DNA from: Eledone cirrhosa
Lineage: Eukaryota
Length of the DNA: 64,000 bases
Direction: 5' to 3'
Assembly (NCBI GenBank): GCA_964016885.1
Contig: OZ024745.1
Span: 97,278,001-97,342,000, forward strand
The notes below the pieces were generated by a model. That model did no database searches. It was not told where the DNA came from and was given only the letters and a program-made list of their open reading frames with translations. Both the position numbers and the translations under genes were made by a program. This document shows positions 1 to 64,000 of the stretch, piece by piece. The first letter of the stretch is position 1. Each line of letters opens with the position of its first letter.

Positions 1-1645
1 TTTCCCTACCAGGTTCTCGACGACAAGCGCCAACCTCGTCGCTAGCACCTTGGCCAAAATCTTTAACTCTGTGTTCAGCAAAGTTATGGGCCTGAAGTTG
101 TTAATTTCGTCCCCCTTGTTCTCGTCTTTCCTGATCAGCGTTACTATGCCCTTGCCTGCAGAACTGGGAATTCTCTGCTGCCAATTGCAGTAGACGGCTT
201 CGAGGACGCCAGAGAACAAGTCCAGCATGCCTATGTAAAACTCATAGGGTAGACCATCTAGACCGCGTGACTTGCGTCTCCCGCAGCGGCCCAGAGCGTC
301 CCGTATCTCAGTGTCCGTGATCGGTCTTTCGCAGAACTCGGCGTCCGTAATCGAGACTCGGCAGGCCGTCGAGGTATGAACTAAAGTCCATTGCCCCGTT
401 CGGCTCACCGTCATTCTGCTCAAACAGTCGCACAAAGTACTGCTGAAAGGCCGCGCACATTTGCTTGGGGTCAAGTAGTACGCGTCCGTTTTGGTTTTTC
501 AAAGACCGAATCGTGGACTTGTTGCCACTTTTTGCCTCCGCCACTCGGGCCCATCTGACAGCTTTCGCTCCTTCGTTTCCTAGAGCACGTGTTTTGCTTC
601 TGACCACGCAGCCTTCGTGTTTCGCATCGAAGAACTGGTCCAGTGCCGTTCTCGACGCTAACACCCTAGCTGCGTTGCCACTTCTAAGTGCCTCCTCTAC
701 CTTGGCTACTAGTTCTCTTTCTATTTTGTTTTTCTCTAAGGCTAACTCTCTGCTAAACCCTATCGATTCTACTCTAATTGCTTTCTTGAGAGAGTACCAC
801 CATCTATTGTTGACGATGGCTCCCGTTAACTGTTGCTTGACTAGTCTACTTATCCGTTCACTGTAAGCTTTACGTGCCGGCAACGACACGTTCAGCTTCC
901 AGTATCCGGGTCCCTGTCTATGTGTTCTATCACGGTTGACTATGGAGACGACTAATTTGTGAACTGAATAGGCAACCGTGTGCATTCGTGGACAGCTTAA
1001 CATCTCCTTGTCCCTTTCTTTAATGAAGAGCCTATCTAAATACGATCTAGATGTCCCGCTGCGGTTTGCCCACGTCCACTGTGGTGCAGTCGGGAAATCC
1101 AGTCGATACCTATCGGCCAGTTGGAATTGGCCGATTAAAGTTTTGAGGCTGTTGTACCCTCCTCTATTGGGACATGCTCCCACATAGTCCCATCGTGCAT
1201 CTAGGATATCATTCCAGTCCCCCACTAAAAGTAAGGAGCGAGACGTTCCCATAAAAGACTCTAGACGCTTAAAGAAGTTTGGCCGTGATTGCGATTGCCC
1301 GGTCGGGGCATAAACGGCCACCAGTCTGAAGGCTCCACCTCCAATACTGTTCACGTCTAGGACTACCAGTCTACCCTCCGGGTCCAAGTGTACTTGCTGT
1401 ACTTCGACGTCCAGGTTCTTCCGAAACATGACAGTCACTCCCCCGCCACCTCCTGGCTGACAGAGAGATGCGTAGATCTCAAAGTCGTCGAAGATGGGGG
1501 TTAGTTGCTGCCTGTTGTGGATCCTGGATTCGGTGATGGCTATCACATCCATACCGTGTGACCTAAGGTCGTTTAAAAGTTGGCCCTGTTTCCAGGGCAT
1601 CCCTAGGCCACGCACATTCACGCTTCCAAGTCGTAAACTAGCCAT
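1..1645 (-). pseudogene. LINE ORF2: APE endonuclease plus N-terminal RT region, frameshifted near 340
   Basis: APE motifs MASLRLGSVNVRG, VIAITES, LVAVYAP, LLLVGDWN, WTW...SYLDRL and GPGYWKLN. A shifted frame over 1-340 reads KSRGLDGLPYEFY...NFRPITLLNTELKILAKVLATRL, typical of Tx1/L1 RT. Confidence 0.92.
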
Positions 1646-1687
1646 GTTGGTGAAAAAGAGTTGGAGAAAAAGGACGAAAAGATGCAC

Positions 1688-3656
1688 TTACATTTTCGTT
1701 TCCTGGAGATCGGGTTGTTCAATCTCCATTTGGGTGCTGGAGAGGGTGTTGGGTGGGGTGGGGCAACATTTTAACAGGATGCGGTTGATGGGTTTCTGGC
1801 AGGGGTTGTCCACGTCCTGCGAAAATTTATTTTTCAGGTCACTATAGGTCTTCCTAGAAACCCTTATAAGTTTATGGTGTGGAGACGATTCTGCCTTGAC
1901 GAAATATTTGCCCTCCGTCTACACTTTGGGGTTTTGGGAGATGACCTCCATCAAACTCTTGTTGTTTGTGTTGATGTATGCGTATTGTTGTTTGTGTTTT
2001 TGTTGTGTTGTTTCAGTTTGTTGTTCGTCCGGGAGTTTTCTTTTTATGGTGGGTGCTTGTGTTTGGGGTGGTGTTGGTGTTGGTTTTGCTGGTAGGGGGA
2101 TGTTTGACTGTGGTGTTATTTGTGTTGTTGTTTGTGTCTGTGGTTGTGTGTTGGTGTTGGTGATTAGAGTTTGGGGGGTTTTGTGGTGTCTCTTTTTTTT
2201 GTTTTTTAAATTTCCGAGGCTCTCCCTCTTCTTCACTTAAAGAAGGAGAAGCAGCCTCATCTGTCGGTGAATAATCATCGTCAGGAGTGTGGGGTAGGGG
2301 TATATTGTGTGGTGGTGGTGGTGTTTCGGTGTGTGTGTTTGCGGTAGTGTTTGATGAAGTGGGATGGGGTGGGGCTGTGTTCTTCAGTGGTGTTGTCTGG
2401 GTTTTTCTGTTGTTGTTGGTAGAGTGGCTGTTTGTTTTGGTGTGTTTGGCTTGTTTTCGTGAGTTGTTGTGGTTGTGGTGGTGGTTGTTTTGGTGTTGGT
2501 GTTGGTAACAGTGTTTTCTTTTGTATTGTTTTGATTGAGCGTGTTTGTAAAGAGCATGAGGCCTTTAGGTGTGTGGTGCTATTGCAACGAAAGCAATGTG
2601 GTTTTCGTACCTCCACCGAAATGTTTATGTGGCTGTTGTTGTCCACCAGCACTTTTTCTGGTATTTTGGGGATTCTTTCCGGGCTCATTTGCACCAAAAT
2701 CTCCAAATCCTGCCAATATCCACCAAATATTAATATTTGGTGGTATGTTTAAAACTCTAATTTTTTGTGTCCTGTTTCCCCGCTATGTAGGGAAAAATGT
2801 GTATTTCTGTGACAGTATTGGCGTCACTGAGTATCTTTGTGTAAGGGCCTCACTTTTGAGGAGTACCGAAATACTCCCGTACTGTTTGGCCCTCTGCATA
2901 AAGTCAATGTCTGGCAATATCTCCTTCAAGGTTGCCTCAATTTCCCCTTGACTGAGGAATGCTGGTCATTTTGTTTCATTGGAAACAGTTCTGAAGGTAA
3001 TTATCCTTCGAAATGATTCCAGACGAATTTCTGGGGGTGAATTTATCTGAAATCCCCCGTTTTCACCGAAAGTGATAAACACCTTTGCTTCAGAGAGCAT
3101 CTGTTTCGCATTGGAGATATCGAGATCTTTGAACACTTGTGTCTTGATGACTGTTTGCGCAAAAGTTTTTTTGGTGTTGTTATTATTGTTGTTGTTGTGG
3201 TTGTCGGTTTTTCCGTTTGTAGTTGTGTCAATGGTTTTATTTTCTGTTGTTTTTTCTGTCTGTTGTACCATGTGTGGTTCGATCTTGTTTTTATTTGTGT
3301 TGTCCATATTGGTTTCTATGATAACGCCAATACATGCGGAGTTAGAGGTAACGTTATTATTATTTGTGACTGATTTTGTAAAAGTTTTTTTTTTTCGTGT
3401 TGTTGTTGTTGTTGTTTTTGTCGAGTTTTCCGTTTATAGTTGTGTCAATTGTTTTTTCTGTTGATTTTGGTGTCTGTTGTACAGTGTGGTTCACTGTGTG
3501 GTTCAATCTTCTTTGTGTTGTCTACTTCACTTGCGTTACACAAAACTTTGTTGTTAACTACATCGATACAGGAAAGTTCTTAGCAACGTTAAAGTCTATT
3601 TCTTCTTTTCTGTTTCCTTCTTCAACGTTCGTTAGCGTTCTTTGTACGCTTGCCAT
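1688..3656 (-). pseudogene. LINE ORF1 (gag-like, CCHC zinc knuckle), broken by frameshifts and stops
   Basis: Fragments 2966-3307, 2281-2706 (CFRCNSTTHLKASC = CX2CX4HX4C) and 1919-2236 (T/Q/P-rich) lie directly upstream of ORF2. The start at 3656 is a best guess. Confidence 0.75.
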
Positions 3657-3874
3657 AGCTGATGGCAAAATATTAAAAAAATTTAACAGTTTTCAAATTA
3701 ATTTTAAATTAAATTATCGCCCCTGTGGGGGCGAAAAATGACATTGCCACCCACCTGACAATTCAGCCTGGGAGTTAATCTACAAAACAATGTGTTTTTT
3801 TAAACAAGAATTTCTATTTTTGGTAAATAAATTGACAGAAACTTACCAACAAAATTGTGTGCGTCCAGCTACCG

Positions 3875-3980
<106 letters not shown>

Positions 3981-3982
3981 AA

Positions 3983-4650
3983 GTGCATGTCTGTGTGTGC
4001 GTGTATTTGAAACGATATTATGTTGGCATACTTTGACAGAGCTGCATGTTCACTGTTTTGTCAAGTGCATATGTGTGTGCATGTGTGCACGCGTTTATGT
4101 ATGTATATGTGTGAAGGTGTGTGTATGTGTGTGCATATGCGTGTCATTGTGTGTGAGCGTGTGGGCGTGCGTTTATGTATGTATATGTGTGAGCGTGTGC
4201 GTATGTGTGTGCATGTGTGTGCATGTGGATGTGCATGTGTGTGCATGTGGGTGTGCATGTGTGTGTGCATGTGTGTGTGCATGTGTGCACGCGTTTATGT
4301 ATGTATATGTGTGAGCGTGTGCGTATGTGTGTGCGTATGCGTGTCATTGTGTGTGAGCATGTGTGCGTGCGTTTATGTATGTATATGTGTGAGCGTGTGC
4401 GTATGTGTGTGCATGTGTGCATGCGTTTATGTATGTATATGTGCGAGTGTGTGCGTATGTGTGTGTATATGTGTGCATGTATGCGCATGTGTGCACGCAT
4501 TTATGTATGTGTATGTGTGAGCGTATGCGTATGTGTGGGCGTATGCGTGTTCATGTGCGTGTGCATGTGTGTGAGCGTGTGTGCGCGCGTTTATGTACAT
4601 ATATGTGTGTGTGTGCGTGTGCATGTGTGTGAGCGTGTGAGTATGTATGT
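3983..4650. repeat. Compound (TG)/(TGCA)/(TATG)-rich cryptic microsatellite
   Basis: Degenerate TG-based repeats with recurring higher-order blocks. The overlapping ORFs are artefacts. Confidence 0.95.
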
Positions 4651-5304
4651 TTGTGTCCAGGTTTGACATTGATGAATGTCAAGCTAACAATAGTATGTAT
4701 TTTTAAGACCCACGTTTATATTATAACATTTCCTTTGAATCTTAGTTTTATAGTATTTGGCACCGTAAAGGGGGGGGGGGGGGCCTTTTGTACTTTCCAT
4801 ACCCTTTGTGGTTTCCTTAGTCAAATGGTAAGTTTATATATACTACAGTTTACGTTCATTTGTTAGTAGACATGAGTTTCTTTAGGAGAAAGCATAGTTT
4901 TAGGATTATTAATATAATTGTATGTGCTTCCTATTTATGATTCATTGAGCTAAGATGACGTCATCAATATCGCTATTCCTCTTCTTCTATTTAGTTGCTT
5001 TTTTATTATTTCAATCTTTATAGAGCTATGGTATATGTTTTTGTTCTTTTTATATTTGTTTTATCTAGTTTATTTTATTTATTTTTTTGTTTTTTGTTGG
5101 TGTTGTTTTGTTTTGTTTAGTTTTGTTTTCAAATCGGGTTTATATAAATGTTTCTAAATTTTAAAAAATTGCTTCTATTCATCGTTTAGCCGCTGCTGTT
5201 GTCCAATTATTTTAGTTCTCTCGGGTTTCTGAATGTGGAAAAAGTAGTTTTAGCTTTTGAAGTTATGTGAGTGTGTGGGCTAGTGTATAAAAGCAAGGCT
5301 TAGT

Positions 5305-5427
<123 letters not shown>

Positions 5428-5484
5428 TATATATATATAATATTATTGTTTCTACTATTGGCACAAGGCCAGAAATTATACTCT

Positions 5485-5518
<34 letters not shown>

Positions 5519-5524
5519 ATAATA

Positions 5525-6305
<781 letters not shown>

Positions 6306-6383
6306 CGGCGATGAATTAGTTTAGCGAGTGTGTTCTGTTATTAATTCTGGCAATATTACGCAAATATGACCTTCCCCAAGTAT

Positions 6384-6423
<40 letters not shown>

Positions 6424-6469
6424 AATAGACCTGCTACTATATATATGTACATATTTCTCTCCCTCTCTC

Positions 6470-6502
<33 letters not shown>

Positions 6503-6791
6503 TTATATGGGTGTGTGTGTGTGTGTGCGTGTGTGTTTGTGTGTATGTATGTGTGTGTGTATGCATGTGTGCGTGTGTGTGTGTGTGCGTGTGTAAGTGA
6601 GTGTGTGTGTGTATATATATGTATAATGGATGAATATGTTCTAGAACGTTATGTTATACTGCTAACACGTTTCTACAAGAATGGGAAAAATAAAAATGGT
6701 GACAAACTTCTCTGAAGCTCTATTTTGTAATCTCCGCATTGACTCAAGGAATTTCCATGTATGTCCATATACACAGACACACAGACAGACA

Positions 6792-6886
<95 letters not shown>

Positions 6887-6916
6887 AGATCAAAAGATGG
6901 TTAAAAGAGTTCCATG

Positions 6917-6987
6917 TATTTTATTATGCGCATTTCAAAAACAAATATCATCATGCAATAACATTTGCGTTTTCGTCAGATAAAATA
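6917..6987 (-). ncRNA. Type I hammerhead ribozyme (family A, antisense copy)
   Basis: Reverse complement of 7117-7187. Confidence 0.8.
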
Positions 6988-7116
6988 GGGAGACATGATA
7001 TGAAGGTTAAAAAATACTTGTGAATAGTGCAGTTTTAAATCAATATATGTTGAGAATATGTTGATTTAAAACTGCACTATTCACAAGTGTGTTTTAACCT
7101 TCATATCATGTCTCCC

Positions 7117-7187
7117 TATTTTATCTGACGAAAACGCAAATGTTATTGCATGATGATATTTGTTTTTGAAATGCGCATAATAAAATA
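7117..7187 (+). ncRNA. Type I hammerhead ribozyme (family A)
   Basis: Stem I TATTTTAT/ATAAAATA; core CTGACGA; long hairpin stem II; GAA; palindromic helix III ATGCGCAT; cleavage base A7179. Confidence 0.82.
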
Positions 7188-7303
7188 CATTGGAACTCTT
7201 TTGATCTTATATATTATTTATACTCCAGTCCTACAAACTGTAGAGTGCTACTTATCCGATATCTGCATTGCTTTATTGTACTACAATAAAACTCACCTCC
7301 TAC

Positions 7304-7337
<34 letters not shown>

Positions 7338-7338
<1 letters not shown>

Positions 7339-7366
7339 CAGGGTGTTCCCAAAAGAATGTATACAG
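7338..7366 (+). mobile_element. Tc1/mariner-type terminal inverted repeat fragment
   Basis: TA-CAGGGTGTTCCCAAAAGAATGTATACA; similar motifs occur at 7572, at 7705-7729 (reverse) and at 12049-12078 (reverse). Confidence 0.55.
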
Positions 7367-7468
7367 GTATAGATTACCTGTACAGACAATATTTATTAGA
7401 ATACACAGCCTTTGCCCAAAAAATAAAATGATCTACAAACATAATTCAATTGTATGTAAACAGACTTT

Positions 7469-7768
<300 letters not shown>

Positions 7769-7775
<7 letters not shown>

Positions 7776-8050
7776 AAAGTCTGTCTTAAGCCAGAAGGCT
7801 CATTTGGCCGGTGTTTATCCCGGTTTCGTGGAATGAAGCGACTGAGAGTACAAGATTCCCCCCTGGACAGGACGCCAGTCCATCGCAGGGTTAAACCTCC
7901 AGCTATTGCTGTTACTCATTTTCAGCTGTGTATACTGGAGCAACGTGAAATGAAGTGTTTTGCTCAAGAACACAACACACAGCACAGAAATCGAGCCCAC
8001 GACATTATGATCGTAAGTCCAACACCCTTACCACTAGGCCACGTGCCTCC
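7769..8050 (-). mobile_element. tRNA-derived SINE, near full length
   Basis: Minus strand has an A-box TGGCCTAGTGG, a B-box-like GGCTCGATTTC, a central GTGTTCTTGAGCAAAACACTT motif, CCCTGCGATGGACTGGCG and a (ctttaga)n tail. A partial copy lies at 39775-39960. Confidence 0.85.
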
Positions 8051-8052
8051 AC

Positions 8053-8083
<31 letters not shown>

Positions 8084-8229
8084 ATATATAATATAAATAA
8101 TATATAATATATATATATATATATAATATATATATATATATTGTGGAGAGGGAATAAAATAAAAATATACATAAATTAATATTCGTAAATTGGGATTTTC
8201 AAGCACACGAAAAATTGTTCTATACTAAA

Positions 8230-8612
8230 GTAGAGTATCACAAATATTGCCATTCTTTGACGCATAGAGTTACGGCCCTTGCCATTCTGAGTTCAAATCC
8301 CGCCGAGGTTAACTTTGCCTTTCATCCTTACGGGGTCGATAAAATAAAGTACCAGTAATACACTGGGTAATTGCTGGCCTTGTGCCTAACGTAGAAACAA
8401 TTATATTAAAATGAAGGGCAGTGGCTTGGAAGGACCGGTTGAGCGTCGGACAACGTGTTTTACGGCAGATAGTTACGGTCCTTTATGATCTGAGTTCAAA
8501 TTCCGCCGAGATTAGCTTTGCCTTTCATCTTTAAGGGGTCGATAAAATAAAGTACCAGTAAGGCACTAGGGTAATTGCTGGCCTTGTGCCAAAAGTAGAA
8601 ACAATTATATTA
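8230..8612 (+). mobile_element. Two tandem copies of the most abundant tRNA-derived SINE family
   Basis: B-box GAGTTCAAATCCC followed by TTTGCCTTTCATCCTT..GGGGTCGATAAAATAAAGTACCAG and a TTGCTGGCCTTGTGCC..TAGAAACAATTAT tail; more than 10 copies in the window. Confidence 0.85.
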
Positions 8613-9434
8613 CTGAGATGACATTTTAGCGTTACTCTGAGTTTCGAATCTGTCTGCAGGTTACCCAACGTTTCCCTGATCAACGAGCTATCTCAAAGCT
8701 CGGGGTAGAATCAGATAGCAATGTCTTGAAATATAATGTATATCTACATAAATAATATTTGAAGAAATGTAGAAGAGAATGTATAAATATAGATACGGAT
8801 TTATATGAATGTAAGTTTAATTCTATGTAAATAGATAGATAAGCTGCTATTTAGAAGACAAATCACATATGCCAGTTAAATATGGGAATATGTATTCAGC
8901 TGCTTGCTATAACTTAGTCAATGCTGAACATTTTTAAGAGATAAAAACGTTTTTAATACTGCTCAAAGTGCCTCAGGTATTGTACATTGAAATTTCCTAT
9001 GAAGAGTCTATCTTCAACAAAATATAAAATATTATAAAATATGAATACTATATATTAAAGTATTATAAAAAAAAATATTTTAAAGATCCAGTAAACTAAA
9101 ATTTAAATATCAAAAATATAAACAAATTTATTTAAATACGGAAAATATATAATAAGCAAAGTATGTGATAATATTAAGTATACAAGACAGGCAATTTTAA
9201 AATATATGTATATTTGTTAACATACATACGTACGTACGTACGTACGTACATGCAAACATATGTACGTACGTACAGGCATACATACGTACATACATATATA
9301 CATGCATACATATATATATATATATATGCAATATATAATATAATATAATAAAATATAATATTATATATATATATATATATGATAAACACACACATATATA
9401 TATAATATACACACACACATATATAATATGATAT

Positions 9435-9468
<34 letters not shown>

Positions 9469-9561
9469 CGTGTGTATATACATATAGATACATACATACA
9501 CAGACACATATTTGAACCTAAATTCTAAGCCAGAATTCAACCGTTTCGCTCAGACATAATA

Positions 9562-9604
9562 AGTGTGTGTGTGTGTGTGTGTGTGGCGCGTTTCTATGTC
9601 AGGT

Positions 9605-9651
<47 letters not shown>

Positions 9652-9669
9652 CGCGTTTCTATGTCAGGT

Positions 9670-9718
<49 letters not shown>

Positions 9719-9736
9719 CGCGTTTCTATGTCAGGT

Positions 9737-9795
<59 letters not shown>
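9562..9795. repeat. Compound minisatellite [(TG)n-GCGCGTTTCTATGTCAGGT-(TA)n] x3
   Basis: Identical non-simple core repeated three times between microsatellite tracts. Confidence 0.9.
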
Positions 9796-9798
<3 letters not shown>

Positions 9799-9877
9799 CA
9801 TTCATACAAAAACACATATACACTTATAAAAGAAAGTTGTGAGAGCAATCGATTTTTTTTCACACATCTTTCGCCAG

Positions 9878-9928
9878 ATACAAAGAGAACGATAATCAGC
9901 GCTATTGTGTTCAGTCAACCAGAACATG
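9878..9928 (+). CDS. Possible short internal exon (51 bp) of the host gene
   Basis: Polypyrimidine tract plus CAG acceptor, G|GTAATG donor, length divisible by 3, open in two frames. No recognisable domain. Confidence 0.25.
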
Positions 9929-10114
9929 GTAATGTCTATTTGGTTTTAGAGAACCTATAAAATTTCTTGAAACCTTTTTCTTATTACAAAACGTTTCAAC
10001 CTTTCTTTTCTCACTATCTTTTTTATTTTTATTTTTATTTTTTTTTTAACTTTTCCTTATGATTTCAATTTAATTCTTGCCCTATCTGCGTACCTTCCTT
10101 TCCCCCACCTGCTT

Positions 10115-10165
10115 CCTCGCTCTCTCTCTCACTCTCTCTTTCTCACTTTCTCTCTCTCATGTACA

Positions 10166-10201
<36 letters not shown>

Positions 10202-10278
10202 TTCTCTCTTTCTCACTCTCTCTCTCTCTCTCTTTCTCTTTCTCTATCTCTCTCTGTCTCTCTCTCTCACTTTTTCTT

Positions 10279-10340
<62 letters not shown>

Positions 10341-10428
10341 CCTCTCTCTTTATTTCTCTCTCTCTCTCTTTCTCTCTCTCTCACACACACTCTCTCTCTC
10401 TTACACACACACACTTTCTCTCTTTCTC

Positions 10429-10462
<34 letters not shown>

Positions 10463-10465
10463 CCC

Positions 10466-10497
<32 letters not shown>

Positions 10498-10562
10498 TCT
10501 CCTTTATGATTCTTTCTCTATCTCCCTCTCTCTCTCTTCTCCTTTATTATTCTTTCTCTATA

Positions 10563-10593
<31 letters not shown>

Positions 10594-10610
10594 CTCTTCT
10601 TCTTTATTAT

Positions 10611-10680
<70 letters not shown>

Positions 10681-10690
10681 TTTATTATTC
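10115..10690. repeat. (CT)n-rich polypyrimidine microsatellite
   Basis: Long imperfect CT tract. Confidence 0.97.
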
Positions 10691-11547
10691 TAATCAGTAT
10701 TTTAAAGTACTTTCATTACACCGTTATGAAAGTACTTTTAAAAATAGTAATTAGAACAATGCGGTGTTCCCTAATAAATTTACTGCGTTCTTGTTTTATC
10801 TTCAAATCAACTTAATATCACTTTTGTTGTTAATAATATTCCACTCGATCCCAGAATGTGACTGGTACTCAATTTTATTTACCCCAGAAGCATCAACCCC
10901 CCCCCCCCCCCCCCCCCCGTATCGTCATTTACCACTCATTCCATGATTTTACGAAATTTGTATGCTGCAAATACGAATTTGCATATCAGAGTGGACACAA
11001 TACGTTACGTAGTGAATAAATGGTTTGTGTGGGAACACAAAAAATGCTCCGAACGGTGCAGTTTCATTGTCACATCCTTTGAGCAGTTGATGCATAAGGA
11101 AAACATTGTGCACAGAAGCCACGTTTTATTTCCAAAAAAAATTCAATTAAGTCTACTTAGTCAGGACCGCCAGGCTGAATTATCAACGAAGTTCAGTCAG
11201 GAATTCTAGCGAAGAAATCTGTCCATAATACCAGCAGAACAAAACATAAACCCACTATAGCAGTGGTAGTCGTTTTACAATATGGTAACATCACAAGACT
11301 TTCTAATGAGAAAGGTTGTCAAATTCCCTCATTAGAACAAAGCACACTAATGGCAATTAAATTCAAGCAGTTTGAAAATCTCGCCGTAGATCTCAACCAA
11401 GGCAGTTATATAAACAACAAAACAGAAATGCAGATATATAGATTCAAATTAATATAAGAAACACACACGCGCGCGCGCAACCCGTCTATGAACCGGGAGA
11501 AACGAAAAAGGACGCGCGGCGCGTTCGGCGGCATTAGAGCGAAAATT

Positions 11548-11591
<44 letters not shown>

Positions 11592-11640
11592 CACATATAA
11601 AAATAAAATTTTCGCTCTACATGGCTGAATACAATAAAAG

Positions 11641-12013
11641 TAATCTGAGTTTTTCGAATATTAATAATAATATTCGATTCGTTTGGAATTATGCAAACAA
11701 GCCTCATTTTAAAGCCACGTCAGAAGAATGAGCCCCTCATTCTTGCTCTTGTGTTGGCATGTAAACAGAACTGGAGACACTAATGTTTCTGGGTATCACT
11801 CTTCATCAGTACAGGTCACTGTTCACCTGTACAGTGAAGTGTAATGATGAAGGATAATACCCAGAAACATTAGTGTCGCCAGTTCTGTTCACATGCCAAT
11901 GCAAGGGCAAGAATGAGGGGCTCATTCTCCTGACGTGGCTTTAAAAATGAGGCTTGTTTGCATAATTGCAAACGAATCGAATATTATTATTAATATTCGA
12001 AAAACTCAGATTA
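11641..12013. mobile_element. ORF-less palindromic cassette (inverted pLTR-like repeat) with degenerate hammerheads near the centre
   Basis: Imperfect inverted arms of about 170 bp ending in (TA)n. The same family recurs at about 49180-49535. Confidence 0.8.
11768..11817 (-). ncRNA. Degenerate type I hammerhead ribozyme (family B)
   Basis: Minus strand reads GACCTGTA-CTGATGA-AGAGTGATACCCA-GAA-ACATTAGTGT-C-TCCAGTTC, with stem I 6/8 paired and stem II decayed. The + arm copy (11844-11877) has the core ATGATGA. Confidence 0.55.
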
Positions 12014-12401
12014 TATTTATATATACATACATATATATATATATTGCAATGTGTATACATTTTGGGGGATGCCCTGTATATATATATATATATGTGCGTG
12101 TGTGTGTCTGTGTGTGGGGGCGTGTATTGTGGCTATGTGATGAGTCGTGTTAATCTGGAGTTTCACCTGTGCACTCACGGGAACATCAGACAAGCGCATA
12201 CTTGGAATATTGATACAAATAATGATGATATTTCATAAAACGAAAAGATTAAGGAGTTGTGGAAATTAGTATAATCGGCAATAGGTTCAGTGGTTGATTG
12301 TGACTTGTAAGAATGGACTCCATGTTGTTTGAGCGCTAAAATTACATAACTAAACGAACTTCATATTAAAAGAGAATTCTTCTAACCATTTTTAAATCTA
12401 G

Positions 12402-12524
12402 GCAAAAGTTTGGCGGATAAGACACAGGCGACTTCTGCACACTCTTACAGGACACTCTGGTGCTGTATTTGCCGGAGATCTGAACGAAAACGGTTCACAA
12501 GCGGTCACTGGTTCCTCAGATAAG
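12402..12524 (+). CDS. Internal exon of a host WD40-repeat protein gene
   Basis: Acceptor ttttaaatctAG and donor AG|GTAAGT; 123 bp, phase 0-0; translates AKVWRIRHRRLLHTLTGHSGAVFAGDLNENGSQAVTGSSDK, a canonical WD40 pattern (KVW...L.GH...V......VTGS.DK). Not in the ORF track. Confidence 0.88.
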
Positions 12525-12633
12525 GTAAGTGTTGATCAAAGAATTTCTTAAAGTATATATACATATATATATATATATATAGATATAGATAGGTAAATAT
12601 ACACGGGTGTGTATGATTGTGTATAGAAGATTA

Positions 12634-12957
12634 TATTAATAAGAGGAATTCCAACTTTGTCTGATTTACTCGTTTTATTTACAATCCTTTAAAATATATA
12701 TAATATGGTATTATAATGAAATAGTATGATAGAATATTAAATTCTAAGTGTTAATTGAACAAGTACTTTCATGCTTTCGCAATCTTCAGGTTCATGATGT
12801 GTGGTGACAGTCGAGTTTGCAATTTTCACAGTTGAAATTAACACTTAGAATTTAATATTCTATCATACTATTTCATTATAATACCATATTATATATATTT
12901 TAAAGGATTGTAAATAAAACGAGTAAATCAGACAAAGTTGGAATTCCTCTTATTAAT
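12634..12957. mobile_element. ORF-less palindromic cassette with a hammerhead in the loop
   Basis: Essentially perfect inverted arms of about 120 bp (12634-12756 and 12836-12957) around an 80-bp spacer, followed by (TA)n. Confidence 0.88.
12756..12794 (-). ncRNA. Minimal type I hammerhead ribozyme (family C)
   Basis: Minus strand reads TGAAC-CTGAAGA-T-TGC-GAAA-GCA-T-GAA-AGTACT-T-GTTCA: 5-bp stem I, GNRA-capped stem II, palindromic helix III. Confidence 0.88.
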
Positions 12958-12982
12958 ACATATATATATATATGTGTGTGTG

Positions 12983-13019
<37 letters not shown>

Positions 13020-13478
13020 TATGAAGAGAGAAGAAACATTTAGATATAATTAGTAATAAAATGTATCATACCTAAACTGTTCCTAAATTCCTCGACTACG
13101 TAGTTTCGTGGCATAAACAAAAACAATATATCAAAGATATAGAGTCCTTGCGAGGTCTGCCGACACATGTATATATGTGTGCGTCCGCATGTATCTGTGT
13201 GTTTCTAAATATATTAATAACTCCCTCTGGTCGAGCAATCTTTGAGGTGTGGGGACAACTGGAAAGCTTCCATTACTCATACTTCTCGCCTTCTTCACTA
13301 CCTCTTCTACGGCCTCGATATGAATACCCCCTCCGCCTCCGTGGTATTTTCTTCGTGGTTATAAGAGGCTTAGCTCTGTTTCTCGACCGTTATATCGCGT
13401 GACTATCTCCCCCTCCGCCTTTTTGGGATTCTTTCTCACGTCGTGTAGACGCGTTCTTGAGACTAGTAAAATGAGGTA

Positions 13479-13566
13479 TCCTCTTGATAAGTCGGCAGAC
13501 CTCGCAAGGACTCTATATCTTTGATATATTGTTTTTGTTTATGCCACGAAACTACGTAGTCGAGGA
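13479..13566 (+). ncRNA. Type I hammerhead ribozyme with U3-A8 variant core (family D, copy 1)
   Basis: Stem I TCCTC/GAGGA; core TTGATAA; stem II base GT(C)GGCA/TGCCAC with a long extension; GAA; palindromic ACTACGTAGT; cleavage after C13561. Confidence 0.78.
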
Positions 13567-14068
13567 ATTTAGGAACAGTTTAGGTATGATACATTTTATT
13601 ACTAATTATATCTAAATGTTTCTTCTCTCTTCATAATGTATTTTTAACTCTGATACTGGTTCAGTCTAGTTCAAACTGAATTGGTCTGTCCCAGTCATTC
13701 ATTGAGCAACATCGGTGAAGTTGGCACCCTTAACTCACAGTTGGGTGCGGATGCGTTCATGTATATATGTGTGCGTCCGCATGTATCTGTGTGTTTCTAA
13801 ATATATTAATAACTCCCTCTGGTCGAGCAATCTTTGAGGTGTGGGGACAACTGGAAAGCTTCCATTACTCATACTTCTCGCCTTCTTCACTACCTCTTCT
13901 ACGGCCTCGATATGAATACCCCTCCGCCTCCGTGGTATTTTCTTCGTGGTTATAAGAGGCTTAGCTCTGTTTCTCGACCGTTATATCGCGTGACTATCTC
14001 CCCCTCCGCCTTTTGGGATTCTTTCTCACGTCGTGTAGACGCGTTCTTGAGACTAGTAAAATGAGGTA

Positions 14069-14156
14069 TCCTCTTGATAAGTCGGCAGACCTCGCAAGGA
14101 CTCTATATCTTTGATATATTGTTTTTGTTTATGCCACGAAACTACGTAGTCGAGGA
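14069..14156 (+). ncRNA. Type I hammerhead ribozyme with U3-A8 variant core (family D, copy 2)
   Basis: Same sequence as 13479-13566, offset by 590 bp; cleavage after C14151. Confidence 0.78.
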
Positions 14157-14400
14157 ATTTAGGAACAGTTTAGGTATGATACATTTTATTACTAATTATA
14201 TCTAAATGTTTCTTCTCTCTTCATAATGTATTTTTAACTCTGATACTGGTTCAGTCTAGTTCAAACTGAATTGGTCTGTCCCAGTCATTCATTGGGCAAC
14301 ATCGGTGAAGTTGGCACCCTTAACTCACAGTTGGGTGCGGATGCGTTCATGTATATATGTGTGCGTCCGCATGTATCTGTGTGTTTCTAAATATATATAT

Positions 14401-14556
<156 letters not shown>

Positions 14557-14689
14557 GTGTGTGTGTGTGTATATATATATATATGTATTTAGTGGTAGAA
14601 CACTGGAAGGTAATATCCGTAGTGGTAGAGCACTCAGCCCATGGGACGAGTTAGGTAGGAGTGGTTACACAACAGTTAGTTCACCATAC

Positions 14690-14727
14690 CGAGAACAATT
14701 GTTTCACCTTAGCGGATCCTCAGCTCG
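14690..14727 (-). ncRNA. Minimal type I hammerhead (family E) in the inverted pLTR
   Basis: Minus strand reads CGAG-CTGAGGA-T-CC-GCTAA-GG-T-GAA-ACAATTGT-T-CTCG. Confidence 0.8.
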
Positions 14728-15088
14728 TAATGGACATGGTTATACGGAACAGGAAGGATAACCGTACGAACGCGCATGCGCAGAAACGATCACTTCACAC
14801 AGTCAATACTAACATGCGTGCGAGAGGTGTAAGGGAGATAACTGCGAAAGTCCGAAAAATTTCTAGTTGATAAGAAAATTAGGATGTCGTAATTCAAACC
14901 GGAGCTTTGTAGTTAAGTAAGAGGTGTTTCCAGACGTGTGGACAACGTGTGAAGAATTCATTTCTCGTGTTTAGGCAATCACTATTGCGTAATCTCTTTT
15001 AAATATTTATTCGTTCATCAATACATAGTCCAACGACGGAGTAGCCTGGGCAAAGAAGTCAACAACTTCAGACCTATTCGACGTCTCC

Positions 15089-16264
15089 ATGGAATCGTTT
15101 GATAGTGCTGACGTATGCGACTTGGTTAGCTTATTTATTTCAGACATATTACGTGTTAGATTCCCGGACTTCCACACGGGAATATACCGCGACGATGGAC
15201 TGACCTTATCGAGCCATAAAAGTGGTCACGACCTCGACCGGTTTAAAAAAGACTTAGCTTCTACCTTCAATGAGTTAGGACTTGGGATAACAGTAGCTAC
15301 CAACCTCTCTAGCGTAGATTTCTTATACATTAATTTTAACCTTCGCACACACACCTACAGACCCTTCCATAAGCTAAACGAAAAACTCAATTACATTCAC
15401 AAGGACTCATGCCACCCTCCCACTGTTTTTAGAAACTTCGTAAATAATATCAGTACTAGAATCTCAAACCTCTCCTCTAATAAGGCTATCTTTGACAGGG
15501 CGGCACTCTACTATAACACGGCGTTAGCTAACAGCGGCTTCTCGCAACCTATCACTTACACTCCCATTATCAACAACAGCAATAAGAAAAGAAAGCGTAG
15601 CAATAGACAAACTATCTGGTTCTCTCCTCCCTTCTCACTCATCGTTAAAACCAATGTAGGCAAAAAATTTCTAGCCCTCTTAGATAGACACTTTCCCATA
15701 GGTCATAAATACTGCTCCATCTTTAACCGACACAAAGTAAAACTAGGATACTCCTGCGCTAAGAACATGAAGGCCCACATCACCAACAGCCCTAAGAGCA
15801 ACACCCCACCAGGGTGGTCTTGCCGTAAGCCCGAAGCTTGTCCCCTTCAACAGCAATGCAACACACCCGCTGTAGTTTATGAAGCTGTGGTCACTTCCAA
15901 CCGACCAAATCAACCACAGGAGGTCATATCCTATGTGGGTATGGCGGAGGGCCGATTTAAGGAATGCTTCTTGAACCACCAGTCGACATTTAGGTACCCG
16001 GACAGGCGTTCATCCACGAATCTCGCGAGCCACGTATGGTCCCTCAAGGACTCGAGTATAGACTACTCCATTCAATGGAAAGCCATCACTAAGTCCAAGC
16101 CATACGCAAGGGGCAATCTGTCGTGTGGACTATGTATTGATGAACGAATAAATATTCTAAAGAGATTACGCAATAGTAATTGCCTAAATACGAGAAATGA
16201 ATTCTTCACACGTTGTCCACACGTCTGGAAACACTTCTTACATAACTACAAAGCTCCGGATTGA
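15089..16264 (+). CDS. Penelope/Naiad-type RT C-terminal half, Cys-rich linker and GIY-YIG endonuclease (5'-truncated, open frame)
   Basis: FDVSMESFDSADVCDLV, GIYRDDGL (RT catalytic), SCHPP, IWFSPPFS, C.R...CPL...C, VVYEA...SYVG, C.LCIDE, CLNTRNE...CPH. Confidence 0.92.
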   Translation: MESFDSADVCDLVSLFISDILRVRFPDFHTGIYRDDGLTLSSHKSGHDLDRFKKDLASTFNELGLGITVATNLSSVDFLYINFNLRTHTYRPFHKLNEKLNYIHKDSCHPPTVFRNFVNNISTRISNLSSNKAIFDRAALYYNTALANSGFSQPITYTPIINNSNKKRKRSNRQTIWFSPPFSLIVKTNVGKKFLALLDRHFPIGHKYCSIFNRHKVKLGYSCAKNMKAHITNSPKSNTPPGWSCRKPEACPLQQQCNTPAVVYEAVVTSNRPNQPQEVISYVGMAEGRFKECFLNHQSTFRYPDRRSSTNLASHVWSLKDSSIDYSIQWKAITKSKPYARGNLSCGLCIDERINILKRLRNSNCLNTRNEFFTRCPHVWKHFLHNYKAPD

Positions 16265-16433
16265 ATTACAACAACATCCTAATTTTCTTATCAACTAGAA
16301 ACTTTTCGGACTTTCGCACTTATCTCCCTTACACCTCTCGCGCGCATTTTAGTATTGCCTGTGTGAAGTGATCGTTTCTGCGCATGCGCGTTCGTATGGT
16401 TGTCCTTCCTGTTCCGTATAACCATGTCCATTA

Positions 16434-16471
16434 CGAGCTGAGGATGCGCTAAGGTGAAACAATTGTTCTCG
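16434..16471 (+). ncRNA. Minimal type I hammerhead (family E) in the 3' pLTR
   Basis: CGAG-CTGAGGA-TGCGCTAAGGT-GAA-ACAATTGT-T-CTCG; stem II is weakened by one substitution. Confidence 0.75.
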
Positions 16472-16631
16472 GTATGGTGAACTAACTGTTGTGTAACCAC
16501 TTCTATATATATGTATATATATAAATGCTTTAATAAATTCTTCCATGTATTGTCGTTTATTTTGTTACTTCTGTTTACCTTTTATATACATATATACACG
16601 CGGGAGGCGTTTTTGTGTGTTCTCTTTTATG

Positions 16632-16696
<65 letters not shown>

Positions 16697-16697
16697 C

Positions 16698-16776
<79 letters not shown>

Positions 16777-16777
16777 C

Positions 16778-16871
<94 letters not shown>

Positions 16872-17304
16872 CAGTGGTTTCCATGTTTCAGTTTGGTGGC
16901 TTCATCTGACTGGCATATGAAGCGAACAGTCTTAAACCTCGAAGTTACTGCCAAATTTTTACCTAAAACATAAAATTTACACTCTACACACAATTACTGA
17001 GTGTTCATTCTGTTAACGTTTCAATGTGGGAAAAAGTACGGTGGGATTTTAAACACCTATTCTAACACATATATTTATAAAGAGAGATTTTTTTGTTACT
17101 ACTTTTCGATCAATTTATTAGGCGCTTGATACATCACATTTACAATACCGTCTTTATATTCTGGTGTAAAACAATAAAAGCTCCCTTTTTCTACTACAGT
17201 TTAGAAGAGGCCTGGAGGAAAATGAACAAATTTTATTGCCAAGAGAATGTAATAAGAATAAGTTCAAAACTCTGTCGTTTCATGATGTGACGGTGCTAAT
17301 CATA

Positions 17305-17730
17305 ACAATAATTGTTTCTACTTTTGGCACAAGGCCAGCAATTACCCCAGTTCATTACTGCTACCTTATTTTATCGACCCCGTAAGAATGAAAGGCAAAG
17401 TTAACATCGGCGGGATTTGAACTCAGACCATAAAGGGGCGTAACTCTATTCGGGAAAGCATGGCGTTTCGACCTTCGTCTGATACTGCCAATCCACCGAT
17501 AATCATAATAATAATTGTTTCTATTTAGGTACAAGGCCAGTAATTTTGGGGGGAGGAGAAAGTCGATTAATCGACCCCATTGCATTACTGGTATTTTATT
17601 TTATCGACCACACAGGGATGAAAGGCCAAGTTAACCTCGACGGGATTTGAACTCAGATCATAAAGGGCCGTAACTGTATGCTGCGCAGCATAGCGTCCGA
17701 CCATCTAACGATACTGCAATTCACCGCTAA
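17305..17730 (-). mobile_element. Two tandem copies of the abundant tRNA-derived SINE
   Basis: Reverse complement of the family at 8230-8612 (GGGATTTGAACTCAG etc.). Confidence 0.85.
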
Positions 17731-18073
17731 CCATAATAATAATGCTAATAGAAATTTGAACTCATCAATGTATGGGTAATATGTTGGTCTTCGGGAAGAA
17801 GCCATAGCTGTATATGACATTTTAATAAAATATAAAACTATGAAAAGACACTGGAAACTGAAATTGTAAATCAAATTGATGACAAACATTCCTGTAAAGG
17901 ATGTTTTTGGTTATAGCTGCAAGCGAAGTTGGAAATATTTCAGAGAAATACTTCGCTATCAATCTCTATCTATCAGCCTATGAATTGGTACAGCTCTGCA
18001 CGCGTACAGACACGAGCACATACATACACGCATATATACATACACTCATACTCATACACTCATGCATACACAC

Positions 18074-18174
<101 letters not shown>

Positions 18175-18282
18175 AACATATATGTACACAATTATATCTA
18201 CATGTATAAATGTATAAATACACAAATATAAATGTATAAATATATTTATATATATATAAATGGTTCTTCGGACTTGCATTTT

Positions 18283-18321
<39 letters not shown>

Positions 18322-18844
18322 ATGCATATGTATACAAACACACACGCACTCCCCCCCCCCCCACACACACACACACACATTGCCCATGTGCTCTCACTCG
18401 CAATATTTAAAGGTTATATGGAGCCGCAAGTAGGTCTGTGTATGTATATGTCTGTATGTATATAGATGGATGCAGGGAGGATGTGTATATATATATATAT
18501 GTGTGTGTGCGTGTGTGTGTGTGTTTGTGGTTTGTGTGTTTGTATTTTGTGTGCGTATTTGTGTGTGTGTGTTTGTGGTTTGTGTGTATATGTGTGTGTG
18601 TGTGTGTAATACCAAGATGGTTTCTCCAGTTTTTGCTTCTATGGTTTCTTTAATCGAAGAGAAAGTGATACTGTTAAAATGTCCATGTCCCCTAATAATT
18701 TATTGATATTGATTTTATTTCTCTCAATATATGACGAAAGTTAAGAGGGGTATAGTTAAAGTCGATTGAATATATCACATTATATTACTGGTACTTTTTT
18801 TCTATTGACTCTTGATCGCTTAGTAGATGTCACCAACGTAAAAT

Positions 18845-19060
18845 TTATTTCTAATTTAGACGCAAGGTCAACAAATTTGGAGACAAGGTAAGGACAAAGC
18901 TGAAGAAATCAAACTCAGTATTTCACTGGTACATTTTGTTATCGACTCTGGGGGGATGAATGGCAAAATTGACTTTGAGCTCAGAAAGTAAAAAGCCAGA
19001 ACAAACACCATAATAGCATTTTTTCGGACGCTCTACCAAACCAATTCTGCCAATCTAATC
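18845..19060 (-). mobile_element. Degenerate SINE copy (abundant family)
   Basis: atcgac...ggatgaatggcaaaattgac motif; another fragment at 19476-19600. Confidence 0.6.
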
Positions 19061-19111
19061 TACCTCTCTTCAAACCAACACACTATTAATTGCTATTATA
19101 TCCAGGCATAG

Positions 19112-19265
19112 ATCTTTGGTGAAGGTGTTCGCTTCGCAAACACGTAGTTTGGGGCTTTATCCTACTTTGTGGCATATTGGGCAATTGTCTTCTACTAAAG
19201 CCTCGAGTTGATTAATGCCTCGGCAGAGAAATTTGGTAGGCGGAAGGTGCAGAAACCCGTCGTAT
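19112..19265 (+). mobile_element. Degenerate SINE of a second family
   Basis: ttcgcttcgcaaacacgtag...ttgggcaattgtcttctacta...tttggtaggcggaa; related copies at about 22480-22620 and 23025-23130. Confidence 0.6.
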
Positions 19266-19632
19266 ATATATAGTTTAGCAGGATCATGATGGCCTTAAAA
19301 ACAGGCACCTCGATTGAGTTGCACATCTTTGAATTATTCTGGCAACTAATCCAACCATCATTTAGTTAAATAACCAATCGGTTATTGGTGCAATCAAAGA
19401 ATGTGTGATGAAAGAGTTTTTACAATTAGGTAAATAGCCAATTAATTATTTAATGAATAGATTACACACCTCATTAATAATGGTTTCTAATTTAGGTACA
19501 AGGACAGCAATTTTGGGTGGGGGTGTAGAATTACCCCAGTATTTGACTGGTACTTACTTTCATCGACCCCGAATGGACGAAAGGCAAAATTGACTCTGAA
19601 ATCGCAAGGTCCTCAGATACGTCTCGATTCTA

Positions 19633-20076
<444 letters not shown>

Positions 20077-21727
20077 ATATATATATATTTGTATATATAT
20101 GTGTGCGTATATGTGTGTGTGTGTGTGTTTACGTTTGTATCTATGCCTGTTTTTATCTCTCGTAATACAGCGGTTCGACAAAAAAGAGATCGATGGAATA
20201 TGTACAAAGCCTGAAGATAATAATTACTGGTATTGATGCTAAAATAAATACATATATATATTTTTAATACATTTACTCCAAAAACAAGTTCACATTTGTA
20301 GTAATCGCACAAGTAAAATAACTGGCGTGATGCCGTCATCAGCTGCAAGCAAAATTAAGACGACTTAACGAAATATATTGTTTATATATAAATCAGTATA
20401 CAAAATTTAACGCCGGAAACTAACGGAAAATGCTTTAATTTTTGAGAATTTTGTTGCTTTGTTTGCTTGTAATAGACGTTAAAAAACCGTTTCAATAAGC
20501 GAAATTAACTTTAAAAAACTCATTTAAAATTTGTAAGTTGATTTTGAATTATTATTTTTTATTATCTTCGATTATTGGATTTATTTTCGTAAGGTCTTTG
20601 AATATAGGTTATAAATGAAACAATATGAAAGTATATGATCTAAAATGTAAATACAAAGTTAAATTTGCGTGAAGCGCGGAAGAGAAAATAAGTTACAAAT
20701 TGAAAGAATTGTTTTAAAAGAGAGAAACATTCTACAAAGTGGAGATATGAAATATAATAAAGTTGTCGAAGATTTCAAACAATTCCTAACAGTTCATAGG
20801 TTATCCATCATGAAGCTTGTATTGGGTCGTCAAGTATAAAATTTGTAGAATTTTGTGGAAAAAAAAAAAATTTCTACAAATTTCATACTTGACGACATAC
20901 TTATATGTAAAAATCCGAGCTATTGCCAGCTTGTGGACACACTCACAAATACCTATTATGCAATTACAAGCGTGCAAATTCATAAGCCTAGTTGTTGAAT
21001 ACCATTGCCATGTTTGTATATTTATCCCCATTTAATAGCGTATTCCTTTTTAAAATAAGTTTTTTTCTTTAAATTTATAAATTATTTCCTTCGTATGTTT
21101 CATACATTTATTTATTATAAATTCATATTTTCGATCATAAATATTTTAGATTTTTATATATAATGCCTATTTTCATTCCAATGCGTGTGTTTCTGCACCC
21201 ATTTAAATTTATATTCTATATATACACCTATATAATATTTTCTCTTCACTCCTTTCATTTCCATAACCAGTAAATCTTCCTTTTCGATCTCTCCTCATAT
21301 TGATTATTGGTTTTTTAAACAACGGTTATATTTTTTAACTATTGAGATTTATTTTTGTTTGTTTGTTGTTTTGTCGTTTTGTTTTGCTTTGTTTTTTGTT
21401 TCTTTGTTTCTTTGTTTCTTTGTTTGTTTTTTTGTTGTTTCTTTTGTTGTTTTTCTGGCACTAGTCAGAAGTTGTTATGACATTCGAATATTTTCTGTCA
21501 ATTTTATTGTTTTAATGATCCAAATCAGCTGACGTTCCGAACGAAGATACATGGAATAATGATTTGGGAAATTCAGTTCCAAATGAAAATACGAAACAAT
21601 TCTTCTTTCGGTTCTGAGTTGTTATTTTATTTTATTTTTTTCTTTATTTTTACTGCTGGATGATATTTGATTATTTAAATTATGTGTGAGTGTGTATATA
21701 AATGTGTTAGTGGGTGTATGTGTGCAT

Positions 21728-21810
<83 letters not shown>

Positions 21811-22065
21811 TATGTATGAATGTATATATATATATGTGTGTGTGTATGTGTGTGTGTGCGTGTGTATGTGCGTATGTATATTATATATATATATATATAT
21901 ACATATGTAGATAGATAGATATACATACATACATTTATTTATGTTTATATGTGTGTGTGTGTATATATATATGTATGATCCATAATACACACACACTTTT
22001 ATACATACATACATACATACATACATACATACATACATACATACATACATACATACATACATACA

Positions 22066-22097
<32 letters not shown>

Positions 22098-23235
22098 CAT
22101 TTCACTTTTAATTAAAAATTGGTTCCTTTAATATTGCAATATAATTATACTTGCTTTCGTTTTACATTTATGGGTTCTGAAATCAAAAGATAACCAAAAA
22201 AATATAATATTCCTTTTTTTTTATTAAATTATCTTCCTATTTATCACAATATAAAGTGTAATCAACTTTCTATATCATTCAGATGTAAATCTTATTGGAT
22301 GGGTTGTGAATAGTTGCTAACACTATTCTTGAAAATGACGCTAAATCATCGCTTGGAAACACATTGACAAATTAGATTGCCGGTAGGTAATTTGTCATTA
22401 GATGTCTGTTCACAGAATAATATTTTTACGCACTAATACTTCGAGTGTGCTCACTCTTTCCCTGTCAATCTTATACTGTGGACGCAGCATAACCGAATGG
22501 TTAAGAAGTTCCCTTCACAATCATTAGATCTCTAGTTCGATTTTTGGACAAGTGTCAATTATCATTCCTTATGAGTGACATTGGGTAGACGGGAATTGTC
22601 TGGAAGCCGATCTGATTAGCTATACCTGTATTTCAAAGTATCAGAATTATGTTAAGATTATGTGTTTGTAGAATGCTCATCCAATTGTGCTAACTTTACG
22701 AGCAGGCTGTTCCTTTTACCAAATAACTGAAACACATATCGTCGAAACCAACGGCGGGCCTTTCCTTCTAATCTAATACTTATATGCATAATGCGTTCTC
22801 TACCTACCAAATCTTCTTTAAATCACAGCCTTAAAAATGGAAGAACATATTCGCTAAAATAGCCCAGGATACAATATCTCTGAAAAATAAAAGGTGAGAT
22901 GAGACAAAGAACGCTTTCTTGTTCAGAGGTGATCTTGGACTAAACCAAAACCTCCTTACCATCAACTACGTTTTTTTTAAATAACTCAGTATCATCGTAA
23001 TTTTGCTGACCTAAAAAGCATTTCTAGGCGCAGGCATGGCTGTGAGGGAAGGTGTTCGCTTCGAAACAACGTAATTTCCGGTTCAGTCTCATTGCATGGC
23101 ATCTTGGATAAGTGTTTTCTTCTATAACCAATGTTCTATGATGGAAATTTCTTTTTTCCTTAAAGCCTCTTGGAATGTGTTTACCATCATTCCGTTAGCA
23201 TACAACTATTATGCAATATACACCTGACATTGAAA

Positions 23236-23712
<477 letters not shown>

Positions 23713-24494
23713 TGAAATAATAGAAGAAAGTTTAAGCAAAGAATCGCTGCTTTCACCCTAAACGTGATCTTCTGAAACTAACAAAGTCAATCTGTGAACG
23801 CAGAAGTGAATATTTCAAAAAACGTTGCAACCGGAGGAAGACAGTGAGACAATATTTTGGTTCGTGGAAACGTTCCCTGGCAAAGAATGGGAAAAAACGA
23901 ATATATTTGGAGCGGTGAAAAACAATTACACGCAAAGACAAAACCACGTTTATGGTATAAAAGAAGTCGTAGACTAATATTCTATTAGGTGGTTCATAGA
24001 GACGTTCTCTGGCAATGAACGAAAAAAACGTGCAATTGTTCTCCCCGCTCCACATATGACGTATTATCTTCGTTTTTTTTCGTTCATTGCCAGAGAACGT
24101 CTCTATGAACCACCTAATAGAATATTAGTCTACGACTTCTTTTATACCATAGACGAGGTTTTGTCTTTGCGTGTAATTGCTTTTCACCGCTCCAAAAAAT
24201 GACGTGTTATATTCGTTTTTACCCGTTCTTTGTCAGGGAACGTTTCCACGAACCAAAGTATCGTTTTCCTGCCTTCTTCCGGTTGCAACTTTTTTTGAAA
24301 TATTTACTTCTACGTTCACCGATTGACTTTGTTAGTTTCAGAAGATCCCGTTAATGGTGAAAGCAGCGATTCTTTGCTTAAACTTTAATCTGTTATTTTA
24401 ATAAATATTTGCTCTACGGTTCTTATATATTTGATATATATTTATCCTTATCGAGCCCTCTTTGGATTTTAGTTTTCAAATTTATTATTATTAC

Positions 24495-24550
<56 letters not shown>

Positions 24551-24633
24551 CATATATGTTAGGCTGCTCAGCCGTTAATATGCATAAGGAAAGTATATAC
24601 TTTCAGACGTTCAACCATCTGGCAGGAAGGTAT

Positions 24634-24676
24634 ACGTTGCTGACGATAGCTAATAAGCTTGAAACTAGTACAGCGT
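24634..24676 (+). ncRNA. Minimal type I hammerhead ribozyme (family H, copy 1)
   Basis: ACGTTG-CTGACGA-T-AGCT-AATA-AGCT-T-GAA-ACTAGT-A-CAGCGT. Confidence 0.88.
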
Positions 24677-24819
24677 TCCTTTGTCAGTGTTGAACAAATG
24701 AGCAACGATGGTTGCTAGACACTGTACGGCTTAATTCGGGATGTTTGTTTACAAACACGCCGAGCATTATAATAAATATTCGGTTAATCCATACATACAT
24801 ATATATATATGTGTGTATG

Positions 24820-24858
<39 letters not shown>

Positions 24859-24861
24859 ATG

Positions 24862-24908
<47 letters not shown>

Positions 24909-25132
24909 TACTGTACGTCTGTTTACATATATGTATGGACGTATACATACTTATATTTAAGTAACAGCCGTACTAAGAGTGAGAAATGAAATTTCGTTTC
25001 ATTTTTTCCGTTTATCGTTTTCGGTACCCCGGCCGATTAACTCACTCGATATGCAAATTAGGCTGCTCAGCCGTTAATATGCATGAGGAAAGTATATACT
25101 TTCAGATGTTCAACCATCTGTTAGGAAGGTAT

Positions 25133-25175
25133 ACGTTGCTGACGATAGCTAATAAGCTTGAAACTAGTACAGCGT
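25133..25175 (+). ncRNA. Minimal type I hammerhead ribozyme (family H, copy 2)
   Basis: Same motif as 24634-24676, 499 bp downstream. Confidence 0.88.
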
Positions 25176-25315
25176 TCCTTTGTCTGTGTTGAACAAATGA
25201 GCAACGATGGTTGCTAGACACTGTCCAGCTTAATTCGGGATGTTGTTTACAAACACACCGAGCATTATAATAAATGTTCGGTGAATCCATACGTACATAT
25301 ATATATGTGTGCATG

Positions 25316-25396
<81 letters not shown>

Positions 25397-25402
<6 letters not shown>

Positions 25403-27446
25403 TAAATAACAGATTAAAGTTTAAGCAAAGAATCGCTGCTTTCACCCTTAACGGGATCTTCTGAAACTAACAAAGTCAATCTGTAAACGCAGAACTGGAT
25501 ATTTCAAAAAACGTTGCAACCGGAGGAAGACAGGAAGACGATACTTTGGTTCGTGGTAACGTTCGCTGGCAAAGAACGGGAAAAAAACGAATAATACGTC
25601 ATTAATAGGAGCGGTGAAAAACAATTACGCGCAAAGACAGAACCACGTTTATGGTATAAAAGAGGTCGTAGACTAATGTTCTCTTAGGTGGAGCATAGAG
25701 ACGTTCTCTGGCAATGAACGAAAAAACGAAGATAATAAGTCATATGCTGAGCGTGGAGAACAATAGCACGCAAAGACAAAACCACGTAAATGGTATAGCA
25801 GAAGTCGTAGACTAAAATTCTAACTAGGAGACCAAATGAATCTCTGCTACAGAGTTAAGAACAAAGTAAATAAATACAATACAGAAGTAATAGAAATAAA
25901 TAAATACATACACGCAAACAAGTACGTACATACACAAGCATACGCAAAACCTTACCATAGGTATACAAAACCACGCACATATAAATGTGTGTGTGTGTGT
26001 GTGTGTATATGCTTGTGTACAAATAAATAAATAATTATATAAACGTATATAAGTAAATAAATACGTATATAACAAGCGCACACACATACCTACATATAAA
26101 TACACGAATGTTCGGAGACGTAAGTCAACTAAAACAAGAAGTACACATATACACACACCCACCATACGTACGAACCTGCATACTCACGCAGACGCAAAAC
26201 TCCCGTATACACATAGCCAAACCCTAAATACCAGAATATAAAAATGATACGCCATAACAATCAAATATACGTACGAGAAGGTATACATACCTTCACAAAA
26301 CATACGGGTAATATATACTTACCTATGCAGATAAGTAAAGGAATAAACAAAACATATACTTAGCTCCCACATCAAGACGTAAAATATCCACGTATAGATC
26401 GTACTATCCGTTAGGGTATAACGTGGGGCTGTAATACAGGAAAGTTTTGTGCAATTTATGTTTACAAGCCGAAATTGCCTCAGATTTTTTGTTTAAGATG
26501 TGGTCTGTGGCGTAGAGTATTTCCAAGGCCTCAGCGGCGCAGAGGTCACATGGTCTTTTATTTCCGTTATACGATCTAGCCCTAGCTAGGATCTCCCAGT
26601 GTAACTTATATTGGGTGTGGTTGTCTTTTAGACTCCAGATATAAGCTGAAAGTGACGTCATATTCCTTCTTAAAGGGTAACGAAAAGAATGGGTATGCAT
26701 GTAAAGACGCTGCTTGAAACTATTGGCGGTTAACCCTTACATTTGTAGACAACGTTACTAGAGAGGCATTTCCCGGATAGGGGGCAATCAGCCCGATTCC
26801 TATAATTACAATTAGTACTAACTACAGGGTTGCACGTGTTCCTACGGCTAGGTAGTTTAGCTAAATTTGAAGCTGTGATGTTATGTGCAAGGTTAGGAGT
26901 CGTAGAGTAAGAAATTTTAATAGTATTTCTATTAAAAATGTTACTATATTTATGTGTAGGGGGAAAATGCTTCGAAATAAGGGAAAGAAAGATCTTAGCT
27001 AATGGTGTGGCCACCTCCATATTATATGGTGGGTTAAACCAACAAATGCGACGGGATCTATTTCTTCTAGGTCTATTTTCGTACTCTGTATATGCTACCT
27101 TATCGACAAATCCACTTCGAGCAAGAGTTTCATTGTAATAAGTGGAATGGTCGTTGAAAATGCGCTCGTTGGTGGAAAGACGGAAAGCCTCAACGAAACG
27201 TTTCTTACCAGGTTCTTGGTTATGCTGGCAGGATGGTTGGAATGCTTACTTATGTAATTAAGCGTATCATTCGGCTTTCTATACGGGTAATACAAAGAAG
27301 ATCCCGTTAAGGGTGAAAGCAGCGATTCTTTGCTTAAACTTTAATCTGTTATTTAATAAATATTTGCTCTACGGTTCTTATATATTTGATATATATTTAT
27401 CCTTATCGAGCCCTCTTTGGATTTTAGTCTTCAATTTTATTATTAT

Positions 27447-27482
<36 letters not shown>

Positions 27483-27590
27483 TACTGTACGTCTGTATAC
27501 ATATATCTATGTACGTATACATACTTACATTTAAGTAACAGCCGTACTAAGAGTGAGAAATGAAATTTCGTTTCGTTTTTTCCGTTTATA
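25397..27590 (-). mobile_element. Penelope-like element (Naiad-type), 5'-truncated, with an inverted pLTR segment at its 5' junction
   Basis: Minus-strand GIY-YIG remnant and a 3' UTR of about 1 kb running into (TA)n. 27296-27362 is the inverse of 25397-25461. Confidence 0.88.
26404..27295 (-). pseudogene. Frameshifted Penelope RT thumb, linker and GIY-YIG endonuclease
   Basis: YYPYRKPNDTLNYISKHSNHP, KHFPPTHKYSNIFNRNTIKISYS, NCNYRNRADCPLSGKCL, LSAYIWSLK, CDLCAAE, LNKKSE...CKH, spread over three frames. Confidence 0.9.
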
Positions 27591-28279
27591 TATATATATC
27601 AAAATGAAAATCTGAAGACAAGGTAAAATTCCAATCATTTTAATCACGACACATGTTTCAATAAGAGAGAGAGAGAGATATCGTAAAGCCATGATCATTT
27701 ATCACTGAACACATCAGGTGAAAATGAATTGTCTTCAAATTCTTGATATGAGGGAGAAAATTATCAATGTTCACTCACAGAGTTTATTCCCTCATATGAA
27801 GATCCAGTAGTCAGAAATACGGCGACTGCTATCAGCTTCAGTTAGGGTCATAAAACTCTCAAATATCCATAGCTGCAAAGGACGCTGGACATTAATCTGA
27901 TCTGTAGAAATACAGTCGGTCACAGTAATTGTGAGTGGGTACACATACACTCAACACCCATACACACCGGCTCGAGGTCAAAGAAAAAAAAATATATATA
28001 TATATATAATCACATATCAACACAGCATCAAACCTGTAGAACTATAGAAGGTCACAATTAGTCTGAGTGGGTACACACACACACTCACACACACACCGAA
28101 GCGATGTCATAGAAAAAAACAACAAATATAAGAATAAGAATATACCAACACAGCATTCACCGAAAGTTCGTTTACAAAACAACAAATGCTACATTGGTCA
28201 AATCTCAATTTGACGATGTAAATTGGAAATATTGGGTTAACCACAGCCCCATACACATACACACACACACACAAACAAG

Positions 28280-29937
28280 TAAGTTCTATAATAATAGTAT
28301 GGTAGAGAGGGTGAGGAAAAAACTAAGCAAATTCTTCAAGAACATAGACCTAAGTATAGTATTTGAAGAGAACTTAAAGATAGTTAATTTTCTAGATGTC
28401 ACACTTCATCTCAATTCAGGACTCTTCCAACCCTACCAAAAACCCAACGAGAATCTGAACTATGTCAACGCAAAATCGAACCACCCTAGAATAGTCACTA
28501 ACGGTATTACCAAAAGCATCTCTAGTAGAATTTCAGGACTATGAAGATACCTTTAATAAGATCTCGAATTACTATAATAGCGCCCTGGAACGCGCGGAGC
28601 ATAGCGAGGGAATCTCATTCAAACGTCCATTAAATAGTAGTAGCAACACTGCCTGCGATAGATTAGGCCAAAATAGTGACACTTTAGTTAACAGCAGGCG
28701 TGGTACAAGGGAGGATTTATATAGACTTCATGTTGTATTGCCTCCTAGTCCCAATGTTGATGGTACCAATGGAAACAACCATCCAGGTACTAACACGGAG
28801 TTTGAGCACCGTAACGCCAACAGAAACTCTAATTGTAACCTTAATGGTAAAACAACCGTTGAACGTAATATGGAACGAGGGTCGAGTAAAGGGAATAGGG
28901 ATAGGTGTAGCAGACGCATAGTGGATTTAATCCCGGCTATCGAGGGTAATCCCAATGGATGCACGGGGACTTGGGACGATTCAGAACACAATCGTGACAC
29001 CCCAGGACACCATCGACCCACAGGCAATTTCCAGTTATAATAGACCAGTAGCTACTAAGGAGACAGGTATCACTAATATAGTTAGTAAGAACAAGAGGCA
29101 TCGGACCAGAAAAATCCTGTTGTACAACAACCCCCCCCCCCCCCCTTATTCCACTGGCCTGACCACTAGTATAGCTAAGCTTTTCTTTAGGGCCTTAGAC
29201 AAATGCTTCCCTAGATCACACAGATACTATAAAATATTCAATATGAATACCATCAAGCTGTCCTACTCCACAACTAGTAACATAGCGCAGAATATAGCTA
29301 AAATGAATTATAGTAGACTTAGGACAGCCCAAGGGGGAATTAGACATGGCAGTAATAATGGCAGCTCTATGGAGGAACGGACTCATACATGTGAGGCGAG
29401 TCGGGTCTCTCCAACCCCAGGGAACTTACCCATAGAGCAAACAGGAATTGAGACCCGACCCCAAAGGTACCGTGGTTCATCTGGAACTACCCAGGTTGAT
29501 AACAAAAAATGTAACTGCAGGAGCACCGCCTCCTGCCCCATGGCTGGGAAATGCCTCACCAAAAACATAGTCTACGACTGTAAGGTCTCCACTCCTGATA
29601 GAACCTTCAGGTATGTTGGGGCAACTGCCACTGAATTTAAGGATAGATGGTATAATCACCGCCATACCTTTAATATATTAGATTTAAAAAAAATAGCACG
29701 GCGCTTTCTGAATTAGTCTGGAAGCTTAAACATCAGAATATGGAGCACTCCTTATCCTGGTCCATAATTTGCTCAGCCCAACCTTATAACGGCAGCACTG
29801 GCGTTTGCAATTTATATGTAGCTGAAACCTTTAATATTATTAGAGGCGGGCCCCTATTAATTAATAGGAGAGCAGATTTTTTCAGCAATTGCCAACATAG
29901 AAGCTCGAAAACCTTCCGCAGCATTTTTGGAAAGTAA
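28280..29937 (+). pseudogene. Frameshifted Penelope RT/GIY-YIG ORF with long low-complexity insertions
   Basis: VNFLDVTLHLNSGLFQPYQKPN...SNHP, KIFNMNTIKLSYS, KCNCRSTASCPMAGKCL..IVYDC..YVG..FKDRWYNH, INRR...CQH. Confidence 0.88.
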
Positions 29938-30837
29938 CCTACCACTAACTCCTCCCTCTCTACTTTAGCCATAGAATTCTCTCAATAAACAGACAGTCAC
30001 ACACTCAGGTAGTTAGCCGGCTAAGATTGTTTTCACACTTACAAACGGTACCTGACTTGTTTCCACAGAGTTCTCACGGCTGAGCACTTTTAGAATACCT
30101 AGCTAGTAAATAGTTAGAATTGATTACACACTCAGGCAAGACCGATTACGCGCATCTACCTTTACTTGAAGATACCCTAACCATTGAGTTCTCTCGGTTG
30201 GGATATAGCTAGTCGTATTGCACACTCAGTTAAGACCGATTACGCTCTCTATACATAACTCTACACACAGTACCCGTTTTCTTTAGACATTGAGTTCCCA
30301 CAGTTGCGACTGATCACGTTCCTACCGATTGAACACTACACTAGGTTTTGATCCGTGATCAACTAACCATAGAGTGCTCACAGTTACGGATTGAACAATA
30401 ATACTTACACACCATTAATGGGCCTACACACATCCTCTGGGTTTTGCTATCCTTTGTTATTTACTTTACCTTTTTGTTGGATAACACACCTCCACCACTC
30501 AAACACCTATCTTAAAAGCCCAAGGGCCCATTTGACCGGAAATCGCACTTACTGACACATTAACCCAAATACCCAACCCTACACGGAGCCCCTTGCTGGT
30601 CTACATTGCGGTTGCTTGCACGCACGGTTTTGGGGACTCAGACTCTCAATGGGACAGCGGTACATACTGAGTTCGATATGAACTGATTGCTTGCTCTTCA
30701 CATGGATGTGTATATACCTGACATACACTTTTTCGGACGATACCGATGTGTATATACCATAACATACACTTGAAGATACGGATGTTACAATTCAATCTAT
30801 ACATGTATTACAGAACACTGAACTGAACTTACTTGCT

Positions 30838-30873
<36 letters not shown>

Positions 30874-31206
30874 GGGCTGTGGTTAACCCAATATTTCCAT
30901 TTATATCGTCATGATGCTGTGTTGATATGTGTATATATATATTTTTTTTTTTTCTTTGACCTCGAACCGGTGTGTATGGGTGTTGAGTGTATGTGTACCC
31001 ACTCACATTAACTGTGACCGACTGTATTTCTACAGATCTGATTAGTGTCCAGTGTCCTTTGCAGCTATGGAGATTTGAGAGTTTTATGACCCTAACTGAA
31101 GCTGATAGCAGTCGCCGTATTTCTGACTACTGGATCTTCATATGAGGGAATAAACTCTGTGAGTGAACATTGCTAATTTTCTCAAGAATTTGAAGACAAT
31201 TCATTT

Positions 31207-31280
31207 TCACCTGATGAGATCAGTGATAAATGATCATGGCTTTACGATCGATCTATCTTTTATTGAAACATGTGTCGTGA
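31207..31280 (+). ncRNA. Type I hammerhead-like motif (family I) in the 3' pLTR; the inverted copy at 27644-27721 has a mutated core (CTGATGT)
   Basis: TCAC-CTGATGA-(47 nt, weak stem II)-GAA-ACATGTGT-C-GTGA; stem I is extendable (CATTTT/AAAATG). Confidence 0.62.
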
Positions 31281-31467
31281 TTAAAATGACTGGAATTCTA
31301 CCTTTCCTTCAGATTTTCATTTTGATACTTATACTCCGTTTTACATCATTTAACTGTTCCCTTAAATGGAATTGGAGATATACAAAAGCGAGGAGAACCT
31401 AATATTGCTAACATAAATTTATTGGACCGTTTTACACAACCAATAATACACCTTACTATATAACAAC

Positions 31468-31586
<119 letters not shown>

Positions 31587-31589
31587 GGG

Positions 31590-31750
31590 CATTTTGTGTT
31601 CCGTAATTTAGCAGTTCGCCAAAAAGAAATCAGTAAAAAAAACTGCTAGACTTAAACAAATATGTACTGGGGTCAATATGGTGAACTAGCTTCCTTTGGC
31701 GTGGTGCTACAGCATGGCCGCCGTCTAATGACTAAAGCAAATAAAAAAAG
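31590..31750 (+). mobile_element. SINE 3' tail fragment following (TG)n
   Basis: ttagcagttcg...tactggggtc...gtggtgctacagcatggccgc...aaataaaa pattern typical of a SINE tail; degenerate. Confidence 0.45.
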
Positions 31751-32529
31751 TATATCTTGTCTCTTTTCCCATCTATCCACACTGCAAAACCTTCTCCTTT
31801 AATCTTCTCTCTCCCTCTCTCTAAGTTCTTATACTTTCTTTCCTCCCTCTCCCATATTTACTTTGCATCTAGTTTTATTTTTGCCTTATTCGCCATTTTC
31901 TTCTTTGTTTGATTTTTTTCGTTGTTATTATTTATCAAGTTTTCTTCTTCTACCATCCATTTTTTTTTTTTTTTTTGAAGAAAAACATACTAAAAAATGG
32001 ATAAAAGTAAAAACCTTTTAGCTTCTTCATATTATTTCTTCCATACTTTCGTTCAATTTTTCTTTTCTTCTTTCTCCTCTCTATATTTCTTTCTTTCGTT
32101 CCAGGAGACCAACTTTCTTTCTAAAAATCCATCATTCTTCACTTTTTCTTACTCTATTTCCTTCTCTCTTATTTTCTTTCTCTCCAGCGCTTCATATCTA
32201 TCTAATATATCCATTTACGACACACACACACTCTCTTTCGCCGTCTCTATCTCTCTCCCTCTCTCATATATGCTAGATATATACACGCATGTCTGCGTGT
32301 ATTTATCTAGCATGTTTGGCATTTTTTTTTAATGATCTACTTTCATGCAGTCGTACACTGCTTTTGTCCAAGTCTGCTTTACATGATGAAGCAACGAATC
32401 CACTCTTCCCTAAACCATTTTTTCTCACTTTTACCACATCATGCCACCATTCCGTTTTTATTTTTTAATCTCTTAATCTAACTTTCCACGCTCGTATTTA
32501 CATAAATAAATGTATACACACACACACAC

Positions 32530-32604
<75 letters not shown>

Positions 32605-32608
32605 ATAT

Positions 32609-33135
32609 CTGAGAGTGTTTCTTGGTCAGTGTCCAAGTCTCAAACCCGTACAGCAGCACAGACTGCACTACAGCAATGAAGAGGCGGATGTTCTGGTCTT
32701 TACGAAGGTCCGACTTCCACACCGATCTCAAGCTGTCTGAGACTTGGACACTGACCAAGAAACTCACTCAGATGGTGGATGGGTGCTACACGAGAATGCT
32801 GAGGATGGCTCAGAACATTAATCAGTATACCCTGAGGATGAAAACTCAGAGCTGTATGGGAGCCTTCCAAAAGTCAGCTCAAAAGTGACACAGAGGAGAC
32901 TGATGTTAGCTAGACATGTTCACCGACATCCAGAGTTGACATTGCACTCAGTGCTCCTGTGGGAGCCCCTACATGGACACACTGGAAGAGGAAGACCAAG
33001 GTTAACGTATGTTGATACCCTAAGGACAGACACTGGTCTGTTGGAGATGCAGGACATGGCAGCGATAATGAGGGACTGAGACCGCTGGAAAGAACTCGTC
33101 CATGGATCTCAGGAATTTTACCCGCCCTAGAAAAA
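32609..33135 (+). mobile_element. 5'-truncated RTE-group LINE 3' fragment with a 5' inversion
   Basis: Minus frame SVWKSDLRKDQNIRLFIAVVQSVLLYGFETWTLTKK continues on the + strand as ETWTLTKKLTQMVDGCYTRMLR...[24 protein letters not shown] shorter copy lies at 57355-57500. Confidence 0.85.
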
Positions 33136-33207
33136 TACATAATATGTATGTCTATGTATACATATGCATATTGCATATTTATATGTGTGTGTGTATATAT
33201 ATAATAC

Positions 33208-33298
<91 letters not shown>

Positions 33299-33509
33299 TA
33301 TATATATCTATATCATATATATACATATTAATACGTACTAATCTATAGTAGTAAAACTATTATTTCACCAAAACATCTGCTATCAGTCATTTATGGCAAT
33401 ATATATATTTAGACCACATTTCAACCTAATATAAATATGTTCCCTATCAAATTTTTTTTTTTTGGGGGGGGGGGGGGGGGGGTTAACAACACAACGCATT
33501 AATTATATG

Positions 33510-35935
33510 TGAAGCAGACGGATAAACTACACGCCAATTTTGGTGCTTAACGGTTCAGGTTGATTAGAGTACCCATCCAAAGAGGTTTATTGCTGCTGTT
33601 TTTCCCTGTTTTGGGATTGTTCTACGCATTTGCGGATTATATTCTCTTTTTTCTTCAACTCCAACCGTCAACGTGTGTACATTTTCTAAGCAGAATAATG
33701 CCTGCAACTACAAGAGCTCGTTCGGCTGTCCAAACTTATCGCAATGTTATGTCACCGACCTGTAATTGTAATTGCGAGCGGTTGAAACTGAACCTTACTC
33801 AAATCGAACTGAAAAACGCTAACTTGCAAACTCAACTTGATGCCCTCATGTCAAAGAGGTTGATAATGGAAGAAACGATATTATCACTGTTCAACCTCCT
33901 AATGATGCGACTTCCCGACCGTCTAAATCTGCATCTTCCCAGACGAAGACGATCAAAGCAAAACCGAAGCGCCAAAAGATGCTGCACAAGACAACACCAA
34001 GCAAAACACATTGGTCTCGTCTACTCATTAAATTTCCGCAGATACATCTACCACGATGAATGATGCAGCTTTAATCTCTGCTGAAGACACTGTAAATCCC
34101 TCTGCCGAGGTTTGGCGGTCGTCCAAAAGACGACACCGCCACTCCAACACGGTTGATGATCAGAACAAACCTTGTCTCCCTATCAGCTCAGCAGATAATT
34201 TTGTTACGGCAAATACAAGTCCGCTTGAAGATGAAGCGGATCGGGTCAACTCGGTAAACGGTCGCCATTATGTTACAGGTAAATGTGGTACCCCCAAGAC
34301 AGCTGCCAGCGCTGAAGAACAACAGTGTAACAAATCTGTTTATGTCTACGGAGTTTCCGAAAGCTGTGCAAATACTGAAAAGGAACCACCAAGACTTTGA
34401 GTTTATCTCAAACATTATTAAAGTCACTATTGGCGATTCAGATGACAAGACGCAAGTCCGAGATGTGAAAATTGGCCAAAAATCTGAAGAACGAAATCCC
34501 AACTCAAGACCCCGACCCATCAAAGTCAAATTCTCTACTTCTCAGCAAGCAGAGGACTTCCTTGCCAAAGCCAGAAAGTGTTACCGGGGTAGTAAATTGG
34601 ATGTTTGGAAGGAGTTCTCCTTAAAAGAAAGAATCCGCTGGAGAACTTTGAAGACAGAACTCACGCATAGCTGCCGGAGAGACTGGTCTGTGGATAAGAA
34701 ACGGAAAGATAGTACATTCTTACATTTGGGCGGCCCCAATAACGATATCCAAAGACTCCAAACTTCCCTGACAGAACAAACAGCCATCTCAGATGAGAAG
34801 GTGTGCAAGAAGCCCTCCAACTTCCTCCCGAAGATCCCCAAAAAGCGATTAAAGCCCAAATCGCCGTCCCTTGATTACTCATTCAAAGTTATTTTAACCA
34901 ACGCTTGCTCTCTTCTGTCCAAACTTGATGATCTCCATTCCGTTATTGCAGACGAGAAGGCAGACCTGATAGTCATAACCGAAACTTGGTTAAATTCATA
35001 AGTCAAAGATGCAGAGATTCACATTCCTGACTTTACTACATTCCGATGTGATAGATCTCAAAGAAAAGGTGGGGAGTTATCGTTTATGCAAGATCATCGC
35101 TCAAACCATCCCGTCAGCCTCTACCACCGAACACCGTACTTTCGGAGAACTTTGATACTGTTCTTTGCAGTCTTAATGTGGGTGGAGAAACTATTCCCGT
35201 TCTTTCCATCTATCGCAGTCCTAGTTCTACAACAGATGAAGATCAGAGTCTCATTAATGCAATGAAAGCTGTCTCAAGATGTCCAAATGACTGTCTTATA
35301 CTTGGGGATTTTAATGCCCCGACTATAGACTGCAACTCAAATGTGTGCACGTCCAACAATAACTTCGACCAACTATTGCTCGATACGACGGAAGAATGTT
35401 TCATCTGCCAGCATGTTACAAAACCGACAAGGGCTCGAAGTGGTCAACGACCGTCGTTACTAGACCTTATCTTCTCCTGTTATCCTAGATCCGTATCGTC
35501 TCTGCAAGTTCTGTCTCCACTTGTGAAAAGCGACCATGCATACTTCGCTTGCACCGCCTCCCGTTTCGAATCAGCCGAGAAGAATATTTGCTGCTATGAA
35601 TCATGATCTTATCAAAATGGCCTCCGACGATATAAATTGCCGCAGCCTAACTGAAAATCAGTCTGTTGAAACTTTGTGGAGAGAAATAAAGAAAATTCTA
35701 CTTGGGCTAACAGTAATGGCAGTGCCGCTGAGAACGCCAAAACGCAAGAAACACAATCCCTGGATAACAAAGACAATTATCCGCGAACGGAAGTTAAGAA
35801 ACGCTGCTTGGGGGTACTATCAAGAGACCATGTCTGCAGCGGCATTTGAAGTCTACAGAAAGCAGCGAAATCATGTCGAGCATATTTCCAGAATTGGAAG
35901 GCAAAATTTTGAAAGGGAACTTGCAAATGATTCCG
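33510..35935 (+). mobile_element. CR1/L2-group LINE, 5' portion only (decayed ORF1 plus APE endonuclease)
   Basis: ORF1-like coiled coil and VYVYGVSE..RPRPIKVKF motifs; ORF2 TNACSL..K.DDL..LIVITETWL, RCDR...KGG, IYRSP, LILGDFN, PTR...LLDLIF, SDH, PWIT. Multiple stops and frameshifts; RT absent. Confidence 0.88.
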
Positions 35936-36154
35936 GTCGTCACTCTCCGTCCAGGGTGAATGTCGACACGTACAAGTACAAGTAGTTACCAAAATCGATA
36001 ATTGGGCATCAATGATCAATTGCTTAGAACGATTTTTGTTAAGGTTTTCCAAATAGGAAATGGTACCATATGGAAAGGACTTTTTCCTCCTTGAAATACG
36101 TATTTTTCTTAAATATGTGTTTTATATATGTACAAAATACTGTGTTTCTCAAAC

Positions 36155-36200
<46 letters not shown>

Positions 36201-36349
36201 CCTCTCTCCCTCCCCCCCCTCTCTCTCTCTCTATATATATATCACTTAATTTGATTATTGATGCTCTGAAGAAATGTCCATTGAGCTTTTCTACTGAGAA
36301 ACACAAGCATCATACATAGCATATATACATATATATTTATATATTACAT

Positions 36350-36445
<96 letters not shown>

Positions 36446-36541
36446 CATATGAATATATGTCAGTTAAAGATGGAGCGGTATTAATACCGCTCCATCTTTA
36501 ACCGACACAAAGTTAAACTAGGATACTCCTGCACTAAGAAC

Positions 36542-37039
36542 ATGAAGGCCCACATCACCAGCAGTCCTAGGAGCAACACCCCACCAGGGTGCTCTTGCCG
36601 TAAGCCTGAAGGTTGCCCCCTTCAACAACAATGCAACACACCAGCTGTAATCTATGAAGCTGTGATCACTTCCAACCGACCAAACGAACCACAGGAGGTC
36701 AAATCCTATGTGGGCATGGCGGAGGGCCGATTCAAGGAGCGTTTCCTGAACCACCAGTCAACCTTCAGATACCCGGACAGACGTTCATCCACGAAACTCG
36801 CGAGCCACGTATGGTCCCTCAAGGACTCAAATATAGGCTACTCCATTCAATGGAAAGCCATCACTAAGTCCAAGCCATACGCAAGGGGAAATCCGACATG
36901 TGGCTTATGTATTGACGAACGAATAACTATCCTAAAGAGATTACGCAATAGTGATTGCCTAAATACGAGAAGTGAATTTTTCACACGTTGTCCACACCTC
37001 ACCAAACATCTATTGCATAACTACAAGGCTCCGGACTGA
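36542..37039 (+). CDS. Penelope linker plus GIY-YIG endonuclease fragment (open frame)
   Basis: CSCRKPEGCPLQQQC, VIYEA...SYVGMAEGRFKERFLNH, CGLCIDE, CLNTRSE..CPH. Confidence 0.88.
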   Translation: MKAHITSSPRSNTPPGCSCRKPEGCPLQQQCNTPAVIYEAVITSNRPNEPQEVKSYVGMAEGRFKERFLNHQSTFRYPDRRSSTKLASHVWSLKDSNIGYSIQWKAITKSKPYARGNPTCGLCIDERITILKRLRNSDCLNTRSEFFTRCPHLTKHLLHNYKAPD

Positions 37040-37221
37040 TTCTTTGTAATTTTATTTTTAATTTTTTTATTTTATTTTCAACCTAACAACTTTCCGGACT
37101 GTCGCAGTTATCTCCCTTACACCTCCCGCACGCACTGCAGTATTGCCTGTGTGAATTGACCGAGTTTCTGCGCATGCGCGTTCGTACAGTTGTCCTTCCT
37201 GTTCCTATAACCATACACATC

Positions 37222-37261
37222 CCGAGCTGAAGATCCACGAAGGTGAAACAATTGTTCTCGG
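37222..37261 (+). ncRNA. Minimal type I hammerhead (family E)
   Basis: CCGAG-CTGAAGA-T-CC-ACGAA-GG-T-GAA-ACAATTGT-T-CTCGG. Confidence 0.82.
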
Positions 37262-37355
37262 TATGGTGAACTAACTGTTGTGTAACCACTTCTTCCTAAC
37301 TCGTCCCTTGGACTGAGTGCTCTACCACTACGGATATTACCTTCCAGTATTCCAC

Positions 37356-37430
<75 letters not shown>

Positions 37431-37469
37431 TAAATACATATAAATATATAAATGTATATATATATATAA

Positions 37470-37891
<422 letters not shown>

Positions 37892-38185
37892 TAAATACAT
37901 ATAAATATATAAATGTATATATATATATACTTTTATAACAATTCTTCAATCACCCTAATCAGTATTTCTATTTCTATTCAATTACAGATATTCACAGGCT
38001 AGCTAATGACTGTCTGGGACTGTAAGGAGTGAGTAGGAGGAGAACGTAAGATTCAGGTAGGAGTTGGTTACCTCCTACCTGAAGGGGAGGTGAAACGAGA
38101 GGGAGGCTGGACTAGTACATAGATGACCTGAACATTTCAGAGGGACGTAAGAGTGGTGTGGAGGAAATAGGAGAGAAAAGACTAG

Positions 38186-38209
38186 TTACTACTACGTCTA
38201 CTACAGCTG

Positions 38210-38259
<50 letters not shown>

Positions 38260-38266
38260 GGTGTTG

Positions 38267-38359
<93 letters not shown>

Positions 38360-38362
38360 CTA
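38186..38362. repeat. (ACT)n/(GCT)n trinucleotide repeat
   Basis: Direct inspection. Confidence 0.97.
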
Positions 38363-38489
38363 CATGTTTACTTCAGGAAGCTGAAAAGGAGAATCTTTGG
38401 AATGTCTTTCAATTCTTCCCTGTACCACTAATAGATTGGATTTGGAGGTTCAGTGTCTATTCTATACTTTTTTGGTGTGTGTATGGTTG

Positions 38490-38860
38490 TTTTGTACTTT
38501 TGGGGAGTTTTTGCCTCTTTTTTACTTTCTTGGAGGTTGTGTGCCTGTGTTGTACTTTCTTGGAGGTTGTATACCTGTGTTGTACTTTCTTGGAGGTTGT
38601 GTACCTGTGTTGTACTTTCTTGGAGGTTGTGTGCCTGTGTTGTACTTTCTTGGGGTGTGAGATTGTTTTGTACTTTCTTGGAGGTTGTGAGATTGTTTTG
38701 TACTTTCTTGGAGGTTGTGAGACTGTTTTGTACTTTCTTGGAGGTTGTGAGACTGTTTTGTAATTTCTTGGAGGTTGTGAGATTATTTTTTACTTTCTTG
38801 GGGGTGTGAGCCTGTTTTGTACTTTCTTTGAGGTGTGAGACTGTTTTGTACTTTCTTGTA
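38490..38860. repeat. About 30-bp minisatellite (TGTACTTTCTTGGAGGTTGTG...)
   Basis: About 12 diverging tandem units. Confidence 0.93.
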
Positions 38861-38899
38861 GTTTAGATACTAAAGGTTGGATACTAAAGATGGGAGTTT

Positions 38900-39665
38900 C
38901 GCATAAGTTTACCACAGCTCTTGATTTTCACATCCAATAAGTGGCTGGCCTCTACGATAAGACAACACTTATTCTGCCCATAAAAACATATCAGATCTGT
39001 TGTATTTCTAGTGTATTGCTATTTGTATTAGAAGCTTCCGCTAACACGTTTTATATTTCAAGATATGTATATATCTTGACTGAAGTATCTTTAAAGACAC
39101 GTATATATATCTTGACTCAAGTATTCCTTTTGTTTGACCGCCAATAGCAGGAAATATGAAACATCTTTGTCAAAATATATTTGAGACTCGATACCATACT
39201 TCATGGTAAAATAATACCTTTAGAATATTTTGGAACAACTACTGATGATGTGGATGATATTTTCGACACTGGAATGACATAATCAACGTCTTCTGTTGCA
39301 GCCCGGAGGTTTGAAAACATCATTATATCTTTTATCTGCCTCTGCCTACGCCATTCTGTTTAACATAGATTATGTCTGTGTCACTGTTGATATGGCAGTT
39401 ACCACTGAGAGTTAGTGTCTTCCTAGCCTTGGTTTCCATGCTGCAGATTTCTCCGAATATCCAGTGAGGTATAACAAATTATTGTACTAGTAAACGTATT
39501 ATGAAATATGGTTTGATTGAATTACAGACAGTGCTGTCTTTGAAATCCCTTGACGTCTATTGAAATATTCCTTTCTTACCCTAGCTTTATTCCCAGTACC
39601 AACATACAAGATTTTCGTCAATTCCAGCACACCTGTAACATTCATTAATGGTGATGGAGATTTAC
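38900..39665 (-). mobile_element. Highly decayed R4/Dong-like non-LTR retrotransposon RT fragment
   Basis: Minus frames give GIDEN...NKARVRKEYFNR and EICSMETKARKTLTLSGNCHINSDTDIIYVKQNGVGRG, resembling the post-RT 'RK.LT...H..SD.DRLY..R..GGRG' motif. Boundaries are approximate. Confidence 0.55.
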
Positions 39666-39669
39666 AGGC

Positions 39670-39960
39670 TAATAATTTCTACTATAGGCACAAGGTCAAC
39701 AATTTGGGGGGAGGAGAAAGTCAATAATTAAATCGACCCCAGTGCATTATTGGTGCTTTATTTCATCGACCGGTTTTGTGTCGTGTAGCGACTGAGAGTA
39801 CAAGAATTCCCTTCTGGACAGGACGCCAGTCTATCGCAGGGTTAACCCCTAGTTATTGCTACTACTCATTGTCAGCTGAGTATACTGGAGCAATGGGAAA
39901 TGACTTACAACATTATGATCGTAAGTCCATCACCCTTACCACTAGGTCACGCGCCTCCAC
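39670..39960 (-). mobile_element. Two adjacent SINE fragments
   Basis: 39670-39772 belongs to the abundant family; 39775-39960 matches 7835-8050. Confidence 0.75.
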
Positions 39961-41024
39961 ACACTGCGAGAGACAATCAGCTTAATACCGGTAATCAATG
40001 AAACACTTGTCATATTCACAGTTCTATCACTCCTTACACAACTGATGAAATCCTTATACCTTGCTGGAGATGTTTAAGACTTGCTTTAACTTTTGTACTT
40101 TACGAAATATTTACATTATTGCTCATGGTGTTTATTAGACGACAACAGCAATGCAAATGGGATATTAAATCTTTAAAATGTAATAACAAAGATGTTGTGA
40201 TGTTACCTTGAAGTTGCTTAGTAGTCCTTATATTATAAAGAGATGTGAGGTAACAGTGAGAATAAGACTTGAGAAGAGAGAGATTAATAAAAAGGAGAAA
40301 CTGGGAGGAGAGAGGTTGATTCAATATGAATATAAAGAGGGTGGCAAGAAAGAGAAAGAAACTAAGTAGAGAACGAAAATGTGAAAGAATATGGGAAGAA
40401 AAGGAGAGAGGGTGAAGACAGTAAATAAGAAAGAGAACGAGAAGGGAGACAGTTTGGGAATGATTCTAAGTAATGGGAGAGATTCTAAGCAATTGTGAAA
40501 GAAAGATAGAATGAGGGAAGAAAGGAGCGATAGACTACGATATGGGAGGCAAAAATTAGATAATGATTAAGAGAGAAGTGAATGGGACAAGGAAAGAAAA
40601 TAAGAAAGAATAAACAAAAAGGGGGAGACCATTTCATAGAGAAGCCAAAGAAATAGAGGAAGATAGTTAAAGAAAGAGAATGGAAGAGAGGAGACAGACA
40701 AAATAGAGAGAGGGCTAAAGAAAGAGAAAGTAAAAGGTATGAGGGAGAAAAGAGTGAGATGGTTAGAGAAAGAGAGAGGAAGAAAGCTAACGATAGAGAA
40801 AGTAGTAAGGAGATGAGAAGATAAAATATTCCAGGTCTGTAAAACATGGGGAACTCAGATTAAGAATGTTCAGATTTTTAAGACATGATGTCCTGCTGTG
40901 TTTTTCACTTTTGTTGCAATCTGTTGTTGGTGGTGGTGCTGCTGGTGGTTGCGGTGGAGGTAGTGGTTGTGGTGGAAGTGGTGCTGGTTGTGGTTGTGGT
41001 GGAGGTGGTACTACTACTACTACT

Positions 41025-41200
41025 AATAATTATTGTTTCTACTTTTGGCACAAGGCCAGCAATTATCCCAGTGTATTACTGGTACTTTATTTTATCGACC
41101 CCGTAAGGATGAAAGGCAAAGTTAACCCCGGCGGGATTTGAACGCTGAACATAAAGGGCCGTAACTCTTTCCTGCAAAGCATGGTGTCTGACCCTCTACC
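41025..41200 (-). mobile_element. SINE (abundant family)
   Basis: Same diagnostic motifs as 17305-17730. Confidence 0.85.
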
Positions 41201-41911
41201 AAATAAAACTGCTGCTACTACTAGTAATACTGTTGTTGTTAAAACATGTGCATGGTTGTGTGTGTAATGTGTGTGTGTTTGTGTGCGTATGTATGTGTGT
41301 GCGTGCGTGTGCGTGCGTGTGTGTGTCTTTGTGTCTGAGTGTGTGTGTGTGTATGTGTGTATGTGTGATGGTTTGCACATAGAAATAAGAGAGAAATCAT
41401 TCAATATGTGAAACAGAATTTATTTATACATTCGCTTTTATTCAATCATCCATTCACAGTAACGCACAAAAAACAGACATATACATTCAGATACGCATAT
41501 ACACACACTCACATAAAATATTTATGTACACCTGAGCAAAAAAGGAAAAGGAAAGTGTAAGAATGTGGGGGGGGGGGGTCAAGGTTGTAGGTTGTATATT
41601 TCTTACAGAGAGATCTCGATGACCTGGTTTTCGTTCGAATCTATAAAAGAGGAATAGCAAGTCAATAGCTTTGCTAACATTAAATAAAACAACTTTAGAT
41701 TCGCCATATTTTTTTACACTGTGATGTCATAACAATGAAGGCACACAATAGATCTAACTTACTTAAACTCCATATTAACTTTACTAAGGTACTGGTTGGG
41801 AACTTAGCCAACATCACCGCCATGCGGTGGGCCCTAGGAACACATTTGTTATAATGCTTTGCTAACGAGGCCCTGAGTATGAAAAAATATGTTGATGAAC
41901 TATAAGGGTAT

Positions 41912-42120
41912 CTGATTTAGGCACAAGGCAATCAATTTTGGGGTGGAGGAAAGTCGATTAAATCGACCCAGTGCATTACTGGTACTTTATTTTATCGACC
42001 CCGTAAGGATGAAAGGCAAAGTGAACCTCGGCGGGATTTGAAAAGGCCGTAAAGAACCGTAACTCTATGCTGCAAAGCATGGTGTCCGCTACTCGACTGA
42101 TACTGCCAATCCACCGCCTT
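41912..42120 (-). mobile_element. SINE (abundant family)
   Basis: Same diagnostic motifs. Confidence 0.85.
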
Positions 42121-42341
42121 TATGTTGATAAACTATAATGATACACATACATTCATATACACACACAAACATACATACACACCGACACACACACACACGC
42201 ACGCGCATGCGCCATAAATGTTCATTGCATATTTGCCGACCATCAGAGCTGATGTTGCATGAACAGAAGAAAGAGGAAGAAGCTTTAAGAAATATTTGAT
42301 AATCAATTACACTTTCCAAGTGTCATCTTAGCTCTATGATA

Positions 42342-42522
42342 TATTGTTTCTACTTTTGGCTCAAGGCCAGCAATTTCCCCAGTGCATTACTGGTGCTTTA
42401 TTTTATCGACTCCATAAGGATGAAAGGCAAAGTTAACCTCGGCGGATTTGAACTCAAAACGTAAAGGGCTATAACTCTGTGCTGCAAAGCATGGTATCTG
42501 ACACTCTACCGATACTGCCACT
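42342..42522 (-). mobile_element. SINE (abundant family)
   Basis: Same diagnostic motifs. Confidence 0.85.
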
Positions 42523-43082
42523 TGTATATCAATTTCCGTGTATTTATAACAAAAACTAAACTACAGCCGCCATTTGCAATTGATTTCGGCTTGATAGTTT
42601 ATATTATGTTTTCCCTAAGGGTACTAGTTATTTTCCTAGATATAGTTTCAAATGTGGACAACACCGGAGGCGTGGAGTGGGGGAGACCGGCATGCATGTA
42701 TTTTCTGTACTTCTTATTTCCTTAGTTCATTCAATTGTTAACATGTCAGTTTTACAAATAAAGTAATTTTTATACTTTGGACTGTCGTTCTTTCAAAGAG
42801 AGTGAATCTACATATTTTGTTTTTAACAGCGACCTACGGCATTATCATTTTGTTTTTGTTTGTTTTTTGTTTTTTTTAGCTTTGGACTTGTAACCCTTTT
42901 TTGTGAAATTCAAATTCAATTCCTTTCTGTAAGTCGTTTTTTTTTTTGTAATATATGTTTGTTTATTAACTTTTAAATATTAATAGTTTTTTCGGGGGTT
43001 TTTTTGTAAAGTTTTTGAATGATTGGAGATATTGTTCTTTATATAAATTATAACAACATATGTTTGTGCTTCCGATAGAGAG

Positions 43083-43178
43083 TGATTTACCACAGGTACC
43101 ACAATGATATGGCTTCTCCCCTATATGAATACGTTTGTGAGAGTTTACGTTACCTTGTTGGGAGAATGTCTTTTTACA
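43083..43178 (-). pseudogene. C2H2 zinc-finger gene remnant
   Basis: Minus strand translates [32 protein letters not shown], with in-frame stops immediately upstream and a truncated second finger. Confidence 0.8.
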
Positions 43179-43399
43179 ATATTAATATTAGATTCTAAGT
43201 TGATGTCCTGTTTAAGTCAACTCACACTTAATTCATACATGGTCGATTAAATCACTAGTATCGACATAATCACCTATTTCAATATCGATATGTGTGACAC
43301 ATATCGATATCGAAGTTAGAAATTATTCAAACTTTGCAGTTGATAATGTTCAGTGATCTTAGTAGTGTACCTAGTCAACTTTTGAGGATTATTAGCTTT

Positions 43400-43522
43400 C
43401 AATATACTGTAATATACTGTAATATACTGTAATATATTGTAATATATTGCAATATATTATAATATATTATAATATATTGCAATATATTATAATATATTAT
43501 AATATATTATAATATATTATAA
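43400..43522. repeat. 10-bp minisatellite (AATATATTAT variants)
   Basis: About 12 tandem units. Confidence 0.95.
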
Positions 43523-43813
43523 GGGTAAAGACACCCTTCGGTTATGAATGACCATAGGATTTGCACCTAGAAAGTTCCCCTCTGAGGCACAAATCCGGGC
43601 ACGGTTGTTTGTGGAAGACCAGTAGTCACCCATGCATACTAGTCTCCCCTCTCCACGCTACCTATGTTACCCAAGGTATTGGCAAAGGTCGATACAGCTT
43701 GGCGCCAGTGACGCCGCAACTCATTTCTGCAACTGAGTGAACTGAAGCAACGTGAAATAAAGAGTCTTGCTTAAGAACATAACGCAAAGCCTGGTCCGAG
43801 AATCGAACTCACA
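43523..43813 (-). mobile_element. tRNA-derived SINE (family of 59473-59810), 5'-truncated
   Basis: Reverse-complement similarity to 59525-59810, including the B-box GAGTTCGATTC. Confidence 0.85.
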
Positions 43814-44399
43814 TATTATAATATACTTGCAAAGAAACATATTTAATAGCTGTCATTAGTGGCTTGGGTGTAATTATGTGACAATCTAGCAGATTACCAC
43901 ATAATAACACACAGCATCGAATTAAATGCCTTGTGGTATTCATTCCAGTTCACTGTGTTCAGTTTTCAAATCCCTCTGAGGTTAACTTTGTCTTTCATCC
44001 TTTCGGAGTTGGTAAATATTGAACCAGTCCTGGGTAGTGTATTAGAGTGTATTAGGAAAATTGTTACAGCGTAACGAGGAACCTTATCGTTCAAACACCC
44101 AAGAAACCTCCTCTGAGTACATCCTCATAAGAGGCCCGTGAAACCTGAATATGTATGAACCGTAACAACAAAAATATGTAACATTCACGAATTATATTTT
44201 GCTTTGGTACAGATCCTGCATAGAGCAGTCATCCTAAATTTATTACTTGACATTGTCTCAATATTGGCATAGGGGTGGCCTTACGACTGTTGATTAGTTG
44301 GTGTAGATACGTATGTTGATACAAGGGTGGCCTTAGGGTTAGGAGAGGGTTAGGGTTAGGCTGTTGAAGCCAGATTAGCTGCTGCACAATCCTTTAAGC

Positions 44400-44598
44400 C
44401 AGGCATATCAAACTGAGGGTCCTCGAGTGCCACATGGGTCACATATGTGTTGTTTGAGAGCCACACACGACAACTAACTGTGCACCTTACAACTAATTCT
44501 TTATATTTTATATTACGAAGATAAAACATGCTCGCGCGGTAAAACCTTTGTGCGGGCCGCAGGTGTACTTGTAAAGGGCCGCATATTTGACGTGACTG
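44400..44598. mobile_element. hAT-superfamily MITE
   Basis: Imperfect TIRs CAGGCATATCAAA / TTTGACGTGACTG and a perfect 8-bp target-site duplication CTTTAAGC (44392-44399 and 44599-44606). Confidence 0.85.
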
Positions 44599-45504
44599 CT
44601 TTAAGCCAAATGAAAAACATTTATTTTTGTTCTGCTGTGATCTGTTGTTCATTAGCCTCACCTTACCTCATGGTTGAGGATATGTTGTAATCATTTCCTT
44701 TCAGTTAGTTATGGAATTCAGAAAAGTCTGCTATTGTGAATTATCTCCATTCATAACAGCAGGGTATCAGCAGAGCCACTGCCGAAACTAAAACCAGTAA
44801 ATATCAAAATAAGAGTACAGCTGTATAGATTCGTTGTCTCGCTTACATATTCGTGAAAGACAGCATGATTGGTTTAGCTTTACATGAGTTGTTTTGATCA
44901 TAAGCCTGGAAAATAAGGCCTGCTGTTTCGTTTCCGCTGGAGTGTTTCATCCACCAAAGCTTAACTCAATGTCACAATTAAGTATTACATCTAAGAAACA
45001 AAATAGCAGCCTGTATACGGACAGTTGGTTCATATTTACAATAATTTGTGATTGAACAGCTTCTAATAGATTCCGATAAATCAATACCTAATTTTCTCTT
45101 TAATGTAGAAAAACCATTTATTATCTCCTCCCTATATTCTTCAAATTCATGGCTAATTCTTCATCCATTATCACAATCCTTGTCTATTGTAGTCATTTCT
45201 TTGATAGATTTAAGTAAAAAGTATGTGACGAGATCCACAGGTCATAGAAAGTTTAGTTGGAGCTGACAATCTGTTATATAGTAAGACGGTAAAACCAAGG
45301 AAAGTAACGGTGGAATATGTTGGCAAGTAGTAATACAAACTAAACAAAGATGCTTCCAAAAGATTTTTTAAATAAAGATGTTTTATGGATGAAGGTTAAC
45401 AAATGGTTCTTTGTTATCATTGATCAGTTTCAGGTTCATGCCAGACAAAGCTCTTAACTTTCACTCGAAACCAATCATATTTAAAACAAAGTAACTTGTT
45501 AAGA

Positions 45505-45665
45505 TGACGACTTGATACAGTCATTAGAACGTTGAATAAAATACTTTGAGGTATTTGTTTCGGCTGTTTGCGATTTGAGTTCAAATCCCGCCGAGGTTCA
45601 CTCTGTCTTTCATCCTTTCGAAGCCGAAAAAAAAAAAAAGGATCATTCCAGTACTAGGGTCGATT
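45505..45665 (+). mobile_element. Degenerate SINE (abundant family); a similar one lies at 43905-44035
   Basis: GAGTTCAAATCCCGCCGAGGT...TTTCATCCTTTCG motif. Confidence 0.7.
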
Positions 45666-46916
45666 CTTCTTCTTCTTCTTCTTCTTCTTCTTCTTCTTCT
45701 CCCCTCCTCTCTCTCTTGCTCACTCTCTCATCTTCTCTAGAAGAAATTGGTAGTATTCAGACCTAGAGAGGAGATGGACTCAGCCAAGACTCAAAATAAA
45801 TCACTAAGGTGCCCTTATAAATTCACCAGGGGTTACGGGTCTAAACATACATATATTTTGTTAAAAGCTTCTTATCCAATGAAGTTTTCGTTTTGTGTGT
45901 CACCGAAAAAAATATCTCTCTGAAAGATTTGGAAAACAATATCGTAAGTACTTGTGGCGTGATAAATACGTTTCGTTCATTGCATGACATATAGAATGTG
46001 CTTAGTTTAGAAAAAAAAAAGATTCACTGTTGATTGCAGAAATGTTAAATCCCTGCCGTGAAGAGAAGTTTCAATAATAAAATCTTCTGTCAAATTCTCA
46101 TAAAATAGATTGTGCTGGATTGAACTACATTAAAACTCAATGTGTGTATGTATGTGTGTTCGTGTGTGTTTGTGTGTGTGTGCGTGTGCGTATGTGTGTC
46201 TATGTGTGGTGTGTCTGTGTATATTTGTGGTGGATCTCCGTCTGTTACGAAGACGTGTGTTCCGGTTGTGGTGGCCAACGGAACCGCGTGGTCATGACAT
46301 TAACGTGCGAGTGAATGAGCATTCGACAAACACGTGTTAACGTAATTCTCAGAGAAATTTAGCAGGACACAGTGTGTAACAACTGTAATACTTATCGCCG
46401 AAAACGACGGAGGACCATTCCACTGCCAAGCTAATTAGGGTTGTGATGGTTTATTGTTCCAAACATTTACGAACTCACGATTATTTGTTCCACTGGTCTA
46501 TTGCAACACTTTATCACATTGCTTAGACAATTCCATGTCTCTCCAAGGCATCATACTTCAATTACGCATATTTTATTTAAATTCATAAATTAAATGATAA
46601 TTAAATTCATATATTTAAAATGAAGTATTGATTTTCCCATGCTGTTTATTGTAATTTAATACCTAAAGGCGAGATTTCAATTATTGATTATTTTTTTAGT
46701 TTAATTTTCGAAAATATTTTCCATTTTAATTATAACATCCCTTTACCAAGTATGAAAAGGGAAAGCCATTTTGTGAGACTAAACACATACACTATCGTTA
46801 TGCAGACGGATTAATATTAATTTAAAATAATCCATAAACAACGCCTTTTTAATTTTGAAACATTTACGTAGGTGTTTGTTTTTAAATGAGTGAACTCTTG
46901 CATAAGTACATGTGCG

Positions 46917-47037
<121 letters not shown>

Positions 47038-47231
47038 ATATATACATGTATATGCAGGTATGTATATTAAAGTGCTTGCCTCATTTTATGCATATTACAT
47101 ACATACAGACAGACACAGAAGCATAAAAAATAGATACAATTGCGTACATGTACGCATGTATGTATGCATATATGTATGTGTGTGTATACATATATATATA
47201 CATATATATATATACATACATATATATAAAT

Positions 47232-49167
47232 ATATATATATATAAAAGCGAGGATGTGTATGTGTCTGTGTACAACTTTGCATACCTAAGGCTTTTACAA
47301 TTACCAACCGAATTTGACCAAATTTTCTGTGCTCGTTGCGCAGGTCGCTAAGCTGGTCACACGTTGAGCAATAAAAGAATCGATATCAAAATTATCGGTA
47401 CCAAAATTGATGTAAGGGAGATAACCAACTTTATTGACAATCCTTATTAAAAAAAAAGGGAGATATCCAACTTTATTGACAATCCTTATAAAGAGAGACC
47501 TTCGTTTTCAATTTTAAAACAACAATCATCGTCGGACGAAATTTCAGAAATATAAACATCAGATTCATTTGAAGATAAATCACTAATATTATCGTTTGTT
47601 TCTTGTTTATTCTTTGTTGCACTTTCAAAGTTAAAATAACACTTGTTGTTTTAACTTGTTTCACTATATTAAGTGTTAATTTTCGCGTTAAGGGCCTAAT
47701 TTCGCAGCAGTCTCGAATTGACGAGATTTTGATGATGGTTTGTTTATCTTTGGAACAATCGTTATGGGACTTTCCATTCAAACCATTGGGACCTACAACT
47801 TTTACATTTTTAAAACTTTCATAAGCCACGTGGATACAAAAAAAAATTTGTTGCACTTTCAAAGTTAAAAAAACACTTGTTGTTTTAACTTGTTTCACTA
47901 TATTAAGTGTTAGTTTTCGCGGTAAGGGCCTAATCTCGCAGCAGTCTCGAATTGACGAGATTTTGATGATGGTTTGTTTATTTTTAAAACAATCCTTATG
48001 GGACTTTCCATTCAAACCACTGGGACCTACAGCTTTTACATTTTTAAAGTAATTTCATCCACATTTGAGGCAGGCATTGTCTATGCTTCCAGCTGTATTC
48101 GTACACATCAAACTTTTTGGACAATGAAGGAACATACTGAACAGGATTCTTCCTGGATGTCCACGGATATATAAATCTATTGATACTGTATGTGATCCAC
48201 AGGATGCGGTCAACTATCAAGTTGAATTTCTAAATTCTTTAAATCCTCCTAGTTTACCTCCTAATACATTGGTTCTGAAAGAGGGAACGCCAGTTATTTT
48301 GCTGAGAAATATCACTCCTCCAAAACTATGCAATGGTACACGCCTTGTGGTTAAAAAACTGTCTCCACTTAGTATTGACGCTACCATTCTATCCGGATGT
48401 GGAAAAGGCGAGGATGTGATAATAACAAAAATTAGCCTGACTACATCAGGCGTGGATACTCCATTCTCCTTTCGCCGAACCCAATTTCCCCTTCGTGTTG
48501 CCTTTGCGATGTCCATAAACAAGTCGCAAGGTCAAACTCTGTCCGTCACTGGAATTCACTTGGATGAACCTTGCTTTTTGCACGGACAATTCTACGTTGC
48601 CTGTTCACGAGTTGGCAGTCGAGATAATCTCTTTGCGTTTGTTCCGAAAAGAAAAACAAAGAATATCGTCTATCCTGAAGTGCTTTAGTGTTAACAAAAA
48701 ACTTATTACAGCTCTGCCTTGACTTCACCTTACTCATTACAAAACATACCAATGAATATGTCATGCAGGATATTTTGGATTATAAATTCAAAATTTAACC
48801 ATACACAGCAAAGGATGCTCTCAAAGAATAGATTTTCTCTTATTCTACTCTCATTGTTTTTTTTGTTTGTATACAACTCTGCTTTCATTACAATTTTTTG
48901 TACTTTAGCAAAACTGCCTGTTTTTTTTACAGATTTGCAACGTGTGTTGTCTTTAATCATTTGTATAACTACATCCTGTTCAGTGTTTTCCTTCATTATC
49001 AACATAGTTTTGTGTACAAAGATTGTACTAGTTATTCGTTTGCATTAATTATTGAAGACTTCTGCTTATTTTGACAGTTGGGGACAAATAATGTTCTTCT
49101 TTTACTTCCTAGCGGTATATTCTTAGCATAATTTCAAACCCTGAGCAACGCCGGGTAAATCTGCTAG
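47232..49167 (+). mobile_element. Internally deleted (non-autonomous) Helitron
   Basis: PIF1-family helicase C-terminus; 3' GC-rich hairpin ACCCTGAGCAACGCCGGGT followed by CTAG|T at 49164-49168; 5' end TATATAAAAGCGAGG merges into (TA)n; internal duplication of about 230 bp. Confidence 0.88.
48110..48688 (+). pseudogene. Helitron RepHel helicase C-terminal fragment (PIF1-like)
   Basis: EFLNSLNPPSLPPNTLVLKEGTPVILLRNI..PKLCNGTRL..RRTQFPLRVAFAMSINKSQGQTL..HGQFYVACSRV..TKNIVYPEVL. Confidence 0.92.
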
Positions 49168-49174
49168 TATATAA

Positions 49175-49535
49175 TAAATGTAATCTGAGTTTTTCTAATA
49201 TTAATAATTGTTTCTACATTTGGCACAAGGCCAGCAAATTATCCAGTACATTACTAGTACTTTATTTCATCGACCCGTAAGGATGAAAGGCAAAGTTAAC
49301 CTCGGCGAGATTTGAACTCAGATCGTAAAGGGACGTAACTATGCTGGAAAGCATGGCATCCGACTCTCTACCTATACTGCCAATCCACCGCCCTTATATT
49401 AATAATATTAATAATAACATTCTAATATTAATAATAACATTCGATTCGTTTGCAATTATGCAAACAAGCCTCAATTTTATAACCATGTCAGTAGAATGAA
49501 CCCTTCATTCTTGCTCTTGTGTTGGCATGTGAGGT
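49175..49535. mobile_element. Family-B pLTR-like fragment interrupted by a SINE (49205-49393, minus)
   Basis: Flanks match 11635-11762; TATTAATAAT is duplicated on both sides of the SINE. Confidence 0.8.
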
Positions 49536-49548
49536 TTTCTGTTTTATT

Positions 49549-49584
<36 letters not shown>

Positions 49585-49663
49585 TGTATGTGAGAGTGGC
49601 ATGTGAGTGTGAGTGTGTGTGTGTGAGTTGAGTGTGTGAGTTGGCATGTGATGTTTTCTTTTT

Positions 49664-49697
<34 letters not shown>

Positions 49698-50009
49698 GCG
49701 TGTGTGTGAGTGTGTGTGTGCATACATACACACACACATACATATATGCATACATACATGCGTACATTCATACATGCATGCACACATACACACACAGATG
49801 CTGTATGTTCATATTTTCATAATGCAATTTGAAAACTGCCCCAAAACTAGAAAGATATTTATATTTTTCAACATGATATTATTTTCAAAACCAATATAAA
49901 TATGAAATAATTAATAAACCAAAAAGAAAATAAGATAAGAATAATTACATCTTAAAGAAAGTGGCTCACATTTAATCACCTTCAGTGAATGTAGTCTACG
50001 CCAGGGGGA

Positions 50010-50478
50010 GTTGATGTTATCTGACGGTGTCCAGCGCTGAGGGTTTCAACGCTGGGAGTTTCAACGCTCAACCGTAACACCCTTCCATTGGCATGTTAGC
50101 AATGGTGGACAATCACTGCTTATCTTCTTCTCCTGGCTTCTAGTTTATCTTCTACTCCTGGCTTCTAGCTTATCTTCTTCTCCTGGCTTCTAGTTTATCT
50201 TCTACTCCTGGCTTCTAGCTTATCTTCTCTCTCCTGCTCCATAACCTACAAGAGGCCCTTTCTGTTGCCCTTCTACTATCCAGCAAGCCACTGTCATTCT
50301 TATAGCTGTGATTGAGCAGCGAATGTTTGACAACCCATCTCGACTAGAAATAGCCTTGCCTGTCATCATTTCTCCTTGCACTCATATAAATGGTATTGGT
50401 GTTTGGCACTTTGCCATCCGAAAGCTTGGCTGCATTCTTCTTCCCACGGAACTGTGGCTTACATTAGGACGATCTTCA
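50010..50478 (-). mobile_element. HERO/R2-group LINE 3' fragment (restriction-like endonuclease domain)
   Basis: Minus frame KIVLM*ATVPWEEECSQA...ECKEK..QARLFLVEMGCQTFAAQS and ATERASCRLWSRR resemble the 'ELTVPWEE...FPVEVGCRGF.AQS...AERAS.WLW' motif. Contains a 25-bp x4 tandem repeat at 50120-50228. Confidence 0.7.
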
Positions 50479-51415
50479 CAGAATCACACCTGTCATAAAA
50501 ACTGTGTAGATTAATTGGAGCAGGTACAACCCTTCTACAAGTCGTACCTTCGTATCCCAAGATTGAGGTTATTGTAGTAGGCTACTTATTGTTCTGGCTG
50601 TGGTATTTGGCTTTGCTTCCTCTGTCACGACCCCTAAATGGTACATACTTATCAATGCTACGCATAGTGGGCTGGTAGGCCTGACAAAGGGAGATGGGTT
50701 TGTTTGGTTGCGAAAGAAATTCTACTGTCCTCAGAAAATGTCATGCTATTAATCCGAACCTAGCCGTCCGCAAACTACGAAAGTTTAGGGGTATTAAACT
50801 TTGTATCAACAGATCTGGCCGAAAACGAGCGTAGCATCACGGTGAAAAATTAAAAGTATATCAGTGCTAAAAAGGTGTACAAGATTATAGAAATTATATA
50901 AAATTATAAAAATTACAAAACTTAGGGATGAGTGTTAAGGTTAAATAAATTTTAAAAAATGAATTACGGAAAAAGAAATAAAAGAAGATAAATTAAGAAT
51001 ATAAATATTAAAGTGTTAATAGTGTAATATTACGGGGGGTGAGTAACTATAATCCTAATGTCAAAGATTCGCAACAAATATATCATAGATTGATTAAGGG
51101 GTTACTTTTTGCAACATTAAACTTTAAAGAAGATTTTGAGTCCGGTCTTCTGTTGTTTTTAAATAAATATTTATTTCCGTTCCTGCACCAGTCACGTGAT
51201 ACCATATTTACCATTGTAAATGGATGATATGCATAATGTCGAGTGCTTTAATTTATTACATCATGATTAACTAACCGGAATAACTAGTTCTACCCAGTGG
51301 TAAACAACATAAGATAAATGGTATCTGTCCGTGTGTCTGTATGTATGTATGTATGTATGTATGTATGTATGTATGTATGTATGTATGTATGTATGTATGT
51401 ATGTATGTATGTATG

Positions 51416-54400
51416 TCAGGTCACCAGTTGGTGCTACTGGTAACATGTATCCCAGTACAACCTGTCTCATGGTCGGGTCGTTGGCGACTAAACTGGCAAC
51501 CCCACCAAGGTTTCTTGGTGAGTAGGGTGACTTTGGACATCCTGCAGGACTAAAAACAAAACCTGTCAAAGGGCAAAGGAGCTCTTAAGAGTAAATGGCC
51601 ATCCAAAATCACCGGGAGAGATGACCCCTTAGCCTTTGTCAAGGCAGAATTCTAGGAGACGGAAAACTCTGATATAACACCTGCAACCCTGATGGTATCC
51701 AATATTGTTGACTTGTTCTTCTTTTTGGTAAATATCATCTAGGTTAAGAGAGTGGGACTGGCTTTGTGCAGTGCCTTTGCTCACTATAAAAGCTTCACGG
51801 CACAGGTATTGCTTTATATCTGGAGATCTCTCTGCACTTGTCATCTTGATGTGGAACTCTGGCTGGCCGTAGCCTAAAAAGGCAAACTACATTACAATGA
51901 AGGTACCTAACACAATTGAAGTAAATAGCAATAAGGGCTCTGGATCAGCATCATGTGAAAGGGTCTGGCCCGTCAGGTGTCCCAGGGCGCCGCAGTCTGG
52001 TCCCGGTGGTCATCGGTCTACTGTGTGCAAACCACTCAATTTTGGGTGCTGGAATGTGCGTACTTTGCTTGATATTGAAACAAATGTACAGCGATCTGAA
52101 AGAAGATCGTCACTGGTTGCCAAGGAGCTCAGGCGTTCTGATATGGATGTTGTAGCCCTCTCAGAAACTCGACTTCATGGTGAGGGCCATTTCACAGAGA
52201 AATCCGGTGGATATACGTTTTTCTGGAGGGGAAGGAAGGAGGGGAGGAGGGAAGCTGGTGTCGCTTTTGCCATAAAAACAGTTATAACAGACCATCTTCA
52301 GGAGCTGCCGACAGGCGTTAGTGACAGACTGATCACTGTGAGAGTTCCTCTAGAGTGTGGAAGATATGCAATCGTGATTGGTGCTTATGCACCAACTATG
52401 GAATGTATTGATGAAGCAAAGCAGGCTTTTTATGACGAATTAAGGTCTCTTGTCTGGAAAGTGCCTGCAGCAGACAAAATTTTCATTCTTGGAGATTTTA
52501 ATGCTCACGTGGGCCGTGATTGTTTGACCTGGAGAGCTCTGGGCAAGCATGGGGTCGGAAAGCGCAATGGCAATGGACTCTTGTTATTGCAAATGTGCAC
52601 TGAGCTGGACTTGTTCATTGGCAGCACTATGTTCCAACAGAAGGACAAATACAAGACAACATGGATGCATCCTGGATCGAAACAGTGGCACCTGATTGAT
52701 TATGTCCTTGTGAGGCGGCGGGATGTACAGGATCTGTGCAGTGTTCGTGTGATGCGTGGGGCAGAGTGTTGGACCGACTATCGTCTGGTGAGAGCAAGGG
52801 CAAGATGTGTAGTTCGTAAAAGGGAGAAACGGCGAGGGGTATCACTTCCGAAACGGCTGAACGTTTCCCGTCTGAAGGATCCTGAAATCAGAGAAAATCT
52901 GGTTAAAAAGATGGATGCGTTAGAGTGCGGAAATGACTGGACTTCCTTTAAGGAAGCAGTTTAGGGGGCATGTGCTGATGTTGGATTCACGGATAAGAAG
53001 CATCAGGATTGGTTTGACCAAAATGACAAGCTTATAGACAAGCTTTTGGAGGAGAAACATATGCTCCACTCCGCATTGCTTGGTAGTGATTTAAGCACCG
53101 ACTGGCAGATGGCAATCGCTGATAATCTGAAGCTCGTAAAAGCTGATGTGCAACGAAAATTGCGTGAAATGAAGAATAAGTGGTGGAATGACAAAGCCGA
53201 TGAAATACAACTTGCGTCGGATGTGAAGGACGTTAAGGCAATGTATAATCTTCTTCGTGAAGTGTATGGACCACCTACATTACCAGTTGCGCCTCTTAGG
53301 ACAAAGGATGGCAATCAGCTCCTTAGCGATCCCAATGATATCCTGTTGAGATGACGGAAACACTTTGACGAGCTTCTCAATAGGGATTCAGAGGTTGACG
53401 CAGAGTTTATCAGGTCCATACCTGATAAGCCAGTAAAGGAAATCTTTGCTGAGCCTCCAACGATCGAGGAGGTTAAAAGTGCTGTCTGGAAACTCAATGG
53501 TGGGAAGTCGCCTGGATTGGATGGGCTGTATGCTGAGATCTTGAAGCACGGTGGAGAGAATCTCTTGCACCGACTTCATTCTTTGGTTCTGAATGCCTGG
53601 AAAAACAATCATGTTCCCGATGACTGGAAGGATGCTGTGATGGTTGTTTTGTACAAGGGAAAGGGAGACAGAGATAACTGCGGAAAATATCGTGGGATAT
53701 CACTGTTGTCTGTTGTCGGCAAAGTTCTCTGTAGAATTCTGTTGGACCGTTTGTTGCTCCACATTGCTGATGAAGCTCTACCAGAGTCGAAATCGGGCTT
53801 TCGGGCTGGGCGTGGCACTGTGGGCATGATCTTTACAGCCAGACAACTGCAAGAAAAGTGTGTTGATCAGAATGTGGATCTCTACCAGGTGTTTGTTGAT
53901 CTGACAAAGGCGTTTGACACGGTCAACAGAAAGGCTTTATGATTTATCTTGAGGAAGCTGGGGTGCACTGAGAAGTTTGTTTCCATTTTGCGTTTGTTTC
54001 ATGATGACATGAAGGCATGGGTAAACGTTGGTGGAAACCTCTCTGATCCGGTGACGGTCGAGAATGGAGTCGAACAGGGTGACATTCCAGCTCTAACGCT
54101 TTTTGCTTTGTACTTCTCCATTGTCTTCGAACAGGCCATCGGGAACTGCAATCATGTTCGCTATCATGTTCGCAACTGAAAAGCTGTTTAATATCAGGAG
54201 GTTCAATGCTAAGTCAAAGGTTCACTTGTCACTAATCAGGGATTTGCTTTATGCAGATGACTGTGACCCGGTAGCGCACACGGAGATTGATATGCAGCAT
54301 CTCATGGATGCATTTTCTAATGCGTGTACTGCATTGGGACTTACCATAAGCCTGAAAAAGACAGTAGCCATGTACCAACCAGCCCTTGGGAAGCCATGTT

Positions 54401-55487
54401 GTGAGCCCAACATCTTGGTTTATGGTGAAAGGCTAAGGGTCGTTGGCAGTTTTGTATATCTTGGAAGCACTCTGAGTATGTCCTGCGATCTTGATGGGGA
54501 AATATCAAACAGGATACAGAAAGCCAGTGATGCTTTTGGAAAACTGAACAAGCGTCTCTGGTCTCAACACGGAATTTCAGTAAAGAAAAAGCTCAAAGTG
54601 TATCATGCGTGTGTGCTCGCGGCACTTCTTTATGCTTGTGAGACGTGGGTGGTCTACCGTAGACAGATGAAGCGACTTGAGAGGTTCCACCAGTACTGCT
54701 TACGTCGGATCCTCGGCATAACTTGGCAAATGTTTGTCAGTGACGTCGAGGTTCTGGACAGAAGTGGCTGTGATAGTGTCGAGTCCTTGATTTTGAAACA
54801 TCAGCTGCGCTGGACAGGCCATCTTGTACGGATGAGTGACAAGCGAACGCCGAAGCAGCTGCTTTATGGCGAGCTCCAAATGGGAAAAAGGAACGCGAGC
54901 AAACCCAAGATGCGTTTTAAAGACTACATCAAGGAGGCGCTCAAGAAAAGTAACATCCCTTGTGAGCACTGGGAAGCATGCGCTAGCGACCGATCGCATT
55001 GGAGGAAAGCAGTGGCTAGTGGCAAGAGTCTATTTGAGGAAACAAGAAGAAGGTACGGGACACTAAAAAGAAATGTCCGGAAAGGAATCCATATTGGCCT
55101 TCCCGAAAGCACTGACAGACGGCCTGACCTGACATGTGAGACCTGTAATAGGGTTTGTCTGAGCATGGCAGGTCTAAAGAGTCACCTGAGAGTGCACAAG
55201 AACAGGGAAGCAGGCACCTGTAGAGCTATAAGTGTTCATCAGACGACGACATGTAATGTTTGTGGAAGGGTATGCAGGTCGAGTAGTGATCTCACACGAC
55301 ACCTTGGGTCACATGGTACCATGGGCCCAGCACTAGGTGTCAATAATTGTCACAAGTGTAGTGTTTGTACCAGAGTTTTCAAGTCGCTGGCTGGACTAAA
55401 AAGCCACACTCGTTCAGCGCATCGGTAGGCGTTCTCCTACATGGATATAAAGTAGTGGCCGTACTCGAAAACGAGTTGGCAGCCACT
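51416..55487 (+). mobile_element. Near-full-length RTE-clade LINE between (TATG)n tracts
   Basis: 5' UTR, single APE-RT ORF, short 3' UTR with an ACTCG-AAAA-CGAGT hairpin, then (TATG)n. Confidence 0.95.
51897..55428 (+). pseudogene. RTE ORF: APE endonuclease, reverse transcriptase and three C2H2 fingers; stops near 52962, 53352 and 53940 and a frameshift near 54160
   Basis: WNVRTL, VALSETR, AYAPT, LGDFNA, HLIDYV, GKSPGLDG, YRGISLLS, FVDLTKAFD, LLYADD, FVYLGS, LLYACETW, QLRWTGH. Confidence 0.95.
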
Positions 55488-55636
55488 ATGTATGTATGTA
55501 TGTGTGTATATATGTGTGTATGTATGTATGTGTGTATGTGTGCGTACGTATGTGTGAAACTCATTGTGAAACTATTATGGGCTATGCTTTTTGTGCTATT
55601 ATGTTTGTATGTATATGTAGACAGACAAGCAGACAT

Positions 55637-55681
<45 letters not shown>

Positions 55682-56892
55682 TTTTGATCCATTGTGCTAA
55701 ATGCATTTTATTCCATATTCCATCCCAAATTGCTTGGGTTTCGTTTCCCTAATGGCATATTTTTTTTATTGTAAATATCCCTGTAAATTATTTTCTTCCT
55801 AGATTTAACAAAACCTTCTTTTCCTGGAAGAAACACTTATGATTTTCTCAGCATCTGATCCTGCTTTTTCTAAGCATCTGATCCTGCTTTTACTTAGTTT
55901 TTTTTTTTTATTTTACTTTCAGAGAGTTTTCTTTTTTTTATCGATATTTTTATCGATATTAAAGTTTTGTTAGTTTGTTGTTTTTATTATTATTATTAGG
56001 ATCCTATATTCTTGTTTGATCCCTATTTTTCATTTCATAAGTAAAGGTTGGTCTTTCTTTTTTTCTTTTTCAATTCTATCTAGTATATTTGTTTCCACAT
56101 TTTAAAGTAGGAAAGGAAGATCTGACTATATTGGGATCCAGCCCAGTTTCCTTCCAAACTGCTATTGATACTGGATAGAGTAGATTCTTCAGTTTGTTGA
56201 TATTTTGGTAGTGTGTTTCTGCGAACAGAATGTCTTGTATGATTTTTCTACATTTATTTATTCTTCCATAAACCTGCTTATTCGTGTATCAGTTGAGTAG
56301 GTGTTTACGTTGTTACTTGCTCATAGATTTTATTATGTTCACTTTTGTTTTCTTTACACCTTCTCTTAGGTCCTTCACCATGTTAACTGGTTGATCTCGT
56401 ATGATATGATTTTTTATATTCTTTCTCTTACTAAGTGTTGTGTCAAAGGTACGCGTTTTTATGGCTGAGTTTTTGGTTGAATGTTTCTATGGCAGCTCCT
56501 AATGTCTTCATTATTATTTTGATTTTACTTGGTCTATGTTTTTTTATTTGCTACAGTACCTTGTATATATCTTATGTGAGGGGTACTCTAGTATTTTTTA
56601 TAGTATTTGTTATGCTTCTTTATTTATTTTGTGGAGCCTTATGTAGTTATTGTGTAGTGGATTCAGTTGTGAGTTTTCATTGGTTTATGGTAGGTTAACC
56701 TTTTTATGTCCTATCGATTATTTGTTTTTATTTATATTCAGTAGCTATTCTTTCTGGGAATTGTTCTGTGGACAGAATTGTTATTGCGTCGGTAGAGAAA
56801 TATTTTTCTCAGCTGTATACTTTCTGGGTTCAAATCCCACTAGAGTCAATGAAATAAAGTACCGACTACGTACTGGGATTGATGTTATCGAC

Positions 56893-57070
56893 TTATAGCT
56901 GTGATTGGGCAGCGAATGTTTGACAACCCATCTCGACTGGAAATAGCCTTGCCTGTCATCCTTTCTCCTTGCACTCATATAAATGGTATTGGTGTTTGGC
57001 ACTTTGCCATCCGAAAGCTTGGCTGCATTCTTCTTCCCACGGAACTATGGGTTACATTACGACGATCTTC
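56893..57070 (-). mobile_element. Second HERO-like endonuclease fragment, preceded by a SINE fragment (56810-56893)
   Basis: Near-identical to 50300-50478. Confidence 0.7.
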
Positions 57071-57351
57071 TTCGGCTTTTCGGGCGCATAATGGGAAAAT
57101 ACTCTAAAAGGAAGTTGCCCCTGAAATGGGAATACAAATGGAATAAAACAAGTTTCACGTAAATGGAAGCATGGGTTCCCGAGATATAGGGTTTCTGGAT
57201 ACCTTTATAAATAGAGAGAGAAGGATAGAAAGGAAGAGATAGTGGTTGTGAGAGAGTAGATTGAAAGAGAGACATAGAAAGAGGGAGAGGAGACAGAGAA
57301 GGAGAATGGAAGAGAGCTGGTGGTGTTGTTGTGTATATATATATATATACA

Positions 57352-57505
57352 CTAGAAGAGGAAGACCAAGGTTAATGTATTATATGCCCTAAGGACAGAC
57401 ACTGGTCTATTGGAGACGCAGGACATGGCAGCGATAATGAGGGACAGAGACCGCTGGAGAGAACTCGTCCATGGATCTCGGGAATTTTACCCGCCTTAGA
57501 ATAGA
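57352..57505 (+). mobile_element. Short 3' end of the RTE-group family seen at 32609-33135
   Basis: Matches 32980-33130. Confidence 0.8.
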
Positions 57506-57526
57506 ATAGAATATATATGTGTGTGT

Positions 57527-57564
<38 letters not shown>

Positions 57565-57576
57565 GTGTGTGTGTGT

Positions 57577-57639
<63 letters not shown>

Positions 57640-58033
57640 AATGTGTGTGTGTCTATGACCAGTATATATATATCACAGACACCCACATATATATATATAC
57701 ACATACACGTTCATATATATATATGTATACAAACACACATTTATGAATATATACATACACTTACGTATATATATATATATATATGGGCCTTCCAGTTTCA
57801 TTTCACATTATATACATGTCTGTGTATATTTTAATTATTTAGAAATTATTTTTAAGTGAACATGATCTTTTTTAAATATTTTGAAGTGAACGTGGCCCAA
57901 CGGGTCACGAGTTGTCTAGTTGTTTATTATAAATCTCCCTGCATGTGTTCGCATCGACATTCTTCATTTCGTTTTCATTTTCTCCATAACTCATACATTT
58001 TATTTATTATGCTTGTATGTGTTGAATATAGTG

Positions 58034-59170
58034 TTGGTGTGTAACAAGTATGTAACATCTTTATTTAGATATTATTTGGTGTGTAACAAGAATGTAACAT
58101 CTTTATTTAGATATTATTTGGTGTGTAACAAGAATGTAACATCTTTATTTAGATATTATTTGGTGTGTAATAAGAATGTAATATTTTTATTTAGATATTA
58201 TTTGGTGTGTAATAAGAATGTAATATTTTTATTTAGATATTATTTGGTGTGTAATAAGAATGTAATATTTTTATTTAGATATTATTTGGTGTGTAATAAG
58301 AATGTAATATTTTTATTTAGATATTATTTGGTGTGTAATAAGTATGTAACATCTTTATTTAGATATTATTTGGTGTGTAACAAGAATGTAACATCTTTAT
58401 TTAGATATTATTTGGTGTGTAATAAGAATGTAATATTTTTATTTAGATATTATTTGGTGTGTAATAAGTATGTAACATTTTTATTTAAATATTATTTGGT
58501 GTGTAATAAGAATGTAACATCTTTATTTAGATATTATTTGGTGTGTAATAAGAATGTAATATTTTTATTTAGATATTATTTGGTGTGTAATAAGAATGTA
58601 ATATTTTTATTTAGATATTATTTGGTGTGTAATAAGAATGTAATATTTTTATTTAGATATTATTTGGTGTGTAATAAGTATGTAACATCTTTATTTAGAT
58701 ATTATTTGGTGTGTAACAAGAATGTAACATCTTTATTTAGATATTATTTGGTGTGTAATAAGAATGTAATATTTTTATTTAGATATTATTTGGTGTGTAA
58801 TAAGAATGTAATATTTTTATTTAGATATTATTTGGTGTGTAATAAGAATGTAATATTTTTATTTAGATATTATTTGGTGTGTAATAAGAATGTAACATCT
58901 TTATTTAGATATTATTTGGTGTGTAATAAGAATCTAATATTTTTATTTAGATATTATTTGGTGTGTAATAAGAATGTAATATTTTTATTTAGATATTATT
59001 TGGTGTGTAATAAGAATGTAATATTTTTATTTAGATATTATTTGGTGTGTAACAAGAATGTAATATTTTTATTTAGATATTATTTGGTGTGTAATAAGAA
59101 TCTAATATTTTTATTTAGATATTATTTGGTGTGTAATAAGAATGTAATATTTTTATTTAGATATTATTTG
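58034..59170. repeat. 42-bp minisatellite, about 27 copies
   Basis: Unit TTTGGTGTGTAATAAGAATGTAATATTTTTATTTAGATATTA, period 42, no spacers. Confidence 0.97.
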
Positions 59171-59472
59171 TCCAACGCTTTATTTTAAATGTTTTTTCTT
59201 TTTCTTTTTTACTTTTTTGGGGGGAGTGTGTGTGTGTATGGGGGGGGGGGGCTGCAGTGGCATTAAAAGATGTGCCTCTTTGTTTCGGAGTTAACTATTT
59301 AAGAAGAGAGCATTCCAAAACACGTGTCACATTACTTTTGCATTGTGATCGCAATAAACTCACACTACCAAATTCATTATGTCATCTTATTCAGCCGATC
59401 ATGTTTTTCTTGCTGCTTGATTTATTCAAGGACATAGTTGATTTGTTTTGAAATGGCGTTGGATTTATTTGT

Positions 59473-59810
59473 GAAGGCGGATGGCTTAATGGTTAGAGCG
59501 TTGGGCTTGCAATTGAGAGGTTCTGAGTTCGATTCTCAGAACGGGTGATGCGCTGTATCCTTGAGCGAAACACTTTATTTCACGTTGTTCCAGTTCACTC
59601 AGCTGTAGAAATGAGTTGTGACGTCACTGGTGCCAAGCTGTATCGGCCATTGCCTTTCTCCTGGACAACATCGGTGGTGTGGAGAGGGGAGACTGGTATA
59701 CATAAGCGACTATTGGCTTTCCTCAAACAAACCTTTTCCCAGGCTTGTGCTTCGGGAGGGACACTTCCTAGGTGCATAACCATGGTCATCCGTGACCCAG
59801 TGGGGCCTTC
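59473..59810 (+). mobile_element. Full-length tRNA-derived SINE
   Basis: A-box TGGCTTAATGG, B-box GAGTTCGATTC, central TCCTTGAGCGAAACACTT motif; homologous to 43523-43813. Confidence 0.88.
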
Positions 59811-60339
59811 TTCATATAGTTTTGTTTAAATTTCGCCTCGCTTTGCTTTCTTCATATTAAACATTACTTTGTATTCAAAAGTTCATTCAGCTCTAATTTT
59901 GTTTCTCATACGTGCTCACCACATTTATGTTCTGTGGACAGAATTGTTGTGTCGTTAGAGAAATATTTCTCTCAGCTGTATATGTACATGTTACAAATTA
60001 TTTCAACAATATATTATGCGAGTAATAATCGCATATAATACATAGAATAAATATCAATTACATCTATTATTATTGATGACACTGTGACAAATAAAAGAAT
60101 TCATTATTATTATTGGTTTACACAATAAATATAATTACTAGATCTTTTGCTGTCAAGTCTCAACAAGGGCGTTAGACAGACAATAATTTCCTGATTATTA
60201 TTTTTATTAATATTATTAATAATATTATTATTTGAAAATTCCTTTAAAATCTGCTTCTTTACCATATTTTGTCGAGCGTCAACCTGACGCCTGAGGTAAG
60301 ATATAGCTGGAAAGTTATAGCTGGGATAATACAGTGATT

Positions 60340-61615
60340 CTGGTGTTATTAGAGAGTTATAGCTGAGGTAGACATCAATAACTGATACAGTTTTACTGAG
60401 ATTATTAGAGAGCTATACTAAAGTTAGTCATCAATAACTGATACAGTCTTACTGAGATTATTAGAGAGCTATACTAAAGTTAGTCATCAATAACTGATAC
60501 AGTTTTATTGAGGGTATTGGAGAGCTATACTAGAGATAGACATCAATAACCAATACAGTCTTACTGAGGGTATTGGAGAGCTATACTAGAGATAGACATC
60601 AATAACCAATACAGTCTTACTGAGGGTATTGGAGAGCTATACTAGAGATAGACATCAATAACCAATACAATCTTACTGAGGGTATTGGAGAGCTATACTA
60701 GAGATAGACATCAATAACCAATACAGTATTACTGAGGGTATTGGAGAGCTATACTAGAGATAGACATCAATAACCAATACAGTCTTACTGAGGGTATTGG
60801 AGAGCTATACTAGAGATAGACGTCAATAACCAATACAGTCTTACTGAGGGTATTGGAGAGCTATACTAGAGATAGACGTCAATAACCAATACAGTCTTAC
60901 TGAGGGTATTGGAGAGCTATACTAGAGATAGACATCAATAACCAATACAGTATTACTGAGGGTATTGGAGAGCTATACTAGAGATAGACATCAATAACCA
61001 ATACAGTCTTACTGAGGGTATTGGAGAGCTATACTAGAGATAGACATCAATAACCAATACAGTCTTACTGAGGGTATTGGAGAGCTATACTAGAGATAGA
61101 CATCAATAACCAATACAGTCTTACTGAGGGTATTGGAGAGCTATACTAGAGATAGACATCAATAACCAATACAGTCTTACTGAGGGTATTGGAGAGCTAT
61201 ACTAGAGATAGACATCAATAACCAATACAGTCTTACTGAGGGTATTGGAGAGCTATACTAGAGATAGGCATCAATAACTGATACAGTCTTACTGAGGATA
61301 TTGGAGAGCTATACTAGAGATATACATCAATAACTGATACAGTCTTACTGAGGTTATTGGAGAGCTATACTAAAGTTAGTCATCAATAACTGATACAGTC
61401 TTACTGAGGTTATTAAAGAGCTATACTAAAGTTAGTCATCAATAACTGATACAGTCATTCTGACGTTATTGGAGAGTTATACTAGAGCTAGTCATCAATA
61501 ACCAATACGGTTTTACTGAAGATATTAGAGAGTTACAGTGAATATAGTCATCAATAACTGATAAAGTCTTACTGAGGTTACTGGAGAGTTATAGTAGAGA
61601 GTCATGAATAACTGA
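60340..61615. repeat. 56-bp minisatellite, about 22 copies
   Basis: Unit ACTGAGGGTATTGGAGAGCTATACTAGAGATAGACATCAATAACCAATACAGTCTT; homogeneous centre, diverged edges. Confidence 0.97.
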
Positions 61616-61749
61616 CACTCATTTATTGTAACAATATGGCTCCCTGCCATGCAGGACATTACAGAAAAGAAATGTCTTGGGATTGACACAACCATAAAAC
61701 CATCGATCTTTTTATTTCCACCCATCCCCCACATCCCACTCCCTGTCAT

Positions 61750-62088
61750 CTTCTAGATGTCTAGATCCCAATCCCTCTCCCTCTCTCCCTCTCTCTCTTC
61801 CTCACTCTTTCACTCTGTCTGTCCCACACACCCTCTCTATCTTTTTCTCTCTTCATCTTTACGTCTATGCTTCTAGATATCTATATCCAAACCCCACTTC
61901 CCCCTCTCTCTTTCTCTCTCTCTCTCTCTCCCTCTCCCTCTCTCTCTCTCCTGTCTCCCCTGTCCCAGAGATACACTCTCTCCTTCTCTCACTCTATCTC
62001 TCTTCATCTCTATACTATGCTTGTAGATATCTAGATCCCAGTCTCTCTATTTCTCTCTTCATCTCTATGTCTATGCTTCTAGATATCC

Positions 62089-62158
<70 letters not shown>

Positions 62159-62360
62159 ATCTCTCTTCATCTCTACGTCTATACTTCTAGATATCTAGAT
62201 ACCAATCCCTCACATCTCTCTCTCTCCCACACACAAACACACACACTCTATCTCTCTCTATCTCTCTTCGTCTGTATGTCTATACGTCTAGATATCTAGA
62301 TAGCAGTCCCTTACTCTCTCTCTTTCTCTCTTGTCTCGCGTTCTCTCTTGTTAGATATAT
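61750..62360. repeat. CT-rich compound repeat with a recurring TCTAGATATCTAGA core
   Basis: Several degenerate units separated by (CT)n. Confidence 0.8.
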
Positions 62361-62399
62361 CTTTCCATCTTGTCCTTTCATGTCATTTTCTTTTTTTTT

Positions 62400-63181
62400 T
62401 TTGCTGTTGCTGTTGTTGTTATTGCTGGTGCTGTTGTTATTGCTGTTGATGCTGCTGTTGTTGTTGTTATTATTGCTGGTGCTGTTGTTATTGCTGTTGA
62501 TGCTGCTGCTGTTGTTGTTGTTGTTGTTATTGCTGTTGTTGCTGTTGTATTGTTTATTGCTGCTGTTGTTATTACTGCCGCTGCTGTTGTTATTGTTGTT
62601 GCTGTTGTTATTGCTGGTGCTGTTGTTGTTAGTGTTGATACTATCATTGCTGCAGTTGTTGTTGTTGTTGATGTCGTTGTTGCTGCTTTTGTTATTGCTG
62701 TTGTTACTGTTGCTGCTGTTTTTAGTGTGGCTACTTTTATTGTTGTTGCTGCTGTTGTTCTTGCTACTGCTGTGTACTGTTGTTGCTGTTGCTATTGCTG
62801 TTGCTACTGTTATTGTTGCTACTGTTATTGTTGCTGCTGCTTTTGTTGTTGCTACTGCTGTTCTTGCTTCTGAGCATTGCTGCTGTTGCTATTGCTGTTG
62901 CTACTGTTATTGTTGCTGCTGCTTTTGTTGTTGCTACTGCTGTTCTTGCTTCTGCGCATTGCTGCTGTTGCTATTGCTGTTGCTACTGTTATTGTTGTTA
63001 CTGTTATTGTTGCTGCTACTGTTGTTCTTGCTATTACTGTTTATTGTTGCTGCTGCTATTGTTGTTGCTACTGCTGTGTACTGTTGTTGCTGTTGCTATT
63101 GCTGTTGCTATTGATGTTGCTACTGTTATTGTTGCTGCTGCTTTTGTTGTTGCTGCTGTTGTTCTTGCTACTACTGTTTAA

Positions 63182-63215
<34 letters not shown>

Positions 63216-63399
63216 ATTGTTGTTGCTACTGCTGTGTACTGTTGTTGCTGTTGCTGTTGCTATTGTTATTGTTGCTGCTGCTTTTGTTGTTGCTACTGCT
63301 GTTCTTGCTTCTGCGCATTTCTGCTGTTGCTATTGCTGTTGCTACTGTTGTTGTTGTTGCAGTGGCTGTTTCTTCTGCTGTTGCCACTGCTGCTGCTGC

Positions 63400-63437
<38 letters not shown>
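62400..63437. repeat. (GTT)/(GCT)/(ATT) compound trinucleotide repeat
   Basis: Direct inspection; the poly-L/V/C ORFs are artefacts. Confidence 0.96.
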
Positions 63438-63867
63438 CCAGCTATGAATCATGCTGCACGTTTGTTAATTGCATACATCAACTATAACCTATTGGATGTA
63501 CCGATATTGACACTCCCCCCCCCCCACTCGCCACCACTCCACTTCTTACCGACAGACAAACAACACTACGCACGCATGCAAATATATACACACTGCCCCC
63601 ACCACCACAGTACTCACTTATATATACACAATACAAATACACATACGTACACATATGCAAATATATGCATAGTCCTCACTAGAGCACACACATACATAGA
63701 TATATATATATATATAAATATAAATATATATAAATATATATATATATATATAATTAAGCACATACAAGCACATGCATACACAGACACACAAGGACATGCA
63801 TGCACACACATGCACATACAATATATACATACATATATATATAAATAGTGAATATATGTATATATAG

Positions 63868-63945
<78 letters not shown>

Positions 63946-63946
63946 A

Positions 63947-63992
<46 letters not shown>

Positions 63993-64000
63993 ATATATGT

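Follow-up and report, generated by a model that had tools for sequence, protein, structure and literature searches.

An abundant tandem repeat with a U3-A8 hammerhead motif in Eledone cirrhosa is likely a non-autonomous Penelope-like element

The 64,000-nucleotide stretch of the Eledone cirrhosa genome analysed here (contig OZ024745.1, positions 97,278,001 to 97,342,000; hereafter the window) includes a segment at 13479-13566 that resembles a hammerhead ribozyme with TTGATAA in place of the CTGATGA core. This raises the questions of whether the segment is a hammerhead motif, whether the joint change at positions 3 and 8 is compensatory and a sign of selection, as held in the original prediction, and what kind of element carries it.

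The letters of the window bear out the described anatomy, namely a TTGATAA core with intact stem I, GAA, 10-nt palindrome, GUC triplet and long stem II (Table 1), and the segment conforms to the type I hammerhead core YUGANRA / GAAA / UH with a Watson-Crick 3-8 pair. Formation of the 3-8 pair in the active state is known from the hammerhead structure (PMC3088659), and U3-A8 occurs naturally, its in vitro activity having been demonstrated earlier (PMC3088659, section 8). The view of U3-A8 as tolerated but uncommon therefore holds with respect to tolerance, but its rarity was overstated, as the hammerhead of the Penelope-like element (PLE) Cercyon of Schistosoma has U3-A8 and a U3-A8 descriptor gave ~1,300 matches there (PMC4209133). 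The motif matches twice in the window against a chance mean of 0.16, and at least two matches were seen in 0 of 100 shuffles. The original prediction covered neither the second copy and the inverted arm nor the element that hosts the motif, its predicted need for a dimer or the hairpin that competes with it. An Rfam search of the window at both thresholds gave no hammerhead match for either copy. The C3-G8 minimal hammerheads in the window, found by a simple descriptor, were likewise without an Rfam match, hence the miss of the U3-A8 motif is not due to the swap and carries little weight. The expectation that standard searches would overlook the family is thus correct for a CUGANGA pattern but does not explain the Rfam result. 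Judged by its letters, the segment at 13479-13566 is a real hammerhead-ribozyme motif with an uncommon, previously described U3-A8 core.

Table 1. Hammerhead copies, host repeat units and insertion boundaries (positions in the window).
Feature	Position	Strand	Detail
Type I hammerhead, copy 1	13479-13566	+	U3-A8 core, ~57-nt stem II domain, 10-nt palindromic helix III
Stem I of copy 1, 5' strand	13479-13483	+	TCCTC
Core of copy 1	13484-13490	+	TTGATAA (UUGAUAA); U3 = 13484, A8 = 13489
Stem II of copy 1	13491-13547	+	G10.1-C11.1, one bulged C, long interrupted extension
GAA of copy 1	13548-13550	+	
Palindrome (helix III)	13551-13560	+	ACTACGTAGT, 10 nt
C17 of copy 1	13561	+	GUC triplet; predicted cleavage 3' of C13561
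Stem I of copy 1, 3' strand	13562-13566	+	GAGGA
Predicted hairpin	13562-13631	+	-21.0 kcal/mol; begins at cleavage site, ends ~10 nt before 476 end
Hammerhead, copy 2	14069-14156	+	Identical to copy 1; natural partner in the predicted double-hammerhead fold
Repeat unit 1	13166-13757	+	~591 nt; longest stop-free frame 108 aa on +; no recognised PLE-protein ORF
Repeat unit 2	13758-14347	+	98-100% identical to unit 1
Partial third unit	14348-14396	+	Ends at fixed 3' end near unit position 50, then (TA)n
Inverted 5'-truncated arm	13009-13164	-	Unit positions ~326-476; without core, stops just before it
Tail (~166 nt) between the two fixed arm ends	13642-13806	+	Bounded by putative reverse-transcription start sites
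(TA)n target microsatellite, left	12956-13016		Flanks insertion
(TA)n target microsatellite, right	14391-14588		Flanks insertion

The whole genome (3.0 Gb, 1,796 contigs) was scanned for exact matches to the 21-nt core context of the hammerhead, and 6,045 were found against 0 in the reversed control, showing that the motif is not a chance occurrence. Positions 3 and 8 were U3-A8 in 6,031 of these matches, C3-A8 in 6, U3-G8 in 8 and C3-G8 in none, and in copies of older subfamilies, described below, U3-A8 was present in 70 of 71, with C3-A8 in the other one. When the seven core letters were left free, 5,839 matches were obtained, with TTGATAA in 99 of the first 100 listed. The family consensus thus has T and A at the two positions, as had been predicted, and is not CTGATGA. 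In four sequencing runs from one study, no variant reached 1% at 13489, and the sole C above 1% at 13484 was in one low-depth contig with several other changes. A census with a generic U3-A8 pattern (749 matches against 70 in the control) is unusable as a count because one non-ribozyme ORF segment dominates it. Three aimed genome pattern searches returned no C3-G8 sister of the ~591-nt family in which the motif lies, and hence a double change cannot be traced in this family; as the counts suggest, U3-A8 is simply its inherited state. The compensatory double change proposed for it was consequently not borne out, and the swap is seen directly only in a second family.

This second family (family 2) came from a looser search that revealed other U3-A8 hammerheads in the same genome, and its loci are L148 (G000:C1:200826000-200834000), L145-L158, L165 and L168-L197. 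Its tandem unit is non-coding and 319 nt long, with arms that are inverted in the manner of PLEs and end at ~219 and ~247, and no homology between it and the ~591-nt unit was detectable. There were 1,394 family 2 matches with U3, U3-A8 being present in 99 of the first 100 listed, and 113 with C3, the first 100 listed comprising 92 C3-G8 and 8 C3-A8. When aligned to the U3-A8 unit, C3-G8 copies are mostly 76-91% identical to it, and in an unrooted tree of 52 rows one branch splits C3-G8 from U3-A8 (100/97; bootstrap not fully settled). In family 2, as these alignments indicate, positions 3 and 8 truly covary, though by a single event, between sister subfamilies. The core switch coincides with a change between a 12-nt self-sufficient helix III, found in the C3-G8 subfamily, and the 10-nt palindrome of the U3-A8 ones. 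At least two further types of U3-A8 hammerhead occur in the genome (L087, L099/L160; L005, L039, L077, L098, L146, L161-L164), one with a 10-nt AT-rich palindrome and one with the core UUGAAAA and a 6-nt palindrome.

The insertion in the window consists of 2.1 tandem ~591-nt copies (13166-14396; unit GC 42%) and the inverted arm, between (TA)n tracts, and the arm terminates at the other fixed 3' end, unit position 476. In a survey of insertion ends at 68 loci, one per insertion, the 5' starts of arms were scattered and the 3' ends fell at unit position ~476 or ~50. A 476 end is paired with a ~50 end in 27 of the 33 two-armed insertions (two of the 27 being one segmental duplicate), one has two 476 ends, and five are broken or at a locus edge. 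The two fixed sites account for 101 of 126 distinct arm ends, and 86 of these 101 reach (TA)4 within 8 nt. Both arm ends finish in TA-like hexamers, which could pair with, or prime on, a nicked (TA)n target. Arrays include up to about five units in a row, reading through up to five cleavage sites.

The repeat therefore has the non-coding tandem units, at least two in a row and each with an intact type I hammerhead, that characterise a non-LTR retrozyme, and the 5'-truncated tandem and inverted arms, tail on one end and microsatellite target that characterise a non-autonomous PLE. The ~591-nt unit includes no ORF for RT and GIY-YIG as an autonomous PLE would, and in the family loci inspected no RT ORF adjoins the 5' ends of arms, which argues that the unit is non-autonomous. 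The same loci yielded neither an autonomous helper nor an autonomous PLE with a pLTR or 3' end homologous to the unit, and no tRNA or SINE head was found in the unit. The paired 476 and ~50 ends and the (TA)n flanks agree with the published PLE structure of tandem copies, inverted 5'-truncated arm, tail and TA bias (10.1101/2021.04.23.441226), and in another report the tail is defined by two internal RT starts (PMC11167929). The insertions carry the PLE signature, and from the sequence the ~591-nt repeat is likely a non-autonomous PLE / non-LTR retrozyme. Tail length varies widely, being ~166 nt in the ~591-nt family, ~28 nt in family 2 and ~70 nt in a neighbouring PLE.

Several candidate lines of evidence were discarded or kept as weak. 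In L160, a PLE ORF located 1 kb from a U3-A8 hammerhead was inserted separately and is not a partner, and its weak match to the ~591-nt unit is low-complexity TA/TG sequence. A genomic fossil of cleavage was not obtained, as only 2 of 102 5' ends lie at unit positions 396-398, with no pile-up at the site. The unit appeared as one closed ~590-nt contig loop in two runs of unspecified kind, and this was not taken as a circle since tandem DNA gives the same loop. Pairing of the two ends of the tail in one helix was predicted for 41 of 47 trimmed tails, but the idea is weak, as the helix is lost in longer context (expected pairs 0.01-0.1) and TA-like sites would pair in any case.

The window is dense in PLE-like elements. 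A 5'-truncated PLE at 14590-16503, with a 411-aa frame (15029-16264), an inverted arm and a ~70-nt tail, carries its own C3-G8 minimal hammerhead (16438 on +, 14723 on -), and a related copy lies at 36485-37300. Broken PLE-like RT/endonuclease frames are found at 26404-27245 (-) and 28113-29716 (+). Pfam returned no families for four PLE fragments of the window, which are assumed to be PLEs from motifs (RT 'YRDD', C-terminal GIY-YIG-like region) together with their architecture. More C3-G8 minimal hammerheads with palindromic helix III, at 6979 (-)/7125 (+), 12789 (-), and 24640 and 25139 (+), belong to small, inverted or tandem (499-nt spacing) elements without Rfam match. Near-perfect long inverted repeats by (TA)n at 11660-12010 and 12634-12958 are likely short head-to-head PLE insertions. 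Other features of the window are a partial tRNA match at 59482-59539 (Rfam RF00005, 32.6 bits), possibly a SINE head, and two minisatellites, at 58034-59170 (42 nt, 27 copies) and 60347-61600 (56 nt, 22 copies), the former yielding a 422-aa stop-free frame that is probably incidental. A 186-aa frame at 48128-48688 may, going by its motif, resemble the C-terminus of a Helitron/PIF1 helicase.

As inserted copies decay neutrally, lineages rather than copies were compared. An anchor located 40-60 nt upstream of the core and specific to older subfamilies had 332 genome matches, and 70 fetched loci gave 76 distinct anchored copies, of which 71 were kept and five were dropped as truncated (<72% identity over the ribozyme). 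The older copies are 74-84% (~80%) identical to the window unit. A column was scored as lineage-variable if a minor state was present in at least 5 copies or the old majority differed from the window. By this measure 5 of the 44 hammerhead columns (core, stem I, proximal stem II and helix III) are variable as compared with 47 of 112 in the flank (Fisher p=2.6e-4, although columns are not independent), and at a threshold of 8 copies the values are 3/44 and 45/112. Among the 13 unpaired columns of the catalytic core, none varies between lineages at threshold 8, and at threshold 5 one does, a CpG. A single stem I pair, 13482/13563, accounts for two of the variable ribozyme columns; it is U-A in 40 of 71 copies, C-G in 15, U·G in 14 and C·A in one, with one gap; this stem I swap probably reflects one or two inherited events.

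Pairing was assessed on an alignment of 67 rows (the window and 66 of the 71 older copies, after removal of three partial and two duplicate rows), in which 94.2% of cells are paired as compared with 35-55% in slid controls. In both-side changes the alignment surpasses every one of the 500 shuffles, yet just 2 of the 28 pairs carry such a change, which is not above shuffles (435/500 as high). Comparative support thus extends to the three helices of the hammerhead, with few independent events, and the long stem II extension is preserved mainly via A-U/G·U changes. The RNAalifold consensus is a register-shifted helix involving U3 and not the hammerhead, and conservation equal to that of the ribozyme is found elsewhere in the unit (bins at or above 0.9). 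On this comparative evidence, the ribozyme fold is under selection in the replicating lineages of the element. Of the earlier argument that the double change betrays selection, the selection on the fold is retained (5/44 against 47/112 variable columns), and the double change itself is not, as far as the ~591-nt family is concerned.

The predicted folds indicate that the motif needs a partner. For the 88-nt monomer a shifted fold (-21.8 kcal/mol) is favoured over the hammerhead (-20.7 kcal/mol), and for two strands the MFE structure is a double hammerhead with a shared 10-bp helix III (-57.3 kcal/mol against 2 x -21.8, or -43.6). Among 25 natural intact copies, the double hammerhead was predicted in 21 of the dimers and the hammerhead in none of the monomers. 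A palindromic helix III and, by prediction, a dimer-favoured fold make it a PLE-type minimal hammerhead, and PLE hammerheads are reported to be dimer-dependent in two sources (PMC4209133; PMC6765202). The hairpin at 13562-13631 takes up the 3' strand of stem I, with the hairpin core present in 69 of 70 copies and sequestration in 64 of 70. In natural context, helix III between copies is predicted with P 0.85-0.99 in four of five stretches and 0.18 in the longest, and stem I with P 0.003-0.095, except in the shortest stretch, which stops at 14160 just after the second ribozyme (P 0.62). At equilibrium, the conserved downstream hairpin is predicted to switch the hammerhead off. As the hairpin would capture the stem I strand, cleavage may be gated and incomplete, co-transcriptional or protein-assisted, and incomplete cleavage would be consistent with arms that read through up to five sites.

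The explanation regarded as reasonably probable is that the ~591-nt non-coding repeat is likely a non-autonomous PLE (non-LTR retrozyme) with predicted cleavage after C13561 only in paired tandem copies. It builds on the anatomy of the motif, its copy number, an architecture of tandem and inverted copies, a pair of fixed arm ends, flanking (TA)n and a fold conserved at the level of lineages, all of them observed. A tandem locus would be transcribed, and two hammerheads would form a common 10-bp helix III via their 10-nt palindromes, with nucleotide 8 positioned by a Watson-Crick U3-A8 pair in place of C3-G8. Cleavage would be gated, in that the hairpin would capture the 3' strand of stem I after ~70 more bases, and cutting would be co-transcriptional or protein-assisted, and incomplete. 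The unit-length RNA may then be ligated to a circle, or the RNA may stay multimeric. A PLE RT/GIY-YIG protein would nick (TA)n and prime cDNA from both target ends, starting at two sites within the RNA that lie 166 nt from each other; as many as about five units would be copied, and two 5'-truncated cDNAs would join head to head.

An alternative that shares the mobile element, and to which a minor though appreciable chance is given, is that the hammerhead fold is kept for protein binding or folding, with cleavage negligible or dispensable and arms copied from uncut multimers. This would suit a stem I that is predicted to be out-competed in natural context and arms that read through up to five sites with no pile-up at the cleavage site. 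It would also suit the anole PLE, the one tested in vitro, for which hammerhead mutants are reported to be without effect on insertion, so that cleavage is not needed (PMC11167929). However, purely catalytic, unpaired core columns would not be expected to be invariant between lineages (0/13 at threshold 8) if cleavage were dispensable, and positions 3 and 8 of family 2 switch together, as expected of an active-state pair.

The two remaining alternatives concern the element itself. It is improbable that the repeat consists of pseudo-LTR fragments derived from an autonomous PLE with unsampled full-length copies and does not replicate on its own, even though the architecture is that of a PLE, PLE ORF fragments are present in some flanks and only ~150 of several thousand loci were read. 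Unit position 1 follows on position 592 of a further unit, in series of up to about five, the closed unit persists in subfamilies that are 74-84% identical to the window copy, and no ORF fragment adjoins the 5' end of an arm. A DNA-level satellite, produced by unequal crossover or rolling-circle DNA and with a relic hammerhead, would account for head-to-tail tandem units that are 98-100% alike, but not for arrays that are short and dispersed, with 5' ends that vary, 3' ends fixed at two sites and a junction of inverted copies, or for pair-preserving change on the RNA strand; this reading is largely refuted already by the fixed-end architecture and is considered very improbable.

A more far-reaching elaboration of the non-autonomous PLE reading is put forward as speculation that is unlikely to hold in full. 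The repeat would be a retrozyme caught in the course of PLE-type insertion, with a 590-nt circular RNA, a self-gated, dimer-only U3-A8 hammerhead, a borrowed PLE enzyme and two starts 166 nt apart, and U3-A8 would have been taken up by several unrelated non-autonomous families, mostly with a 10-nt palindrome, as a selected down-tuning of cleavage so that multimers survive.

Given that the U3-A8 core swap was already known, what is added here comes from the insertion ends, which give direct genomic evidence that PLE machinery likely moved a tandem repeat of the retrozyme type, and the long tail and predicted off-switch hairpin are also of note. The ~591-nt family is a young, very abundant and near-identical substrate with defined ends for testing the role of the hammerhead in PLE transposition, and family 2 offers a natural C3-G8/U3-A8 sister pair for measuring the effect of the swap. 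In the literature searched, no earlier description of the ~591-nt family was found.

Among known systems, the hammerhead of Schistosoma mansoni Cercyon (PMC4209133) is similar in being type I with U3-A8, G10.1-C11.1, a 5-bp stem I, an enlarged stem II, a palindromic helix III and a dimer-dependent fold. Unlike Cercyon and PLE hammerheads (PMC4209133), the motif studied here has a ~45-nt interrupted stem II extension and a 10-nt palindrome, and its bulge follows the second stem II pair, whereas in those hammerheads it precedes stem II. It also lies in tandem non-coding units, whereas PLE minimal hammerheads are mostly single motifs (PMC4209133).

With metazoan non-LTR retrozymes (PMC7229834; 10.64898/2026.07.22.740005) the repeat shares short non-coding tandem units with one type I hammerhead each, a GC content below 45%, coexistence with PLEs, and a high degree of self-pairing if circular. 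Such self-pairing is expected of retrozyme circles (PMC7229834), and the unit folded as a circle had a predicted stability of z=-6.0 against 40 shuffles. The unit length of 590 nt exceeds the range of 170-400 nt in one source (PMC7229834) and falls inside that of 51-972 bp in the other (10.64898/2026.07.22.740005), a 2026 preprint in which cleavage failed in 8 of the 9 dimers of Xenopus retrozymes. Unlike those retrozymes, the repeat has a U3-A8 core and a ribozyme predicted to be blocked by a neighbouring hairpin. In the preprint the link between retrozymes and PLEs came from co-occurrence and pLTR homology, with the mechanism called open, whereas here it comes from insertion architecture and not from pLTR homology.

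In non-autonomous Chlamys PLEs such as MRC1 (10.1101/2021.04.23.441226), copies likewise run head to tail, an inverted arm is 5'-truncated, one end bears a tail and microsatellites are the targets. They differ in a usual tail of 30-40 bp, as compared with ~166 nt, and the hammerhead is present here; unlike the Chlamys non-autonomous PLEs, the ~591-nt unit had no 3' homology to an autonomous family in the loci inspected. As in the Poseidon PLE of Anolis (PMC11167929), two fixed internal ends bound the tail, the targets are AT-rich and the hammerhead folds poorly when alone, whereas Poseidon is autonomous, has a C3-G8 core and uses adjacent start sites that are not homologous to the target.
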